Part shown: positions 1-64,000 of the stretch, one piece after another
How positions within the stretch are numbered: position 1 is the stretch's first letter
How the letters are laid out: each line of letters opens with the position of its first letter
Origin: Oikopleura dioica
Taxonomy: Eukaryota > Animalia > Chordata
NCBI GenBank assembly: GCA_907165135.1
Contig: OU015567.1
Location: forward strand, 15,004,001-15,068,000
Direction: 5' to 3'
DNA length: 64,000 nt
The notes under the pieces: model-generated
What the model was told of the DNA's origin: nothing
Databases searched by the model: none
What the model saw: the letters and a program-made list of their open reading frames with translations, nothing else
Translations under genes and position numbers: made by a program

Positions 1-867
<867 letters not shown>

Positions 868-929
868 AATAAATGATTACTCCATCCAATCATTCTTATG
901 TTTAAGAAAGACTGGCATTTCACAGGCCT

Positions 930-1398
930 ATGCAATCAACGAAGACAACGGTAATGAGAATCTTTTTGCACTCATTAAAATACAAATGCAAAATTGTAGG
1001 GCATTATGTCAAGCTTGTAGACTTCATAAATTATCTAGCAAAAGAATTGTCTGGCAGAAATAGCGGGAAGCGCTCGGGTAGCATTCTAGTGAAAATTTGT
1101 GAACAAGATGATGCAGAAAAGAATTATAAATCATAGAGATCTCCCTATTTTCTGTGGTGTATTAATCGGCCTGGTACTTTTTGCTTTCATGATGGTATGC
1201 GTTTTTTAAATATCTTTGCCTAAAGTATTCAAGTGGAGTTTTGGAGTGAACATCGAACTTGAGAAAAAAGCAAAACAAGAAGAGAAACAGCGGCGAAAAT
1301 CTGAGAAACTTCGTAGTCAAAGATGGAGAGATGTTAATAACATGCGGCGGAAAAACTCGAATTACAATAATTACATTATCATTGAAGATGATCACTAG
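930..1398 (+). CDS. Possible small single-pass membrane protein (hypothetical, 3 exons)
   Basis: Exons 930-1077, 1139-1194 (hydrophobic DLPIFCGVLIGLVLFAFMM) and 1234-1398 join in phase. One acceptor (GAG) is weak and no homology is recognised. Confidence 0.3.
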
Positions 1399-1775
1399 TA
1401 TTTTTATGTAACAAACACAGAATAAAAAATATAACAACCGCTCAAAATTCCTGTCTCTGTTGAGAATAAAATCGAGGAAAATATTTGAAGCCAGTCTTGT
1501 TTTACAATTTTGATTCAGTGACCTAGAAAAGCAGTCGATAAAAGTTCTAATTTCAAGGAGTTTCGACACGCGCTATAAATCACGATTCTGATCGCAGAAG
1601 AATTTCATGGACTGTAAACTACTTTATCAGAGCGTAAATCTGTTTCACCAGCAGGTGGCTGCCCAACAATTCTGGTATAAAAAGAAGGACTAGGCACAAG
1701 GAACTCATCAAATCATCTTTTCGCTTCTTTTTCATCCACAAAAAGAAACACAGAGACAAACAAAAGACACTCAAA

Positions 1776-2705
1776 ATGAAAATCTTCGCTCTCTTCTTCG
1801 CCTTCACTGCGGCTTTGGACGAGATGCTTCTCATGATGATGATGCAGCAACAGCAACAAGTCGCTCCGGGCCAGACTTCGCAAATGAACATGATGCTTCC
1901 CCTTCTTCTTATGGATTCAGACAACAACTCGACCGACAACTCTCTCGCTCTCATGATGATGATGATGCAAGGCGGCAGCACTTCGGACATGAACTCGATC
2001 CTTCCTCTTCTCCTCCTTTCTGACGATGATTCTTCCGACGACGGCATCGACTTCACCAGCTTCTTCCTCTTCTCTTCCATGCTCCAGACTGATTGCGCTA
2101 CTTCCACTGACGACCAGTTCAACATGATGCTTCCAATGCTTCTCATGGGCGACGACAACAGCACTTCCTCCGACTTGATGCTCATGATGATGATGCAGAC
2201 CATGGGCGACTCTCCCGTTGGAATGGACAACCTCATGCCCCTCCTATTCCTCCTTGACGACGACTCTAGCGACTCCAGCGACAGCATCCTGCTCATGGTC
2301 CTCCTCAACTCGATGACCGGCGGCCTCAACTCCCAGCAAGGATTCGACAACAACTTCAACATGATGCTCCCTCTCCTTCTCATGGATGACGACAGCTCCT
2401 CTGACAGCTCCACTGACATGCTCGTTCTCATGATGGCGATGCAATCTCAAGCCCCCAACTCTGCTTTCGGTACCGACATGATGCTTCCTCTCCTTCTCAT
2501 GGACGACAGCGGCGACAACGAAACTCTTCTCTTCTTCATGATGATGAACCAGGGCAAAACCAAGTGCGAGCCCGAAGTCGTCTATGTCCAGCCTGAGCCT
2601 GAAGTCGTCGTTGTTCAACCCGAGCCAGAAGTGCAGACCGTCTTCCGAACCTGGAGAGTCAACGCTGATGGCACCAAAGAACTCATCGAAGAAACTACCG
2701 ACTAA
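1776..2705 (+). CDS. Secreted Met/Leu-rich, Asp/Ser-rich repeat protein (309 aa, intronless)
   Basis: ATG with signal-peptide-like MKIFALFFAFTAA. Repeated MMLPLLLM / LMMMMQ hydrophobic blocks alternate with DDSSSDSS acidic blocks; EPEVVxVQP tail. AATAAA near 2823. Confidence 0.85.
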   Translation: MKIFALFFAFTAALDEMLLMMMMQQQQQVAPGQTSQMNMMLPLLLMDSDNNSTDNSLALMMMMMQGGSTSDMNSILPLLLLSDDDSSDDGIDFTSFFLFSSMLQTDCATSTDDQFNMMLPMLLMGDDNSTSSDLMLMMMMQTMGDSPVGMDNLMPLLFLLDDDSSDSSDSILLMVLLNSMTGGLNSQQGFDNNFNMMLPLLLMDDDSSSDSSTDMLVLMMAMQSQAPNSAFGTDMMLPLLLMDDSGDNETLLFFMMMNQGKTKCEPEVVYVQPEPEVVVVQPEPEVQTVFRTWRVNADGTKELIEETTD

Positions 2706-2920
2706 TCGAATTCCCATAAAATCAGATTTCAAGCAAACTGTCTAGCTTAATTTTCCTTCAACCTTTTCCTTATTTATCGCTTAAATTCTTTATTTGATAT
2801 GCTATTAACTCGTTGAAATGAAAATAAAACAAAAACAATCCAATAACTTTGTCTTATTTTTATAAGAAAGGTTTACTCGAGCGCAGTTCCACAAATTACA
2901 GTTTCATAGTCTTTGCACCC

Positions 2921-3239
2921 ATTCTTTCTCCTCGGCGATGAGAGTATAAACTCTGCCAGCTCCGACATCATGATCATGATGATGATGAAAACCATGGGAA
3001 ATTCACACCTCGGTAAGTGATCTCGATTTTTCACAGAGACATAAAAGTTTATTCTGATAATAATTAATAGATAAGCATGGACAATATTCTCCCATACATG
3101 CTCCTCCTAGACAGCGATGACAGCTCAGATTCCATTCTCATGATAGTCCTCTTCAATTCCATGACTGGCGGTGAACTCCAAGCAGGTTTTCAACAACAAG
3201 TTCAACATATATCTCCTTCATTTGCATGAAGATGACAAT
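2921..3239 (+). pseudogene. Degenerate partial copy of the 1776-2705 repeat gene
   Basis: Colinear similarity to about 2140-2390 (atcatgatcatgatgatgatgaaaaccatggga vs ctcatgatgatgatgcagaccatgggc; atgactggcggtgaactcc vs atgaccggcggcctcaactcc), with frameshifts and a GTAAG...AG insert at 3013-3070. Confidence 0.75.
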
Positions 3240-5029
3240 TCAATAAATCAATAGAAAATGATCTTTACCCTATTTATTCCAAAATCTCCGCGAATTCAAG
3301 GACAAGGGGCAGATTGTTTTCTCAGCGATGTTGATAAGTGTTACAGTATCTCAAAACGTTACATGAAAAATTGACAGTTAGAATCCGTAGGAAAACAAAA
3401 TTCAATCATATCGCGGAGTGGGCTAACAGTAGCTGCTACTGTGTGCCCAAATAAGATTATTTCCATTGATAAAAATTACAGCTGCTCCGGGCTCAGCAGT
3501 TGAAAACGTGGACCGTTGCGCAATGGTTGTGAGTTAATTTTTGGGTTCATCGAAATTTGAAACAAGAAAATATCAAAAATAGAAGAGGTGCTCTATAATT
3601 ACGCTCGATCCATGTGGTCTGACCAAAACCGGCGTCATAAAAGCGTCTGAGTTCTTAAAATAGCTCCCGGAAGTTCCTGATTCAAACACCTGTTTGTCGT
3701 TATTTGTTTACATCAACCTTAATCCCGTGATTTCAAGTAAGCCCAGATTCTGTTGCTTTTCCGCTCCCAGGTTCCATCGCTCCAAGATATTCTATGTGGG
3801 TTAGAGTTTGTTTCTGTGGTGGCACTTTCCATCGCTCTGCGGCCGGCGGCCAGATGTCAAGGTCCAGATTGATTCAAGCGTACAGTCTGACAAGTAGGCG
3901 AAAAACTCTTAACCTTGACCAAGTACAGTAAACGTCGCGGCTAGACTTACAAGTTTTGTAGAGACATTGAACCTGCTCCTCTAGTTACAGACTAGATATA
4001 CGTAAGTTAACTACCTATGCCTAGGAATATTCGTTTTACTCTGTTTCAATCCATTCTTACAGTTTTGTTATGCAATGGAAAGAAGTGCAGAATTGCTCTG
4101 AACAAAACAAGTTTAGTAAATAGTCTCGGCAGTAGTGAGGAAATTCAAAAGTGACCTTTCGATAGAACACACCTCTAAAGCTATGGTCAGGCGGATTCTT
4201 CCAAAACAAAATTAATCCTGCGAATCAATAAGGTGTATTTTGCAAAAGTATTAACTTTGGATTCTCTTGGAAGAATACAAAAGGGGCAAGTTTGGAATAA
4301 GAATGCCGGCATTGAATGTAGAAAGTGCGGTGATTTCAGCTGTGTTTTAGCAGGGTGGGCTTTGTTTAGGCACACATTGGACGTCCTCTTTGCTCGTATA
4401 AAAGGCAAAAAACCACAGCTAAAATTTCGGACTATTGATTCGATTTTGACAAGGGCACACATACACAACCAACAGCGAAAGTCACAAAAGTCAAATCTCT
4501 GCAAAGTAGTTGAGTAGCGTCTCCGGCAGGTGTCTCTCTCAACTTCTAAGTCGCTCGTACCTAACTCGAGAGCGGGGCCGGCATTGACACGTTCCGTCAT
4601 TGAACTTGGCCATTTCACTTGAACATGTGCCTTGTCAGAGACCTAGAGAATGCTCACTGTGCAACTGTGCTCTTCTTCTAAGAGAATTATCAGGCCTTCA
4701 GAAGAAGGTCACCTTCTTCAACACATTTTTTTTCTCGAACTATTTCAAAAGTGCCTCGTTGTACTTTTTTCTGTGTCGTAGGGATCAACGAAGCTAGGGG
4801 TAACGGGTAGGCCTGTTTAAGGGACCGCATGGCGCCTCAGAAGGAACCAATGTCTAGCGCCAATTTCAGCATCGAGACCCTGATGACTTTGACTTGACTT
4901 TAGTTCTTTCGTTGAAAATCTTCGGGTTGGAAACCAGAGCTTTCTCGTTCAGAAAGTTGATTTCGTGAGTGTATTCGTCAGTGACGTTTTCGAAAGTATA
5001 GAGAAGACCTGAACAGTAAAGAAAAGAGG

Positions 5030-7062
5030 ATGAGAATCATTCGAAGCCTGGTTATGTTCCTAAGTGCAACCTATGGAAGGTAAGCTAAGAAAAGCGAAAG
5101 ATCTTATGCCAAAAAGCTTATTCTAAAGATAAGATAGAACGGTTTTTGTCTGTCATATGCCGGTAAGTAGCTTGGAGACCTTCCAAAGCAGCGAACTTAT
5201 GTTTAATTCGCGAGGTTCTAATCCGCGAGGCCAACCCTTTGGTCTACGAAAAAAATGACTCAAAGTAACTCTACTGTACATCTTCTAACTGTTTATATTC
5301 AGTGATGATTTTGTCAGAAGATTGAATGCGAAGAAGGAGAACCACCTTAAATTTCTGAAAGAGAAGATAAGCGGGATTATTGAATCCGACGAGTCCGTTA
5401 CCGATGGTAACAGGTCCCGCATTGATCCCCGAAAATTTCAAGCTATTAATCGTCTTATGGATAGTGACCCGAATATGTTCACTAATAATGAGCTCTCGGA
5501 GATGATTTATCAAAGTAAGTTCCATATGGTCTTTAAATGATGAGAACCTGCAGTCTTTAAAATCGTCTAAAGCTGATAGTCTAAAATTTTATAGTCTTAA
5601 AAGCTTGTGTTAGAATAAAAGAATCTATGAAGCATCTATTGATGATGCAAAGCCCGAATGAATATTTATTCTTTGAACGTCTGCCGGCAATCTTTTACCA
5701 ATTCAGAGACGCCGGTTATGACGTCGAAGAAAATTAACTTATTGTTGAACCCTTCCATGTTTAATGATGACCTTTCAGTCACCGACACTCGAGAAAGAGA
5801 GTGGACTATCAAAATGGCTCCCCCGGGAAGAGGGTCGAAAGTGAAGAACATGCAATTCAAGGTCCAAAGCAAGCCAAGCTACGTCAATCCCAAGTGCTCC
5901 AAACACTGCAAAATGAACTTCCGCATTCAGTTTAGTGGAAAAACGCCCTCTGGAGAGCACTTCAGACGAAGTGAAGTTATTGAACGAGAGTTGCCCAAGG
6001 TATTTGACGTAGGAAAGCAAATAATATCCTGATTTAAAGGGAGTTCTTGGCTGCCCCACCGATCATTGCCAAGCCTTTACCTCCTTGAACTTCGAAACCG
6101 AGGACCCACTCCCCAAGATCTTCGATGCTTACGACAGTGCCGTTAAGGATCACTCGACTGATTTGAAAATCAAAATCAGTCCATTCGGCGGACGTTTAAA
6201 TGTACATCTACAGGTACCAGCATGATGAAGACTTAATTATTCATTGATGCTTTTGCGGATCAAAAACCTTTTCTATGATTTCGACAGCCTGAAATCAAGG
6301 AAGACTATTTGCTAAGCAAAATTTGCTTTGGCTGTTGATTGACGCCCTGTGTATTTACTTTCGAAAGAGGAAAGTTCAGAGCGTCATGCAATTAGTTGAT
6401 ACTCCCACATTAGTTGATGGGAAATAAACTCAGCCCGCCGCCAATAGTGATTATTGTTAATTATATCGAACTGATTTGATTGTTCTCAAAGATGTGACAA
6501 TATGTTTCGGAGGTGTCGCGGAATTCGCGATAAGATTTTCTGTGACCAACCGATCATTTCTCACGGATAAGTTGTCATGAGACCGAAGAACCGTTTAGCT
6601 GTTAATTTTAAGCCGTTCAATCCCGATAATTCTGTAAATAGCAGTTTAAGGACATCTGGGTCGTCGTCAACTACGAGTCAAAGGGCCATCCTAGCAGACA
6701 CCGTCGAGATACAGCCAAATTTCACGACGACAATAACAGGAACTGCGGCCTTCGTCGTGTTGAAGTTGACTTGGACGAGTGGTATCCTCATCTCAAGAAC
6801 GTTGTCTATTCGCCCAAAAAATTTACGTTTACATTTTGTGAAGGTAGATCTTTCAAATAACTTTCTAAACTGATCCTTTAAAATAGGGTCCTGCGAGGCC
6901 GAGAAACACTACATGGCTCGTAATGGCGATGACCGATTTGACATGTGTTGCCACGCAGTGGAGTCCACCCACTTGGAAATGATGCTCTTCGACTCAAGCG
7001 TTGACGGTTATCGCCACGAGAACTCCCCCTCCATGCTGGCTCAGTCCTGCAAATGCTTATGA
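5030..7062 (+). CDS. Divergent TGF-beta superfamily ligand precursor (~363 aa, 6 exons)
   Basis: Exons 5030-5079, 5318-5514, 5707-5999, 6040-6213, 6642-6843 and 6887-7062, all GT-AG and phase-consistent. Signal peptide MRIIRSLVMFLSATYG; RHRR furin site; mature domain C..CEGSC..CC..CKC with all 7 cysteines. AATAAA overlaps the stop. Confidence 0.9.
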
Positions 7063-7451
7063 ATAAACCCGCACCCGTCCCTATTTTCATAACGACCTTT
7101 TTATCATCTCATCCTTTTTCTTCGTGAGCCATAAATCAAATGCGCGACTCTGACAAGCAAACACCTTCGGCCAAAGTGAAACTTCAGCCCTTTCAAAAGT
7201 CACATAAAAAATGATCAAAACCCGAAATGAAAAGAAACAAAAATCTGCTTCGCGCTTCGACCTAAAAGCTTCCCATCCTCGCCCAGACACTCTAGATGGG
7301 ATTAAGAACAAACGCGTAGAAAATGCAAAACACTTGCTGCTGCAATCATTTTCTTCAAACCCGTAAACCTGAAACTTGATAATTGTCGACAGATCTTACG
7401 AAGAAAAGTCTTTTCTTCATAAGATGCATCGATCATTAATGATGGTTCTTT

Positions 7452-7733
7452 CGGAAATATGCGATTAGAATTGGTACAGGAGCGATTCTTCTATAATTTG
7501 GCTAGAATCGGTATGATACCCTAACCCTAAAGCCTAACCCAGGAGACTATGCCCCTCGGCAACCCCATCCCCCAAAAGCCAAACCCAGGGGCTAACCCTA
7601 CCCCCGGGACCCCCAGTAGGTACTCTCAGCCCCCTAACTCTAATACCTAACCGAGAAAAGGTTTCGTATCGTACCAATTCTAGCTTTATTGTAGAAGAAT
7701 TGGTCCTGTACCAATTCTAATTGTAACATTCCG
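7452..7733. mobile_element. MITE with 68-bp imperfect TIRs, 6-bp TSD and internal CCCTAA-like repeats
   Basis: 7452-7519 is the imperfect reverse complement of 7666-7733. TTCTTT flanks both sides (7446-7451, 7734-7739). Interior includes ccctaaccctaa. Confidence 0.85.
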
Positions 7734-8814
7734 TTCTTTCAAATAAAAAAAAATCGAAAATTAAACGAACTCAAGAATCAGGCGCCAAATTCATCAAAAA
7801 AGAACCATATTCACCAGGGTCCCTACCGGTTATTTTCCCGCATGCCCACTATCTCGAAAATCCCCTAAATGAAACGAAAGACTGAATTTCAATTTTGGCT
7901 GATTGCGTTTGCTCTTTACTAGTCTGTCAAAATTTCCCCTTATTGAGCCTGTATGGTAGTAGTTCATCATCATTCGCCCGCTGTGCTTAGAAGGAATCTC
8001 TATTATAAATTTTATAATTTATCATCATGGGTGTAACACTAATCCGATGCGCTTGCATTTAACACTTTTCGTAAAAAAAACTTTGCTTTAGTCCACAAAA
8101 ACATTTTCTATAAAATGGGCACAACTCACAAACAACTGTAACTGTAAACTGATCGTCCTTATATTTCAGCATAAACTGATCTTCTGATACTGTATTTCCG
8201 TTCTAAAAGTTCTATCCGAAAAGATCGTAATCAAAATTTCAAGTTCGTCTTTTTTCGACTTCTGTATTTATCAAGATTTTCAATCACAAAATTAGTAGAA
8301 ACGTAATCTGACCCGATGTCACTGAAAACTATCCGTAGAGACAATTTGCTGCTTGTTCATTTATATTTATTATTTCTACTTTGGTTGCGTTAGAAATTTA
8401 CTTTTTGCTTTATTCATTTGTTGAAGTTGTGACCATATCATGTCCACACACATCTAAGAAGAAATAAAAGACAAAATCCTCAAAATCCTCACGAGTTCAC
8501 TGGCAAGTGATAATGCAGTAGATTACTGTATGATGCAGGCTGGAAAAAGAGTCAACACAGAATATGCTGCCTTCTTTAGTGCTTGATTGATAGTGATAAG
8601 CTATTTTCTACCAAATGCACCTTGCTAATCAGAATAGTTTTAGCAAATCGTCCATCACTAGGAGTTTACACTTGATACTCGCCCTGACCAGATTGCTTGT
8701 GAACGAGCAAGTTAATTTCAAAAGGACTAGAATACGTTCGATCGGACACAGACTGGTACTGTCCGCCATTATTTGTATTGAATAAATTTAAAATTCATGC
8801 ATTTTTTTGCACAA

Positions 8815-9207
8815 TTAAGGGGGTAGATATCAAGAATCGTATTTTCTGTCAGTGTTTTCTCAAATTTTTAACATACTGACCCCCTTATTTTTTATGCTCA
8901 AAATTTATTTCAGAGAATTTTCTATTTCCTATCGAAGCCAAAAAATTAGATTTCTTGAGCTTTCGAGGTGCTGCAATGCAAATTGTGCAGCTTCGATTGT
9001 CGTCAAAATGACCATTTTAGGAAAGTTAGCAATTTTTGACGAAAAATTTTGCTAAAATTTTTTTTGAAATTCGAAATTTCAGCTTCCATAGGCAATAGAG
9101 AAAGGTCTAAAGTTTTTGTTTCCAAAGTTAAATAAGGGTGTCACTATTTTAACTTTGGGAAAAAAATTCTGACGGAGAATCCCAATTCTTGATATCTACC
9201 TCCTTAA
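8815..9207. mobile_element. MITE bounded by TTAA with GG...CC termini (Kolobok-like)
   Basis: TTAAGGGGGGTAGATATCAAGAAT ... ATTCTTGATATCTACCTCCTTAA; imperfect inverted repeat extends about 75 bp. Superfamily inferred only from TTAA plus RR termini. Confidence 0.75.
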
Positions 9208-9620
9208 TTCTATCGTGAAAATCTGAAAAAAAAAATGCAGTAAAATGAGTTTTATTTATGATGCTCCTGTTCTTCTCTGCCTTATCACTGAGATGAATGT
9301 TTTCTTGATTTATTATTCCCGGTTACAGATGAAAGAAGAAACTTATGGGTGACAGGCTGTCACTGACAGCAAAAATTTCCACCGGTGAAAATTAGCCTAA
9401 TTTTCATGGCCTGGGCAATCTTCGAAGTTCATTTTGGGCATTCCTTAGCTGTGTCTCGATTCTTTTTTCAAGGATAATTTTAATCTCGTCAGAAAATGTT
9501 CGTTGAAATTGATAATCCTTTCCTTTCTCTCATTCCAGTCAAGTATACAAACCTTCGTTCGTCCTCCGATTCAGCAACTATTTTTTTATAATTTCATTGA
9601 ACAATAGGCTCTATGACTAG

Positions 9621-10294
9621 TTATTCACCGTTTCTATAAGCTTGACGGGCTTCATCATAAACTCTGTGTTCCTCTGGCATTTGTTCTCTCAACATCTGCG
9701 CGAGATGGCGTGCTTTCTGTCGGTCAAGCAATTCTCTGGCTAAAAAAATTATATTTATTGAGATGGTTCGAGGTAAAATTACCTTCGTCAACAGCTCTAC
9801 GCAATCGCCTTTTTCTTGCGACATGTGGCTCCAGAGCTCTCAACAACACGGCCGTGTTCCCACGATAACCTAGTTGCTGCTGTCAAAAATTTTATGAATA
9901 ATAATCAGGAATTATGTTTGAAAATAAATCGCTTGAAAAAGTGGAAAATTCGACAACTTTTTCCTAGAAAGGTTTGTATTCTATTTTCCAGATAGCGGCG
10001 CCTAGAAAAATAAAATTTTTACATAAAAATTTTACATAATGCACACCTTTGTCGATTGCTGTCATCTTCATCGGCGACTGAATTGTCCTCCAAAACATTA
10101 TCGTTAGTGTCAAGGAATTCCGCTTTTTGCTCCGCAGGCAAAGCATTGTAGAACTCGGCAATGGCGCTTTCGTCGTCAAAGCGAACGCCGATTTCGGTGT
10201 AGTCATCCTCCACCTGGTCGTCAACCTGGAAAATCTCCTTCAGCTTCCGTTTCTGATCGGCAGTGAGATTTTCGTAGGAAAGGTTTGTCTCCAT
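9621..10294 (-). CDS. Hypothetical acidic/basic protein (~180 aa, probably 4 exons)
   Basis: TTTTAAG acceptor directly before ATG 10294 (METNLSYENL..). Exons join through RRRYLENRIQTF, GYRGNTAVLLRALEPH and ARELLDRQKA..NGE* at 9621. One junction needs a GC donor. Confidence 0.55.
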
Positions 10295-10323
10295 CTTAAA
10301 ATCTTTTTTTTTTTCTTGACGAA

Positions 10324-10815
10324 GCTTTGACGGTTGCTTATAAGGGCTCAATTTACCGAAGTCTTCTTCCTGTCCAAAATTAAAAGAAAATAAATGAGTC
10401 GATTTTTTAAATGAACTGTCTATTTTTTCAATCGACTGTGTATTTTGTATATTTGAATTCCAAAAATTGGTATTCGAATACCAAAAAATAATGTACACAA
10501 ATCGAGCGACGCCGAAAAAATCGGCCCCCAAGAGTGAAAACCGCGCCCCTACTAAGCCACTCTTTTAATTAGACTCTTAATTTAAGAGTCTCTATTTTAT
10601 CAGTGGAAAATTATCTCATCTAATGGTGCCTAACCTCGGGGCTCCGCCCTTACCTTCAGTAACCCTTACTTACCCTTGCCTACGGCTTTGGCGGTTGCTT
10701 AAAAGGGCTAAATTTAGTCTTCCTTCCTAAGTCTTCTTCCTGTCCACGATTAAAAAGAAAATAAATAAGTCGATTTTTTAAATGAACTGTCTTTTTTTCA
10801 ATCGACTGTATATTT
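10324..10815. repeat. Local direct duplication (~120-130 bp; 10324-10445 and 10685-10815)
   Basis: Both copies share gctttg(a/g)cggttgctta(t/a)aagggct...gtcttcttcctgtcca...agtcgattttttaaatgaactgtct...tcaatcgactgt. Confidence 0.85.
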
Positions 10816-11047
10816 TTTCAATCTACTGTCTATTTTTTAATATTTAAATAATTTCAGATCATCTGAAACCGTCTATTAGACGATGAAGTCAACCAAGCCA
10901 TCTCACAAAACATTCCCAGCCTGATAGCTTTAAAAGAGATCGGATATGAAATAAGCATGCAGGGATTCAAGAGAGCCCGTTTCCATGGTGATTTCATTCA
11001 ATATCTTCGTTGAAAGTGATCGAACATTTCTGTCGAGCGCTTGAAAA

Positions 11048-12968
11048 ATGGTTGAAGCAGTGGGAATAGAGAGAAGTGATACGAACATCACAACCAGATC
11101 AAGGCAGAGTGCAAGATCAGGAAGATCATCAAAGTTTTCTAAGGTTTGTTTCTTTGCCTCGCCAAATATTAATTGATTCCAGTACACAAAAGCTTCAGAA
11201 GCTGATGATAATGCTCCCAAAAGACCCCAGTGGGACTATGATACAGGATAGTTTCATAACCTTTTCTTCGTATTTTGAAACAAAGCACTTGGTTATCCTG
11301 ATTTGAAGACATAGAAGACGAAAAAAGCGACTCAGTAAATGAGTACGACAGCAGTTCAAGTGCTCGGCGGCTTTACCAAAATGCATGCAGAATGTACGGA
11401 ACAATTCCAGTGTCTTATTTCTTGAGGCACAATGAAGACGCAGAGTTAAAACTCGACTATCATCAAATTGGCCCTCTTGGAGCAAGAGCGATCGCTGTTG
11501 CTTTGACTTGTAATACGAAGATTCTCTCTTTCTCCGTCAGAGACAACGGAATCGGATCAGAAGGCGCTCTTGCAATGGCTGAAATGCTAACAGAAAACAA
11601 CTACATACAGTCTCTCGATCTTTCCGAAAATGACATCGGCAAACTCGGTTCAGATGCAATCTTCCTCATGCTCGATTCGAGCAGCTCGAAGAAAATACGA
11701 CTCTTGAAGACGTTATTCTAGAAAAGTGCTATTTAGGCAATGATGCTATCCAAGGAATGAGCAAGGCTCTTGCTGACAGCCAGAAACTCACGACGTTGAA
11801 TCTATCGGGAAACCAATTTAGTGACGGAAAGGCACTTGGTCAGGTCGTTGCTGAGAACGCCTCCTTGAAAAGCATAAACCTCAGGTTCGAGTTCGGATGA
11901 GTTATGTCGTCAATAACCTCATTCAGTTGGAATCAGTTCGTGAATCCGGCCATTTTGGATACTCTTGCTGAAAATGTCGCCCTCACAAGAATCGATCTAA
12001 GCTACAACGGACTCACCGATGCCGGCGTCAAGAGTCTAATCAACTTCCTTACCAAAAATAATGTCGTCGAACAGCTTGATCTTAGTTGTAACAGACTCGG
12101 TCCCAATTCTGCGATCGCAATTGCAGAGGGACTCAAGACAAACACTACTTTGAAGGAGCTCTCGTTGAAACGCAACCCTTGGTTGGCTCCGGGATGCTTG
12201 ATCATCGCAAAATCGATCGTCGCGAATCTGGAACTTGATTTGGAATTGCTCGATTTTTCAGGTGAACATAAACAAGCAATTAGTTTTCTTATTAATTTAA
12301 GATATCTCGGTGTGCAAAGAGTTCAACGAGCTGAATTTGAAAGAAGTCAGGCCAAACATGAAGGTAATCATTGGAGGAACTTTCGTCGAGCGAAAGAAGA
12401 AAAAGCCAAAGATGGACCCGATGACAATGCTCAAAACGTACATGGAGCAGCAGAATCTGAGGTAAAATCTAATAGAAAAATATGTCAAATAATTTGACGA
12501 AATAAAGGCTCGTCGATTTCTTCAACAAATTGGATACAGACGGAAGCATGAGCCTTAGTCGTGAGGAGTTCAAGGTGCAGTTCAATCGGTTATCCGTTGC
12601 TTTAGCGAGATTTTAGAGTGGAATCCAAATGGCAGGAATCCCGATGACTGAGAATGAGATTGAGCTTCTTCTCGACGTTCTTGATAAAGACGGTGACAAT
12701 GAGATTAACTACAGGTATTGCGCGTGGCGATTGAACAAAAACTAACAACTCATAAAATAGTTTCGCAAAAGAAAAACTCAAAATGACCATCTAACAACTC
12801 AACAATCGACTAACAAAAGTGTCCAACTAAAAATGACAGTCCCAGCTAAACAATTCTTCAACTATATTTTTCCACAGTGAGCTTATCATCGGATCGCTGG
12901 AGCATAAAGCCGCACAGAAAATTGCATCTGCCTTTGTGCGTCCTGATTCTGACGACAGTCTTGTATAA
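11048..12968 (+). CDS. LRRC74A: Leucine-rich-repeat plus EF-hand protein, LRRC74-like (carries a 14-nt frameshifting insertion)
   Basis: YDTDIE, CRMYGTIPVSYFLRH..HQIGPLGARAIAVAL, 28-aa ribonuclease-inhibitor-type LRRs, C-terminal EF-hands (DTDGSMSLSREE, DKDGDNEINYSE). GA-AG intron at 11247-11308. Paralog A vs B not resolvable. Confidence 0.8.
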
Positions 12969-13083
12969 ATACAAAATACACCAAACATGTAAATTCAAAT
13001 CGACATTCAAATTGTACATATTTTTCGAGTGAAAATACATGTCTCTCGTTTATATTTCAGTTTGAAGGTTTCAGTGTTGTTGA

Positions 13084-13523
13084 CAGGGCGGTCTAATTTG
13101 CATTCTTGTAAATAATCTCGAAAATTTGCGAGATTAATCTTCTTTGGAAAAAGATTCTGAGACTAGTCAAGACTGGACTAGTTTCGAGATTAATCTTTTT
13201 AGCGAGGGTCGCGTGGCTCGGGGGAAAAATTTGGGTGGCGCTGGCGAGCTGTGAGCAGTGCGAGGCGGCGCGGATAAAATTTCAAGCTGCGCTCCAAGCA
13301 TGTTTGAGTTTCATTTTTCTCTCGCGCCGTCGGCCATTGGTCCACCAATCACAGCGCGCGTTTCAAGATTATTTGAAATAATTTCGGAACTATTTCGAAA
13401 ATTTCCCGAATTAATCTTTTTTATTCAAACAGACTAATCTCGCGTCGAGATTAATCTTATAAGAATAAATAAATAGTCTTCGGAAAAAAGACTATTTACA
13501 AGAATGCAAATTAGACCGCCCTG
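13084..13523. mobile_element. hAT-type MITE (440 bp)
   Basis: Perfect 31-bp TIR CAGGGCGGTCTAATTTGCATTCTTGTAAATA; 8-bp TSD GTTGTTGA at 13076-13083 and 13524-13531. Confidence 0.95.
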
Positions 13524-13563
13524 GTTGTTGAACTGAAGAATGGTTTTCTTTTGGTCAAGTTTT

Positions 13564-14619
13564 TCAGAGCATCAGCTTCGGTTTTGCCCACTCGACGAAT
13601 TCGTCGATCAGAATCGGCCATGCGCCCTCTTCGTCGTAGTTCGACATGGACCTGTCGATTTGGATGGAGAAATCAAGGAGGAGGGACCAGGTGTCTTTTG
13701 TGATTGCTCGTTTGTGATTTTCCTGAAGCAAAATAATTGCAAAAAGCTCTCAGAGAAGATATGCTTACTCGAACAAATTGCAGCCAAAGATCAAGATGGG
13801 TGAAACGGTTTTTGAGGACTATTTCCCAGTACGCCAGTGCAATGTCGACCTCGAGTGACTTTTGCCCTTCGTTTTTGCCGTACTGGAAAGTGTAGAGATA
13901 GAAGTCTTTGTACAAGCGTGGATTGTCCAGTTCCTAAAAGAGTAAGAACGAGAAGTAAACGCCTCTTGTACCTGCTCTAGTTTGATCAGCACTTTTTTGA
14001 GTTTCTTGACATCGTCGACGCGTAAACTCTCCATGCCTTCGCAAAACTCTTTCTGTGAAAACTCACACTGCGTTGCCGCCCTTAGTCGCCAACAGAGAAC
14101 GAGGACTGTGATAGAACACTGAATTCGAGTTCTAAAACTTTGTTCCTTTCCTTCCACTTACAGGGTCTAGTTCAAGATCGTTGCAGAGTTTTTCGACGCC
14201 GTCGAGGCCAATTTTTGAGGGATCGCTTGGATCTGAAAAAATCATCGAGAACGAAGAAAGAATTCTTGACTACCTTTGTACTGGTCGTATAGTGCTTTGA
14301 TTTTCTTGTTGTCTGCACCTGATGAAGAAGATGACCTCGAGGATGATGAAGAACCCGGTTGATGATAGGCAGCTGGATTTGAGAAGTATTGATCTGAGAT
14401 TTCTCGTTGATTCAAATGTTATAATAAAACGGATGAACTTACCTAAGGCGAGTTCAAGCCGCCAGTTGTGTTTCGTTAGGCAGTAGATACATGTTTTCTC
14501 GTTTGCCTAAAATTCATGATTTAACTGCTCTACTGCTAATATCGAATAATTACTTGTGTGAAGCTCTGAAGTTGTCGCACAAGTTCTCTTTCGCGCGATC
14601 GCAATTTCTTGCCGTCCAT
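13564..14619 (-). CDS. DCUN1D1: DCN1-like NEDD8 E3 (UBA-like + PONY domain)
   Basis: [80 protein letters not shown] 14619 follows a CAG acceptor. DCUN1D1 vs 2 not resolvable. Confidence 0.92.
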
Positions 14620-14744
14620 TCTGCGAGTGAATATTTATTTTCGACCTTCGTATCATAATATATTTAGAATATATAATACAGAAAGATCAGAATCGGGAGA
14701 AGAATATTTACACGAAAGAATAGTAAAGTGGCAGTTAGTTGAGA

Positions 14745-17376
14745 TCAGTGACTGGCGTCAACTTCAGTCTTGACCGACGACTGGGTCGATTCTTGTTTCA
14801 CAAGTGTCTGATTCTGATGCTGCCCGACAATCTGCGAGTCTCTCGAGTCGCGAGTGATCTCTTGCTTGACGAGCACTTGGTGCTGCGTCGGAATCTGGCT
14901 GGGGCGAGAGCCGTGCTCTTGAGAAACCATCACTTGCTGTGCCTCACTTTTGATGTGCACTTGTTGCTGGTGCTGGTGCCGCATCATTTGCTGGCTTTTG
15001 CCGGCCATGGACGCGCCGTAAAGAGGAATCATCGTCTTTAGCATTTTGTTAAGTAAACCCACTTGCTCTTTAATGGACTCTCTGGCCTCGTCTTTCGGTG
15101 CGTTTTAATCAGAGCTCGAAAATTTATCAAATAAACACTCCTAGGATCAAGCCATTAGATGCAATTGCAAGTTGATGAAAAAGCATTCCTGACATGTCAC
15201 CATTGAGAATATCTTGATTAATCTTGCTCATCAACTCCGCCGCCTCTTGAAGGGTTTTGTCAATCAGTTCGGCTTTTTTGAACACTGGCGAGTTCATGTC
15301 AAACGCTTCGAGCCAGCTAGTGTCAATTCCAAGTTCTTTTAGCGTCTCAAGAGCTTTGCAATCGATTTTACAATCTTGGACTGGCATTTTGTTCATTCTC
15401 GTAGTTTCATGAAGACCTGAATTGTTATAAAAAAAACTACACGAGTTTGAATAAAAAGTTACCATGAGTAACTTTGTTGAGCACTTTTTCCGCCGCTTCT
15501 ATTCCAGGCTGTTCCATGTCTTTGACAAAGTACTGTATGCTCTGGACATAACTCAATTCCCTCTCTCCGCCGTAGATTTTCTTCAATCGAGAGAGTTCAT
15601 TCTTTTTCTCGTGTTCTTTTTCTTTTTCCGAAGCCATGTTAAAGAAGTCATTCAATCGGTTATCATAAGTCGGCTGGTAGTCGCCATACGGTCCGTATGT
15701 GTAGTAATCGACTGGATCTATTTCCGGCTCTGGCGAATCCATTTTCACGGGTATAATCGGCATCGTGACGCCGGACTCGCCAGATCCATCGTTTATCGTC
15801 GTAAATTCCATTTTACCGCCGTAAGCATTCGTTATGTATCCAAGACGAGCTTCGCCGGGATATTTCAAACATAGTCTTTCTCTTGCTTCGGCAGCCGCTC
15901 TAGTGACGCTCTTCAGAACATCAACTGCATCCATCGTGTCCGTATGTGAGCATTGATCGGGATTCTCAAGAACTGGTTCGGTTAACTCCATCGTGCCCGG
16001 TTTCAAGGGAGCCCAGTCAAGCTTTTTTGGACCGCGAGGAGAATGTGTGGCTCCTTTTTCAGGTATTCCGTCTTGCGTATCATTATCTGAATCTATTGAT
16101 GGCTCGTTCGACACCTCATTTTCAAGAACACGGGATTCTTCCAACACTTCATCAATTCCATCTGGGTCGACTCCATTTTTCTTCAAAAATTTCGCCGCTC
16201 GTTTGATCGTTACGATTCTCCGAACGTCTTTTTCGAGCTTCAACGCGAGCTGGTGAAAGGGTGTATCCGCCGTGTTGTATTTTGTGCAATTGTCCAGCAT
16301 CAGAATCATATCCTGTCGCAAGGAAATGACGGTTAGATACTCGAAGTTGTCGAGCTTCTGCTTTATTGTTGAGAAATCCATGGGATTGCGAATGATTGTC
16401 GAGTACCCAGGCGCGATTGCGTCGGTAACCGGCTCAGCAAAGATCCCATTTGGGTCAAGCTTTTCGAGCTCGCCAACGAATCTTGACAAGACGGCTTTGA
16501 AGGCATCAGCATAGGGCGAGTTCTTATCGAAATTACTTTCGACTTTCGGAACTTCTGCTCGTTCTGGTGGAGGCGAAATTTCAGCTTTTGAAATCGGCTC
16601 GTCCTCGAGAGATGAGACAGTTTCTGGGTCATCGTCAAATCTTTTCGCTTTTTTCTCCTTCTTGGACTTTTTGATCTTCTTCTCTTCGTCGCTAAATTTT
16701 ATTGAAAATTTCGACAGGACTGGAGCATTAGTTCGATCTGGCTCCGATCGATAGCTCACCCAGCTGCGCCAAAAATTGCCAAGTACCCCTATCAGCCAAT
16801 CACAAAACAGGCGCCCCGTTTAAAATGCCAACGGCGGGGGAATTTCGGTCATTCGAAAAGCGCGCGGGCATTAAATTTTACATTTAGGAATTTTGAGAAA
16901 AAAAAGAGATGATTACAGTTGCGTTGATATCCGCTATCGCTCTTATTTGCTGTATTGCTCTGTTTGTCATGAGAAGAGAAGGCCTCTACCGTAGAGGATG
17001 TATGTACGAAAGTTCGCAAAATCGGAGAAGAATCGACCGTCTCGATCATGTCGAAATCTGGATGGCCCCAATGGAAAAGTCTCATCGTTATGGCTTTTGA
17101 AACGATTACTTTTACTCAACTTCCTTTACTGTAATTTTTATCCGCTTCTGCTCATGGTGTAAATATCAAAAAACCCAATCTACCTTTGTCAACTTGTGCC
17201 ATCAAACCGCTCAATAAACAAACTCCAACTTACCTTCTCCGCTTCTTCTTCTTTTTCTTCTTATCTTTCCCGAGTTTTGAGTAGACATCGTTTTCAGTTT
17301 CTTTCTCGCTATTCAGGAAACCGGAGTCCAACTTGAATTTGAATTTTAACCGCGGACGGTCGTCATCATCAGCCAT
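14745..17376 (-). CDS. BRD9: Bromodomain protein, BRD7/BRD9 family
   Basis: Bromodomain LDPNGIFAEPVTDAIAPGYSTIIRNPMDFSTIK..DNCTKYN; DYYTYGPYGDYQPTYD resembles the BRD7/9 C-terminal region. First exon 17234-17376 joins in phase across a 542-nt intron (16692-17233). Confidence 0.85.
16909..17100 (+). CDS. Candidate 63-aa membrane microprotein nested antisense in the BRD7/9 intron
   Basis: ATG start, 20-residue hydrophobic N-terminus followed by RR; CCAAT/GC-rich segment upstream (16770-16870). No homology recognised. Confidence 0.4.
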   Translation: MITVALISAIALICCIALFVMRREGLYRRGCMYESSQNRRRIDRLDHVEIWMAPMEKSHRYGF

Positions 17377-17572
17377 TATTTTGATCTAAAGCAAAAATAA
17401 AGCAGGATATCGATTTCATTATCAGGCTTTATTGGGCGAGTTCGGCAAGTTACATGTAACAGTCGCCAAAGAAAGGTCGTTGAAGAAGAAAAGAACAGTG
17501 AAAAGATAGCTAGCGAAAAAGACAGATTTCCAGTTGTGAACTTTTGAACTAAGAAGTGGCGAACTTTCGAAG

Positions 17573-20500
17573 TTAGAATTCCATTTGCTCGGCGCTGGAC
17601 TCGGTGAGGCTGAACACGAGCTGCTCGGAAGATTTGCGCTCTTGCTCGAGAAATTGAGACAATTCGGGGAAATTTTGAATAAGGCGGATTGTGTCTTGGT
17701 AGGCTCGGGTGCTGAATAACACTTGAGTAACTTTCTTTTGTAAATCAAAGTTACCTGTTTGAATCGGCAAGAATATCGGCGGAGTTATTGCTTATTCGCG
17801 CCACAACACGTACTACAGCTCGTTTAAGCTCTTCGCTTCGCTCAGCCTCCTGCTTTACAGCGTCTTGCTAAAGTTTTGTTGTGACCCTAAAATCAGAAAC
17901 ACCAGAAAGCACCTTTACACGAAGATTGAGAATTTTCTTCGAATGCTCGCAAAACTTGACGACTCTGGTTGAGAGCGACGCGGGAGATTGATGAATAACT
18001 CGCAGTAAAATGAGATAGGCGAGGAGTTTCACATCGTAGTCGTCTTCGTAACCGTTTTCGACGTTGTCGAGCAAAATCGACATGTCTAACTCCTTGTGGC
18101 ACGAGTCCAGCAACGAGTACAAACATTCAAACGCAGCCTAAAACCCATATATGAGGCAAGAAAACCGAGAAAAAGACTGACCTTGCGGATTTCAAGACCG
18201 TCGTCTATTTTATGCTTGAATGGGCCCATCATCACTTCCCTGATCAAATCAGGTCGCACCTTCGTCTCTTTATAAAGCGACTCCAACACTTCTTTGGACA
18301 AATGCCGTTTCAGCGCTTCGGCGTTGTTGTGTGCTTCCGAGTTCATGAAGGCAATTGCACTTTTGATCACTGGAATCGTCGGATCTATCGAAAACAACAG
18401 TTACATTCTGACCTTTTTGTCACTCCAATTAACCTGAAAGAAGAGCGAGGAAGGCTTTGATATCGAGTTGTTGTAAGTGACAGACGTTTTTGGCAGTAGC
18501 AAGTTGAGTTTGGCGAATTCGGAAGTCTTCGCTCTTGCATTTTTCCTAGCAAAAATATAAAAATGCGGTCTTTATAGATACTAGAAGCACCTGTAAAATA
18601 TTACATAGGCTTGGTTCGACAGATACCAGCCGCCCAAGGCACTCAGCCAGTACATTTCTGGAGCCTTCTTCTGATGCACCAGAGTACTCCTGCAATCTAG
18701 CGAATAGGTCTTTGGCAAAGGGTAGTAGAGCATCATCTGACGCGTTTTTCGTTGCTTCGCGAATAGAAACAAGCGTGAGATAGCTAATTTGGGGTGAATC
18801 GCTTGATGATAGGGTGTCTAACAGCAGTGGAATGAGCTGAGCGAGATTTCCAGATGTGACGAGGCCGATTCCAATAGCAGCGGACATCTTCACGCTTTCG
18901 GAAGCTCGAGAAAACTGCTTTAGCTGGTGTTTAACAACTGTTTCGCCAAGAGGAACCTTGCTGCCTATTTCACCAAGAGCGAGGAGTGCAAACTGCTCGA
19001 CACTCTCAATCTTTGATGACTCGACATCGCTCATAAACTGCTCAACAACTGGCTGCACAGCTTTCTCGACAGAGTCCTGCGAGTTGAATGCCCAACTGTA
19101 AGTGAAGGCGGCGAGGCATTTGGCGGAGTTGGCGATCTCATTTCGGTTCGAAATCTTATTGCTACGTTGATGTTAGTGTCAAGTTCATTAGGAGTGCATG
19201 TCTACCTGTATATGGAGTCTGTAAGCTGTCGAACAGTGGGCTTATATCTCTTCGGATAGAACTTGGCAAGCTGAGAAAGATAGAGCTCCAAAGCGATGAG
19301 TGGCTTGCCCTGTAAAAGAGAGCTCTTTACAAGATCGAGGCATTTTTGAGTAATCTCTTCGTTTTCCCTCTCTTTAGCAGAGATGCAAGCCGAGGCCAGC
19401 TCTATCGCGAGTTGAGCAACATGCAGATCACTTTCAGTAATCAAAGCGGGCACTTCAAGCAATACTTGATCAACATTTCGGAAACCATTCGAAACAAGAC
19501 TCTTCAGAAATACAAGCGAAAGCGTCCTCAATTGCCGATTTGACTTTCGCAAAAAGGATGAAAGGGTGAGAATCTGCTCGCTCACGTATTTGAGAATGAA
19601 TGATGAAATGAGGCTGTTTTCAAGCGCTTGGCTGAGAGCTTTCAACGCTGACATGCGTGTCATTTCATTCGACATTCTTTCCGCTAGAAGTCTGATCGTT
19701 TTCTCAGTTGAGCTCGATGGGATTTGATTTTTGGACAGAAGGGCACCAGCACAGAGGATGGCAGAGTCTTTGACGTCTTGATCAATGTCCGTCAGTTCTA
19801 ATTTCTCGAGAGCAGCAGCAACAGTAGGCGAGTTCAGACAAGCGGCGTCTTTTTGAACCAAAAGAAGGAGGACACGAAGACCTTCAGCGGAAATTCGATA
19901 GAAAGAGTCTTGGATAGCGCTTTCCAGCGTCGGAACTATAAGAGCCGACGCTGCGGAGGCGATTTCAGGGCTGACTTGTTTCGCGTACTTTGCGAAGAAA
20001 GAGAGAACTTCGAGTCTGACTGATGGCGAGTTATCCTTCATCAACTTGCAGATGTTAGGAAGGAGTTGGACGCTCTCTTCGCAAATGTATTTTGGACAAT
20101 TTTCGACCATGAGAGATAAAGTAGACACGATTGATTTGGCGATTTTGTTCTTCGCGTTTAGCTTTCTGCTCATCTGCGTCGAGAACAAATAAGGGTCGGA
20201 GAAGAAGGAGTCAATTTTAGGCCCAGATAAAGTGACGAATGTGTTGAAGGCGTTGATGATTTCGATGAGGACTGATTCCTCTCGTTCTCGCATTCGCTGG
20301 AGAAGGAGCATCCCCGAGGCACTCATGATCAAATCCACGTTTGAAACGGAAGAGATCATCGCGTTCAATGCCTTGGCAGCGCTTCTGCGAACCTTCCAAG
20401 ACACATCTTCGTCGTCAGAGTAGTCTTCTTGGTCCTCGTCGTCTTCTTCTTCCTCCTCCTCGTCATCGTCGTCAAATTCCTCGCAGTAGTTCGGGTCGTG

Positions 20501-21403
20501 CTGGATCGCCTTCGTCAAGATCTCCATCAGCTGTTCAAGATTATTAATCGCGCCTGGTGCTTTTCTTAAAACCGCTTCGAGGGCAGCAAGGGCCGACTCT
20601 CGGAGCTCGTCATCGTCGTCTTCTGCAATTTTGAAAACGATGCCTATAATACTTTTCAGCTGTTGCGTCGAACGCGTCGTCGTAAGTGTTCCTAAAGCTT
20701 GTAGAACGGACTTAAGTAAATCTGGCTTCAGTCCACTGCCTCGCGCTAGAAGTTCGATAACGCGGGACAGGACGCTTTCTTGGAGCGCTGGACCGGACGT
20801 TTCGATTATCTTTGATAAACTGTTGATTGCTCGTTTTCTAACTGGCTGACGATCATGTCCGAGGTATTCTAGAGCAGCATTTGCAGCTGGCTCACCGAGA
20901 GCTTGAAGATGATGAGCTTGCTTGGCGATGAGAGTCGCTAGGACATCGAGAGCATCGGTAATCACTGCAACGTTGTTCCCTCGCTCGCAAAGGGTATTTA
21001 TTAAACTCGTGGCAACCTTTCGTCCGATTGGCGAGGAAGTAGAGAGCGATTGTACCGCCGATTTGAGTCCCAAAGAGGCAATCTCTCTGATCCGCTCGTC
21101 TTTTGAGCTGTTTGGAACTGTCGTCATTCGTGTCAGTTCCATGATGATCAGGTCCTGGGACTTTTCCTTGCATCGCTCGACCGCGCGCTGGACACACTTC
21201 ACAGCCAGATTTTGAACTTCGCCTGAGGAATCTTGGAGGACTTTGATAATCGCCGAAATCAGCTTTCTTTCGCTGTCATCGTCGAGTTTGAACGAGTCTT
21301 TTTGCAATTCGAGGAGGAGATCTGTAGTTGCCATGAAACGAATATCCCTGTCGGAATTCTGCATCTTTTCCAACAGGGTCGCGAACGTGTAATTGACCGT
21401 CAT
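17573..21403 (-). CDS. CAND1: Cullin-associated NEDD8-dissociated protein 1
   Basis: LLEKMQNSDRDIRFMATTDL..KLDDDSERK, DYSDDEDVSWKVRRSAAK, DIDQDVKDSAI..NEMTRMSALKA, GPFKHKIDDGLEIRK, ENGYEDDYDVKLL. Confidence 0.97.
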
Positions 21404-21564
21404 TTCGATTTACAAATGCTGAAAAGAAAGCTTTGAAAGAGATTCCCAGAAAGAGATCAGAAATCTGATAATATAATTATATATAATATCATAATTATGA
21501 TTTAATCCTTGGACAGATTTGAACAGAAGAGTTAACTCAATAAATATGTTCACTAGAAAGTTTC

Positions 21565-21948
21565 TTAATTTTCAACGACGTTCTTTGGCTTGTAGTCCTT
21601 CATGCCAGCTTCTGGTGGAACAACTCGCATGTGGTTGCAATCAGCAATAGCGTCATAAAAGGAAACCTAGATTAGAATAAATGTTTCCAGAAAATATGGG
21701 TCTGCTTTACTTTATCGTGGTTGTAATATTCGTGGCTGTTGTAAGCAGTTTCTGCGCTCTCGGGACCAATGTTGTTAGTCTTTGGGATGGTTCGTCCTTC
21801 CGGTCCATTCAAAAAGGAACCAGGCATGCCATTATTTGCAACGACTGATTTTGATGAAATATCAATAAGAAATGAATACAAGGAATGAATCAGTACCTCG
21901 AGTGACAGTGAAGTTTCTGGCGGCGCTTCGAGCTGCTCGGACCAACAT
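21565..21948 (-). CDS. NDUFV3: NADH:ubiquinone oxidoreductase flavoprotein 3 (10 kDa subunit)-like, 3 exons
   Basis: Spliced product MLVRAARSAARNFTVTRVV..AYNSHEYYNHDKVSFYDAIADCNHMRVVPPEAG..; Arg-rich presequence plus the Y..HEYY...SFYD.....R.P motif. Both introns are GT-AG. Confidence 0.75.
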
Positions 21949-22202
21949 TATTTTAAGTTTCTAAATTTATTCATAATAAGTTATTGCAAAGTCGAGTGTA
22001 TGATTTCTCATGGCAGAATTTTATTTTTGTTGCGCCGGCTTGGAAAAAATAAGTTGGCGAAAGAGAAACATTTATCATAAGGGCAATATTCATAAATGTC
22101 TTAACAGGGGGAATTATTCTATGATGCTTCATACAGGGAGCAGTTTGTTACTTCTCGAGCAAAATTGATCGCCAGTCAGTAAAAATGAAAGGATAGTAAA
22201 AT

Positions 22203-24924
22203 CTATGCGGAGATGCCTTCTGCGCGCGCTTCGGTTTCGTAAACCAGTAATCTCCATAGTTTTATAACGAACACTTCGGCTTCTTCATCTAAAAGAGAAG
22301 GCTTATCGCTAGCTTGAGAATTTTTTCTTACCTAGAACGACTTGAATTTCGCTTAAAATTTGCTCGGGTTTAGATTCGCTGGATAACTTGTCTGTAATGA
22401 ATGTGATTAAGGTTGGTTCATCTTCTCCGATAATTTCGTTGAGCTTCTTCTTTACCCACGGGCTGATTCGTTTCTGAAGGACTCAATTAGTTTTCAGTCG
22501 AATAGAACATCCTCTCACCTCCATTAGTTCTTTTCCAAGGTATTCCCATTTCATCGGATATGCAAATAGCGGACCTTTGTCAGTCGGTATTCTTTCGATT
22601 AGTGCCTAAATGTACAAAATAAACGATGGTTGTCAACCGCGATCGACTCACCTTGACAGCGCGACGTTTCTCGTCCGCACTCATGATTTCACGGGGCTTG
22701 GGTGTCTCTCGCTTGCGTTTCCTAGCTCCTGGCAGTGATGGATCTTCGCTAGGCTCTTCCTCGTTGAAAATGGAAGGAACGTTTCGGCTGTTCTTCTTGC
22801 GCGCGGTCGGACTGTCTGATGCTTTTGGAATTGAAAGTGCTAGAAAAAGTATTTGAAAGAAGTTTCTATAAATGAAGTCGTACCAGGAAGGGAGATCGGA
22901 GGAGCCTCTGGCGGTGCTGGATTGTCTCCAAGGTCCATTTCAACGCCATCTTCGTCGTCTTCATCGCTTGTGTGGTGAACTGGCTTTTCAGGCTCATTAT
23001 TTTTCATAATCTATGAAGGTGTTTAATTAAAACTTGCTTGGCGATTATTCCGATACCTGAGAAACGAGTGGTTCATCATCAGATTCTCGCCCGGACTCGT
23101 CCGATGATTCTTCTGACTCCTCTGCATCGGTGGATGAAGTCGAATCACGTCGTTTACCCTTTTTTATCCTAAAGAAAAGTTATTTTGATCTCAAAGTGGA
23201 TAGTTGTCTCGTACCTAACATCAGGTTTGATGAATGGCTGCCAGACTTCCTCTGCTTCTTTGATGACTTTGGCGATGGCTCCATTCGGATCTAAACGAAA
23301 GGGAATGAAAAGAAATGGTCATAAGTAATTACCTGGATGGCCTTCTCCTGCGAGCTTTTCATGAAGAAGGGAAATCTCGCCTTCCTCTTTCTTCTTGTCT
23401 TTTGCATCATCTTCGATCTCTCGCTTTCGCGATTCTTGCCGCTTACTGAAGGCAGAGCCCGATCCGAAGTAGAACTTTCTGTCGTCTTTTTCGTCATTAT
23501 AGCTTTCGAGGAAATCTCGGAGCCGTCGCGCCTCTTTGGCCATTTGTTTTCTTCTTTCATTATCTCTGTATTCAATTCGATCCCATTCGCGTGCTTTTCG
23601 TCGTTCTCGAGCTTCCCAGACTTGAAGTCGTTCTTGATAAGCCGAGTGTTTCTCCTTCATCTTACGCTCTAGTCGTCGCCGCTCGAGCATTTCGTCTTCT
23701 TCTTTTCTTCTTTCGAGTGATCTTCTTCTGCGTTCTCGCTCCCTCGATCGTTCTCTTGAATTGTCCCGCGTTCTTTCTCGATTTCTTGATCTAGAACGTC
23801 TAGGTCTGCTCCTTTCCTTGCTTCTACTTCGTTTTCTGGTGCGAGCGCTCTTAGAACGAGATCGCGAGCGTTTTCTTTGCGAAGCTTCTCGACTTTTCGA
23901 TCGTTTTTTCGGCGACTTCGACCGTTCATCTTTTCTTTCGTCCGTTTTCTTGGGCTCGTCAGGCTTTTCGGACTTCTCTTTTTCGCCTGATTCCGGCTTC
24001 TTTTCTTCCTTTTTCTCCTTTTCAGGTTCTTTTTGTTCTTCCTTAGAAGCAGGAGGTGGGATATCAGCTTGGTACTCCTTGAGAAGCGCCTTTATTTCGC
24101 TTCGAACCTTGAAAAAAGGTGTGATATGCTGACGCAAAAGCTATCATCTTACTTGTTCGTCCTTTTCTCTAATCTGGGGCGAAATGACGTCCATTCCATC
24201 AGAATCCTTTTTGAGACCAACAGTAATCTTCCAGTTTTCGATGACATTTTGCGCCTGGTCATCTACTTTTATCTTTTGTGGGGATATGTCTTGTAAACCT
24301 GCTACTGTTGTTTCTGTTTTTAGAAATTTAGTCAATTGTACCTTGATACAAGTCAAGCCCGTCCCAGAAGCTGTTTCCCGCAGACAGCAAGTCCTTGGAG
24401 GAGTCGAAGTGATCGCAGAGCGGAGTCGGGCTCTTTATACTCGCAGAAGCCGAATCCTTGTTTGAAAGAAAAAAATGAGCACTTCGGCCAGGTTCGAAAT
24501 TTTTACCTTGGAGTTTGCCATTAGTGCCCTGGACTCGCTTCCAGTTGGTGACAGGGCCGACTTTCATCAAAATTTGCCTAACAAGAGTGTCGGTAACATC
24601 TTCGGCAATATTTCCAACAAAGACGGTCACTGGTGGCCCGTCGAACTGATAGTAAGCTTGGCTTACCCGAGGCTGCATAGCTTGCATCGTAGGCATCGCT
24701 AGAGTTTGCATCCTAATTGGCATCATAGGCTTCGTTATGGTCCCCTAGGTAGTCTATTTTTTACATTGGTGAAATAACTAAAATTATTGCTAAATTTTAC
24801 GCTTTATTGCGGACAGTTCCTGCATCATCGGAATCATTTGCACCGTCGGTTGTGCAACAATCTGTGGAAAGGCTTGTGGAATCCCTCCGACGCCGGATAC
24901 AGGGACCCCATTTTGAAACACCAT
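22203..24924 (-). CDS. RBM25: RNA-binding protein 25 (RRM, RE/RS-rich region, PWI domain)
   Basis: TVFVGNIAE..KVGPVTNWKRVQGTNGKLQGFGFCEY; YQERLQVWEARERRK; PWVKKKLNEIIGEDEPTL..DEEAEVFVIKLWRLLVYET. Start at 24924 requires a GA-AG intron at 24745-24819. Confidence 0.93.
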
Positions 24925-25000
24925 TCTGAAACGTAATTATAATTATTTCCTCTTCATAAATCTTGGGTACAGGAAGTGCGAAGCAAGGAGAAAAGGTGAG

Positions 25001-25672
25001 ATGGTTGACACGAATCTTATAGATTGCTGCTTCGAGATTCATGATCCTGATTGCAAGACTAAAAAATGCCAGGAGCACAGAGAAAAAGTAAGGAAAGCCG
25101 TGGAAAAAAGCAAATCAAGGCGGAGAAGAAGGAGAGTTCTTGAGCCAATAATAGCGGCATGCGATTGTACAGGTACTGAATAAATGGCCATATCAAATTT
25201 TAAGCAAATAATCGCCAATTATTTATGGGTTCGAAAAAGTGATTTACTATTGCTCAATGATTTTGAAAGACTTTGGCGTAATTCGTTGTCGCTTTACTCT
25301 ATTGAGCTAGAAGTGCTTCACAAAAGGGCATAGATCGCTAGTTGTTAAAAATGGGAGTGACTCAGCAGATCGATGAACTCGTCGAGTATCCCACCGAAAC
25401 AATTTTTATAGAGCAATAAATCCAGCAGATCGTTAATTAAATCAGGAAGTTGGTCTACTAAGAAGAAATTTAAACTATTTTACTTTAATAAGTCGGTAAG
25501 TACGTCTGATATTCATGTGTCTTATATACAGGGGAATTCGTTGAATATTTCAACAAAGAAAAAGAGTCTTCCAGAAGAAAGTGGAATTATAACGGACAAT
25601 GTGGCAAAAAAACTCCTCGGTATAAATGAGACAGCCCGCACGGACTGCCTCTCGACCCTCCCCCAGAGATAA
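25001..25672 (+). CDS. Possible small Cys/basic protein (hypothetical)
   Basis: [23 protein letters not shown]..; phase-consistent GT-AG joins to short exons near 25448-25496 and 25532-25672. No homology recognised. Confidence 0.3.
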
Positions 25673-25796
25673 ATTTGCTTTTTTCGGCAAACAAAAACAG
25701 TGCCTCCGAACACTCGTCGGCATTTTCCAGAAGGACGAGCCTTCACTTTGTTGTTTTCAAGAGAATCAGACAAGAGACTACATCCAAATTTCAGGC

Positions 25797-28700
25797 ATGG
25801 ACGTTTTCCAAGAATCCCTCAAATACCATGCTGCCGAGCCCGCCGGTAAATTCTCCGTGGAGCCAACGAAGCCGATGAATTCACAGAAAGATCTTTCGCT
25901 GGCCTACTCTCCTGGTGTCGCTCAGCTGGGCTCCAAAACCCATTTTGGAAAGATGGGAAAAGATGGGAAAAAGATGGGAAATGATGGGTTTTGAGGAAAA
26001 AACCAGACCCATCTTTTCCTTGAAAGATGGAAAATGATGGGAAATGCTTACAATTAGAAAAATGATGGGAAATGATGGTTTTTTTGGTAAAAAGATGGGT
26101 TTTTTTTTAATATAAACTTCTTATCTAGAGTTAGGCCAATCTTTAACTTCATGTTTTTCTCTAGAGTCAACTGAGATTATTATTGATTTTCAATAAATTT
26201 CCATTTAGCTACTTAGAGAATGGCTCTGCCAGCAAAACGGAAATATGATAGATCAGATCCACCAGTTTTAATTCCTTTCTTATATGGAAGAGAAGAAGGA
26301 ACCTGGCTACCCTTGTCAACACCCGGCAGCAAGCGAGCGCAAGCTGAATTCGCTCCATATTGCTCGTTTGAGGAGTTAATTTACAACGATGAAAGGACAA
26401 GATACGCTCGTTGTATTGACTCGAACTGCAGAAAACAATGTACGAAACCGGTAAATTACAAAAATATCGTCAAAACACTAACATTTTAAAAGTTTTTTTA
26501 TACAAAAGGTGAAAACGCAAATTACCTTCAAAAGAAATTTGTGGCGCATATGGACGAAAGCCCTCTCGCAAAACGAATTATTATTGTTCGACCACCAGAA
26601 AACTCACAAGCTATTCGTCAATTTTTTCGTCAGAACAAATTCTCGGATGAGGAAGTAAAGCAACTACGAAAACTTCAATGTGAAATGATCGCGAGTGGGA
26701 CTGTTCCCATATATTTCTTTTCAACACCCCAAATGGCAAATTTCATGGCAAAATACACGGAGCTCACCACGAGAAGCGCGAACACATTCGCCGATCAAGT
26801 AAAATCAAGCGACGTTACTCTAAAAAAATTGGCGAAGGATGAAGATCAGTGCATAAAAGTCCTAATCCGCGGAAATATTGATTTTATTGAAAATTCGGCG
26901 GAGTTTTGCCTTCTTCTCGACCACCAGTTTAATAGATCGCCGAAAGAATCGCATAGAGGAAATAAAAGGCTCGGCCTTGCGATGCAGCACACAAACACTG
27001 AGCTAGTGACTTCAAAGATTCTCCTGACTTACAAGCCAATGTTCTCATCAGGAAAAGATGCGAACGTTCCTGAAATTGAGAGAATACTGGAGGTAAGAGA
27101 CCTTATTTTCAATCGGAGATTTCGATGATATACCCTTAATCTGGGCTCGGAAACCTGGGTAGAAAACCTGAGTCAGGGTCTGAAAGAGCAAAAATGAAAA
27201 GCCGCGTAGCGGCTTTTTTAAAAACGAAGCCGCGAAGCGGCTTTTAATTTTTGCTCTTTCAGACCCTGACTCAGGTTTTCTTCTCAGGTTCTCGAGCCCA
27301 GCCCTTAATCTTACGACTTATTAAATAATTTAAGGGGTATGGACTACTAAATGGGGTCCGAAGAGGAAACATTCCAGTTTGCTGCGACATGGCAGCTCTC
27401 GCAATCGCCAAAAAATTATCGCCACAAAACTACAACGGTTGTTTCTCACATCATATCTCCAACTTTGTCGAGTTAATTCTGACGAACCTCGCCGAAAGAA
27501 CAAAGATTCACTGGCTAAACGCCAAAGACGAAATCGAAAAATTTGAAAACCTCGTTCAAGGGTCGAACGAGCTCAAATACGAGTCCCGAAACGCCTACTT
27601 ACGTCGGACCCAGCTTGACGAAGTCGACAAAACAGCTCTTGCCCAAATACTTGTGGAGTGCGAAATTGACTCACGTTACCTGTCAGCCAACGAGATCAAA
27701 AAGAAGGCAGAGAAGAAGAAAGCTATACTCAAGTATTATCCGACCATAGAAAAATGCGAAAAGAGTACGCGGTTCCGAAAATATGTCAAATCGCTTATAG
27801 TAAGTCAATATTTGACCGCAACCTATTTTATTTTTTAAATTTAGAATCTCAAAATAGCAAACAAGCCTATGGTCGCTCTTGAGGCCAACACACATCCGCA
27901 ATCGCACCTCGCTCTCGATCATCAGATGAACACAGTCTTTCTCGATGCGCTGATGCCATTTCTTGTCCGATTAGCACAAATGATTTCTCTAGCTGAGTCA
28001 GAAAACGTCGGAAGTGGTTTCGCACTGCGAGAATACGAGCTTTTCGGTGCAATCAGTGCTCGTTCATATTACGGAAGCGTCGGATGCCGAAAAGATATTG
28101 CGTAAGTAACTGAATACTCGACAAGAATAAAAAATATTTAAGGCGCTCTTGTTTACAATCTGTTATCGAGCATTTGTTCGGTTACTGGGTGACAAACTCT
28201 GGCGAAAAGCAAAAATCAACGATACCGAAGCGAATTCACGATAAAGAGATTGCTCAATATTATCTCTATCTTGAGACACATTTTTTAAACTTAGAGGTAA
28301 ATTAAGATTCCAAAAAAAATAACTCATAATGTAATAAGATTTTTACGGACGAATTGGATAAAAGCAAGTCCGATCCTATGATTTCTACAATGCTGAAGCT
28401 TATCGGAACCGAAACTGAATCATGGAAACAAACAGCGCACAACTATATTATCAGTTTGTCAAAATCGGTGTCGAAGCAAACTGGCAGTGCTTCTCAAGAA
28501 AGTACTCCTTCTCAAGAATGTACTCCTTCCCAAGAAAGTACTCCTTCCCAAGAATGTAATCCTTCCCAAGAATGTTCTCCTTCCCAAGAACAAATCAACG
28601 AGGTGACAAAAGGATTTCGCTCAAAGCTCTGGGCGAAAAAAGCTCAGAAGAAAAAATCGCCATCCAAAGAAAAAACCATCGAGGATGAGTTGGCCTTATA

Positions 28701-30818
28701 TGATGATCTTGATGTCGATGATTTAGAAATATGTAAGCTCAAATTTTCATTCTTAAAATTAACCGAAGTATAGTCGAGGAAAGAATGAAGGCAAAGAAGA
28801 TTCCAAAACATAACTGGCCTTATTACTTTTCAGCACAGCTGCCTGAGACGATGCCAAAACTAAAATTCGTTTCCAAACTGGTGACAAATATGTTTAAGTG
28901 TTTTAGTAACATTTTTGTAGCTCTATCTTGGGTCTAGACAGTCCTCATCTTTACTCGAAAGAATTTTCTCCCGGACTTCCAAATTCAACACGGACGATCA
29001 GCGACAAAGTCTGCTTGTGGAGACAATCGAGTCATTTACGAAATTTGGGTTCAACGAGGATGCCACAAAAATTTTCAAGACATAATTTTACTTTATATTT
29101 TTATACTTACAAAGCATATTTTTTCAAATAAAAACCCATCATTTTCCATCTTTCGATGGATTTTCCCATCATTTCCCATCTTTTGAAAACCCATCATTTC
29201 CAGACCCATCTTTTGTTTTCGGACTGGGTTTTGGAGCCCAGTCGCTCAGCCTTGCCTAGAGATCAACAAAGGAAATGGTCAAAGAATATTGAATAAAAAT
29301 CTTCATTCAAATCAGAAAAAAATGCATATTCTGAGTTCATCTTGGCAAGAAGCCAGAGCAAGGCCTCGCGCGAATATTCGATTTTGAAATAATGACCTCG
29401 CTGCGTGAGGTCATCTTTACAAAGTCAATATTACATCGTTTCTTGAGCGCGTTGCGCTAGTTCTACAGAATTTTATGACCCCTGAAAAGATCCAGCAAAG
29501 GCATATGAATACACTAACAAAGGAAACTTGGTTGCTGTTATTTCCAATGGAACAGCTGTCCTTGGTCTTGGAAACATCGGCGCATTGGCTTCAAAACCTG
29601 TTATGGAGGGCAAGGCTGTTCTGTTTAAAAAATTCGCCAAAGTCAATGCAATTGACATTGAAGTCGACACTGCTGATCCAGAAGAGCTCATTCGAACGGT
29701 CAAGCTCCTCGAGCCCTCTTTTGGAGGCGTCAACCTTGAAGGTTAAGCAGCACTTGCTCTTGACGTCATAACAGTTTGTTGATTTAGATATCAAAGGACC
29801 CGATTGCTTCAGAGTTGAGGAAGAATGCAAGAAGCAAATGAACATCCCAGTATTTCATGATGATCAACACGGTACCGCCATCATCTGCTTGGCTGGTATC
29901 ATCAACGTACTAGAAATCAAACAGATGAAAATCCAGGTTGATCAATAAACGATTCACTAAAATTTATACCCGATTTAAGGACGCTAAGATTGTCATGGTC
30001 GGAGCTGGAGCAGCTGGCATCGCTTGTATGGAAATGGTCAAAAACTACGGAGCGGACGCTAAAAAATGTTACATGCTTGATACCCGAGGTAATCAAGAAA
30101 GTCATGCCAAAGAAATTAATTTCTTCTAGGTGTTATTTACAAGGGACGAGCTGCGGGTATGAACGAGTACAAAGAAAGACACGCCATTGAGACCGACGCT
30201 CGAACGCTTGAGGACGCTATCAAGGGAGCGGATATCTTTATTGGAGTTTCATCCCCCGAGCTTCTTACTAACGAAATGCTTCTTTCTATGAACGAAAAAC
30301 CTGTTGTCTTCGGTAAATATAAACGAGATCTGAGCAATTTATAATGAATTTTAGCGATGGCAAATCCAAACCCCGAAATCACTCCCGACCGCGCTCACTC
30401 CGTAAGAGACGATTGCTTCGTGGCTACTGGCCGCTCTGACTACCCAAATCAAATCAACAACGTCATGTGTTTCCCATTCCTTTTCCGAGGCGCTCTTGAT
30501 GTTCAGGCTACGTACGTATTATCAATATTAATAAAAATTACTCTCCCTTTCAGCGAGATTAACGAGGCCATGAAAATCGCCTGTGCCGATGCCCTAGCAA
30601 AGCTGGCCAAGGAGCCCGTTCCAGACTCCGTCAAATCCGCATTCCCCGCTGAGAAGTCTTTTGAATTCGGCCGAGAATACCTCGTACCAACTCCTTTTGA
30701 CCCAAGACTGTTGACACACATTTCGATGGCCGCCGCCAAAGCCGCTTGTGATTCCGGAGTCGCAAGAAAACCAATTACCGACTGGGCTGCCTATGAAAAA
30801 CAACTGCAATCTATGTAA
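25797..30818 (+). CDS. Prokaryotic-type (MaeB-like) malic enzyme without PTA domain; 6 introns; exon 1 interrupted by a hAT transposon
   Basis: [35 protein letters not shown]|[66 protein letters not shown]. Introns 29272-29489 (GA-AG), 29742-29787, 29937-29979, 30089-30129, 30313-30354, 30512-30553. Confidence 0.93.
26220..29085 (+). CDS. Intron-containing hAT transposase (possibly one frameshift near 26545)
   Basis: N-terminal CxxxxC (BED-like), CCDMAAL, CFSHH (CxxH motif), DSRYLS, and C-terminal [24 protein letters not shown] hAT dimerisation-type motif. Confidence 0.8.
27141..27301. mobile_element. 161-bp palindromic hAT MITE in a transposase intron
   Basis: CTGGGCTCG...CGAGCCCAG ends; 8-bp TSD CCCTTAAT (27133-27140, 27302-27309); lies within the intron starting GTAAG near 27093. 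Confidence 0.93.
28492..28590 (+). repeat. 18-bp tandem repeat, 5.5 copies, encoding (SQE[S/C][T/N/S]P)n in the transposase
   Basis: TCTCAAGAAAGTACTCCT-like unit repeated in frame. Confidence 0.9.
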
Positions 30819-31223
30819 AAACAGAACAGTTCTTTGTAATAAAACACACTCAAAATAATAAATTTGTGATTAAATTAACGGGCCAGTGCCGCATTATCGA
30901 CCCACTGAAGCTATGCCCGTCTGATTTGGACACTCCGTCCCGAGAGAGTATTTCAGCATAGATCGATTTTTACAGAAAACTGCCAGCTCAACTCCTAAAG
31001 TTGTTCATAAGAAGGGGCTGATTTATTTCTGCAAGTGACAACCCTCGTTGATCAATAGTCACATTTTCGAATTAGGGAAACCGTTTCCTTGTTTAGGCTT
31101 TTCACAAAGACCCCTCACGTGAACCCCGACAGAATAGATCGACCCCATTGAAGACGCGAAATAAATTAGGAGCTTCACGTGGAGTTGAGTGCTCGGTTTC
31201 AGAGAAAGCAGACTCAGCAAAAG

Positions 31224-31512
31224 ATGCAAAAGTGCCCGACTTGCCAAAAGACAGTGTATTTTGCGGAGAGAGTTAGGAGCATCGGTCAGGATTGGCACAA
31301 GCTTTGCCTCAAATGCGTCAATTGCAACAAGCTTCTAGGTCAGTACTTTTCGAATTAATTATAAACATAATGATTATACAGTCGCCGGAAAGCATGCCGA
31401 ACACGACGGAAAACCTTACTGTGATGTCCCTTGCTACGCTGGCCTTTTCGGACCAAGAGGCTTCGGAAGAGGACGTTGTGAATCCCATGTTTATGACTTT
31501 CAGAATAAATAA
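31224..31512 (+). CDS. CRIP1: Cysteine-rich protein 1-like single LIM protein (2 exons)
   Basis: [38 protein letters not shown]|[31 protein letters not shown]; intron 31339-31381. Missing from the ORF track. Confidence 0.92.
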
Positions 31513-31642
31513 ATAGACAAGAAACTAGGAAACTTAGTATAATATTATGTTGATGTATTTTTTCAATGGCAAAAATGTTTTTCAATAATAAGAAGCTCAT
31601 AAAAATGAGTTCGAGGGAACTATGAGAATTGAAGGCAGATGG

Positions 31643-34135
31643 TTAGCGGCGATTGAGTGAAGAGTTGAAGGCGAGCGAAGCCGCAGTGATCGAGCTAGGA
31701 TCGACTGTAATTTAAAAAAATATGAAAGGAGATACTTTTGAGTACGAGCGTATCCACGGCCACGACCGCCAGAGCTGGTGGCAAGGCTTGAGCCGCGTCC
31801 GCGAGTGGTAGCATTATTTGGGCCAATGGCTGACCCTCGTCCACGGCGACCTCGAGCTGGCCGGTTGCCGAGATTGAAAAAGGAGGAATCGCCAGTCTGG
31901 CGAGCCTCTTGAGGATTAAATCGGTTCTGAGGATTAGTCGGCAGTTGTTGATTTTGAGCACTAGATGGAGCGCCGCCGAAATTGGAGCGGTAGTTTTGAT
32001 TGAAGTTCTGGTGCTGGGAAACTGGTGGTTGGGCTTGTGGAATTGATCGACGATAGGTAGATGGATGGCGTCCTAGAATAAAAGATTGAAAGTTATCAGA
32101 AGAATATTGGTACCTTCGCTGTAGTTTTGACCTGCTTCAATCGATCGGTTTTGCTGCATGTTAGGTTCTGGCAGCGTAACGTTGCTGTTCCCGAATTCGG
32201 AGCGCTCATCGACTTCAGATTCAGGCATTTGTGGCTGAGGAGTCGGAGCTGGCCGAGGTGCGTTGTAGTAGTTGATCAGAGATCCTCTTTTAGGAGCAGG
32301 CTGATTTCGGACGACTTCTGGAAGTTGACCAGTCGCTGTCTGACGGATTGAACTTTCGCCGAACTCGCTTCGTTCATCGTTACTTTTCAACTTTGTGTCT
32401 CGAGAAATAAGGCCGTGAGATACTTGTACTCGAGAACTTGCGTGAATTCGTGATCCTCGATTGCGCATTCGTCCCCGAGAGCTACGGCGAGATGCAGCTG
32501 AGACACTAGACTGAAGGCGGACATTGGACATGTCCCTAACGACTTCTGTTAGGACCGAAGAGTTTTCGGATCGAGGCAATCCCATCGATCGCATTGGATT
32601 TTCCTGGATTGGCATGCGTTTATTCTCCTTCTCTATCGCAACGGGAGGGTCTTCATCTTCTTCGTTGATGATTTCCGAAGGGAACTCTTGATCTCTGTAC
32701 CTTGTTCTCCGAACGTTTGAACCAGAACCCCAGCTTCCGAAGTCGACCCATTTTTTGATAAGTTCGTCTCTCTTGGCATCTTCAACAGCAGCATTAAGAG
32801 TGTCAGAGTTCAAAATCCCGCTAAAGTTCTGTTCGTGAGCAGACCAATCATTTTCATAAGTTCGTGATTCCAAGTCTTGTTGATGGACGGGTAAAGTACT
32901 GAACCGGGAGATACTTTCTCCGTCGGAGTCCCCTTCGTCAGAGGATTCATTCCAACGGTTATGATTCCTTTTTTTGACTTGGATGCATTGATCCTCTTCG
33001 TTAAGTTCGAACCAGTCCTTACAATCGTTGCTATAGTACATAGCGCGGACGAAATCGAAGTCAATGAAGCCGGGGTACTCATTGCACTGAGTTTTAGTTA
33101 GAGGAGTTATATAATTGAAACGAAAAACTCACCAGCCAAGTGATGGACGTGGAGCTCACTTTATGTTCAACCATTCGCAGGTGGAGTCGGTCCATGATCA
33201 GCTTTAGCAGCTGATCAGAATAGAATCGCCGCGCAACCTGTGTTTCTAACTCCGGGTCGTTATTCTCGAAGGTCCGGATAAGATATCGAGCAAAGCAACC
33301 ATGTTCCCGCATTATCTAATGAAATATAAATTGAAACCCACATGCCACTGTAAGACTTACCCGCTCACCAAGTGGTTGCTTGTATTTGCCCCGTTCAAAT
33401 CGGGAGTCCCACCAGTATTTGCCGACAGTTTTCATCAGATCAGCACTGCGAAGAGCGTAGAGAAACTTGCGCCCTTTTTCTGGGAGGATTTGCTCGAAGT
33501 CTTCGATAGGCTCTTGCCAAGGAACATTTCGATACTTGAACCAGGTTTCTGGGTTCAGTCGCCTAAAAATGTTATACAGGTGAAGTGTGGCAGTGGCTTA
33601 CGTGATTTTATCGCCGTCATCGTTTACTCGCTGAATCTTGTAATATCGAATGCGTTTGGTCGTCATTCCTCGGCGAAGACTCTTCTGATTGTTTTCGAAG
33701 CAGTACCGCAACAGTTCGTCGGCTTCGGTATTCTTCTCAATCTTTTCGTGATAGCTAGCGGGCTTCACCAAAGAAGAGCAGATTTTATAAATCTCGTCGA
33801 AAGAGAAAACCAACCACATTGATGCTTCCAAGTGGATTTTGCCGGCTTCCGCGATCTGGCTGATTCGAGCGTTGTCCATTTGGAATCGGTTGACTATATG
33901 GCAGTTAAAATTAACGATTAAAATGTATATTCCTACAAATAATGTGGGCCGCAAGGCGGATGGATGCTTCCTTAGTATCTGAACGGGAGCACACTCGCCA
34001 CATGACCATCTCAAACAAGTCGAGAAGGCAGTCGTCAAGATATTCATCTTCGAGTAAGCGAAGACCACCATACATTGCCTGAATCGCTTCCAACTCTGGA
34101 AGCTCAAGCTGCTCCCAGGTCGGGAGATCGTCCAT
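31643..34135 (-). CDS. Hypothetical protein with RWD-like N-terminus and disordered RG-rich C-terminus
   Basis: CAG acceptor before ATG 34135; EQLELPELEAIQAMY resembles an RWD first helix; GT-AG exons run through the 32073-33041 ORF to RGRRGRG-rich exons and stop at 31643. Confidence 0.6.
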
Positions 34136-35001
34136 TATCTTAACTGACAGGAGCGTAAAATTTATGCTAGTAAAGTCATAAGTGTGAGCAAAATGCATGT
34201 ATTTTGCTGAACTTTGGAGCCTTTAGAAAGGTTAGAACTAGTGGAAATTAAATAAATGTGTGAAGGAAATAGGCCCATTGAATATGAAGTCTTTTGGCGT
34301 TCGAAGAGAGGGTTGAACAACAGTAGTTTATACAGTTATAGTAAGTGAGAAGAACCCTCGAGCAAAAAAAATTAAATGGGCATCAAGATAAACATATAAA
34401 ACAAAGCACAAAATATCAGAAATAAATGCTGTTTTTGAACAGTTCTAGCAGAAATCGATAAATATCAGCGCACCTTTACAACTATTACTGCGATAATGCA
34501 AAAAGAGGATTGTTTTTCGTCTCGGGCTATGAACAAACGAGTGGTTTGGAGTAGATTGTAAGGCAGCTGTGGTACTACTCTGGCAAAGAGTTTACTATCG
34601 CCAGGATTGATAGGCGTGCACTACTGTCAACAGTAAATACGACTATAATTGAACATTCAGGAGAATAGTAAAATGGCACGCAGGGAGAACGATCCTGCTC
34701 TGGTTTTTTTTACGAATAAGCGAATTCAGAAGCTACAGGGAGCGTCTGTTGAAGTGTATGTACAGTCATGAGTGAGCACTGAAGCAAATATGCACGATAA
34801 TATGTAATAATATGGACAAGAAGCTTACCAGTAGATAACTGTGGAGTAAAAATAATAAATGAAAAGCGCTCTGGTGAAGAGAGAAAGAGAAGATAAATAT
34901 AAAGGACGATTGAACTGGAGAAGCGGCACTTTTTCTAGGAAAAAGCTTTGTTACATAAATTCAGTTGTTTCCGTACGGCTAGGAGTTGTTTTGCAAGCAT
35001 A

Positions 35002-36186
35002 TCAAGTGCATCGCACAAATATTTCATCGTAATATCTATCGAAGGCTTTTAGAAATAATGATCTAAAAAAGTATCTTACCATTGCGATAATAAGCATCCT
35101 GCTCACTGGCTTCTCGGCAGTTTTGAAGCGCAGTAAAGAGCTGAAACACTGCATTTTTGTAGGCAGAGCTTGGCAGCTTCGAAAAGTTGCTCTGGAGGTG
35201 CGGCAGAACATATCCTTGAAGTTCTGTGCATATCTCGTCAGTCTGAAAGATGAAATCAAGGAAAACTACAAAGTTGTATGCTTACGGTTAATTTTTCCTT
35301 GTAAATGTGGAATTCAAGATCGCGTTTCAGAGCGTTGAAGACTCCCAAACACTCGCTGAGATATTTGTTGATCCGTTCTTGCTGGATAGAAGTTCGACGG
35401 GGGAAATCCATTCGCTGAATAGGAGAGTAAGACGGGAGGAATTGAGAAAGGTTGAGCTCTTACCGAAAGCGGTAATGAATGATTTTGGCGTTTCATTTGA
35501 TCAAAGTTGGACAAAGTTGGGACAGCTCCTGTGCTCGCGTACTGCTGCATGTTTTTCTGAAACTCGGCTCGATCTCTTGGGGCACTCATCCCGTGAGCTT
35601 GAGTTTGCATTTGGGTTTGGAAGTAGAGAGCCTGTAGAAGTTGAAGTTGATGCATGTTTTCCTTAATTTTTCATTTAGAGAAGCTTATTTGAAAGCATTA
35701 ACCTGTTGAGCTCTAACAGTAGCTTGAGCGCGCTCGTATTGACTTTGAAGAATTGCTTGCTCTCGCTGTCGGCGGAAGTCTGCCGGCGAGCTGGTCTGAC
35801 TTGACTGCTGACTTCCAGAGGAATATTGAGTAGATTGACTGTAGCTATTCGGCATGCTGGACGAATAGATGCTTTGTTGGTTGTGAAGGAGGTAGGTCTG
35901 TTGCTGATTCAGGCCGTGGTAATGGAGCGATTGTTTTGTGAAGTTTCCTGAGGGGTTTTGAAGATAGTTGACAGCTCCTGGGCCACTTTTTGGAGCATGC
36001 TGAGAACGGACGGGCGCACCGGGCGCACGGTTGAAGTCGTTTTGTGGCTTTGTCAGCGATTCAAAGTTCTTCAATTATCATATCAGTTTTAGTTGTTTGA
36101 GAAAAACTTACTGATGGATCAAAAGGATTGAACACATTGTTGTTCTGAGGCTCTCGAATTCCAACACCCAAGGATCCCATATTCAT
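35002..36186 (-). CDS. Hypothetical protein: Q/S-rich N-half plus helical C-terminal domain
   Basis: Phase-consistent GT-AG exons: MNMGSLG..|NFESLTKP..|..LPLS|RMDFPRRTSIQQERINKYLSECLGVFNALKRDLEFHIYKEKLT|TDEICTELQGY..|AFDRYYDEIFVRCT*. Confidence 0.6.
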
Positions 36187-36409
36187 TGTCTAAAAACAGA
36201 GATCTAGTAAAAAACCATGGACAATAATAATAATTTTTACTGGCATTGGGAGAAGCAGGGTTGATTTGTCGGGAAAAATACATAAATGGAGGGTAAGGTG
36301 AGAGCACGAATTCAGTTTCAGAACGGTTCTAAAAGACTTTTGCCGGGAAGGCATGTGACAGGAGAAGTTTGTGGAAGATGACTAAACTCACAAATGAGCA
36401 GTAACTGCT

Positions 36410-39030
36410 TTAGAAGGAGCCCCTTCCTCCTGGTCCTCCGCCACGGCCGCCACCATATCCGCCTCCACCGCGGGGTCCTCCGCCACCTCGAGGTGCTCCG
36501 CCACCGCGGCCTCCGCCTCCTCGTGGTCCTCCTCGACCGCCGCCGCCTCCGCGGCCACCGAAGTTTCCACCACCTCTCGGACCACCACGGCCGCCACGAG
36601 GTCCTCCGCGGCCACCGCCGCCTCCTCCTCTTTGTCCTTGGCCACCTTGAGGAGCCCCATAACCGGGATTGGCGTTGCCCTAAAACAAACATGAAATAAT
36701 TTCAATGATCATTCTTTTTACCCATCTGAAATCGTCTTGCTGCTGAGGAGGTGGTCCCCAGGCTCCGCCGCCACCGCCTCGTCCTCCACCTCTACCACCT
36801 CGGCCGCCTCCACCGCGACCGCCTCCTCGGCCACCACCTCGGTCAAAGGCTGGCTTGTTCGCTTCTTCAAATGCGTAGCCGCCGTAGTCAAATGTACTGT
36901 CGGCGTTTTCAGGATCGAATTCTTCAACAAAGCCTAACGAATATTAAATTTTCTATTTTAATCTTTTCATTTTTACCTTTTGGTGGAATATCGTTCAAAA
37001 TCTGTAGAATCTCGCCAAAGCAAGTGGCGATTTTGTCCGGTTGTCCCGCGACTTTGATGAGTCTGTCAGACGAGTGAGGAGCTGGGTCTTGGTAGACGTT
37101 GATCTTGCAGCCGGTCTTTTCTCTGAGGCCTTTGATGGTCTCGCCTTTGAAGCCAATGACGGCTCCGGCCTTGGACTGATGAACAAGCATTCGCATGTCA
37201 ATGTCCGAATTCGGCTGTGCCCGGTTCCGCTCAACCATGTCATCGCGCAAAAGTGTACCAATCTTCTCGATAAGAGGAGTAACATTGCTCTCCTCGCAAA
37301 CGAATCGCAAGACTCTAATAACTCGAATAAGACAAAAATACAGAAAAAGTGAAGTTGGGGACAGTACGAATCGTGTGAAATTTATAAGAAATGGGTGTGA
37401 TTGAGTTGGCCTACGGGAATCTAGAAGCGACGGATACGTAAGACAGTAGCCTTTTCCAAGACCGAAAAAAAACAAAATTTGATAGCTGGGGTTGATCAAA
37501 CAGGGGAAGAAAAAAGCTACTGTCTTTTGGGTTCTTAGTGAGTTTAGTTACTAGATGGGTCGTTCTACCAGGGGTTCAAGACACAATGAAAATAGGGGAG
37601 AATTTTCTAGGAGTCAAATCATGCAAAAAACAAACTACAAATGTTTTTCTTTCGAAATTTCTCTTTTGTTAGACTCGTTTCAAATTGAAAACATGACAAT
37701 TTTAATAATTTGACTCGCGAAGAATCCCGATTGCTTGGGTAAAATCGAGCTGAGTCGCTTCAGGGCCTGATGTTTAGGGTGCCCCCTATTCAAAGACTCC
37801 TTGTGTGTGTTTTTGGGTTTCAATTGAGAAATTCCGGCAGAGTTGTTGAAAGATATGAGCTGGGTGTTTTCGTTCATTTTAAATTAAATTACCAACCGCT
37901 TGTTTGTGAATATGGGCTTGCAAATGGATTTTGCAGATTTCGGGAAGACTGTTCTTTTTACCTTTCTGGACCTTGGGCATCGGGGACATTCAGTTGGCAA
38001 GAGAACTAGAATTTTTTGATTTTCCGCGTTTTTTTTTGTTCTTTTTTATCAATTTATTTGAAAGCATAAAAGACCAACGAAGGACCATTTGTGTCGGGAG
38101 GTTTTGGACCAAGCACTTTCACTTAGCAAGTTCTTTTTTGGACCGGACCCAGTGTTTTTATTCAATAATTGAACAGTTCTTATATGGGTGCCCAAAATTT
38201 GTCCACCAATTCAAAGATATTTTTTGAAAGTTTTAGTATCGAAATTGGGAAATAAAAATTACATTATATAACTATTAAAAAGAAATTTTGATTTATTTAT
38301 CAAAAAAATTTAATCAGTCATTTTTCTAGCTCGAATAAACCCTAAACCGGACCGTAAGACTTCTATCAAGGTCAAATTATTGGACTGTTCTTTGTCGCAA
38401 CTTGCTAAGCTACTAGTGCATTTGGGTGATTCCAGCGTCATTTCCGTTTTTCCGTGTTAAAATAGTCGTCAATTTGTCAATTGAATTTAGTTATATATAT
38501 ATTTTTGATAATTGGTCCTTACGTCTGATCGAAGCGCTTTGATGGTGGTTCCACCTTTGCCAATGACTGCTCCAGCCATTTTCGAAGGAATAAGGAAGCG
38601 ATGGCCTACTCCTGGTTGGTTTTTCTGGCCGTAGCCGCCGCTTTGTCGGGCGCGCTTGAAGTCGCCTTGTCCGTCTGAAGATTGAAATGAACAGGAGTTT
38701 GGGGTCTTCAGGATTACCTGGTGCGTGTCCTCGTTTTCTCCCATCATTGTTGCCTCCGTTGAGAGGAGGAAAGTGACCTGGGCCTCGATGACCCATATTT
38801 CTTGGTGGCCCACCCATGGGCAGAGGTCCACCCATTGGCAATGGCCCTCCTACTGGCAGCGGGCCACCAGCTGGCAAGGGCCCTCCGTGTGGGTTGCCCA
38901 TGTGTCCCATCGGTGCGGCCATCGGTCCTCCCACGGGCAAGGGTCCTCCCATCGGCCCGCCTGGCATCTGACCGTTGAAACCCGGAACTGAGTCGTGCTG
39001 AAATCCTCCGTGGTGCATTGACGGGTCCAT
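36410..39030 (-). CDS. HNRNPK: hnRNP K-like KH-domain protein with RGG tail
   Basis: KH1 [41 protein letters not shown]; KH2 MRMLVHQSKAGAVIGFKGETIKGLREKTG; long GGRGG repeats to the stop. No third KH domain seen. Confidence 0.8.
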
Positions 39031-39182
39031 TTTAATTGATTTAAATTGTCTGAACGAATCAATTTTCAAACGAAATTCGAAAATACGGCTTGTAGAAAAA
39101 TATGGTTCAATAGCAATTGTGAAAATAAAAGTCTAAAAATATAAAAACAGAAGATTCAAAATTTAAATCCAGATTTGTCAAT

Positions 39183-40731
39183 TCATGCAGCTTGGACGAC
39201 GGTAAAAGTGTGCAAGTCGTTCTCAATCGTGGCGATTCGGACATCAAGTTCGCAAATCTCTTTTTCCAGCTCGGCTCTCGCTTTTTTCGCCGTAGCCAAA
39301 GGCTTGTTATCTACAAGCACAAGTTTTACGAGCTCTGTTTTTAGGGCTTTTACCGGAGATTGTAGCAGCTCGTTCTTCCATTTCGGCTTTAATTTTTTCC
39401 AGTTGATTGTTGACATCGGCCAGTTTGTTAGATTTCTCTGCGACGCCCGCTGTTTGAGAATTGTAGTTTTCCTGAAAGCGGATTCTCTCTGGGAAGCTGA
39501 TAGGTGTGTCTTATCTACCTGGACCTGCGCTAGTCGATCGTGGGAAACTCGAAGTTGCTGAACCAAGTGGTCCAGTTGCTGATTGATGTGGCGCTCTCTC
39601 GATTTCATTTTGTCCAGGTCAGCGCCGATCTCGTCGCCCATCGCGTTCAATTTCCGCACCGTATCGACAGATCCCGATTCTATCATCGATGGTTTTGAAG
39701 ATCAATAGTGAAAATGATTATTTACCAATTTTTTCCGCGCTCGTTTTGAGTTGATCAATTCTCTGTCTCCAATTCGTCTGGTCGCTTCGGAGCACCAGTT
39801 TTAGCTGGGGCGTGAGTCGCTCTACTTCGTCGCGCCAGGTGTCTCTGTCCACAGCGGGCAGTTTTGAAATCGGAGGGGTCGGCGCATCGGATGCTCCGAT
39901 TGGCGTGCTACCGATCTGAACTAAAGTCGATTTTATATAATGCTTGAAATTTCGATTGATCGCTTTACTTATAGCGCCATCATCGTCGGACTCGCCGATG
40001 TCGTCTATTTCTTCGTCCATTTCCAGCTCTACATCGGAGTCGTCGACAGTTCCGGCTTCTTCCGTCTCATCTGACTCTGTTGGGAACTACATAAGTCTTT
40101 ACTTACCCTCGGGGTAAGAAAAAAGCTACCTTTGGTGCGAAAAATCGATGTCCTCGACGCTCCAAAGCAAGATCTGCTAAAGAGGTTAGAATCTTCACGA
40201 CTTCATTTCCGTGTCCTTTTCTTATCTATCAAAAATCGTTCGCTAAATGTGTAAATTGAATATTTCGAGCACCTTTTGTGGCGGAAAGTCGACATCGACT
40301 CCCAATCGTCGACAACTTTCCATAATTTGCGAAGTTATTGCTCCTGGATCGTCAAATTCATCGACTAAAATAAGGACCTTGTAATAAAAAATAGACAGTA
40401 GCGCAGTACCTTCAATCGCAACTCCATTAGATTGTAAAAGATATTGAGTGAGTTTTATAAATTGCGTGAACTGTTCTCCTTGATTTTCATTGTTGGGGAC
40501 TGAGAAAGTGATTCGCGAAATTGTTCGGATTCCGCGCTGCTTTTTGACAAATTCTTTCTCGTAATTGAGAAGTTTGAGTTTTTCTATTCGGTTTTCAATA
40601 ATTGAAAAATCTCCTTATCATCAATTTTTCATAATAAAAATAATCGAAAACCAGCCTATTAAAATCTCATTCTGCAAAATAACCATGTACGCTGCTCCAG
40701 GCCCCAACTCAATTTCATCTGAGTCGCTCAT
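39183..40731 (-). CDS. IFT57: Intraflagellar transport protein 57
   Basis: ELGPGAAYM, LNYEKEF, NQGEQF, TWRDEVERLTPQLKLVLRSDQTNWRQRIDQ, KSRERHINQQLDHLVQ. Confidence 0.9.
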
Positions 40732-41098
40732 TTTTTACTCTTTTCTTTTGCTATCTAAAATGATCATCTGATGAACCAACTTCAACTCTTTCTTTTTGTT
40801 TTTGCGAGTTTTGAAAAAATGCATTTTTCTAAGAACTTAATTTTTGAACAATATGAGCAAGAATAATAATATATAAAGAGGGGGTACTGAAAAGCCGTTT
40901 TAGGTAAGTCTTAGTTAAACTAGAGTTTGGAAAGAATAGAATAACGATGGAGATGTTTTTATATTTAAAATATCTATTGTAGAATATTGCACAGAATTGT
41001 CTCTTGGTTTAGGATGATATCTTAAGAACTTCATTTGCCTAATTGAGACAGAGCATCCAGGATAGGTCCATAGGATCAAAGCAGTGTTAAAATGGATT

Positions 41099-43112
41099 CT
41101 AGTCGATCTTCACGTAAGTGTAGATTTTATGAACAAAGAGCGATGTCCCCAAGTATCCCAGTCCACCGCACATGAGACCCAAACCAAGGCAGAACATCGC
41201 CATGTAGCCGAAGTAGAAAGCGGTCTAAAATAAATAAGCTTTTGGCGATGGAATCGGCGGTTACCTGGAAGAGCCCATACATCCTCGTCTTGAAGAAGAA
41301 ATAATAAATTGAGTAAATGTACACGTAGCCGGCTGTACTCGCAGCAGACAAGAATGAGGTCCAATGCCATCTGTAGTCCTCGGAATTGAGCAAGAAGTAG
41401 GTGCAAACGATCGTAACGCAGATCGTCACTGTGCTCAAAATTCCAAGGACGAGGAGAATAAATCCATAGACGTAGTAGATCTTGTACGCCCAAAAGGAGG
41501 TGAGAATGAAATACATTTCGATGAAGATTGAGCCGAATGGGAGGATGCCGCCCAGGATGGAAATCATGAAGGGCTCCATGAACCAGCGCTTCTCGGGGAT
41601 GGGGCGAGGGACGGCATTTACTCGACAAGGGAAGTTCGGTGCACCGGAGATATTCTTGCCGATGACAGTGCCAACCAGTGTCAAGGGGAAAATGACAAAG
41701 CCGGCGAGAGCGATGAGAGCGAGCATAGTCGTGACTAAACATTCATTTACTGGCTATTCTTTTCATCGAAATTTCTTACATGGAATAGCTCTAGAAGCGT
41801 GGTATGAGATGGCAATGAAATTGACGGCCAAAGCGGTTCCGGAGACCAAAACGGGGAGCAAGAACGCACTGCAGAACATTTGCTTGATCCACGTCACTCC
41901 GCCCATTCTAGCGTAAAGTCCGCCTCCGACGTAGCCATTTACAGGCGCCAGAACTGCGTATGTGAAGAGACCAGTGGAGACCATTTCACCGTGCTCGGTG
42001 TAAAGATGACCCATAATTACAAGAAGAACGACAACAGTGACAGTTGCGCAAATTTGAGCTCCAGTTCCGATGAGCGAGCAGAAAAGCATTCGCTGATTCG
42101 CAGGTCTAAATTGCCCTCGTTATACTGTCATTCGATATCTTTATTTCTACCTGAAAACGTCGCCGTGAATCTGCTTCCATCCGTACTCGTCTCCAAGATC
42201 GCGTTCGAGGTCGTCAAGTTCTTCCTCTTTTGAATATCGAGCGTAATCTTTTCGCAGAGTTCGCATCAGAATCATCGATACGAGGCCGACAAGGAAGAGC
42301 ACCATCATAAAGGAATTGAAAAGCGAGAACCAGTGAATTCTGTGCTGGAAGAAAGATGGATCGAGATACTTGTCGTATCTTTTGCTGAATTCTACGTTCG
42401 ATTCTAAAATAAGCATGTAAGAAAATGTAAGAAGGGCTTTTTTACCTGTCCAAATGACTTCATAAGTGAAAGGAATCTCCATCCCTTCTGTGAGCTTGAT
42501 CTTATTCTCGGATGTCATCGAGACATCGACGATTCTGTCTCCATTGTATCCGATTTCGAACTTCTTGTGCGTCCAGATGTAAAAATGATCGGGCTTCTTG
42601 TCATCGTCTGTTTTGGGTATTTCACCGACAACTCCCCACACGGGCAAATCGTCGATGTACATTTGGTACCAGTAGTGGTGCTCCACGGCGTACACCAGCT
42701 GGTCGAGCTTGGATTTGTCCAGCGTCACTTGGCAGTATTTACGGGAAGAGATATCGGTCTTGTACTTCATGTCCAGTCCACTATGGACAAGCTCTACTCC
42801 CTGAAACACTCGTTAGAAGCGTAAAAGAGGAAGAATAACACGAACCTGAAGAGCATCACCGATATTATGATGATGTCTGACTTTTCCGACGTTTTCGTGT
42901 TCATCTCCCTTGCAAAAAGGTAGCGAAAAATACTCATACGTCTCTTGTCGATTGTGATACGGTCCGACTGTATTCATCCATAACTGGACGTGCTCATCTT
43001 TTTCGTATTTATGGGTGTCTTCATTACATGACGCTGAAGATCAAATAAAAGGAAAGAAGAGATTTCTCTTTTTACCTAGACTGAAGAGGACCAAGCTTAC
43101 GAGCTTCTTCAT
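41099..43112 (-). CDS. TM9SF3: Transmembrane 9 superfamily member 3
   Basis: [89 protein letters not shown]. Confidence 0.96.
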
Positions 43113-43338
43113 ATTCTCTCTTCTTTCTAGCGAAAACGAGCGCTAACTGCTGCCTCTTCTTTGGTTCTTCAAACTCTTCGTTTCATCAAATTCGAAAAAC
43201 GACCGACTTGAACTTCAGCGAATAAAAAAGAAAAGCGCGACCTTCTGAAAAGACTGATAAGCGTCTTATTATTGCGAGACTGCCGGAAAAAAAGCTATGG
43301 CAAGAAGGGTGAGCCGAGTTAGCGAGTTAGCCAGGCGA

Positions 43339-43352
43339 GATGAGCCAATGGC
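43339..43352. promoter_or_regulatory. CCAAT-box-containing 14-mer GATGAGCCAATGGC
   Basis: GC-rich segment upstream of TM9SF3; an identical 14-mer is at 50385-50398; matches the NF-Y consensus RRCCAATSR. Confidence 0.4.
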
Positions 43353-43502
43353 GCACCGTTCATTTCGCCTCAAGGGTCGGTCGCCGGCTCAAGCTAGCTT
43401 GGTATTCAGAAGGAAACGCGATAAATTGATTATAAATATATTATTAGTGTATTTAGAAGTGTTTATGTGACAGCTAAAGGCAGGAAAAGTGAAAGTGACA
43501 GT

Positions 43503-46500
43503 CTAGTTTAACGACTCGGTGGGAATACCCGAACTTCGTAACAAAGAGACAACTTCAGCTCGTTTCTCGGCTGGGATCGAATTCAGTAAAGTCTTGAACT
43601 TTTGAACATAAATTGGAATCACAAAGAGGCTGTCGGCAGGCTGGGGAAGACAATGGACTAAACTTTGAATATTCGCTTCGAGTTGGCCGAGATCACTGGG
43701 ATTTGGGTTCAAGACATGCGCAGTCAACGAGGAGAGCAAATAGTTGAGAATAAAAAGACGACAAGTCGCGGCGGAAATCTTCACGGAGGTTAAAATGTCG
43801 TTGTAGTTAGAAAGATTTGCTCTTGGATCAGAGTAGTTTCTAAAAGAATAGGTAAAGTTTTTATCAAAAATTGAGAAAGCAAAGGCTGTAAAGTGGGATT
43901 ATCTTCAAGAAAATAAGAGCCACTCAAGAATAAGGGCTTTGAGGGACAGATTCAAGTTCTCCAATTACTCACATAATTCCAAGACAAAATCCCATATTGA
44001 GCGCTTTGAGCGAAGCATCGAGCTCTGGTCTTTGCCTTTCCAATTCGAACTTGCTCTTTGCGATCGTCTGCAGCGCTCCTGCCGCGTTATAAATTTTGTT
44101 CTTGACCAAGTAATCGGCGAACAAGTCAATTTTTGACTTCAGATTTTGACCGTGAATTTCATTCTCGAGAACGTACAGTAGTTTTTGAATTGAATGATTG
44201 TGCTGCTCCCAGGAGCCGATCAGAACCCGATCGGATATTTCAGGAACGAAGCTTGGTGGTATTCCGTGTTGTCCAGTCGCCACCAGTTGCAGGAGATTTC
44301 GCAAACTCGGGAGCGATTTGACTGGTTTATCGTCGGAAAACAGTCGCAAAAGAGCAGTGATCTTTTCGATGAATTGCTGGTGTCTTCCATCTTCGACAGG
44401 AGGAAGTTTTGCCGTCCTTAGAATCAGCTCTGCTCTGTCGATCTTCTTCTCGTCCAGCAAGCGTGTTAGAATTCTAAGATTTTCATTCCAGCCAAGTTGG
44501 AACGATGGCATCAAATCCAGGATGTCTAGCAGTGAATCAAGGTGTCCTTCGTTGCGACTTTTGCTTATCAGCGGTAACAGTGACTAAAAAGCGCTAGAAC
44601 TTTTACTCAGAAAGAATCAACAAACCTGAATGATGAATCTACTTCTCACAAAGGAAGTAGAGTCTTGCGCCTCTTTTCGTCCAAGTTCGATTGCTTTCTC
44701 AACGTTTTTATCGTTGATAGCGTCGGTAAACTTGGCCATGGCTGGATCTGTTTTGTAGGAAATGTACTGCTTTGCAAGTAAAAAGTTTCTGAGAGCTCCT
44801 TGTTCGGCGGGCAGCAAACTGAACTCGTCCAGATTCTCGACAAATTCGAGCATCATCTTCGCAGGAATTTGGAGTTTGATAAGTTGGAAGAAAACAGTCG
44901 TCAACATCGTCTGAGCATCAACAGAAGACATGCCAGGCTCGAGAGCTTTGAGAAGCTCGTTGTAGAATTCCACACCGTGCTCATAAACCGGATGAGTTTT
45001 TTGATATTCGACGAGAAGGGATTCAAGGTAGACTTCGTCCAGTTTCTCCAGCGGATTCGCACTGATAAGTTCTCTAGCAGCAATGTGATTTCTGTCCTTG
45101 ACCAAGTTGAAAATCGTCAACAACTTCGCCGCATTTTGCTCTAGTCCTCGATCTCTCACTTCCTTTGTCACTTGAAGTCGGAACAAATCATCGTTAATGA
45201 AGACATTTGAGATCTTTCCATCAATGATCTTGATGTTTTCTTCTTTTTGAATCTTCAGCGCGCGTTCTAAAAAATTATCCTGATCCTGGCTTGCCCATTC
45301 GGTCGCTACTTCTGCCATTTTCACTTTGTTGCTTCGTAAGTCCAATTTCATTCGGTTACTAAAGCTGGTGATCGCGTTTTTGATTTCCTTCCAATCAGCG
45401 GTTTTAGCGAGATTTCTCAAGTAATGGAAAATGACATCGGTGGCGTCTCGCTGAAGAGTACTGACGTGCTCGTAATCTTTTGGCTTGACAACGGCGTGGA
45501 GAAGACCAGTGAACTCTTCTGGATGCTGGTCAGCCACGAAGGTTAGATATTTGAAAACGAATTGGGATGGCAACAAAGCGCGAGTATCCGCAACAGCTCC
45601 CATAATTGCGTCTGTTTTCCAACTCCTTTCCAAATTATCGACACAGCTTTTCACGAGACCGAAAATTTCCGCAGAATTATTTCTTGCTTCCAGAAAGGTC
45701 TCTTGATTGTAGAGAACGAAAAGGTCTCGAAGATTTTCAAGCGTTGGCTCGTTTTTGAGCTTTTTGAGTGCATCGCCAAATGGAAGAGGAGTTAGTTTTT
45801 GCGCTATTTCCATGTCCAAAACTTGTTTTATTTCATTGAAGCGGGCGTTTTCGTCGTTCAGGTACTTAAGCACTGGTGCTGGAATACTTTCAAGTTCGGA
45901 AAGGAGCTTTGTATGGAACTTTGGGGAGGTTTTCTGATTGAGAATTTTGTTGATAGTGTTTGCTGGAGAAATATTGAAGCGATAAGCTCCAAGTCGGTTG
46001 ACTTCTTTGAACTCGTTCTGCACTCTTCTTATTATTTCATCCTCATACTCGCGTCGCTTCGAATCTGGTAGATTCTTCAAAAACCTGGAGGCGAATAGAT
46101 CGCTAGAGAGCAAGAGACCCTCTTTGCTCTTCAACGAAAACTGCTCCGCGGTTTTATGATCCATTCCCGAAGCGACGAGGTCAAAATAATTTCGATTTAT
46201 TTCCTGGTTTTCGAAGATTTTCTTGAGCTCTTTCGCTGGGACGACGTTTCCGAGATAAACAGCAAAGTCCAAAAGAAGATTTTTCTCCTCTAAGATCGGA
46301 ACTAGAAGCGGGACGTTTTCAGACATCATCAATGCTGTTTCGTTTGTGAGAGGATTTCGAACGCTTTTGAGAATATTTGCGAGGTGATTTTCTGATGACA
46401 TTTCGCAGTAATTGACAAGATCTTGGACCGAATTCGAAGAAAGCCAGTGAAGGAAGTAATCTGGAACTTCGTCTTTTGGAGTCAAGAAAAAATTTTGATG

Positions 46501-47836
46501 GCCTCCGGAAAATTGGAGTTGCTTGATCAGCTGCGAGTCGCTTTTTGCCTTGGAAGTGTTTCGGAAAGAACTCTCCATTGAGAGGAACATATCGACGTTG
46601 AGGTAAGGGACGATTTTCCGGAGAATAAAGGGGTCTTTTTGAATTTCGGATTTGATAACTGGAACTGCTTGTATCACCTCTTCCACTGTTCGCTTTTTTG
46701 TTAGGTTGTCCAAGTTTGATTCTAGGAGACATTTGATGCCTTCTAGGACATTTGAGATGTTTTGCCGAGCAATGAGTTCAATAAAATCGGCGACTTGGAA
46801 CTCCCCGCTTGGATTTAACAATTTTGCCAGCTGAATTTCAAACGCCGAAAGTGTTCCATCTTGTTTGACGCGATCGAGCATCGGATGATCTGGGTTTCTC
46901 ATCAGTACTTCTCGCCAAGCCTGTGGATGAGCAAATTTCTTCTTGGAAAACTCGGCTTCGAGGAAACTCGTGGCGATTTCGAACTTGTTCTCTTCACTTT
47001 CAGCTCGGACGAGTTGGTAGACCATCGAGTGCATCGCATCCTCCCGGTCCTCTTTTGCCATATTGAAGACAGTTTCTTTGAAATCCTCGCTTTCATAAAT
47101 CAGATCTTGTTTTGCTTGAGAATAGCGGGCAATGTAGCTTCGTTTCAAATTGCGAATGAAGGCGGGGAGCTTTTTGCTGTCGCGTTTGCAGAATTTGTAG
47201 AAATAGTCGTTTTTCAATAAAGCGTCGAGCTCTGGGGAGGAAAGTGCTCCGGCGAGAATTTGAGATTGAAGCTGGCGTTCTTGGAGACCGAGGTCTTTTA
47301 GTCGAAAGACGTTGTTCAACAGCCATTTTCTGAAGAATTTTGGTTGGCATTTGGTTTACTGTCATCGGGACAGCGCTAGGCAGCCTGTGTAGAAACCTGA
47401 GTCAGGGTAGCGGCGTTTTTAAAGATTTTCTAGAACCCTGACTCAGGCTTTAACACAGGGTCCCGAGCACAGACTCAGGCCTTATCATTTTAACTGTTAA
47501 AAATATCTATAAGGTCTTTACCTATCCGACAAGTACAAGCACGGGCTGCTAACAAGTCCTTCAATCGCCGATTTTATTTGCTTCTTAGATCTGTCCACAT
47601 CAACTTTTACATTTGATTCCCTATTGAAGGCTTTCTGAAAATTGAGGATGAAATTTTCCTCTTTCCGGTTTAGCTTGTATTTTATGAAGGGTTTTCCTTG
47701 GTTGCTTCGTAGAACGTCCAGGACTGCATATGAACTGGCTTCGCGACTGAACTAAATTTGGCATTATTCTTATCAGTTTTTGGTCGAAAGTTTAAACCTT
47801 CAGAAAAAACGCATTATTCGCCCTGCAAAGCGACAT
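43503..47836 (-). CDS. Large (~1,250-1,300 aa) predicted alpha-helical protein with possible mitochondrial presequence
   Basis: MSLCRANNAFFLK|FSREASSYAVLDVLRS.. joins in phase to the 900-codon exon (44617-47335) and downstream exons. No clear family motif; 3' junctions uncertain. Confidence 0.7.
47371..47471. mobile_element. Degenerate member of the CTGGGCTC-ended MITE family (intronic)
   Basis: Shares AAACCTGAGTCAGGGT...ACCCTGACTCAGG with the 27141-27301 element; ends degraded, no clean TSD. Confidence 0.65.
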
Positions 47837-48253
47837 TTTCACTTTTCCCTTTCTTTCTTCTCTTTCGGGCTTTTGGAGAAAAGTAGGAACGAACCAATCA
47901 GCGGTTGAGAATATTTATTTCCCTTTTGTTACTGTTCGAGAAATCGCCAATCTTTGACTATTTCTAACTGAAAGTTTCTAAGAAGTTTGATGCCATTGTA
48001 ATAATCCCATCGATTGTCGGAGAAGAAACTACTGTATTTGAGAAGAAAGAATCGATTTGAAGGCGATTTTCGCGCCAATGGACAGACTGGGCCTCTTTCA
48101 AAAGTTTGCTCAAGACACTCCGAAATCTCCAAAATTTCAACAATTCGAAAATCGACTTGAAAATCGAACGAAAAGACGAGAGTAAGAATGGACGATTCAT
48201 CAATCGTGAGCAGCCCAAAAATAAGAGACGATGAAGCTCTGCGGCCAAGGTCA

Positions 48254-49763
48254 ATGTCGGACCCCGGACCGGGTCCATTGTGCACAAGCGAACGATTCTT
48301 CGAACTCATAAAGGAAAGGATAACAAGTCAATACTGTAAAAAAGGATAGACGAACGTAAAATCGAAACAGCAAATGTCAATCATGTTTTCTTTCTCCCTT
48401 TTCCCTCTATACTGTTATCCTTTTGAAGAGCAGTAAAAACTCGCATGTCGAAACACTCGTCCGGCTAGACCCGGCGCTATTAACCTCTCGGGTGAAGGGA
48501 AAGCTCACGCCAATGATGGAAGCTTGCTTCAAAGGAAACCTCGGGCTGGTCCGATTCTTCCTCGATCGCGGCTGCGACGCAAACGAAAAATACGGCGACG
48601 ATCAGTACACGCCGTTGATGTTGGCCGCTCTGGGTGGACATGCTGAAATCATGGTCTCGCTGCTCGAAGCTGGCGCTGATCCGCATGAGAAAAATAGAAT
48701 TGGGAAGACGGCGGCGATGCTCTGTGGATTCGTAGGGATGAAGGAGAGTCATAGGATTTTGAATTGCTGGATCAAGGACTCGCAGTTTATTGATAAACTC
48801 GTGCTCAAGGAAAACTGGACGAAGTAATTAGAAAATTATTATTACTATCAAAATTAAATGAACTTTATTAGCGATCTGAAAAGACGTCTTCGCCGGCTTA
48901 TTTGCCATCCAAATTGCCTCCCTGTTTCGATCATGCAGCGAATTCAAGGATTGAGCGACAACGTTCTCCGAAAACTCATTCCCGTTCTCTTAGAACAAAT
49001 TCCTCGCGAAGCCGAACTGCCCATATGCCTTAGGTAACAGCGTAATTTTGTCGCTACGTGCCCCATCGCGGTGTACCTTGAGGAGCCAGTCTATTGATTA
49101 ATTCTCTATTCAGATTTCAAATTATCTCCGAGACGTTGCGTCAGTTTCTTGCGCTCGGAACGACTGCCAGACGATTTCAGAAGCTAATGCTCAATCATCC
49201 CAAAGCTTATGATGATCTCATTACCAGATGTTGTCTTGCCCTGTCGAATAGGAACGAAATCGCTGCTTTGAAAATGGCTGTTTCTGGTAAGATGATAATT
49301 TAACTTTGAAAAACTATCGAAAAGTGAGATTCTCACTGTGAGAAGCCGCTTGCGGCTTCGAGAAAATAGTGAAAAGCCCCGCAGAGTGCGGCTATAATAT
49401 TCATTTTTGATTCGTTTTTGTTAACTCCCGAAAAGCTGCGTGCGGCTTCAATAAATTAACATTTTAGCCGCGATTTACAGCTTTCTTATTTCTTCCTCGA
49501 AGCCGCAAGCGGCTTCTCGCCCTTGCATTACTGTTTATATTATAAACTTTATAAACCGAAATCTAGGAGAATACACGACGCTAAACGCCGCCATCCGCCA
49601 AGTAATCGGCGATACAAGCGACATCACCCGCCTCTGCTCAGTCTGTTTTGAACCGTCAAAGTACCGCTGTGGAAAATGCACCCACAGAACTGCTTTTGCG
49701 ATTTACTGCTCCCGATATTGCCAAAAACTGCACTGGAAACTTCACCGACCCCTTTGTAAATAA
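48254..49763 (+). CDS. ANKMY2: Ankyrin repeat and MYND domain protein 2
   Basis: Ankyrin repeats (TPMMEACFKGN, YTPLMLAALGG, GKTAAMLCGFVG) and C-terminal MYND finger CSVC..CGKC..YCSRYCQKLHWKLHRPLC. Start codon and first junction (GA donor) tentative. Confidence 0.88.
49340..49518. repeat. Intronic inverted-repeat element with AAGCCGC/GCGGCTT palindromes
   Basis: GAGAAGCCGCTTGCGGCTTCGAG ... CTCGAAGCCGCAAGCGGCTTCTC; the same internal palindrome occurs in the MITEs at 27141 and 49971. No TSD found. Confidence 0.7.
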
Positions 49764-49970
49764 AAGACGCTTTTCCTTTTTTTATGTTTGCTTTTCGGAG
49801 GTCATAAATTCAAAATGTGACTCAAGCGGGAGCGGGATAGCTCAATTGTCTAAAAATTTGCTGATGATCTCTGATGGCGGATAACAGAGCTTGTTTTCGA
49901 GGTCAAATTTGATCGGATTCCGCCGGTTTCAGGATGAAAAATTGATGACAAAATAAGTTAAAAGTGCAGT

Positions 49971-50094
49971 TTTGGCTCGGCAACCTGTCTGGAAAACCTG
50001 AGTCGGGATCTCAAAGATGTTAAGTGAAAAGCCGCATAGCGGCTATTTTTTTAAGGAAGCCGCAAACACCTTTGCTACAGGTTGCTGAGCCCAG
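49971..50094. mobile_element. Older copy of the CTGGGCTC-ended MITE family
   Basis: GGCTCGGCAACCTGT ... ACAGGTTGCTGAGCCCAG; internal AAACCTGAGTCGGG and AAAAGCCGCATAGCGGCT; flanks AGTGCAGT / ATTGTAGT match 6 of 8. Confidence 0.7.
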
Positions 50095-50384
50095 ATTGTA
50101 GTAGCTTTATGAACAAAACCAAAAAAATTTAGCGAAATATGAGTAGAAATTTTACCCTTTCGAATTACGTAAGATGTTGCTCCAACTCTGGGCTGATCTT
50201 TAATCATAATTATGACTACTCGTCAAAAAGGGAAATTCAGACAAAAATTAGTAGTTATGAAATTTGTCAACATCCGCATAATCGAAGTGGTTACGTGCTC
50301 ATCCGTCTCAGAGAAAGGAGAGCGAGCGCCCAGCTGCGGGCGCCATTGCTCCCCGGCTCCTCTGAGCTCGAAGTGATGACTCTG

Positions 50385-50398
50385 GATGAGCCAATGGC
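50385..50398. promoter_or_regulatory. CCAAT-box 14-mer upstream of the KEN-domain gene
   Basis: Identical to 43339-43352; followed by a TATA-like CATAAAAGGG near 50421. Confidence 0.4.
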
Positions 50399-50550
50399 CG
50401 CGCGCTTTCCCTTCCGTCGGCATAAAAGGGAACACCTCAAATCCAGCGGCTCACACTCGCCAATAATAAATCAAGCGAAAAACACGAAAATTCGGAGATA
50501 AAATTTTATGAACAGAGAAGACACTCTTCAAGAAGCTTCCACTAGAAAAG

Positions 50551-51593
50551 ATGATCAACCCTCTCAGCCAATGGACCCAGTTCTGGTATGAAAAAGCACT
50601 TGCGTACTTTCCACAGATCCAAAATCGAATGACAAGCATCCAATCCTCGATCTTCTGGAATCTTCTCCAGCGAATCTTCTACAACCCCGTCATTACCGCC
50701 TTCGAACTCTCAATTCGCGAACTAAATGCATTCCTCGCCGCAGCAGTTGAAAAACTAACCTTCGATTCATTGACGGAAATGAGTAAAGGGGAGCAGCTTT
50801 CACCAGAAGCCCAACGATTTCAAATCATCAAAACAATCCTCCAGGAGTACAGCGATATCATAATCGGAAAAGACCTCTGGCTCAGCAAGAGCGTCCTCGG
50901 AAACGACCTCTATTCGCACCTGGTCAATCCTGAGAAAGTGAAAGACATGAAAAATCGACAGAAACAGTTCAAACAATACAAGGTGAGCAATTAACTATTT
51001 TTAGAATAAATAAAGAATTCGTAAACCTTCAATTTTCTCAATAATTCATTCAGAAATCCGGCCCTCTTGATCTTCTCGCTCTCATCCGAAATTTCCGAAC
51101 CCACTACGATCAGCAACCGCTCGAGCTTCGTCAAAAAGTCTTCAACCACAAAAACCTCGATCACGTGGCCGCCGTCCAAGATTACTATTCCTACTTCGAC
51201 CAGAAGTTCCCGGGATTTTTGCTCTTCGTCTACGATGCCGCTAGTTTTGCCAAATCAAGTGCGCTTGGCGAATTTTACTACAATCCCTGCACAGTCGACA
51301 TCTTGGACTTTGACACATGCTACGCCAGTTTTGCCCAGCTGTTCCAAAGGCACTTCAATCATCTTTTGGACTACGAGCGTTTCAAGAAGCTCTTCGAACA
51401 GACGCTCAAGCAGACGAAGTTCCTCTCCCACGAGATCGTCGTGAACCAGTCCTGGATTGAAGACATGGAAGACAAGTTTGAAATCAAAGAAAAACTGCCG
51501 AAGACTGGGCGAAAAATGTCCGAATCCTCCATGAAGGAACGCGCCTCTCCCATGCGAAAGCAGCGCAAGAACTCTCGAAACTCAACTTACTAA
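50551..51593 (+). CDS. KEN (IRE1/RNase L-type) ribonuclease-domain protein lacking a kinase domain
   Basis: Two exons (intron 50983-51053): FKQYK|KSGPLDLLALIRNFRTHYDQQP..YYSYFDQKFPGFLLFVYDA, matching the KEN pattern Y-x6-DLL-xx-(I/M)RNxxxHY..YF-xx-(R/K)FPxLL. Confidence 0.8.
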
Positions 51594-52065
51594 AGAATAG
51601 CACCATTACAGTAACTGCTACACACTGCTCTATGAATCCCCTCTTCTCTCCAACTAGAAATTGAAACAATCCGGCTGATTGCCCTTTTCTCCTAACTTTT
51701 AGTACAATTTAACATGTGCAACTTTACTTCATCGTGTTTATCATAATTTCCTCGAAAGTTCAATCTTGTATAAATTTGTGATTTCAGTTCTTTGATACAG
51801 CAACACCATTTTGTTAAAATTTACATTGTGCAAATAAAAAATCAAAAAGAACTCCCCTTTTCAATAATTCAGCATACTCGCATATAAACCGTTTTTGACA
51901 ACAGTTTTCTCTATCGAGTAACAGCAGGATATCAGTAGCATGCGTTGATTAGTGCAGGCTGAGATTGACACGCACAGTGCATTAATAATTAATCTCAGCT
52001 CTGAGCGTTATGACATTTCATTTTTGTTTCGTGTGTACAAAAGAGGGACCCCTATCAGCCAAGAG

Positions 52066-52341
52066 ATGGACAGCGCAATTTTCTTCCTCTTTCTCATCGC
52101 CTTATTCATCGTTGGTAAATAAAAAGAAAAATTATGAAAGAGTGAGTAATGATTTCTAGCATCGCTGATGGGGCTAGTTACACTGACGATTGACAATTAC
52201 ATCTGGTGCAAGGTAAGGAAGTTTTTGAAGCGATTACGGACAAATTTCCAGGGCGATAATGATGGACAAGTCTTGGATGGGGACGGCCATATTATAAGTG
52301 CTTGCCCCTCTTGGGACCGGATATCTACTATTGACAATTGA
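52066..52341 (+). CDS. Three-exon 63-aa membrane microprotein
   Basis: Exons 52066-52114, 52160-52212 and 52252-52341 with strong GTAA/AG sites and matching phases: MDSAIFFLFLIALFIVASLMGLVTLTIDNYIWCKGDNDGQVLDGDGHIISACPSWDRISTIDN*. Confidence 0.7.
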
Positions 52342-52887
52342 CTATTGTTTAGCTGATTCACAGTCTGAATTTCAGGCTAACTAAATGAAATGACCCCCTG
52401 TTAGTATGATTTTATGGTACATTTTAAGTTAACACTGAAATGAGAATTTGACAGATTCTCTGCAAATTGAATCTGCAAATTGAAATTTCGAATGTGATAA
52501 TGAGATGAACTTATCAATTTCTCTCTTGGATATCCAGATAGGTTTCCTTTCGGAACTATTATCACTCGCTCGGCAAGCCTCAACGGGGCTAATCTATCAT
52601 CAGCATTTTTCTAAATCTTGTATAAATTGGCTGCGATACAACGATCTCCAAAATTTGGAACATCAACGACTCGGGGGCGCGTTTCTCCACGTTCGATTGG
52701 CTCACCAACATTTTATGACGAAATGTTCCCTCATTCCTGACCTGCCCGTAGCATTTCCTTCCTCTGTATCAGAAATAAAATCGAGAAATAAATCTTCTGG
52801 TCCTTCTTTCATTGAAAAACTCAGAGTCCAAGTTCAAGAGTAATTCTTTCTGTAAGGGTGCGTTTGTTTTGATGATTGTTTATCAGA

Positions 52888-55568
52888 ATGATTTTAAGAC
52901 GTTCGGGCGTGAATCGGTTTCATTTCCAGCAGAGCCGATTTATCTTCTACACCGCTAGAATGGAGAAAATCGCTCGTGAACGATGGCAGTGGACCATGCC
53001 GGAGGACAACACTCCGAAGCTCAAGGTCAACAATTCCCTGACGAGGAATAAAGATGAATTCCGACCTGCTAACGGAAAAACTGTCAAATGGTACTCATGC
53101 GGACCGACTGTTTATGATCACTCACACATGGGTCACGCTAGGTAACAGATTGCTATTGAAAAATTCATCGTTATTGTACTAAATATTCATTCTCAAGATC
53201 GTACGTCTCTTTCGATATCATTCGCCGAATTCTTCGAGATTACTTCGGCTACGACGTGTTCTACCAAATCAACATCACTGACATCGACGACAAGATTATC
53301 AAACGAGCTCGACAGCAACATCTGTTTCAGAACTGGAAAAACTCCAGCCCTTCTAAGGTGATTTCCCTTTTCCTTGCTCTCTTCACCTTTCAATAGGACG
53401 AAGTAATTGAGCATGCGAACAAAGGAATCGAACGTTTCCAAGCGAAGTTTGAAGAAGAAACAGATCCTGATAAGAAAACAATGTACAATAACCACTTGAC
53501 AGCAGCGCGCAACTCAGTTGAGAATTTCGAGTCCATCGAGAAAGTTTTGGACACTTGCGTCGACTCCATCTCTGATTATCTCGATAAACAATTAGGAAAC
53601 GTTCATCATCCTTTTTCCGTTCATCCGTTAAAAAGTGAGGTCGGATTGGGAACCAAATGAAAGGCTCTTCTGTTACTGACAATTCGATCTTCGATGCTCT
53701 CCCTCGATTCTGGGAGAAAAAGTACTTCGAGGACATGCAAGCGCTGAACATTGAAGATCCTGATTGCCTAACTCGCGTGTCAGAGTACGTGCCGGAAATT
53801 GTCGACTTCGTTCAGAAAATCATCGACCAAGGATACGCTTACGAATCCAATGGATCAGTTTACTTCATGGTGGATCATTATAACAACAGTTCAAATCATT
53901 ATTATGCAAAATTGGTTCCTGAAGCTGTCGGTAATAAAGATGCCATCGCAGCGGGTCTAGCTGAAGGAGAAGGTATGTGTTGAATTAGAATTCAGAAGCG
54001 TCATCGTCATTTTTAGGGTCATTGGCTGCCTCTGGTAGTGAGAAGCGATCAGAATCTGACTTCGCTCTTTGGAAAAACTCGAAGCCCGGCGAGCCATCGT
54101 GGGACTCGCCTTGGGGAAAAGGTCGCCCGGGATGGCACATTGAGTGTTCGGTAATGGCGTCTGACATTATGGGCAAAACGATGGACATTCACTCCGGGGG
54201 AGTCGATCTCAAATTCCCGCACCATGACAATGAGCTGGCGCAATCTGAAGCCTGCTGGGGAAATGACAACTGGGTCCAGTACTTTTTACACACTGGCCAT
54301 TTAACAATCGCTGGCTGCAAAATGTCCAAATCGTTGAAGAACTTTATTACTATCAAAGGTGCCCGAGTTAATTTTGCATTTTCTGAAAAGTGTCTTATTT
54401 AGATGCGCTGAAGAAAAACTCTGCCCGTCAAATTCGACTTTCTTTCCTTCTCCACGCTTGGGATAAAACCCTTGACTACTCAGACAACACCCTCGCCGAC
54501 GCTGTGCAATATGAAAAGTCCATTTCCGAGTTCTTTGCCAATATTAAAGCCGCTCTTTTGAACGATGACGGGATCCTGAAAAAATGGGGAGCGCCGGAGA
54601 AAGAGCTCTTCGCCGATTTCCAAGCGGCTCAAAATGATGTCCATGCTAAATTATGTGATAATTTGAATACGCATGGTGCTTGCATGGCCCTGAGAGATAT
54701 TGTTTCGTCGACGAATAAATATTTGGCGAAACAAGAAAATCCTGATTTTAAACTTCTTAGGTAAAATATGAATAATTCTTAAATTGGGGTTGATTTTTGT
54801 TCAGAAATGTAGGAGCTTACGTTACTAAAATCCTGAAATGCTTCGGCTGCATGAACAGTGATGAGCGAATCGGCTTCCCCGCGGAAGGCCAAGCCCAGAA
54901 TCAGAATATGGACCAGCTTGTCGCTCCTTATCTTCAGTGTTTAGCTCAATTCAGGTGCCCTTTCTTCTGCATAATTTAGCATAAATTGCTCTCTTCAGAC
55001 AAGAAATTCGAAATACGACGCGGGGAGATAACTCCGATCTTTCGAAGAAGCTCATGCAAATGTGCGACGATTTGCGGGACATGAAGCTTGTCGATTTGGG
55101 TGTCAGATTGGAGGATAAGATGGACGAAACTGGAAAGCCTATTATTAAACTTGGCAACAGAGGTACTAAACATGCATTTTCTCGTTTCATATTTCGTGCT
55201 AGAACAGTTACTCGCTGATCGTGCTGCCAAGGAAGAAGAAAAACGAAAGAAAGAAGAGCAGAAACGCGCCCAAGCCGAGAAAAAGCCCGAGAAGAAGCTG
55301 AAAAGGACAAGATCGCGTCGATTCCACCAACAGATTGGTTCAAAAAAGAAGAACATTTGAAGTTGTACACGCAATGGAACGATGCTGGTCTTCCGACGCA
55401 TAGGAAAAATCCAGAAAGGTGACTTTCCGCAGTTTTCGCGATTTCATCGTTGAAATTTTTAGTGGCGAAGAGGAAGAAATTCCCAAATCCGCGTTGAAAA
55501 AACTGACGAAAGAGCTAAACGCACAAAAGTCCAAGCACGATAAGTGGCTGAAGAAACAGCAATCCTGA
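52888..55568 (+). CDS. CARS1: Cysteinyl-tRNA synthetase, cytosolic type, with possible N-terminal mitochondrial extension
   Basis: [77 protein letters not shown] intron 53596-53663; apparent 1-nt frameshift at the A-run 55280-55284. Confidence 0.97.
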
Positions 55569-55762
55569 AAAGAGTACTTTTCTATTTGAACACTAGAATG
55601 TCTGCTAAATACTATTTCTGTACGCTGTGTTATTATGAATTTACATATTTTGTGGAGTCAAGTGAAGAGGGTCAAACGACCGGTGAAATAAACTATCTTT
55701 GCTATTTATTAAATTATTCGTCACTGAAAGCCTTTTTTTGTAGAAATCAAAATCGGTAGAAG

Positions 55763-58383
55763 ATGGGTGGTGCGTCTGGTTTGAATATTCTGCAGCAGAA
55801 ATCGTGGCACGTTCTGAGACGACATAACATCGAGCGCGTCCGAAAAGACCAGCGAGAAGAACGAGAAAGGCAGCAAAAAGAGGATGACAGGAAAAATCTA
55901 GTAGAGTTTGAATCAAAGCTCGATCGCCTTAGGTAAGAAAATTACAGTTCAACCAAAGTTCAGTTAACCCCGGAACGCATGGCCATTTTTGCCAATTTCT
56001 GACCGTTTTTTAACCCAATATTGTCGCGATTTGGGCATAAAGAGAATAAAAATCCGGGTTTATATATTATAACCGGGCTCTAAGCTACAAAAATATAACT
56101 TGAGCGTGGTCATATTATATGCGTATATCAAATATAATATGGGTTTTTTTGATGAGCAAAATCGTATTACCCAAAAATGGGTCGTATATGCGTTCCGGCG
56201 TTAAAAAAGGGCAAATTAACCGGGCAATTTAGGGCAAAGGCATCAAAGAGCGACTCGACAGCTGTAGCGACAACAAGCTCAAATGAGCCGCTCAATCTCT
56301 TCAAAGTCACTGATCTAAAAGACTTGAAAAACGTCGACAAGCAAATTGAGGATCAGCAAGATGAGGACAAGCGACTGCGGAAAGAAGGCTTCCTCACGTA
56401 TCTTGGTGAAACCGTTCTTGAAAACGACAGTCCTTGGTATGCAACACAGCGTGGCGTTGAACAAACCAAAAAGGCAAAAGACGAAGAACGCTTCGCAAAG
56501 GATGAGATTCGTAAGACAAACGAAGATCCTCTCGCAAAATTCGCCAAAGAAATGAAATGGGCTGCGCCGAAAAAGAAAGATGACCTCATACCGCTGCGAG
56601 CACCAGAAGACAATTTCCTGAGAATCGCGTACGAAGAAGAAGTGAAGCGAGAAAAACTATCGTTTTCTCCTCCAAGACAAGGTCTCGGATTTGGTGTGAC
56701 CCGCTGCAGGGTTTGAAAAGTCTGAGCATGAGCATGCTCAGAGCACTGAGCATGAGCACTGAGCATGCTCAGCGTGCTCAAGCTCAACGGAAATTCCAGC
56801 GTGTCGTGCTCAGCCGTGCTCAAGCTCAATAAAATCTGAGCATTCGCGCGCTCAGCCGTGCTCAAGCTCCCTAAAATCTGAGTTGATCTATCTCAGTTTT
56901 GTCCCCAACCCCACCCACACCCATAGTTTAAAAAAATTGATATTATCCTGGTTATTTATGGTTCTCATTGAAAATTTTATTTTTAGTGTTCTTTTATGGA
57001 GCAAGATTGCTTGAGCATGCTCTGAGCACTGAGCATGAGCATTGAGCATGCTCAGCGTGCTCAGGCTCAGTGAAATTTGAGCAGGCGGGTGCTCAATCAT
57101 GCTCAGGCTCAGCTTTATTTGAGCAAGCAAATGCTCAGTCGTGCTCAGGCTCAGCAAATTTGAGCACGCGGATGCTCAATCCTGCTCAGGCTCAGCCAAA
57201 ATTTGAGCTCTCCGTGCTCAGCCGTGCTCATGCTCAGTCAAGATTTGTGACTTTTCAAACCCTGACCCGCTGTGCGCTAAAATGAGTCCCTGAAATGGCG
57301 CACAAAATGTTGTGCGCAGGATTCGCGGATCACAGAAAAGGCTGTGATTCAGTCGAGCACACCGCCAAATTTGCTGTGGCCGATCACAGCTCTCAATCAC
57401 AAAATTCGTGTGATCCAAATGTTAGGGATGGGAATTCAGGCTTTCATTATGAGGGATTGATGAATCATTTCTGAGGTCGCAGCCGCGTTATCGAAAATTC
57501 CTATCATCCGGCCCTGGGATGAATAGTTTTCCTAATGAAATTCAGTGATAAATTCATGTGGCAGGCCAAAGAAATTCTGGATCACAGAAAATCTGTGATC
57601 CAAATAAGCCTTAATTTCTACTCTGTGATCGAGCCTCGATCACAGTTCCTCTGTGATCGAATAAACCTGCGCACATCTTTTTGTGCGCCTTTTCAGGGGA
57701 CATATTTTCGTGCACAGCGGATCACACCAAATTCGAGACCTTGCTCCAAGATCTAAAAAATCAAAAAAGTCCAAAAAAGAGCGTCGAACAAAAGAAGAAA
57801 AGAAGCGAAAAAGATCGCGTTCAAGATCCAGATCTTTAGACTCGATACCGGATCGATCGTACAAACGAGAGAGATCGTCGTCTTCCCCAGAGTTTGTTTC
57901 CGAAACAAAAGCAAGGAAAAGCAAAAAGAGCAGAAGATCCCGTTCTCGATCTCGTTCGAGAAATCGAACTTATAAAACAGAAAGATCACCATCTCCAGAG
58001 TTCATTTCCGAATCCAGGTCAAAGAAAAAGAAGAGCAAGAAATCGAGGAGAGAGTCTCCAAGAAGAAGGAAGACCTCCATCAGACCTACAGAACCCTCAT
58101 CCTCAAGCTCATCTTCCAGCTCCGCATCGTTGATAGCGATGCTCAGAGCCAAAGCGGATAAACGAATTCAGCGAGAGCGCGCGAAAACGTGAGTTTCAGA
58201 TCTAAAGCGATACTTTTATTTTTGATTTTTAGCCAAGACCTTTTTGACAAAATCAACGGCGTTGTAAAGAAAGAGCCAGAAGAGCCAGTTGAGGAAATGG
58301 ACGAGCGAAAACGGGGCTACAATTCTTGCTTCAACCCGAAATTTCAAGCTGCAAAAGAACGTCGAAGAAATTCTGAGTATTAA
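55763..58383 (+). CDS. LENG1: Leukocyte receptor cluster member 1-like (Cir_N domain); exon 2 interrupted by nested MITEs
   Basis: LNILQQKSWHV..NIERVRKD, FLTYLGE..PWY, EDPL, MLRAKADKRIQRERAK, YNSCFNP match the LENG1 motif order. Confidence 0.85.
55964..56204. mobile_element. TTAA-flanked piggyBac-like MITE in LENG1 intron 1
   Basis: TTAACCCCGGAACGCAT ... ATGCGTTCCGGCGTTAA. Confidence 0.8.
56678..57743. mobile_element. hAT-type MITE inserted in a LENG1 coding exon (500 bp native plus nested insert)
   Basis: TIR CAAGGTCTCGGATTTGGTGTGACCCGCTG / CAGCGGATCACACCAAATTCGAGACCTTG; 8-bp TSD CTCCAAGA (56670-56677, 57744-57751). Confidence 0.95.
56707..57264. mobile_element. Nested hAT-type MITE rich in TGAGCA/TGCTCA repeats (558 bp)
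   Basis: Perfect 16-bp TIR CAGGGTTTGAAAAGTC; 8-bp TSD ACCCGCTG (56699-56706, 57265-57272); interior dominated by GCTCA/TGAGC units in both orientations. Confidence 0.95.
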
Positions 58384-58536
58384 CCTTAGAATCTTTCCTA
58401 TCTCTAGAATCTGCCACATTTTCTTGCTGTTTATTTCGTTTTCTTCTTTTTAATAATCTTGCACATTACATTCGGTAAAAAAGTTAAACATAATTTCTTA
58501 TCGCAAAATAATTCAGAAGGAGAACAAAAAAGGAAC

Positions 58537-58902
58537 ATGTCTTATGCTAATGAAATCGTCTACGCTCACGGAGAGGGCCCAACTCCACCTGCTCGCATGG
58601 CCAGCAATCCAAAAGTGCCACCAGCAAAGAAAGTCTCTCGGGCGAAATTGTGGGATGAAAGCGTCGAGGACAACTTTAGATTCCAAGCTGCTCAGTATAG
58701 AGACGAAATAGAATACAAGGCTGTTCATCCTAACGGAGAAGTGAGTTCTTCTTCGTCTTCTTTTTAAACCATTCGTTAGGTCTGCCGATGGCCCTCTGGC
58801 ATGATCAAAAAGCTTCTCCGAAAGGACGGAACATGGAACTACTTCAACAAGGAGCGCGAGTGTTACAAGAACCTCCATTTGGTGAAGATGTACGAATACT
58901 AA
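58537..58902 (+). CDS. MEIG1: Meiosis/spermiogenesis-associated protein MEIG1
   Basis: KKVSRAKLWDESVEDNFRFQAAQYRDEIEY..|VCRWPSGMIKKLLRKDGTWNYFNKERECYKNLHLVKMYEY*. Confidence 0.92.
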
Positions 58903-59043
58903 ACCTCTAAAAACCAGCTTCGTAGAGCTACTTCCATCTATAGTTTCTTCTTTTTTACATTACACTGTGTCAAGATTGTTATTTTAACAGAATAAAACAA
59001 TATTTTTATACAAAAAGAGACGTGTTTTTCTTGTAGAAGTTTT

Positions 59044-59794
59044 ATGTATCGGACGCAAGTTTTATGGCGAGGGACGCATTTGAAAACCCGTCGAATAAAC
59101 ACTGAGTTGCCCATTCGCATCCACTATCGGATCAATCTTGACGCTCACAAATCGAGACTGCCTCTAGCGCGCATCGAGCTCTTTCCCGACCTCGGCAAAT
59201 CCATCGTCACTTGCTTCGGCATCACTTATATCGCCGATGCCCTGGCGCAGAGCATTTGGAATAGGTCTACTGAAGACCTAGACCAGCGGAGAATGAAAAA
59301 TATGGCCATTGCGGCTGTTCCTTTGGGAATTTGGTATTCGGCTTGGTTTTCATTCTTGGGTAGATATTTCGACCGAGAAACAGCTTTAATTTTTCTTATC
59401 AGACTTTCATCTCAAAAAAGCGCCTTTCACCTCAGCCCTCATTGATACTCTCTTCCTACCTGCAGTGCACGCCATTTTCCTCATTCCCTTTCACATCATT
59501 CATGACAACAAGGTATACAACTGAGCATCTTCGCTGTTTCCTCAAGATATTCAGGTGCTGAATCATAATTTGTCGCACGCAGAACTTATCTCAGAAATTG
59601 GGTCGCTCTGGTTTCTCGACTGGTTGATTTATTTTCCGCTTCAAATTATCAACTTTGCTTTTGTAAAAAGTCACTTACTGAAAATCGTTAATGTGCAAAT
59701 AATCGACTTGGTGATTGATATTCTTGCATCTATGGTCATCAACGATGGCCTTGATCCTATTACCTCTGTGAAAAATTATCTCCATTCTAACTAA
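59044..59794 (+). CDS. Mpv17/PMP22-family membrane protein
   Basis: IADALAQ..LDQRRMKNM..PLGIWYSAWFSFL and C-terminal LWFLDWLIYFPLQIINFAFV; two GT-AG introns. Confidence 0.8.
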
Positions 59795-59904
59795 CAGATA
59801 TTTTCTTTTACTTAAATCACGGATAAAGAAAGAAGCAAAATCATGAAGATTTTTGATTGAAGAATTAAGATGATCGTTTGGAGTGACGATTCCGCGGCAA
59901 AAGG

Positions 59905-62110
59905 ATGAGTCGCTCGATCCAACATTTTATTCGCGAAAGACGTAATGGCCGCAAGAGACAACTGCCTCTCCCGTCTTGGAACGAAGATTTCATCCATAGA
60001 CTGGGCATATCGACTATTTTGGAAGGACACACTGGTTGCGTGAACTGTATTGAATGGGACAGGGACGGCACTCTTCTTGTTTCTGGATCAGATGATCAGT
60101 ACATTCGAATCTGGCGACCGCATGCGGTCGGTAAACCGTTCCGACGATCCGCAGAAGAACCAGCTAATTTAGAGTGAGAGTTCAGAATCATCATAAATTT
60201 GGGAAAAATTGAATCACTTAGCAACCAATTTTGATCTCGCCGATAGACCAGCCAATCTCAGTCAGAAACATAGTATCCCCGATCACTTCCATCAAAACTC
60301 CCCACACAAGGAACATCTTTGCCACTCGTTTCTTCGACAACCAGAGCAAGATCGTCTCCGGCGCAGCAGATCATCACGTCCACGTGACTGATCTTACAAC
60401 CCAGGAAGTGTGCTACACGAAGTCCTTCGAAAACCGCGTCAAGAAAGTCTCGGTCGTGGACAACTACGTTTTCCTCTCTGCTGTCGAAGATGGCACTGTT
60501 CAGTTGTCGGACGTTCGCGTTGGCGCCAGCTACCCAAGTACGACTAGCTGGAAGTGCACGTCTCATTTATTTTAGTTTTTTCGATCTCCTCTTCTAACTT
60601 GCCCCGCGCTGCAAACATTACCGAAGTGAAGTCGATCGATTACCACAAAAGGACGAACATGGTCGCTGTCGGTTCCGGTGGCGGGCTCGTTCGCATCTTC
60701 GACGTTCGCTTCGACAAGGAGCCAACGGTGAAGCTCATGTTCGGCAAAATGTACTTTCCCGGGCATTGTGATCGCGATCGAGGAAATTACTCGGTGACGC
60801 ATGTTACTTTCTCACAAGATGGAAGCGAGCTTCTTGCGAATATGGGGTCTGAGTACGTTTACCTCTATGATGTCAAAAACCCAACTCTGACGAGTCTCAA
60901 GCTCCCCGACTTTGATTCATCGCCAGAGGAGCCTCCCTTACTGCCAGAAAAAGCAGATGAACTGAAAAGGGAGGGGAATTATTTGTTCTCCGAGACGCAG
61001 TTTTTCGGCGCGTATCAGACTTATCTCGACGCATTACGGATCTGTCCCGGCCATCCAGTTTTATTAAACAACGCTGCAAGTGCTCTGATGAACCGGAAAA
61101 TCATCGGCGACAAGGTGAATTGCGCCTTCAATCAAGTAATAACAAGCATTTTTCAGTACGAGAGTTTCTTGTTCTGCCAGCGCGCTTTGAAGAAATGCTC
61201 AAAATATCGCAAAGCTAGAATTCGCGCAATCAAGCTTCTCAGAAACATCGATTTATTAGCAGCGAAAGCTGAGGCAGAAAAACTGCTCGAGTATGATGTT
61301 CAAAATTCCGACAAGAAAGAAGTTGCTGCATCGAGAAAAATACTAGACGTAATAAATTACTCGAGCCGCAATAAAGATTAATTTACTCTCGCTAGGGAAT
61401 TTTAAAAGTGCTGGACGACATTCCAGATGACGAGGAAGAGGAGGAGGATGGCTCGGCCCCGATCTGGCTGGACTACAAGGTAATAATCTGCGATTTTCCG
61501 CGCGCATAATTACGTTGAACAGAATCGATTTGTCGGCCACTACAACTGCCAAACTGACATAAAAGAAGCCAGCTTTCTCGGAAGTGAATTCATCGCGGCG
61601 GGCTCCGATTGTGGCAATTTATTTGTTTGGCGACGCGACGGAAAATTACTTTTCATCGCGAAGGTTTGTGATTTAATTTTGAAAAGCCAGCCGCGATTAA
61701 ACAAAAAAGAAGAAAACTGAAACGGAAGCGCACTTTTTTGAAAGCTTTGATTGATTTCAGACAATTGTATATTATCGCGGCTAATAAGGCCTTTGAAGCA
61801 AATACAAATAGTATTAAGGGGGATGAAAATATTCTAAATTGCGTTCAACCAAATCCCAAATTGACCTCAATTGCTACGTCCGGCATCGATAATGAAATCA
61901 AGCTCTGGCAGCCTGTAGACGAGTCTCAGTCCGACTCGTACAACTCTAAGGATTCTTCAAATGGAATGGTGGAGCATGTCGAGGTATTTTCGATCTTCAT
62001 CGTCATTTCATTGACGGTTATTTCAGGAAAACACTGAATACCTGAGGCAGCATGTTCGCCAAGATACTGAGCTACTGGCACACATGAGTAGCCAATGCGT
62101 GCAGCAATGA
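59905..62110 (+). CDS. WDTC1: WD and tetratricopeptide repeat protein 1 (DCAF9/adipose)
   Basis: FIHRLG..LEGHTGCVNCIEW..LVSGSDD, TPR ELKREGNYLF, RFVGHYNCQTDIKEASF..GSDCG, VQPNP..ATSGID; ends CVQQ*. Confidence 0.92.
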
Positions 62111-63541
62111 ATACCTTTTATACTGTGACTTCATCTTCGTCCATCTTACATGTTCAAAACGGATACATACGGATAATAAATAGATCTTTTCCTAATTACG
62201 TTTACTCGCTTACCCGGAGTTCATGCGTTGAACACTTAGTCAGATAAGAATTGTTGATTTTCTTTTTGCGCAAATTGGCATTCAAAAGCTTCTGAAGCTA
62301 TCGGAGGTCTGGAAGAATTTGTATCATGTGTACGATACAGTAGCGCGGCGACTTTGATCTAAAGAGAGATTGTTGAACGAAGGCGTTAGATGAGAAGACC
62401 CCTCTGATGGCACGCAGGGCTCGTCTCATCCGGGTCAAGTGGCTGACGTTTTCAGGCTTCACGTCACCCCAGAAAGAACCCTTGACGACTTATGTATCGT
62501 TGATTTAAGTATTCAAACAAGGGTCGCGTCACTTTTGAAGTTGTTCTGTATACTTTGTGTTGCTGAACTTTTCCGTTCGTAAAATAACGGAATGATTGAG
62601 CGTTTTTTTTATTAAAATCCGCGCATTTCCGTTCCTAGAGAGTACACTTAGCGTGGCCAGGTGCCAATATAACGGGTTTCTAGTTTATCTCTGTATTGTC
62701 TATTCAGACAAATATTGGGTAAGCTCTTTTCTGGATGATGTCCAGGGCCGCTCTGAATTCACTGCCATTATCTCACTCTGTATTGAGCGCAAGTCGAGCG
62801 CGAATAAACCGGCGAGTGTTATTTCCTCAGCATTGTACCTCTTGATTATGTTACTGTAATCGTAAGCAGCATTTTCCGGCGAAGAATTTATTCCTGCACT
62901 CGTAATTGCACAATCGCCGCATTTTCGAAATGCCAATCGAATTGCAACTGGCAATTTAGCAACTGTTAGAAATACTGTCTACTTTCTTGATCTACCATTT
63001 TAAACCTCTGTGAACTGGGCTTTTTCATGGAGATTAGACTTCATAATCTACGCCGAACGTTGGTTAGACAGAGGTAGATTGCGTCTAGCCTTGGTTACTT
63101 CGTTCGATGATGAACGGCATTTCAGAAAATTCTAGTTTTTCGACAAACTAAAGTTTGCTCAAAAAGATGTAACAGAATCAGCGGAGGAGGAACTCCCCGG
63201 AAGAATGATTTTAATTACACCCTTTACGAGATTGATCATCTCAAGATTTTACGTCCTGACCTAAATATATAACGGAATCGACTTTACGTCTGGGCTCATG
63301 GGTTTTATGACCCTTCGCTGGGACGCCATATAAAAGTCGATCAAACTAATGTTATCTCATTCATTCTTCGTTGAGAGAGAAACCCTCAGAGTTCTTTTGA
63401 ATTCGGACAGGGCACTAGTGAGTTTTATTTCACTGGAGCTTTAAAGGTTTTCTTCTAGGGATACTAGTAGAAAAACCACGCCCACTTCAAAGCGTTTTTT
63501 GTTATATTTTTTTTGAAAAACAAGAGAAGAAGCAGAGAGAA

Positions 63542-64000
63542 ATGGGAGGTAGCAAGTCGAAACTTTCCAAGGCCGAGATCAAGAAGCTCGAAGCAAACAC
63601 TAAATTCACAAAAGCCGAGATTCTCAGATGGTACAAGGGCTTTATCCAGGTACGACACGAACTGATGCCTGATAGCATCGCGATTAGCATGCTTTTTTCC
63701 TAGTCAGCAACAACCGCTCTTTATTTCTGTATTTGAGCTCTTGTAATAAGCAAGGATTGCAACCATGAATTTCGTAAATTTACCCTTCTGAGCATACATT
63801 GTAGATTTTCTGAAAATTTCGTAGTTGTCCATAAATGTCACATGCTATTATAAATGAAACGTTCAGGATTGTCCATCTGGTGAGCTCAGCAGAAACGACT
63901 TCACGGACATCTACGCGGGCTTCTTTCCAAAGGGAAATGCTGGCGAATTCGCCCACATGGTCTTCCAGGTACTCATATTGGTCAAACTCATAAAACCCCA
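63542..64000 (+). CDS. Neuronal calcium sensor family protein (NCS-1/hippocalcin-like), 5' part
   Basis: MGGSKSKL myristoylation motif; TKFTKAEILRWYKGFIQ|DCPSGEL..IYAGFFPKGNAGEFAHMVF; exons 63542-63649 and 63867-63968; runs off the window. Confidence 0.92.

Follow-up and report, generated by a model that had tools for sequence, protein, structure and literature searches.

Gene structure of the locus

The window, a 64,000-nt stretch of Oikopleura dioica DNA, harbors on its + strand a predicted six-exon gene that extends from an ATG at 5030 to a TGA at 7060-7062. The region from 4700 to 7400 was read, GT donors and AG acceptors were enumerated, and the exons were joined locally for frame, length, and cysteine spacing. 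Open six-exon GT-AG models were found on the + strand alone. This enumeration gave six exons, as in the original prediction, and its mature peptide was reproduced letter for letter. The features of the final model are as follows.

5030-5079, + strand: exon 1, start codon and predicted signal peptide, MRIIRSLVMFLSATYG/S; donor GT at 5080
5303-5514, + strand: exon 2, prodomain carrying a conserved sequon for N-glycosylation, NRS
5779-5999, + strand: exon 3, prodomain with a CxxxC pair; acceptor AG at 5777-78
6040-6213, + strand: exon 4, prodomain with a second CxxxC pair, GCPTDHCQAFTSLNFETEDPLP
6651-6843, + strand: exon 5, end of the prodomain, furin site, N-terminal arm, Cys1, finger 1, and Cys2 of the CxGxC motif
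6696-6707, + strand: RHRR, furin-type site (R-X-R-R) read from the sequence; mature peptide from 6708
6887-7062, + strand: exon 6, rest of CxGxC, shortened heel segment, CC, finger 2, CKCL, and stop codon
6895-6945, + strand: 17-residue heel remnant between CxGxC and CC, EAEKHYMARNGDDRFDM, to which the pre-helix loop and heel helix are reduced
7062-7067, + strand: AATAAA polyadenylation signal, sharing the last base of the stop codon; identical in the related contig L009

The signal peptide is a prediction, for which the cut site of the exon 1 leader was assigned by the -3/-1 rule. With exon 5 starting at 6651, the precursor has 341 aa when exon 3 starts at 5779. An alternative acceptor at 5705-06 would move the start of exon 3 to 5707 and add 24 aa, giving 365 aa; neither model has the 363 aa claimed originally. 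This extension (5707-5778) is open in all lineages described below, yet its differences are mostly nonsynonymous. The predicted prodomain spans 222-246 aa, and RHRR lies 103 aa upstream of the C-terminus. A leader, a long prodomain, and an RXXR site directly before the mature domain could all be read from the sequence, and this layout is conserved.

The mature domain comprises the 103 aa after RHRR and contains one Trp and seven Cys, at positions 13, 44, 48, 66, 67, 100, and 102. The numbers of residues between successive Cys are 30, 3, 17, 0, 32, and 1, and the protein ends in CKCL. Thus, the RHRR site and the seven-Cys knot framework are present as claimed, and so is a single Trp in place of the W-x-x-W motif. 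Exon 5 terminates in phase 1 within the Gly codon of CxGxC, where a 43-nt intron (6844-6886) interrupts the motif. Because of this intron the mature domain lies in no single ORF, which accounts for its noted absence from the ORF track. For the same reason, a six-frame PF00019 scan of the genome found four other loci and missed this gene.

Codon usage was consistent with the model. Each exon scored best in the proposed frame and within the top 1-10% of the window's short open frames. The exon scores were equal to or higher than the mean of the window's long ORFs, and introns and flanks were negative in all frames. The source genome used for the searches comprises 64.28 Mb in 19 contigs, with the gene located in the window at 5030-7062 (+ strand). 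Searches of this genome found no second copy or paralog of the gene, that is, it is single-copy. An Rfam search of window positions 4000-8000 gave no match.

Conservation and purifying selection

To collect relatives, the 124-aa open frame that surrounds exon 3 was used in a word search, which retrieved fragments of ORFs from one Logan assembly and from Tara Oceans metagenomes. Since the window's genome has only one copy of the locus, we take the related contigs as orthologs from other populations or lineages. Contig L019 covers window positions 3801-7584 with 94.8% nucleotide identity, and L009 covers 5334-7441 with 87.7%. Against the window, L019 showed 20 synonymous and 3 nonsynonymous differences (dN/dS 0.035), and L009 showed 50 and 23, respectively (dN/dS 0.095; 0.073 for the mature domain). 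Gap columns numbered 0 in exons and 68 in introns for L019, and 0 and 57 for L009. L019 preserves all GT and AG sites, and its exon 1 is 100% identical. L009 retains the splice sites of the final model and the AATAAA signal. In both contigs RHRR is identical, and the seven Cys and the 17-residue length of the segment between CxGxC and CC are kept. In exon 6, the difference between L009 and the window amounts to 2 amino acid changes and about 6 synonymous differences.

The same comparison modified the model at two points. Exon 5 had been predicted to start at 6642, but the corresponding AG at 6640-41 is CG in L009, whereas the AG at 6649-50 is common to the window, L009, and L019; we therefore placed the start at 6651. 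A stop-containing exon at 6288-6338 had also been proposed as the source of a prodomain-only isoform. In L009 its stop is lost, six nonsynonymous differences stand against one synonymous, and a deletion follows. It shows no coding constraint there, and we rejected it as a conserved coding exon.

Exons 1-4 are also kept, with 50-79% amino acid identity, in a pair of far lineages from Tara metagenomes (L010/L013/L014/L017 and L011/L018), whose contigs end in intron 4. These lineages share the exon boundaries and the NRS sequon, and their leader resembles a signal peptide. In L010, exon 1 retains the ATG, a hydrophobic 22-aa leader, and the AAG/GT donor. Exon 2 is 53% identical at the amino acid level in L010/L013/L014/L017, including the motifs DGNRS and SDPNMF...SEMIYQ. 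Exon 3 is 62-66% identical in the far lineages, and every lineage retains its acceptor AG at 5777-78. Exon 4 has the same ends, with 50-79% identity. No relative was detected outside Oikopleura-like contigs. The original description of a hidden and highly divergent ligand gene is supported.

We rejected a pseudogene reading from the dN/dS values together with the indel pattern. From these sequence comparisons, it is well supported that the gene is real, functional, and under purifying selection.

One may nevertheless ask whether the locus is a single expressed gene. It could instead be a silent relic, or the signal-peptide exons and exons 5 and 6 could lie on separate transcripts. Consistent with such a reading, RNA reads covered none of the exons and none of the junctions, and a library of 1.84 billion protein representatives contained no predicted protein with exon 6. 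However, the RNA runs under the same species label represent a diverged lineage. They yielded few reads, on the flanks only and 90-95% alike to the window, and these reads carry an insertion typical of the L010 lineage. The coding exons are ~70% identical between the lineage of the RNA runs and the window and could not take such reads, so the blank on exons and junctions is no test. The absence of the exon 6 protein from the library is explained by gene callers having skipped the short exon 5 and exon 6 ORFs on the related contigs. Selection at dN/dS 0.035-0.095, exons free of indels next to introns with dozens of gap columns, and the conservation of splice sites, frame, seven Cys, RHRR, and AATAAA all argue against this reading, which we regard as highly improbable.

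Assignment to the TGF-beta family

Ligands of the TGF-beta family share a knot framework in which Cys1 is followed after ~28-30 residues by CxGxC and, further on, CC is followed after ~31-32 residues by CxC, one residue, and the end of the protein. In the predicted protein, 30 residues separate Cys1 from CxGxC, 32 separate CC from CxC, and the chain ends one residue after CxC.

The exons were searched one at a time. In Pfam, exon 6 alone matched PF00019 at profile positions 65-104 of 104 (E 3.1e-4), with 21.9 bits against a gathering cut-off of 27; the last exons of the paralogs scored 40-56 bits on the same region. Exon 5 alone gave no Pfam match. A word search with an exon of one paralog gave a single match, the follow-up of which led to BMP3/GDF10 fragments only. 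For profile-profile comparison by hhalign, we used A1, an alignment of 11 BMP3/GDF10 sequences. Exon 5 aligned in register from Cys1 to CxG (P 0.0023), and exon 6 aligned in register from CC to CxC (P 0.013). In BLASTP against the paralog L002, exon 5 aligned in register from Cys1 to Cys2 (E 0.013), and exon 6 aligned by its last 10 residues only (E 0.092). The ESM protein-language-model atlas, which we used only as a lead, gave 0.87 for exon 5, with the ten best matches all annotated as TGF_beta PF00019. For exon 6 it gave 0.93, with 201 of 256 features shared and the best 50 matches all PF00019.

In single-sequence searches, neither exon 5 nor exon 6 found anything relevant in the PDB by phmmer, and phmmer with exon 6 against the 1.84 billion protein representatives found no TGF-beta protein. 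Because these searches find no TGF-beta relative, we consider the domain to be very divergent. Four weak matches in the library were FG-GAP/VCBS-type repeats with a chance match at NGDDRFDMCCH and were rejected as homologs. Scans of JGI metagenomes with exons 6 and 4 returned nothing. For the prodomain (exons 2-4), Pfam reported no family, including PF00688. The sensitivity of PF00688 on split exons appears poor, since a genome-wide exon-level scan detected it in the L001 gene only.

Could the protein belong to a different group of secreted cystine-knot proteins (DAN/CTCK, glycoprotein-hormone-like, GDNF-like, or new), with a pattern that merely resembles that of TGF-beta? CxGxC and CxC are common to many cystine-knot growth factors, the Pfam score of exon 6 is below threshold, pairwise searches gave no match to solved TGF-beta ligands, and a fold search (see below) gave no significant match. 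Nevertheless, PF00019 alone scored with exon 6, and no DAN, Cys_knot, PDGF, NGF, Spaetzle, or other family appeared even at E<=10. The PF00019 match reaches the very C-terminus of the profile, and the 30- and 32-residue spacings are TGF-beta-like. A long prodomain with RXRR ~100 aa from the C-terminus is the layout of a TGF-beta precursor. Moreover, exons 5 and 6 point independently to PF00019 in the atlas and by hhalign. We consider another cystine-knot family quite unlikely. The evidence for TGF-beta identity is weak in each search but concordant, and suggests that the gene encodes a member of this family.

Shortened heel segment

The segment between CxGxC and CC has 17 residues, ~13 fewer than the 30 found in three orthodox paralogs of the same genome (L001, L002, and L004), in which it includes an NHA(I/F)xQ helix. 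BMP3/GDF10 sequences have about 31 residues at this place in the alignment. The shortened wrist of the original prediction is therefore confirmed. The count is independent of splice choice, because the segment lies wholly inside exon 6. In a MAFFT alignment, a 16-column gap covered the pre-helix loop together with the beginning of the helix. The wrist thus differs from an intact one, which has ~28-31 residues and W-x-x-W in finger 1, against 17 residues and one Trp here. The Cys expected to link the two chains had been described as retained; indeed, the CC pair (MCCH) is present in the window, L009, and L019.

AlphaFold was run on exon 6 alone with a TGF-beta alignment. The half-domain was modeled with a confident finger-2 hairpin (pLDDT 79-92), and its first 20 residues, including the heel remnant, formed a low-confidence coil. 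Foldseek with this model gave no significant match. Its top rows were TGF-beta ligands, which is not independent support, because the model was guided by a TGF-beta alignment.

Possible relation to Nodal and Lefty

Alternatively, the gene may be no lineage-specific novelty but an ortholog, extremely derived, of some known chordate subfamily, for which Nodal and Lefty are the most plausible candidates. Its short heel would then have been either inherited, as in a Lefty-like ancestor, or acquired secondarily. Nodal proteins carry CEGxC and end in CGCL, and the gene here has CEGSC and CKCL. The top atlas match of exon 6 was a cluster of Squint (Nodal-related) fragments, although a match to short fragments serves only as a lead. 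In Lefty, the stretch from CxGxC to the following Cys is only about 18 residues long, comparable with the 17 residues here, but Lefty carries a C-terminal extension that this protein lacks. The searches of the PDB and of the 1.84-billion-protein library linked the gene to no subfamily. The title of Onuma et al. 2020 (cited in PMC8220140) reports that O. dioica lacks Nodal; a very divergent copy could have escaped notice. Lefty is without the dimerization Cys (PMC340941), whereas CC is kept here. On balance, descent from Nodal or Lefty seems unlikely. Slightly less likely still is the specific case in which the gene is an extremely derived survivor of the Oikopleura Nodal/Lefty module that is now heel-less, dimer-capable, and engaged with its receptors in a non-canonical way.

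Proposed function

We propose, with a probability of roughly 85%, that the locus is a functional, single-copy Oikopleura gene for a secreted, very divergent TGF-beta-superfamily ligand with a truncated heel. The 341- or 365-aa precursor would be directed to secretion by its signal peptide. Furin cleavage at RHRR would then release the 103-aa growth-factor domain with seven Cys, which appears to keep two fingers and the cystine knot. In other family members, the first Cys of the CC pair forms the interchain disulfide. Since this Cys is kept, a covalent disulfide dimer is expected.

In BMP and activin, the pre-helix loop, the heel helix, and the Trp pair of finger 1 form the wrist site for the type I receptor and also contribute to the dimer interface. 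With the CxGxC-CC segment cut from ~30 to 17 residues and one Trp of finger 1 gone, the canonical type I receptor site would be remodeled. We infer this from the missing heel segment and from the precedents of an engineered mini-monomer and Lefty. An engineered TGF-beta2 without the heel helix still folds and retains TGFBR2 binding, but it is unable to recruit TGFBR1 and inhibits competitively (bioRxiv 10.64898/2026.03.23.713733). By analogy, two modes of action can be envisaged for the Oikopleura ligand. It could signal through an unusual receptor arrangement as an atypical agonist, or it could occupy type II receptors without recruiting type I receptors as a competitive antagonist. Altered receptor use or antagonism is thus a conjecture drawn by analogy with these proteins.

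Having lost developmental genes on a massive scale, Oikopleura serves as a model of the building of a chordate body plan. An orphan ligand of the TGF-beta family on which purifying selection is strong would be an overlooked addition to its small signaling toolkit, and its product may be a natural antagonist. A natural heel-poor ligand that retains the dimerization Cys would also be a ready test of how much of the wrist epitope is needed for signaling. As for gene finding, exon-level HMM scans miss genes whose CxGxC is split by an intron.

Comparison with known systems

TGF-beta-family growth factors are well known; what is new, as judged from sequence, is a very divergent and naturally heel-truncated ligand. 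The known BMP/GDF-type seven-Cys ligands (PF00019), represented in this genome by L001, the BMP3/GDF10-like L002, and L004, have a similar precursor layout and a C-terminal domain of ~100 aa. The seven Cys, the 30- and 32-residue spacings, the CC pair, and the end one residue past CxC are also alike. The Oikopleura ligand differs from them in having 17 instead of ~30 residues between CxGxC and CC, a shortening that removes the pre-helix loop and part of the heel helix. In addition, a single Trp takes the place of W-x-x-W, and the prodomain is not recognized by PF00688.

Lefty is likewise a very divergent member of the TGF-beta family. It is an antagonist of Nodal and not an agonist (PMC340941). 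Unlike Lefty, in which the dimerization Cys is lost, the gene described here keeps CC, and its product ends in CKCL. On contig C4 of the same genome, a separate locus, L006, matches the pattern of Lefty more closely than this gene does.

The mini-monomer mmTGF-beta2 is alike in that the heel region is removed and the fingers and knot are kept. In mmTGF-beta2, residues 52-71 of the heel helix were swapped for a loop and C77S was introduced (bioRxiv 10.64898/2026.03.23.713733). It is man-made, derives from the nine-Cys parent TGF-beta2, and has had its dimerization Cys removed, whereas the Oikopleura ligand would be a natural, seven-Cys counterpart in which the dimerization Cys is kept.

Conserved noncoding sequence around the gene

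A block of ~97 nt (4813-4909), located 120-220 nt 5' of the ATG of the divergent TGF-beta-family ligand gene, was near-identical in a far-lineage contig from Tara metagenomes (L010), whereas the coding exons of the gene were only ~70% identical there. CCAAT and GGCGCC are present within the block, and RNA reads from a diverged lineage carrying the same species label mapped onto it. It also harbors a 22-codon uORF, which is frameshifted in L010. An Rfam search covering the block gave no match, and its RNA fold showed nothing unusual. A role in the promoter or 5'UTR is possible for the block, which the opposite-strand ORF at 4187-4618 might share.

Two patches within the introns are kept even in far lineages and may be regulatory elements; the TGACGT of the first is CRE-like.

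5707-5725: intron 2 patch, AGACGCCGG.T.TGACGT
6484-6545: intron 4 patch, TGTTTCGGAGGTGTC... block

Downstream of the gene, the 3' flank (7063-7441) showed 95% identity to the related contig L009, a conservation greater than that of the introns (71-87%) and of the synonymous sites of the gene. This flank contains an imperfect 29-nt hairpin at 7380-7438, and a few of the diverged-lineage RNA reads mapped to 7113-7164.

TGF-beta-like loci in the same genome

In the orthodox TGF-beta paralog L001 (G000:C1:11059735-11063049), C-P-K-C replaces the usual CC pair. In the BMP-like paralog L004 (G000:C1:13408213-13411383), CxGxC is interrupted by a phase 0 intron between x and G; the intron that splits the Gly codon in the studied gene (phase 1) lies one base away from this position. 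A second highly divergent TGF-beta-like exon was found at L006, with a PF00019 (Pfam TGF_beta) score of 24 bits.

G000:C4:3847038-3850229, minus strand: L006, PF00019 match at 3848538-3848729

The L006 exon encodes, in order, CGGIC, 20 residues, a single Cys without the CC pair, and CSC, after which VTISK is followed by GTACGT instead of a stop. The short heel, the absent interchain Cys, and the possible C-terminal extension of L006 recall Lefty.

What the first reader, a model, noticed from the sequence alone, without database searches (positions are those of the whole stretch)
25797..30818. Bacterial MaeB-type malic enzyme domesticated with spliceosomal introns (HGT candidate)
Seen: the spliced protein (~415 aa) has the motifs [54 protein letters not shown] and PFDPRL, six short introns (one GA-AG) and a TTTCAG acceptor just before the ATG. 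Known: these motifs define the prokaryotic small-subunit/MaeB class; animal ME1-3 belong to a different ~570-600 aa class. The protein ends where the phosphotransacetylase domain of proteobacterial MaeB would begin. Introns and animal neighbours argue against contamination. Inference: horizontal acquisition followed by intron gain.
Basis: partly seen in the sequence, partly recalled or inferred. Interest (0 to 1): 0.85.

Follow-up and report, generated by a model that had tools for sequence, protein, structure and literature searches.

The report
Foreign bacterial-type malic enzyme in Oikopleura
The tunicate Oikopleura dioica carries a working, intron-containing gene for a bacterial-type malic enzyme that other animals seem to lack, and its nearest relatives are ciliate and dinoflagellate genes, so it was probably acquired by horizontal transfer, though not clearly straight from a bacterium.

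Summary
Window 25797-30818 (+) encodes a 421-aa class II (MaeB-type) malic enzyme. It has no phosphotransacetylase (PTA) domain. It has six introns: five GT-AG of 41-46 nt and one GA-AG of 218 nt. A 3,324-nt transposon insertion in exon 1 makes a seventh interruption.

The organism is Oikopleura dioica, and the protein is already deposited unstudied as E4X2V4_OIKDI. Polyadenylated spliced mRNAs exist. dN/dS between lineages is 0.023. The protein keeps 114 of 116 columns that are invariant in bacteria. Neighbouring genes are animal genes.

Orthologues of 75-82% identity occur in other larvacean-like genomes and share intron positions 844 and 1001. The gene is therefore an old resident whose introns arose after arrival.

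In mixture-model trees the larvacean clade is sister to PTA-less enzymes of spirotrich ciliates and dinoflagellate-like organisms (support 100/98). Both together are sister to alphaproteobacterial MaeB. AU tests do not reject other placements (p 0.18-0.19).

Horizontal acquisition followed by intron gain is supported. A direct bacterial donor is not shown.

The transposon is a polymorphic insertion. The empty site stands in another DNA run and in the Norwegian reference. The scan had already noted this transposon on the same stretch (s1-338633).

The parts
25660..25796 (+). 5' UTR; the start is approximate
   Evidence: The metatranscriptome contig starts at 25745 and is collinear with the genome. 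In the Norwegian lineage, mRNA contigs L092-L094 carry 133-142 nt upstream of the ATG, and L092's first 140 nt are 100% collinear with genomic L091. One of them begins right after a sequencing adapter. The homologous motif in the window lies near 25655-25665.
25797..25925 (+). Coding exon 1, first part (codons 1-43). It ends with the left copy of the 8-bp target-site duplication TCGCTCAG (25918-25925).
25926..29241 (+). Autonomous TIR DNA transposon of 3,316 nt inserted in phase 0 after codon 43. It has 26-nt imperfect TIRs and GATGGGAAA-type subterminal repeats. It encodes an intron-split protein of about 790 aa and holds a nested 161-nt palindromic MITE at 27141-27301.
   Evidence: TIRs and repeats. 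The TE protein equals P0389, annotated at another O. dioica locus, mapping to 26220-29034. P0389 has no Pfam match. The empty site stands in DNA run X5 and in the Norwegian reference L091.
29242..29249 (+). Right copy of the 8-bp target-site duplication TCGCTCAG
29250..29271 (+). Rest of ancestral exon 1 (22 nt, ...PCLEINK)
   Evidence: It is contiguous with 25797-25925 in L091 and in the mRNA contig.
29272..29489 (+). Intron of 218 nt with GA-AG ends, phase 1
   Evidence: It is removed in mRNA contig X7. A GA donor at the same position is present in Norwegian O. dioica. The intron is absent from the L009 species. GA-AG introns are known to be frequent in O. dioica (PMC7072748).
29490..29741 (+). 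Exon with [20 protein letters not shown] ... [10 protein letters not shown]
   Evidence: Pfam malic N-terminal domain, E 2.5e-16. PDB MaeB matches, E 2.5e-34.
29742..29787 (+). GT-AG intron, 46 nt (CDS position 403). The position is shared with the L014 species, where the intron is GA-AG.
29788..29936 (+). Exon (DIKGPDCF ... FHDDQHGTA ...)
29937..29979 (+). GT-AG intron, 43 nt (CDS position 552). Seen only in O. dioica.
29980..30088 (+). Exon with the GAGAAG dinucleotide-binding motif
30089..30129 (+). GT-AG intron, 41 nt (CDS position 661). Seen only in O. dioica; the other species have an intron at 639 instead.
30130..30312 (+). Exon
30313..30354 (+). GT-AG intron, 42 nt (CDS position 844, phase 1). 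Shared with the L009 and L014 species.
30355..30511 (+). Exon with GRSDYPNQ
30512..30553 (+). GT-AG intron, 42 nt (CDS position 1001, phase 2). Shared with the L009 and L014 species.
30554..30818 (+). Last coding exon (PFDPRL ...), with the stop codon at 30816-30818
30819..30862 (+). 3' UTR with AATAAA at 30838-30843 and 30857-30862. The poly(A) addition site is at about 30862.
   Evidence: A run of 16 A follows 30862 in contig X7. Motif positions.

Best explanation
This is a real nuclear gene of Oikopleura dioica. It encodes the catalytic module (malic N-terminal domain plus NAD(P)-binding domain) of a class II, MaeB-type malic enzyme of the alphaproteobacterial sequence lineage.

By inference, the enzyme is cytosolic. 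It would oxidatively decarboxylate malate to pyruvate and CO2 while reducing NADP+. Because the PTA domain through which bacterial MaeB senses acetyl-CoA is missing, it would lack acetyl-CoA control.

The gene is foreign to animals. An ancestor of at least the oikopleurid larvaceans acquired it horizontally. The source was either an alveolate protist that already had a PTA-less copy or a related alphaproteobacterium-like donor. The best tree favours a common origin with the ciliate genes.

After integration the gene gained spliceosomal introns. Positions 639, 844 and 1001 are old. The others, including the host-typical GA-AG introns, are lineage-specific.

In the haplotype of this window, exon 1 has recently been interrupted by an autonomous TIR transposon with an 8-bp duplication. 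This insertion is polymorphic and is not part of the gene's normal structure.

Shown: the gene model, expression, splicing, selection, integration, orthologues, the tree position and the transposon polymorphism. Inferred: the enzymatic activity, cofactor, localisation, direction of transfer and donor.
For: - Gene model and family. The nearest solved structure is the MaeB entry 6zn4 (E 7.5e-158).
- Organism and prior deposit: CBY17957.1/E4X2V4_OIKDI is 96% identical; the OKI2018_I69 chr2 model is 99.5% identical.
- Spliced polyadenylated mRNA: X7; L093, L094.
- Selection: dN/dS 0.023 at dS 1.37 against L001; host-like GC.
- Conservation: 114 of 116 bacterial-invariant columns kept.
- Animal neighbours: CAND1, RBM25-like and LIM. 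RBM25 is the neighbour again in the Norwegian assembly.
- Orthologues in other larvacean-like genomes have shared and private introns.
- Careful LG+C20 tree: larvaceans 100/100, larvaceans plus ciliate-like 100/98, plus alphaproteobacteria 100/100. This holds after adding 10 more bacteria.
- The ciliate nature of the sister clade: Stylonychia, plus C4A4/G4T4-telomere nanochromosomes L003-L006 and L012.
- Four derived residues are shared with the ciliate clade, against one shared with alphaproteobacteria.
- No other animal is among the top 120 hits.
- No paper in the library links Oikopleura with malic enzyme.
Against: - AU tests do not reject larvaceans grouping with alphaproteobacteria (p 0.19) or branching outside ciliates plus alphaproteobacteria (p 0.18). 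The donor and the number of transfers are therefore open.
- The larvacean stem is long (0.54 changes per site), so attraction to the ciliate branch cannot be excluded.
- Absence from other animals rests on top-hit lists, not on an exhaustive survey.
- Two bulk RNA runs of the same species label gave only 1 and 5 reads.
- Enzyme activity, cofactor and localisation are untested.
Confidence: 0.75

Rival explanations
1. Direct transfer from an alphaproteobacterium (free-living Rhodobacterales-like, or a Rickettsiales-like symbiont with a PTA-less enzyme) into a larvacean ancestor, independent of the ciliate acquisition.
For: - Identity to Marivivens MaeB (64.9%) equals identity to the ciliate enzymes (about 65%).
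- AU does not reject larvaceans plus alphaproteobacteria (p 0.19).
- PTA-less enzymes exist in Rickettsiales, including symbionts of tunicates and ciliates.
Against: - The ML trees (three methods and samplings) always place larvaceans with the ciliate-like clade, with support 98-100.
- Alphaproteobacteria are monophyletic without them (99/89).
- No bacterial genome or MAG found is closer than about 65%.
Confidence: 0.3
2. An ancient eukaryotic gene, for example of mitochondrial origin, that was inherited vertically and lost in almost all lineages except alveolates and larvaceans.
For: The eukaryotic clade is sister to the sampled alphaproteobacteria as a whole rather than nested in one order.
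Against: - It would need independent losses in every other animal lineage and most eukaryote groups.
- The only named eukaryotes among the best hits are spirotrich ciliates and one dinoflagellate transcriptome.
- None of the larvacean intron positions could be compared with other eukaryotes.
Confidence: 0.08
3. Contamination or assembly artefact: a bacterial or protist sequence wrongly placed in the tunicate assembly.
For: None found.
Against: - Six spliceosomal introns of host type, all spliced in poly(A) mRNA.
- The same locus, with the same upstream neighbour, is present in two independent O. dioica assemblies.
- An independent DNA run has a contig running from the last exon into the next gene (30552-31303).
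- Composition is host-like.
Confidence: 0.01

Closest known systems
Hybrid-type bacterial MaeB (NADP-malic enzyme with C-terminal PTA domain; solved structures 6zn4/6zng, 8jzo, 9kru)
   Same: It shares the same two catalytic domains, with 57-65% identity over the whole 421 aa. It keeps 114 of 116 invariant columns and is collinear from residue 5 to the end.
   Different: It has no PTA domain. The ORF stops where that domain would start, and the poly(A) site follows 44 nt later. The acetyl-CoA regulation described for hybrid MaeB (PMC12704298, abstract only) has no structural basis here. The gene is also eukaryotic, with introns.
PTA-less malic enzymes of spirotrich ciliates (Stylonychia lemnae 'malic enzyme' P0290; marine nanochromosome genes P0381, P0368, P0310)
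   Same: It is the nearest clade in all trees, at about 65% identity. It is also PTA-less and shares derived residues such as Cys in NNVMCFPF.
   Different: Some ciliate proteins, such as Stylonychia P0290, carry N-terminal extensions. The ciliate genes sit on gene-sized chromosomes, and the copies fetched show no introns. Monophyly with the larvacean genes is favoured but is not proven by AU.
Animal malic enzymes ME1-3 (class I, about 570-600 aa)
   Same: They catalyse the same overall reaction and belong to the same superfamily (established knowledge; class naming from PMC5958461).
   Different: No class I enzyme appears among the PDB matches at E <= 0.001 for exon 3, or at E <= 1e-20 for the whole protein. 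Size and sequence class both differ.
Known tunicate horizontal acquisitions (cellulose synthase CesA, GH6-1 in Ciona; PMC10334666)
   Same: A gene of bacterial type that is fixed, expressed and intron-bearing in a tunicate lineage.
   Different: This is a core carbon-metabolism enzyme, not a cellulose enzyme. It has been seen so far only in larvacean-like sequences, and its nearest relatives are protist genes.

Membership tests
Class II (MaeB/YtsJ-type) malic enzyme | Malic N-terminal domain (PF00390) followed by the NAD(P)-binding domain (PF03949) in a module of about 400-440 aa | tested here: met
   Exon 3 hits PF00390. The 96%-identical O. dioica protein P0387 hits PF00390 (9e-28) and PF03949 (3.9e-24).
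Class II (MaeB/YtsJ-type) malic enzyme | Closer in sequence to prokaryote-type enzymes than to class I (ME1-3, SfcA) | tested here: met
   All 12 PDB matches are MaeB, archaeal, Thermotoga or Entamoeba-type enzymes, the best at E 7.5e-158. There is no class I chain.
Class II (MaeB/YtsJ-type) malic enzyme | Conserved catalytic and cofactor-binding residues | tested here: met
   114 of 116 columns that are at least 97% conserved in 33 bacterial sequences are retained. The two changes are L148C and A175V. The role of individual residues was not mapped.
Class II (MaeB/YtsJ-type) malic enzyme | Malate oxidative decarboxylation with NADP+ | not testable with these tools
   This needs an enzyme assay. 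All the close characterised relatives are named NADP-dependent.
Hybrid-type MaeB (ME + PTA) | C-terminal phosphotransacetylase-like domain (PF01515) | tested here: not met
   The ORF ends at residue 421, the stop codon is at 30816-30818 and the poly(A) site is at 30862. There is no PF01515 hit in P0387.
Horizontally acquired gene in an animal | Physically integrated in the host genome | tested here: met
   Host-type introns, animal flanking genes, two assemblies and an independent DNA run.
Horizontally acquired gene in an animal | Phylogeny places it among non-animal sequences with support | tested here: met
   It sits inside the ciliate-like plus alphaproteobacterial clade with support 100/100.
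Horizontally acquired gene in an animal | Absent from related animals | tested here: inconclusive
   No other named animal is among the 120 best hits of P0176. The one animal-labelled hit elsewhere, the spider protein P0200, matches at the same 61-62% level as the Wolbachia enzymes. No exhaustive search of tunicate genomes was possible.
Horizontally acquired gene in an animal | Expressed and under purifying selection | tested here: met
   Poly(A) mRNA contigs. dN/dS 0.023.
hAT-superfamily transposon (the insertion in exon 1) | 8-bp target-site duplication and short TIRs | tested here: met
   TCGCTCAG is duplicated, and the TIRs are 26 nt at 85%.
hAT-superfamily transposon (the insertion in exon 1) | hAT transposase domains (for example the dimerisation domain) | tested here: not met
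   The 792-aa element protein P0389 and the three longest ORFs have no Pfam match at E <= 0.01. Superfamily assignment therefore rests on TSD length alone.

The most novel reading that the evidence does not exclude
The larvacean gene came from an alveolate protist (spirotrich ciliate or dinoflagellate lineage), not from a bacterium. That would be a two-step relay: alphaproteobacterium to alveolate, with loss of the PTA domain, and then alveolate to a chordate. It would make this a protist-to-animal transfer of a central metabolic enzyme, with a datable series of intron gains afterwards.
Probability: 0.35. Interest if true: 0.65.

Novelty: new member of a known kind. Interest (0 to 1): 0.5.

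Why it matters
Well-supported horizontal acquisitions in chordates are few; the cellulose genes of tunicates are the standard examples. This case adds a core carbon and NADPH-metabolism enzyme that is fixed across several larvacean species.

The intron record is unusually readable. There are three old positions and several lineage-specific ones, including GA-AG introns, so it can serve as a natural experiment on intron gain in the fast-evolving Oikopleura genome.

The sister relation to ciliate and dinoflagellate enzymes raises the question of transfer between eukaryotes. More sampling would make that question testable.

The polymorphic transposon in exon 1 gives a natural null or hypomorphic allele for functional study.

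Tried and rejected
- Alignment A1 of all exon pieces with one homologue was misaligned by MAFFT, so I dropped it for A2.
- The exhaustive representative search could only take an 83-aa exon. It returned mostly fragments, which served only to obtain full-length ids.
- The ESM Atlas returned only bacterial clusters, with no resolution.
- Bulk RNA runs X22 and X23 gave 1 and 5 reads. They therefore say nothing about splicing or about the transposon-bearing allele.
- Cluster look-ups of ten sister-clade proteins gave no taxon names. I inferred taxonomy from telomeres instead.
- The bacterial genome scan used O. dioica-specific words. It found only genomes at or below 60% identity and missed the 65% Rhodobacterales.
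- Pfam gave nothing for the transposon ORFs.
- The in-frame upstream ATG at 25626 was considered as a targeting extension and rejected. The mRNA 5' ends in the sister lineage start downstream of the homologous point.
- Trans-splicing at TTTCAG was rejected for lack of support.
- Intron 2 was checked for repeat copies in the window; there are none.
- Whether O. dioica still has a class I malic enzyme could not be tested, because no class I query was available by reference.
Full report
**Observation**

Translating the region shows exon-sized blocks of a malic enzyme on the + strand.
- Exon 3 alone matches the Pfam malic N-terminal domain.
- The same exon matches twelve solved prokaryote-type malic enzymes and no class I enzyme.
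- The protein aligns from residue 5 to residue 421 with the first 421-425 residues of 750-aa bacterial MaeB proteins. It stops exactly where their PTA domain starts.

**Interruptions**

Five introns are 41-46 nt with GT-AG ends. One is 218 nt with GA-AG ends.

The remaining 3,324 nt between 25925 and 29250 is not an intron. It is a 3,316-nt element with these features:
- 26-nt terminal inverted repeats and GATGGGAAA-type subterminal repeats;
- an 8-bp direct duplication of the target, TCGCTCAG;
- a protein of about 790 aa that is annotated at another O. dioica locus (P0389) and has no Pfam match.

**Reads**

One metatranscriptome contig (X7, 1,378 nt, about 97% identical) ends in poly(A) after 30862 and reproduces all junctions, including the GA-AG one. 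Its 27 unplaced letters are exactly what exon 1's end plus the 22-nt piece 29250-29271 predict.

The skip of 3,324 nt also stands in a DNA run of the same species label (X5, one contig, 39 nt on the short side). The empty site therefore exists as DNA, and the mRNA contig does not show splicing of the element. X5 also has a contig running from the last exon into the next gene.

Two bulk RNA runs held almost no reads.

**Organism and prior record**

A 421-aa protein that is 94.8% identical (P0176) validates the model end to end. Its cluster holds:
- Oikopleura dioica CBY17957.1 / E4X2V4_OIKDI, 'Malic enzyme' (96% identical);
- an Okinawa-assembly model of 1,133 aa (99.5% identical). This model is a chimera of the transposon protein and malic enzyme exons.

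The Norwegian reference locus (L091) has the same six introns, including the GA donor, and the same upstream RBM25-like neighbour. Its exon 1 is uninterrupted.

GA-AG introns are a known peculiarity of O. dioica (PMC7072748). mRNA contigs of that lineage are polyadenylated and carry a 133-142-nt genome-collinear 5' UTR that reads through the TTTCAG before the ATG. This gives no support for trans-splicing there. It also excludes the in-frame upstream ATG at 25626.

**Function and constraint**
- Between the window and L001, dN/dS is 0.023 at dS 1.37.
- GC and GC3 resemble the neighbouring host genes.
- 114 of 116 columns conserved in bacteria are kept.
- The nearest solved structure is the MaeB entry 6zn4 (E 7.5e-158).
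- There is no N-terminal extension relative to the bacterial proteins.

From these I infer a cytosolic NADP-malic enzyme without the PTA-mediated acetyl-CoA control. Nothing here tests activity.

**Relatives**

Searching with P0176 gave three tiers of hits:
- a set of 420-473-aa proteins at 75-82% identity, on mRNA-sized contigs;
- about 65% identical PTA-less proteins, including Stylonychia lemnae;
- partial alphaproteobacterial MaeB proteins at 61-65%.

Genomic contigs of three of the 75-82% species show intron-split genes. One of these contigs carries other, animal-type neighbours such as a haem peroxidase.

Intron positions, in window CDS coordinates:

| Species | Intron positions |
|---|---|
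| O. dioica | 151 (GA-AG), 403, 552, 661, 844, 1001 |
| L014 species | 250, 403 (GA-AG), 639, 844, 1001 |
| L009 species | 184, 343 (GA-AG), 639, 844, 1001 |
| L017 species (partial coverage) | 639 |

Positions 844 and 1001 therefore predate the divergence of these species, and intron turnover continued afterwards.

**Sister clade**

Several members lie on 1.6-1.9-kb DNA contigs capped by C4A4/G4T4 repeats, the gene-sized chromosomes of spirotrich ciliates (L003-L006 and L012). Two GC-rich sublineages lack telomeres. One of them is sister to a sequence labelled Zooxanthella nutricula, a dinoflagellate.

**Trees**

FastTree, quick IQ-TREE and careful IQ-TREE (both IQ-TREE runs under LG+C20+F+G4 PMSF) agree on the following:
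- larvaceans are monophyletic (100/100);
- they are sister to the ciliate-like clade (100/98);
- the two together are sister to a monophyletic alphaproteobacterial group (99/89);
- all three groups together are separated from other bacteria (100/100).

Adding ten further bacteria, including Rickettsiales symbionts, Peribacteria and Mucispirillum, did not break the eukaryotic clade (SH-aLRT 98).

Four derived residues are shared by larvaceans and ciliates, against one shared with alphaproteobacteria.

AU tests do not reject larvaceans plus alphaproteobacteria (p 0.19) or ciliates plus alphaproteobacteria (p 0.18).

**Verdict**

The gene is a foreign-origin, long-resident, functional larvacean gene of the alphaproteobacterial MaeB lineage. 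Horizontal acquisition with later intron gain is well supported. The donor, bacterium or alveolate, is unresolved, with the best tree favouring a common origin with ciliate genes.

The protein is already deposited. No paper in the searchable library links Oikopleura with malic enzyme, and a 2026 compendium of metazoan transfers mentions neither. I file it as a new member of a known kind.

Noticed in passing
window 27141-27301 (also 49974-50066): A 161-nt near-perfect palindromic MITE is nested inside the transposon. Its ends resemble the transposon's TIR (GGTTCTCGAGCCCAGC). In DNA run X5 its summed word depth is about 170,000 against about 127 for single-copy flanks, with many variant internal deletions.
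   Followed up: partly
window 26220-30815; protein P0388 (OKI2018_I69 chr2.g8216): The public Okinawa annotation fuses the transposon's ~750-aa coding region to malic enzyme exons 2-8 in one 1,133-aa model. This is an annotation chimera caused by the insertion.
   Followed up: yes
window 25626-25796: The frame is open upstream of the start codon back to an ATG at 25626, which would add 57 Arg/Lys-rich residues. It lies upstream of the mRNA 5' ends inferred from the sister lineage, so it is probably not translated.
   Followed up: partly
L009:10415-11028 and L014:469-596: Other larvacean-like species also have GA-AG introns in this gene, at different positions (343 and 403). The position-403 intron is GT-AG in O. 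dioica but GA-AG in the L014 species.
   Followed up: partly
L003-L006, L012: Complete ciliate nanochromosomes of 1.6-1.9 kb with C4A4/G4T4 telomeres, each carrying only the malic enzyme gene, recur in Tara Oceans metagenomes. A sequence labelled as the dinoflagellate Zooxanthella nutricula nests among them. This suggests either contamination of that transcriptome or a further transfer between eukaryotes.
   Followed up: no
protein P0200: A spider (Trichonephila) 'NADP-dependent malic enzyme' on a 640-kb contig is 72% identical to the Rickettsiales-like query P0080, the same level as the Wolbachia enzymes. It is probably Wolbachia sequence in the spider assembly.
   Followed up: no
window 19202-21403 (-), 23319-24726 (-), 31179 onward (+): The neighbours are ordinary animal genes: a CAND1-like 733-aa ORF, an RBM25-like RRM/PWI protein and a LIM-domain (CRP-like) gene that starts about 320 nt after the malic enzyme poly(A) site on the same strand.
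   Followed up: partly
same genome, other windows (s1-331771, s1-342449, s1-326496, s1-336683): The scan lists four further intron-bearing bacterial-type genes in this genome as transfer candidates: DUF3050, GH29 fucosidase, 3-hydroxybutyrate dehydrogenase and DUF3472. I did not examine them here.
   Followed up: no

Follow-up and report, generated by a model that had tools for sequence, protein, structure and literature searches.

The KEN nucleases of IRE1 and RNase L are switched on through dimerization that is driven by a kinase or pseudokinase domain. Among HEPN domains, the superfamily to which KEN belongs, an Rx4-6H motif together with a neighboring polar residue and a Tyr constitutes a metal-independent RNase site, and RNase activity requires two adjacent domains (Anantharaman et al., 2013; PMC3710099). 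Lineage-specific expansions of KEN domains apart from a kinase were reported in the same article for Oikopleura dioica and monocots, with the wording "solo RNase L in Oikopleura" (Anantharaman, Makarova, Burroughs, Koonin, and Aravind, 2013, Biol Direct 8:15). In the literature that we searched, we found no further paper joining Oikopleura and the KEN domain and no functional study of any kinase-less KEN protein.

In the present study, we describe a gene for such a protein in 64,000 nt of the O. dioica genome (contig OU015567.1, positions 15,004,001 to 15,068,000 of the forward strand), a stretch that is referred to as the window and in which all positions are numbered from its first letter. 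Organism and architecture class, a KEN domain without a kinase, are the same as for the solo KEN of 2013; that article gives no gene-level description, and the window gene, which is likened to its solo KEN by architecture, may be part of the 2013 set (PMC3710099). Solo KEN proteins as a kind have been known since 2013, and the novelty that had been implied in an earlier note on this DNA is unsupported, the more so as the ortholog of the window protein (P0002, an NCBI O. dioica protein of 322 aa that is 68% identical and the best full-length relative) bears the UniRef name "KEN domain-containing protein". Since the solo KEN has been in the literature for this long, the value of the present analysis does not lie in a discovery but in the documentation of a gene model and in hypotheses that can be tested. 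What is added here is the gene-level anatomy, synteny, selection, and transcript structure of the gene, the observation that the protein resembles IRE1 more closely than it does RNase L, and, in addition, a conserved module at the C-terminus, an overlapping upstream open reading frame (uORF), and what may be the vestige of a kinase C-lobe.

The Oikopleura protein resembles IRE1 in its catalytic residues and in the predicted KEN fold (Z 9.5-10, rmsd 2.6-3.3 A over 120-134 residues), whereas the kinase, luminal sensor, and membrane segment of IRE1 are all absent from it. It differs further from IRE1 in having a Phe at the position of K907, which adjoins the catalytic Asn, and in possessing extra N-terminal helices and a C-terminal extension of ~100 residues, neither of which belongs to the KEN domain of IRE1. 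Judging from this comparison, its mode of dimerization and activation must differ from that of IRE1. The likeness to RNase L is confined to the KEN fold, in which the structural match is weaker than that of IRE1, and the protein lacks the ankyrin 2-5A sensor and the pseudokinase of RNase L (no Pfam match); the ankyrin repeats encoded nearby belong to a separate upstream gene with its own stop codon. Other HEPN RNases, namely, Las1, Csm6/Csx1, the Cas13 HEPN domains, and the HepT toxins, share the Rx4H motif, which is R156-N-F-R-T-H161 here, and none of them gave a significant sequence or fold match to the Oikopleura protein. A conserved KEN protein of this type represents a natural test, in an animal that is amenable to laboratory work, of whether the nuclease is able to work and be regulated without the kinase switch.

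Gene Structure and Transcript 5' End

The gene is composed of two exons on the forward strand, the spliced product of which has 323 aa (Table 1). The donor context is CAA TAC AAG followed by gtgagc, with the GT directly 3' of 50982, the acceptor sequence ttcag ends at 51053, and the motif QYK-KSGPLDLLALIRNFRTHY found in the window straddles the exon junction. RNA reads of a sister lineage pass from 50982 directly into AAAACCGGCCCTCTTGATCTT, which is exon 2 of the ortholog, and, thus, that lineage expresses the gene and removes the intron. These RNA runs derive from a diverged lineage that is 90-95% alike in conserved patches only, and what they confirmed is the junction and expression of the ortholog. 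Expression was also seen in several metatranscriptomes.

Table 1. Positions in the window of the features of the KEN gene.
Feature	Position	Strand	Description
Conserved promoter region	50287..50428	+	GTGGTTACGTGC (50287), CAGCTG, CCAAT (50391), TATA-like CATAAAAG (50421)
Inferred 5' UTR	50458..50550	+	Start placed at ~50458-50462 from homology with the reference lineage
Overlapping uORF	50508..50591	+	uATG in conserved TTTTATGAA, +1 frame, 27 codons
Exon 1 CDS	50551..50982	+	Residues 1-144; N-terminal helical region (~1-80), first half of KEN, Tyr143 (codon 50977-50979)
Intron	50983..51053	+	71 nt, GT..AG (gtgagc...ttcag); position identical in all relatives
Exon 2 CDS	51054..51593	+	Residues 145-323, then stop TAA 51591-51593
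Exon 2 catalytic codons		+	Arg156 51087-51089; Asn157 51090-51092; His161 51102-51104
Exon 2 parts		+	Second half of KEN to ~residue 221 (nt 51284); alpha/beta module ~225-288; basic Ser-rich tail ~289-323
3' UTR	51594..51850	+	AATAAA 51833-51838; contig ends; poly(A) site inferred from sister-lineage contigs

The transcript contigs of the reference lineage begin 68-70 nt before the ATG and ~40 nt after TATAAA, and this genomic start position is common to three independent spliced contigs from three samples. Spliced contigs L008 and L009 encode the ortholog exactly; in the reference genome, they cover 5931/5933 to ~7188 and lack nothing but the 42-nt intron, while contig L005, which originates from a different sample and a different lineage, starts at the homologous position.

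The 5' end bears on the reading that the gene model is incomplete, i.e., that the KEN exons are part of a longer kinase-KEN gene, the 5' exons of which are located at a greater distance upstream or are added by trans-splicing. The splice acceptor near 50515 that was pointed out in the earlier note does exist as an AG at 50514-50515, and a spliced contig that runs from the ankyrin-MYND gene through the KEN gene to the CysRS gene suggests that some RNA crosses the intergenic space; both points speak for missing exons. The contigs that share the start position described above, in contrast, read through the homologous AG in sister lineages, and the site in the reference lineage is AAACGAG (no AG). 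Since the ortholog contigs read through this site, no kinase exon or spliced leader is joined there, and the use of the AG as a site of spliced-leader trans-splicing was ruled out. An in-frame stop codon at 50509-50511 separates the AG region from the ATG at 50551, the reference annotation is a 322-aa gene with two exons, and distant relatives begin at the equivalent Met. The space upstream is as narrow as was previously claimed, with the stop codon of the ankyrin/zf-MYND gene (49761-49763; the Pfam labels are those of its ortholog) lying 787 nt before the ATG. No kinase ORF was found among the upstream neighbors, which are this ankyrin-MYND gene and, upstream of it, a minus-strand gene with an ORF of 900 aa. 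We consider missing 5' exons to be very improbable.

As was stated in the earlier note, a CCAAT box and a TATA-like box lie directly upstream of the gene, and both are kept in two other lineages. The window and contig L001 share 99% identity in the 100-nt promoter core at 50324-50423, as against 85% in the coding sequence and 66% in the intron, and this block is under tighter constraint than the coding sequence. It is unique, with no second copy in the window, and an Rfam search of 49700-52100 gave no match for it.

The uORF has the only uATG, and its TGA falls 39-41 nt inside the main coding sequence. Its frame and stop codon are kept in every lineage of the O. dioica complex that was examined, except for one without the stop, and it is absent from the more distant relatives that are ~48% identical. 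The overlapping uORF may be a translational control element.

Assignment of the KEN Domain

The two exons were searched separately, and whole-protein analyses were performed on the ortholog (68% identical) instead of the protein of the window itself. Exon 2 alone scored 34.6 bits on Pfam PF06479 (KEN/Ribonuc_2-5A; HEPN superfamily), above the cut-off of 23.3 bits, which answers the profile check proposed in the earlier note, whereas a Pfam search with exon 1 alone returned no match, kinase included. The ortholog scored 36.2 bits on the same profile, with residues 112-209 covering profile positions 32-116 of 127, and PF06479 was matched by 12 of the 21 pieces of the family.

In the PDB, the only chains that a profile of the family matched were those of IRE1 (E 6e-4 to 4e-3), and no RNase L chain was hit at E<=1; the family profile of exon 1, which covers the N-terminal region and the first half of KEN, found nothing there at E<=10. 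In the profile alignment, the Tyr, Arg-Asn, and His pair with RTYK...MRNKKHHY of IRE1, and the IRE1 segment aligned to KQFKQYKK.GPLDLLALIRNFRTHY equates Phe140 with F889, Tyr143 with Y892, Arg156 with R905, Asn157 with N906, and His161 with H910. Y892, F889, and H910 are active-site residues of IRE1 (PMC7914947). An active-site Tyr and an Arg-Asn-x3-His (Rx4H) motif at the spacing of IRE1 are, thus, present, and this motif, which had been recognized from the letters alone, aligns to the IRE1 active site.

An AlphaFold model of the ortholog reached a pLDDT of 53 with a 13-row alignment and 67.9 with 21 more diverse rows, and the latter was used. Its pLDDT was 74-94 across most of the KEN domain and the C-terminal region; the loop that precedes Tyr143 was poorly modeled. 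In a comparison of this model with 48,161 representative chains, the best match was yeast Ire1 (Z 9.5, rmsd 3.3 A, 134 residues), followed at a distance by RNase L (Z 6.2) and unrelated helical hairpins (Z <=5.6); in a second comparison, 24 IRE1 entries were at Z 8.4-10.0 and RNase L was at Z 6.2-6.3. The monomer prediction that had been suggested as a check accordingly placed IRE1 first. Foldseek also ranked IRE1 chains first, with non-significant E-values. The all-helical KEN fold is predicted on the basis of this medium-confidence model of the ortholog. Searches of the ESM Atlas by features (whole protein, KEN part, and C-terminal module) or by shape yielded nothing usable.

Regions Flanking the KEN Domain

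In tight structural alignments, residues 40/44-220 of the ortholog model were superimposed on residues 802-963 of human IRE1 with an rmsd of 2.6-3.0 A, and looser alignments extended over residues 1-220 and IRE1 751-963 with an rmsd of 5-6 A. The kinase domain of human IRE1 comprises residues 571-832 (PMC7914947), and the fold match, therefore, begins inside the kinase C-lobe. On account of this starting point in the medium-confidence model, the N-terminal ~80 residues may be a vestige of a kinase C-lobe. The idea of a C-lobe remnant is without sequence support because the exon-1 profile matches nothing in the PDB. The earlier note had likened the EKALAYFP segment to the last helix of the kinase C-lobe; the structural match in the C-lobe lends partial support to this, whereas the residues concerned are ~40-80 (loosely 1-80) and not this segment in particular, with no sequence signal.

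The C-terminal extension of ~100 aa, which had also been noticed previously, is real and spans residues ~222-323. It contains a conserved module at ~225-288 that is predicted to be composed of a helix, a beta-hairpin, and a second helix (pLDDT 86-94 in the ortholog model), and the tail behind it is disordered, the last 38 residues including 12 Lys/Arg and 8 Ser/Thr. No transmembrane-like segment was found in the 323-aa protein, the top 19-residue hydropathy being 1.19. The Pfam searches, the fold, the 5' ends of the orthologs, the hydropathy, and the upstream genes agree on a stand-alone KEN protein, as had been proposed, from which kinase, ankyrin, luminal, and transmembrane regions are all absent.

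Conservation and Genomic Neighborhood

The locus of the ortholog on FN653023.1 contains a large minus-strand gene, an Ank/zf-MYND gene, the KEN gene, and CysRS, which is the order of the window, and there is no paralog of the KEN gene within the window. In a nearer lineage (contigs L001 and L002), the nucleotides of the coding sequence are 85% identical and the place of the intron is identical. The comparison of the window with L001 gave a dN/dS of 0.12 at a dS of 0.60, with similar values for the N-terminal (0.13), KEN (0.12), and C-terminal (0.11) thirds, and the reading frame is intact in every lineage. The KEN gene is under purifying selection.

Beyond these lineages, a search with exon 2 against 1.8 billion representative proteins returned seven matches, every one of which was within the same small family. 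Marine metagenome contigs (L010 and L019-L023) encode relatives that are 45-52% identical over exon 2 and that have two exons, with the intron position and the N- and C-terminal modules as in the window gene. They end differently (...NSYYDFLLR), and the three complete ones have ~290 aa. All relatives, including those with ~45% identity, retain Tyr143, Arg156, Asn157, and His161 unchanged.

These data also bear on the reading of the gene as a decaying, functionless remnant of an IRE1-like duplicate. The N-terminal region, as a possibly truncated kinase C-lobe, would suit such an origin; however, the frame that is intact in every lineage, the low dN/dS, the conserved synteny and promoter, and the expression in metatranscriptomes all argue against it, and we regard this as the least credible of the readings considered. 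Both a dead remnant and an incomplete gene model are contradicted by the transcript and selection data.

Spliced contig L018 (1-4956), mentioned above, corresponds to approximately 48850-54500 of the window and covers four genes on the forward strand (Ank-MYND, KEN, a small gene, and CysRS) with their introns removed. It represents either a polycistronic or read-through RNA or the chaining of neighboring transcripts by the assembler.

Proposed Function

This protein is best read as an active endoribonuclease, since its catalytic site is intact and subject to selection. We consider it probable that the gene encodes a soluble solo-KEN protein under its own promoter, which acts as a metal-independent endoribonuclease and dimerizes through its flanking modules. 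The promoter would direct the synthesis of a soluble protein of 323 residues composed of a helical N-terminus (~1-80), an IRE1-type KEN domain (~81-221), the alpha/beta module (~225-288), and the tail. His161 and Tyr143 would serve as the acid and base, while Arg156 and Asn157 would hold the scissile phosphate, and the products would have 2',3'-cyclic phosphate ends. Pairing would be needed, as in other HEPN enzymes, and, since there is no kinase domain to drive it, we infer that the KEN surface and conserved flanking modules supply the dimer contacts or the regulation. By analogy, a lone KEN domain may be inactive or dependent on a partner because the KEN domains of IRE1 and RNase L are active only under dimerization driven by a kinase or pseudokinase.

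The main rival view is that the protein is a non-catalytic regulator, which forms pairs with IRE1 or another kinase-KEN protein through their KEN domains and damps or redirects the RNase of the partner, or which just binds RNA; a dominant-negative modulator had been put forward, besides an uncoupled RNase, in the earlier note. KEN domains of the IRE1 type function as dimers, and the structural match reaches the part of the C-lobe that packs against KEN, both of which are in keeping with a partner of this type. However, a blocker has no need of the Tyr, Arg, Asn, and His, whereas these four catalytic residues are invariant at ~45% identity and the dN/dS of the whole protein is 0.12; a regulator devoid of catalysis is, thus, unlikely.

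Returning to the active endoribonuclease, a more specific scenario may be offered tentatively, although we doubt that it holds in all its parts. A truncated IRE1 may have kept the last helices of the C-lobe and gained the C-terminal alpha/beta module, giving rise to a kinase-independent dimer and a self-active RNase. Its control would then be exerted through its synthesis, by the uORF and the constrained promoter, and perhaps through the phosphorylation of the tail, and it would function in a conserved form of appendicularian RNA processing or decay, not in an arms race. Here and in the preceding paragraphs, we infer the RNase activity, the dimerization through the flanks, the biological role, and the regulation through the uORF and phosphorylation of the tail from the features described above.

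Downstream and Dispersed Elements

Several minor observations were made around the gene. The 3' UTR contains a block at 51650-51684, CCAACTAGAAATTGAAACAATCCGGCTGATTGCC, that is nearly invariant across five lineages and includes a small palindrome; covariation across these five lineages gave no support for a hairpin in this block. In the spacer before the next gene, a sub-threshold Rfam row for snoZ30 at 51940-52008 (20.6 bits versus a gathering score of 50, E 0.76) is probably due to chance. The small gene downstream, at 52067-52300, begins with MDSAIFFLFLIALFIVG, has a hydrophobic N-terminus and at least one intron, and its start is conserved in contig L003. A palindrome of the form AAGCCGC-N(1-4)-GCGGCT occurs in five copies in the window (27199, 27227, 49343, 49500, and 50029), three of which are followed by a run of T; these copies may represent either a small, dispersed repeat or MITE ends.
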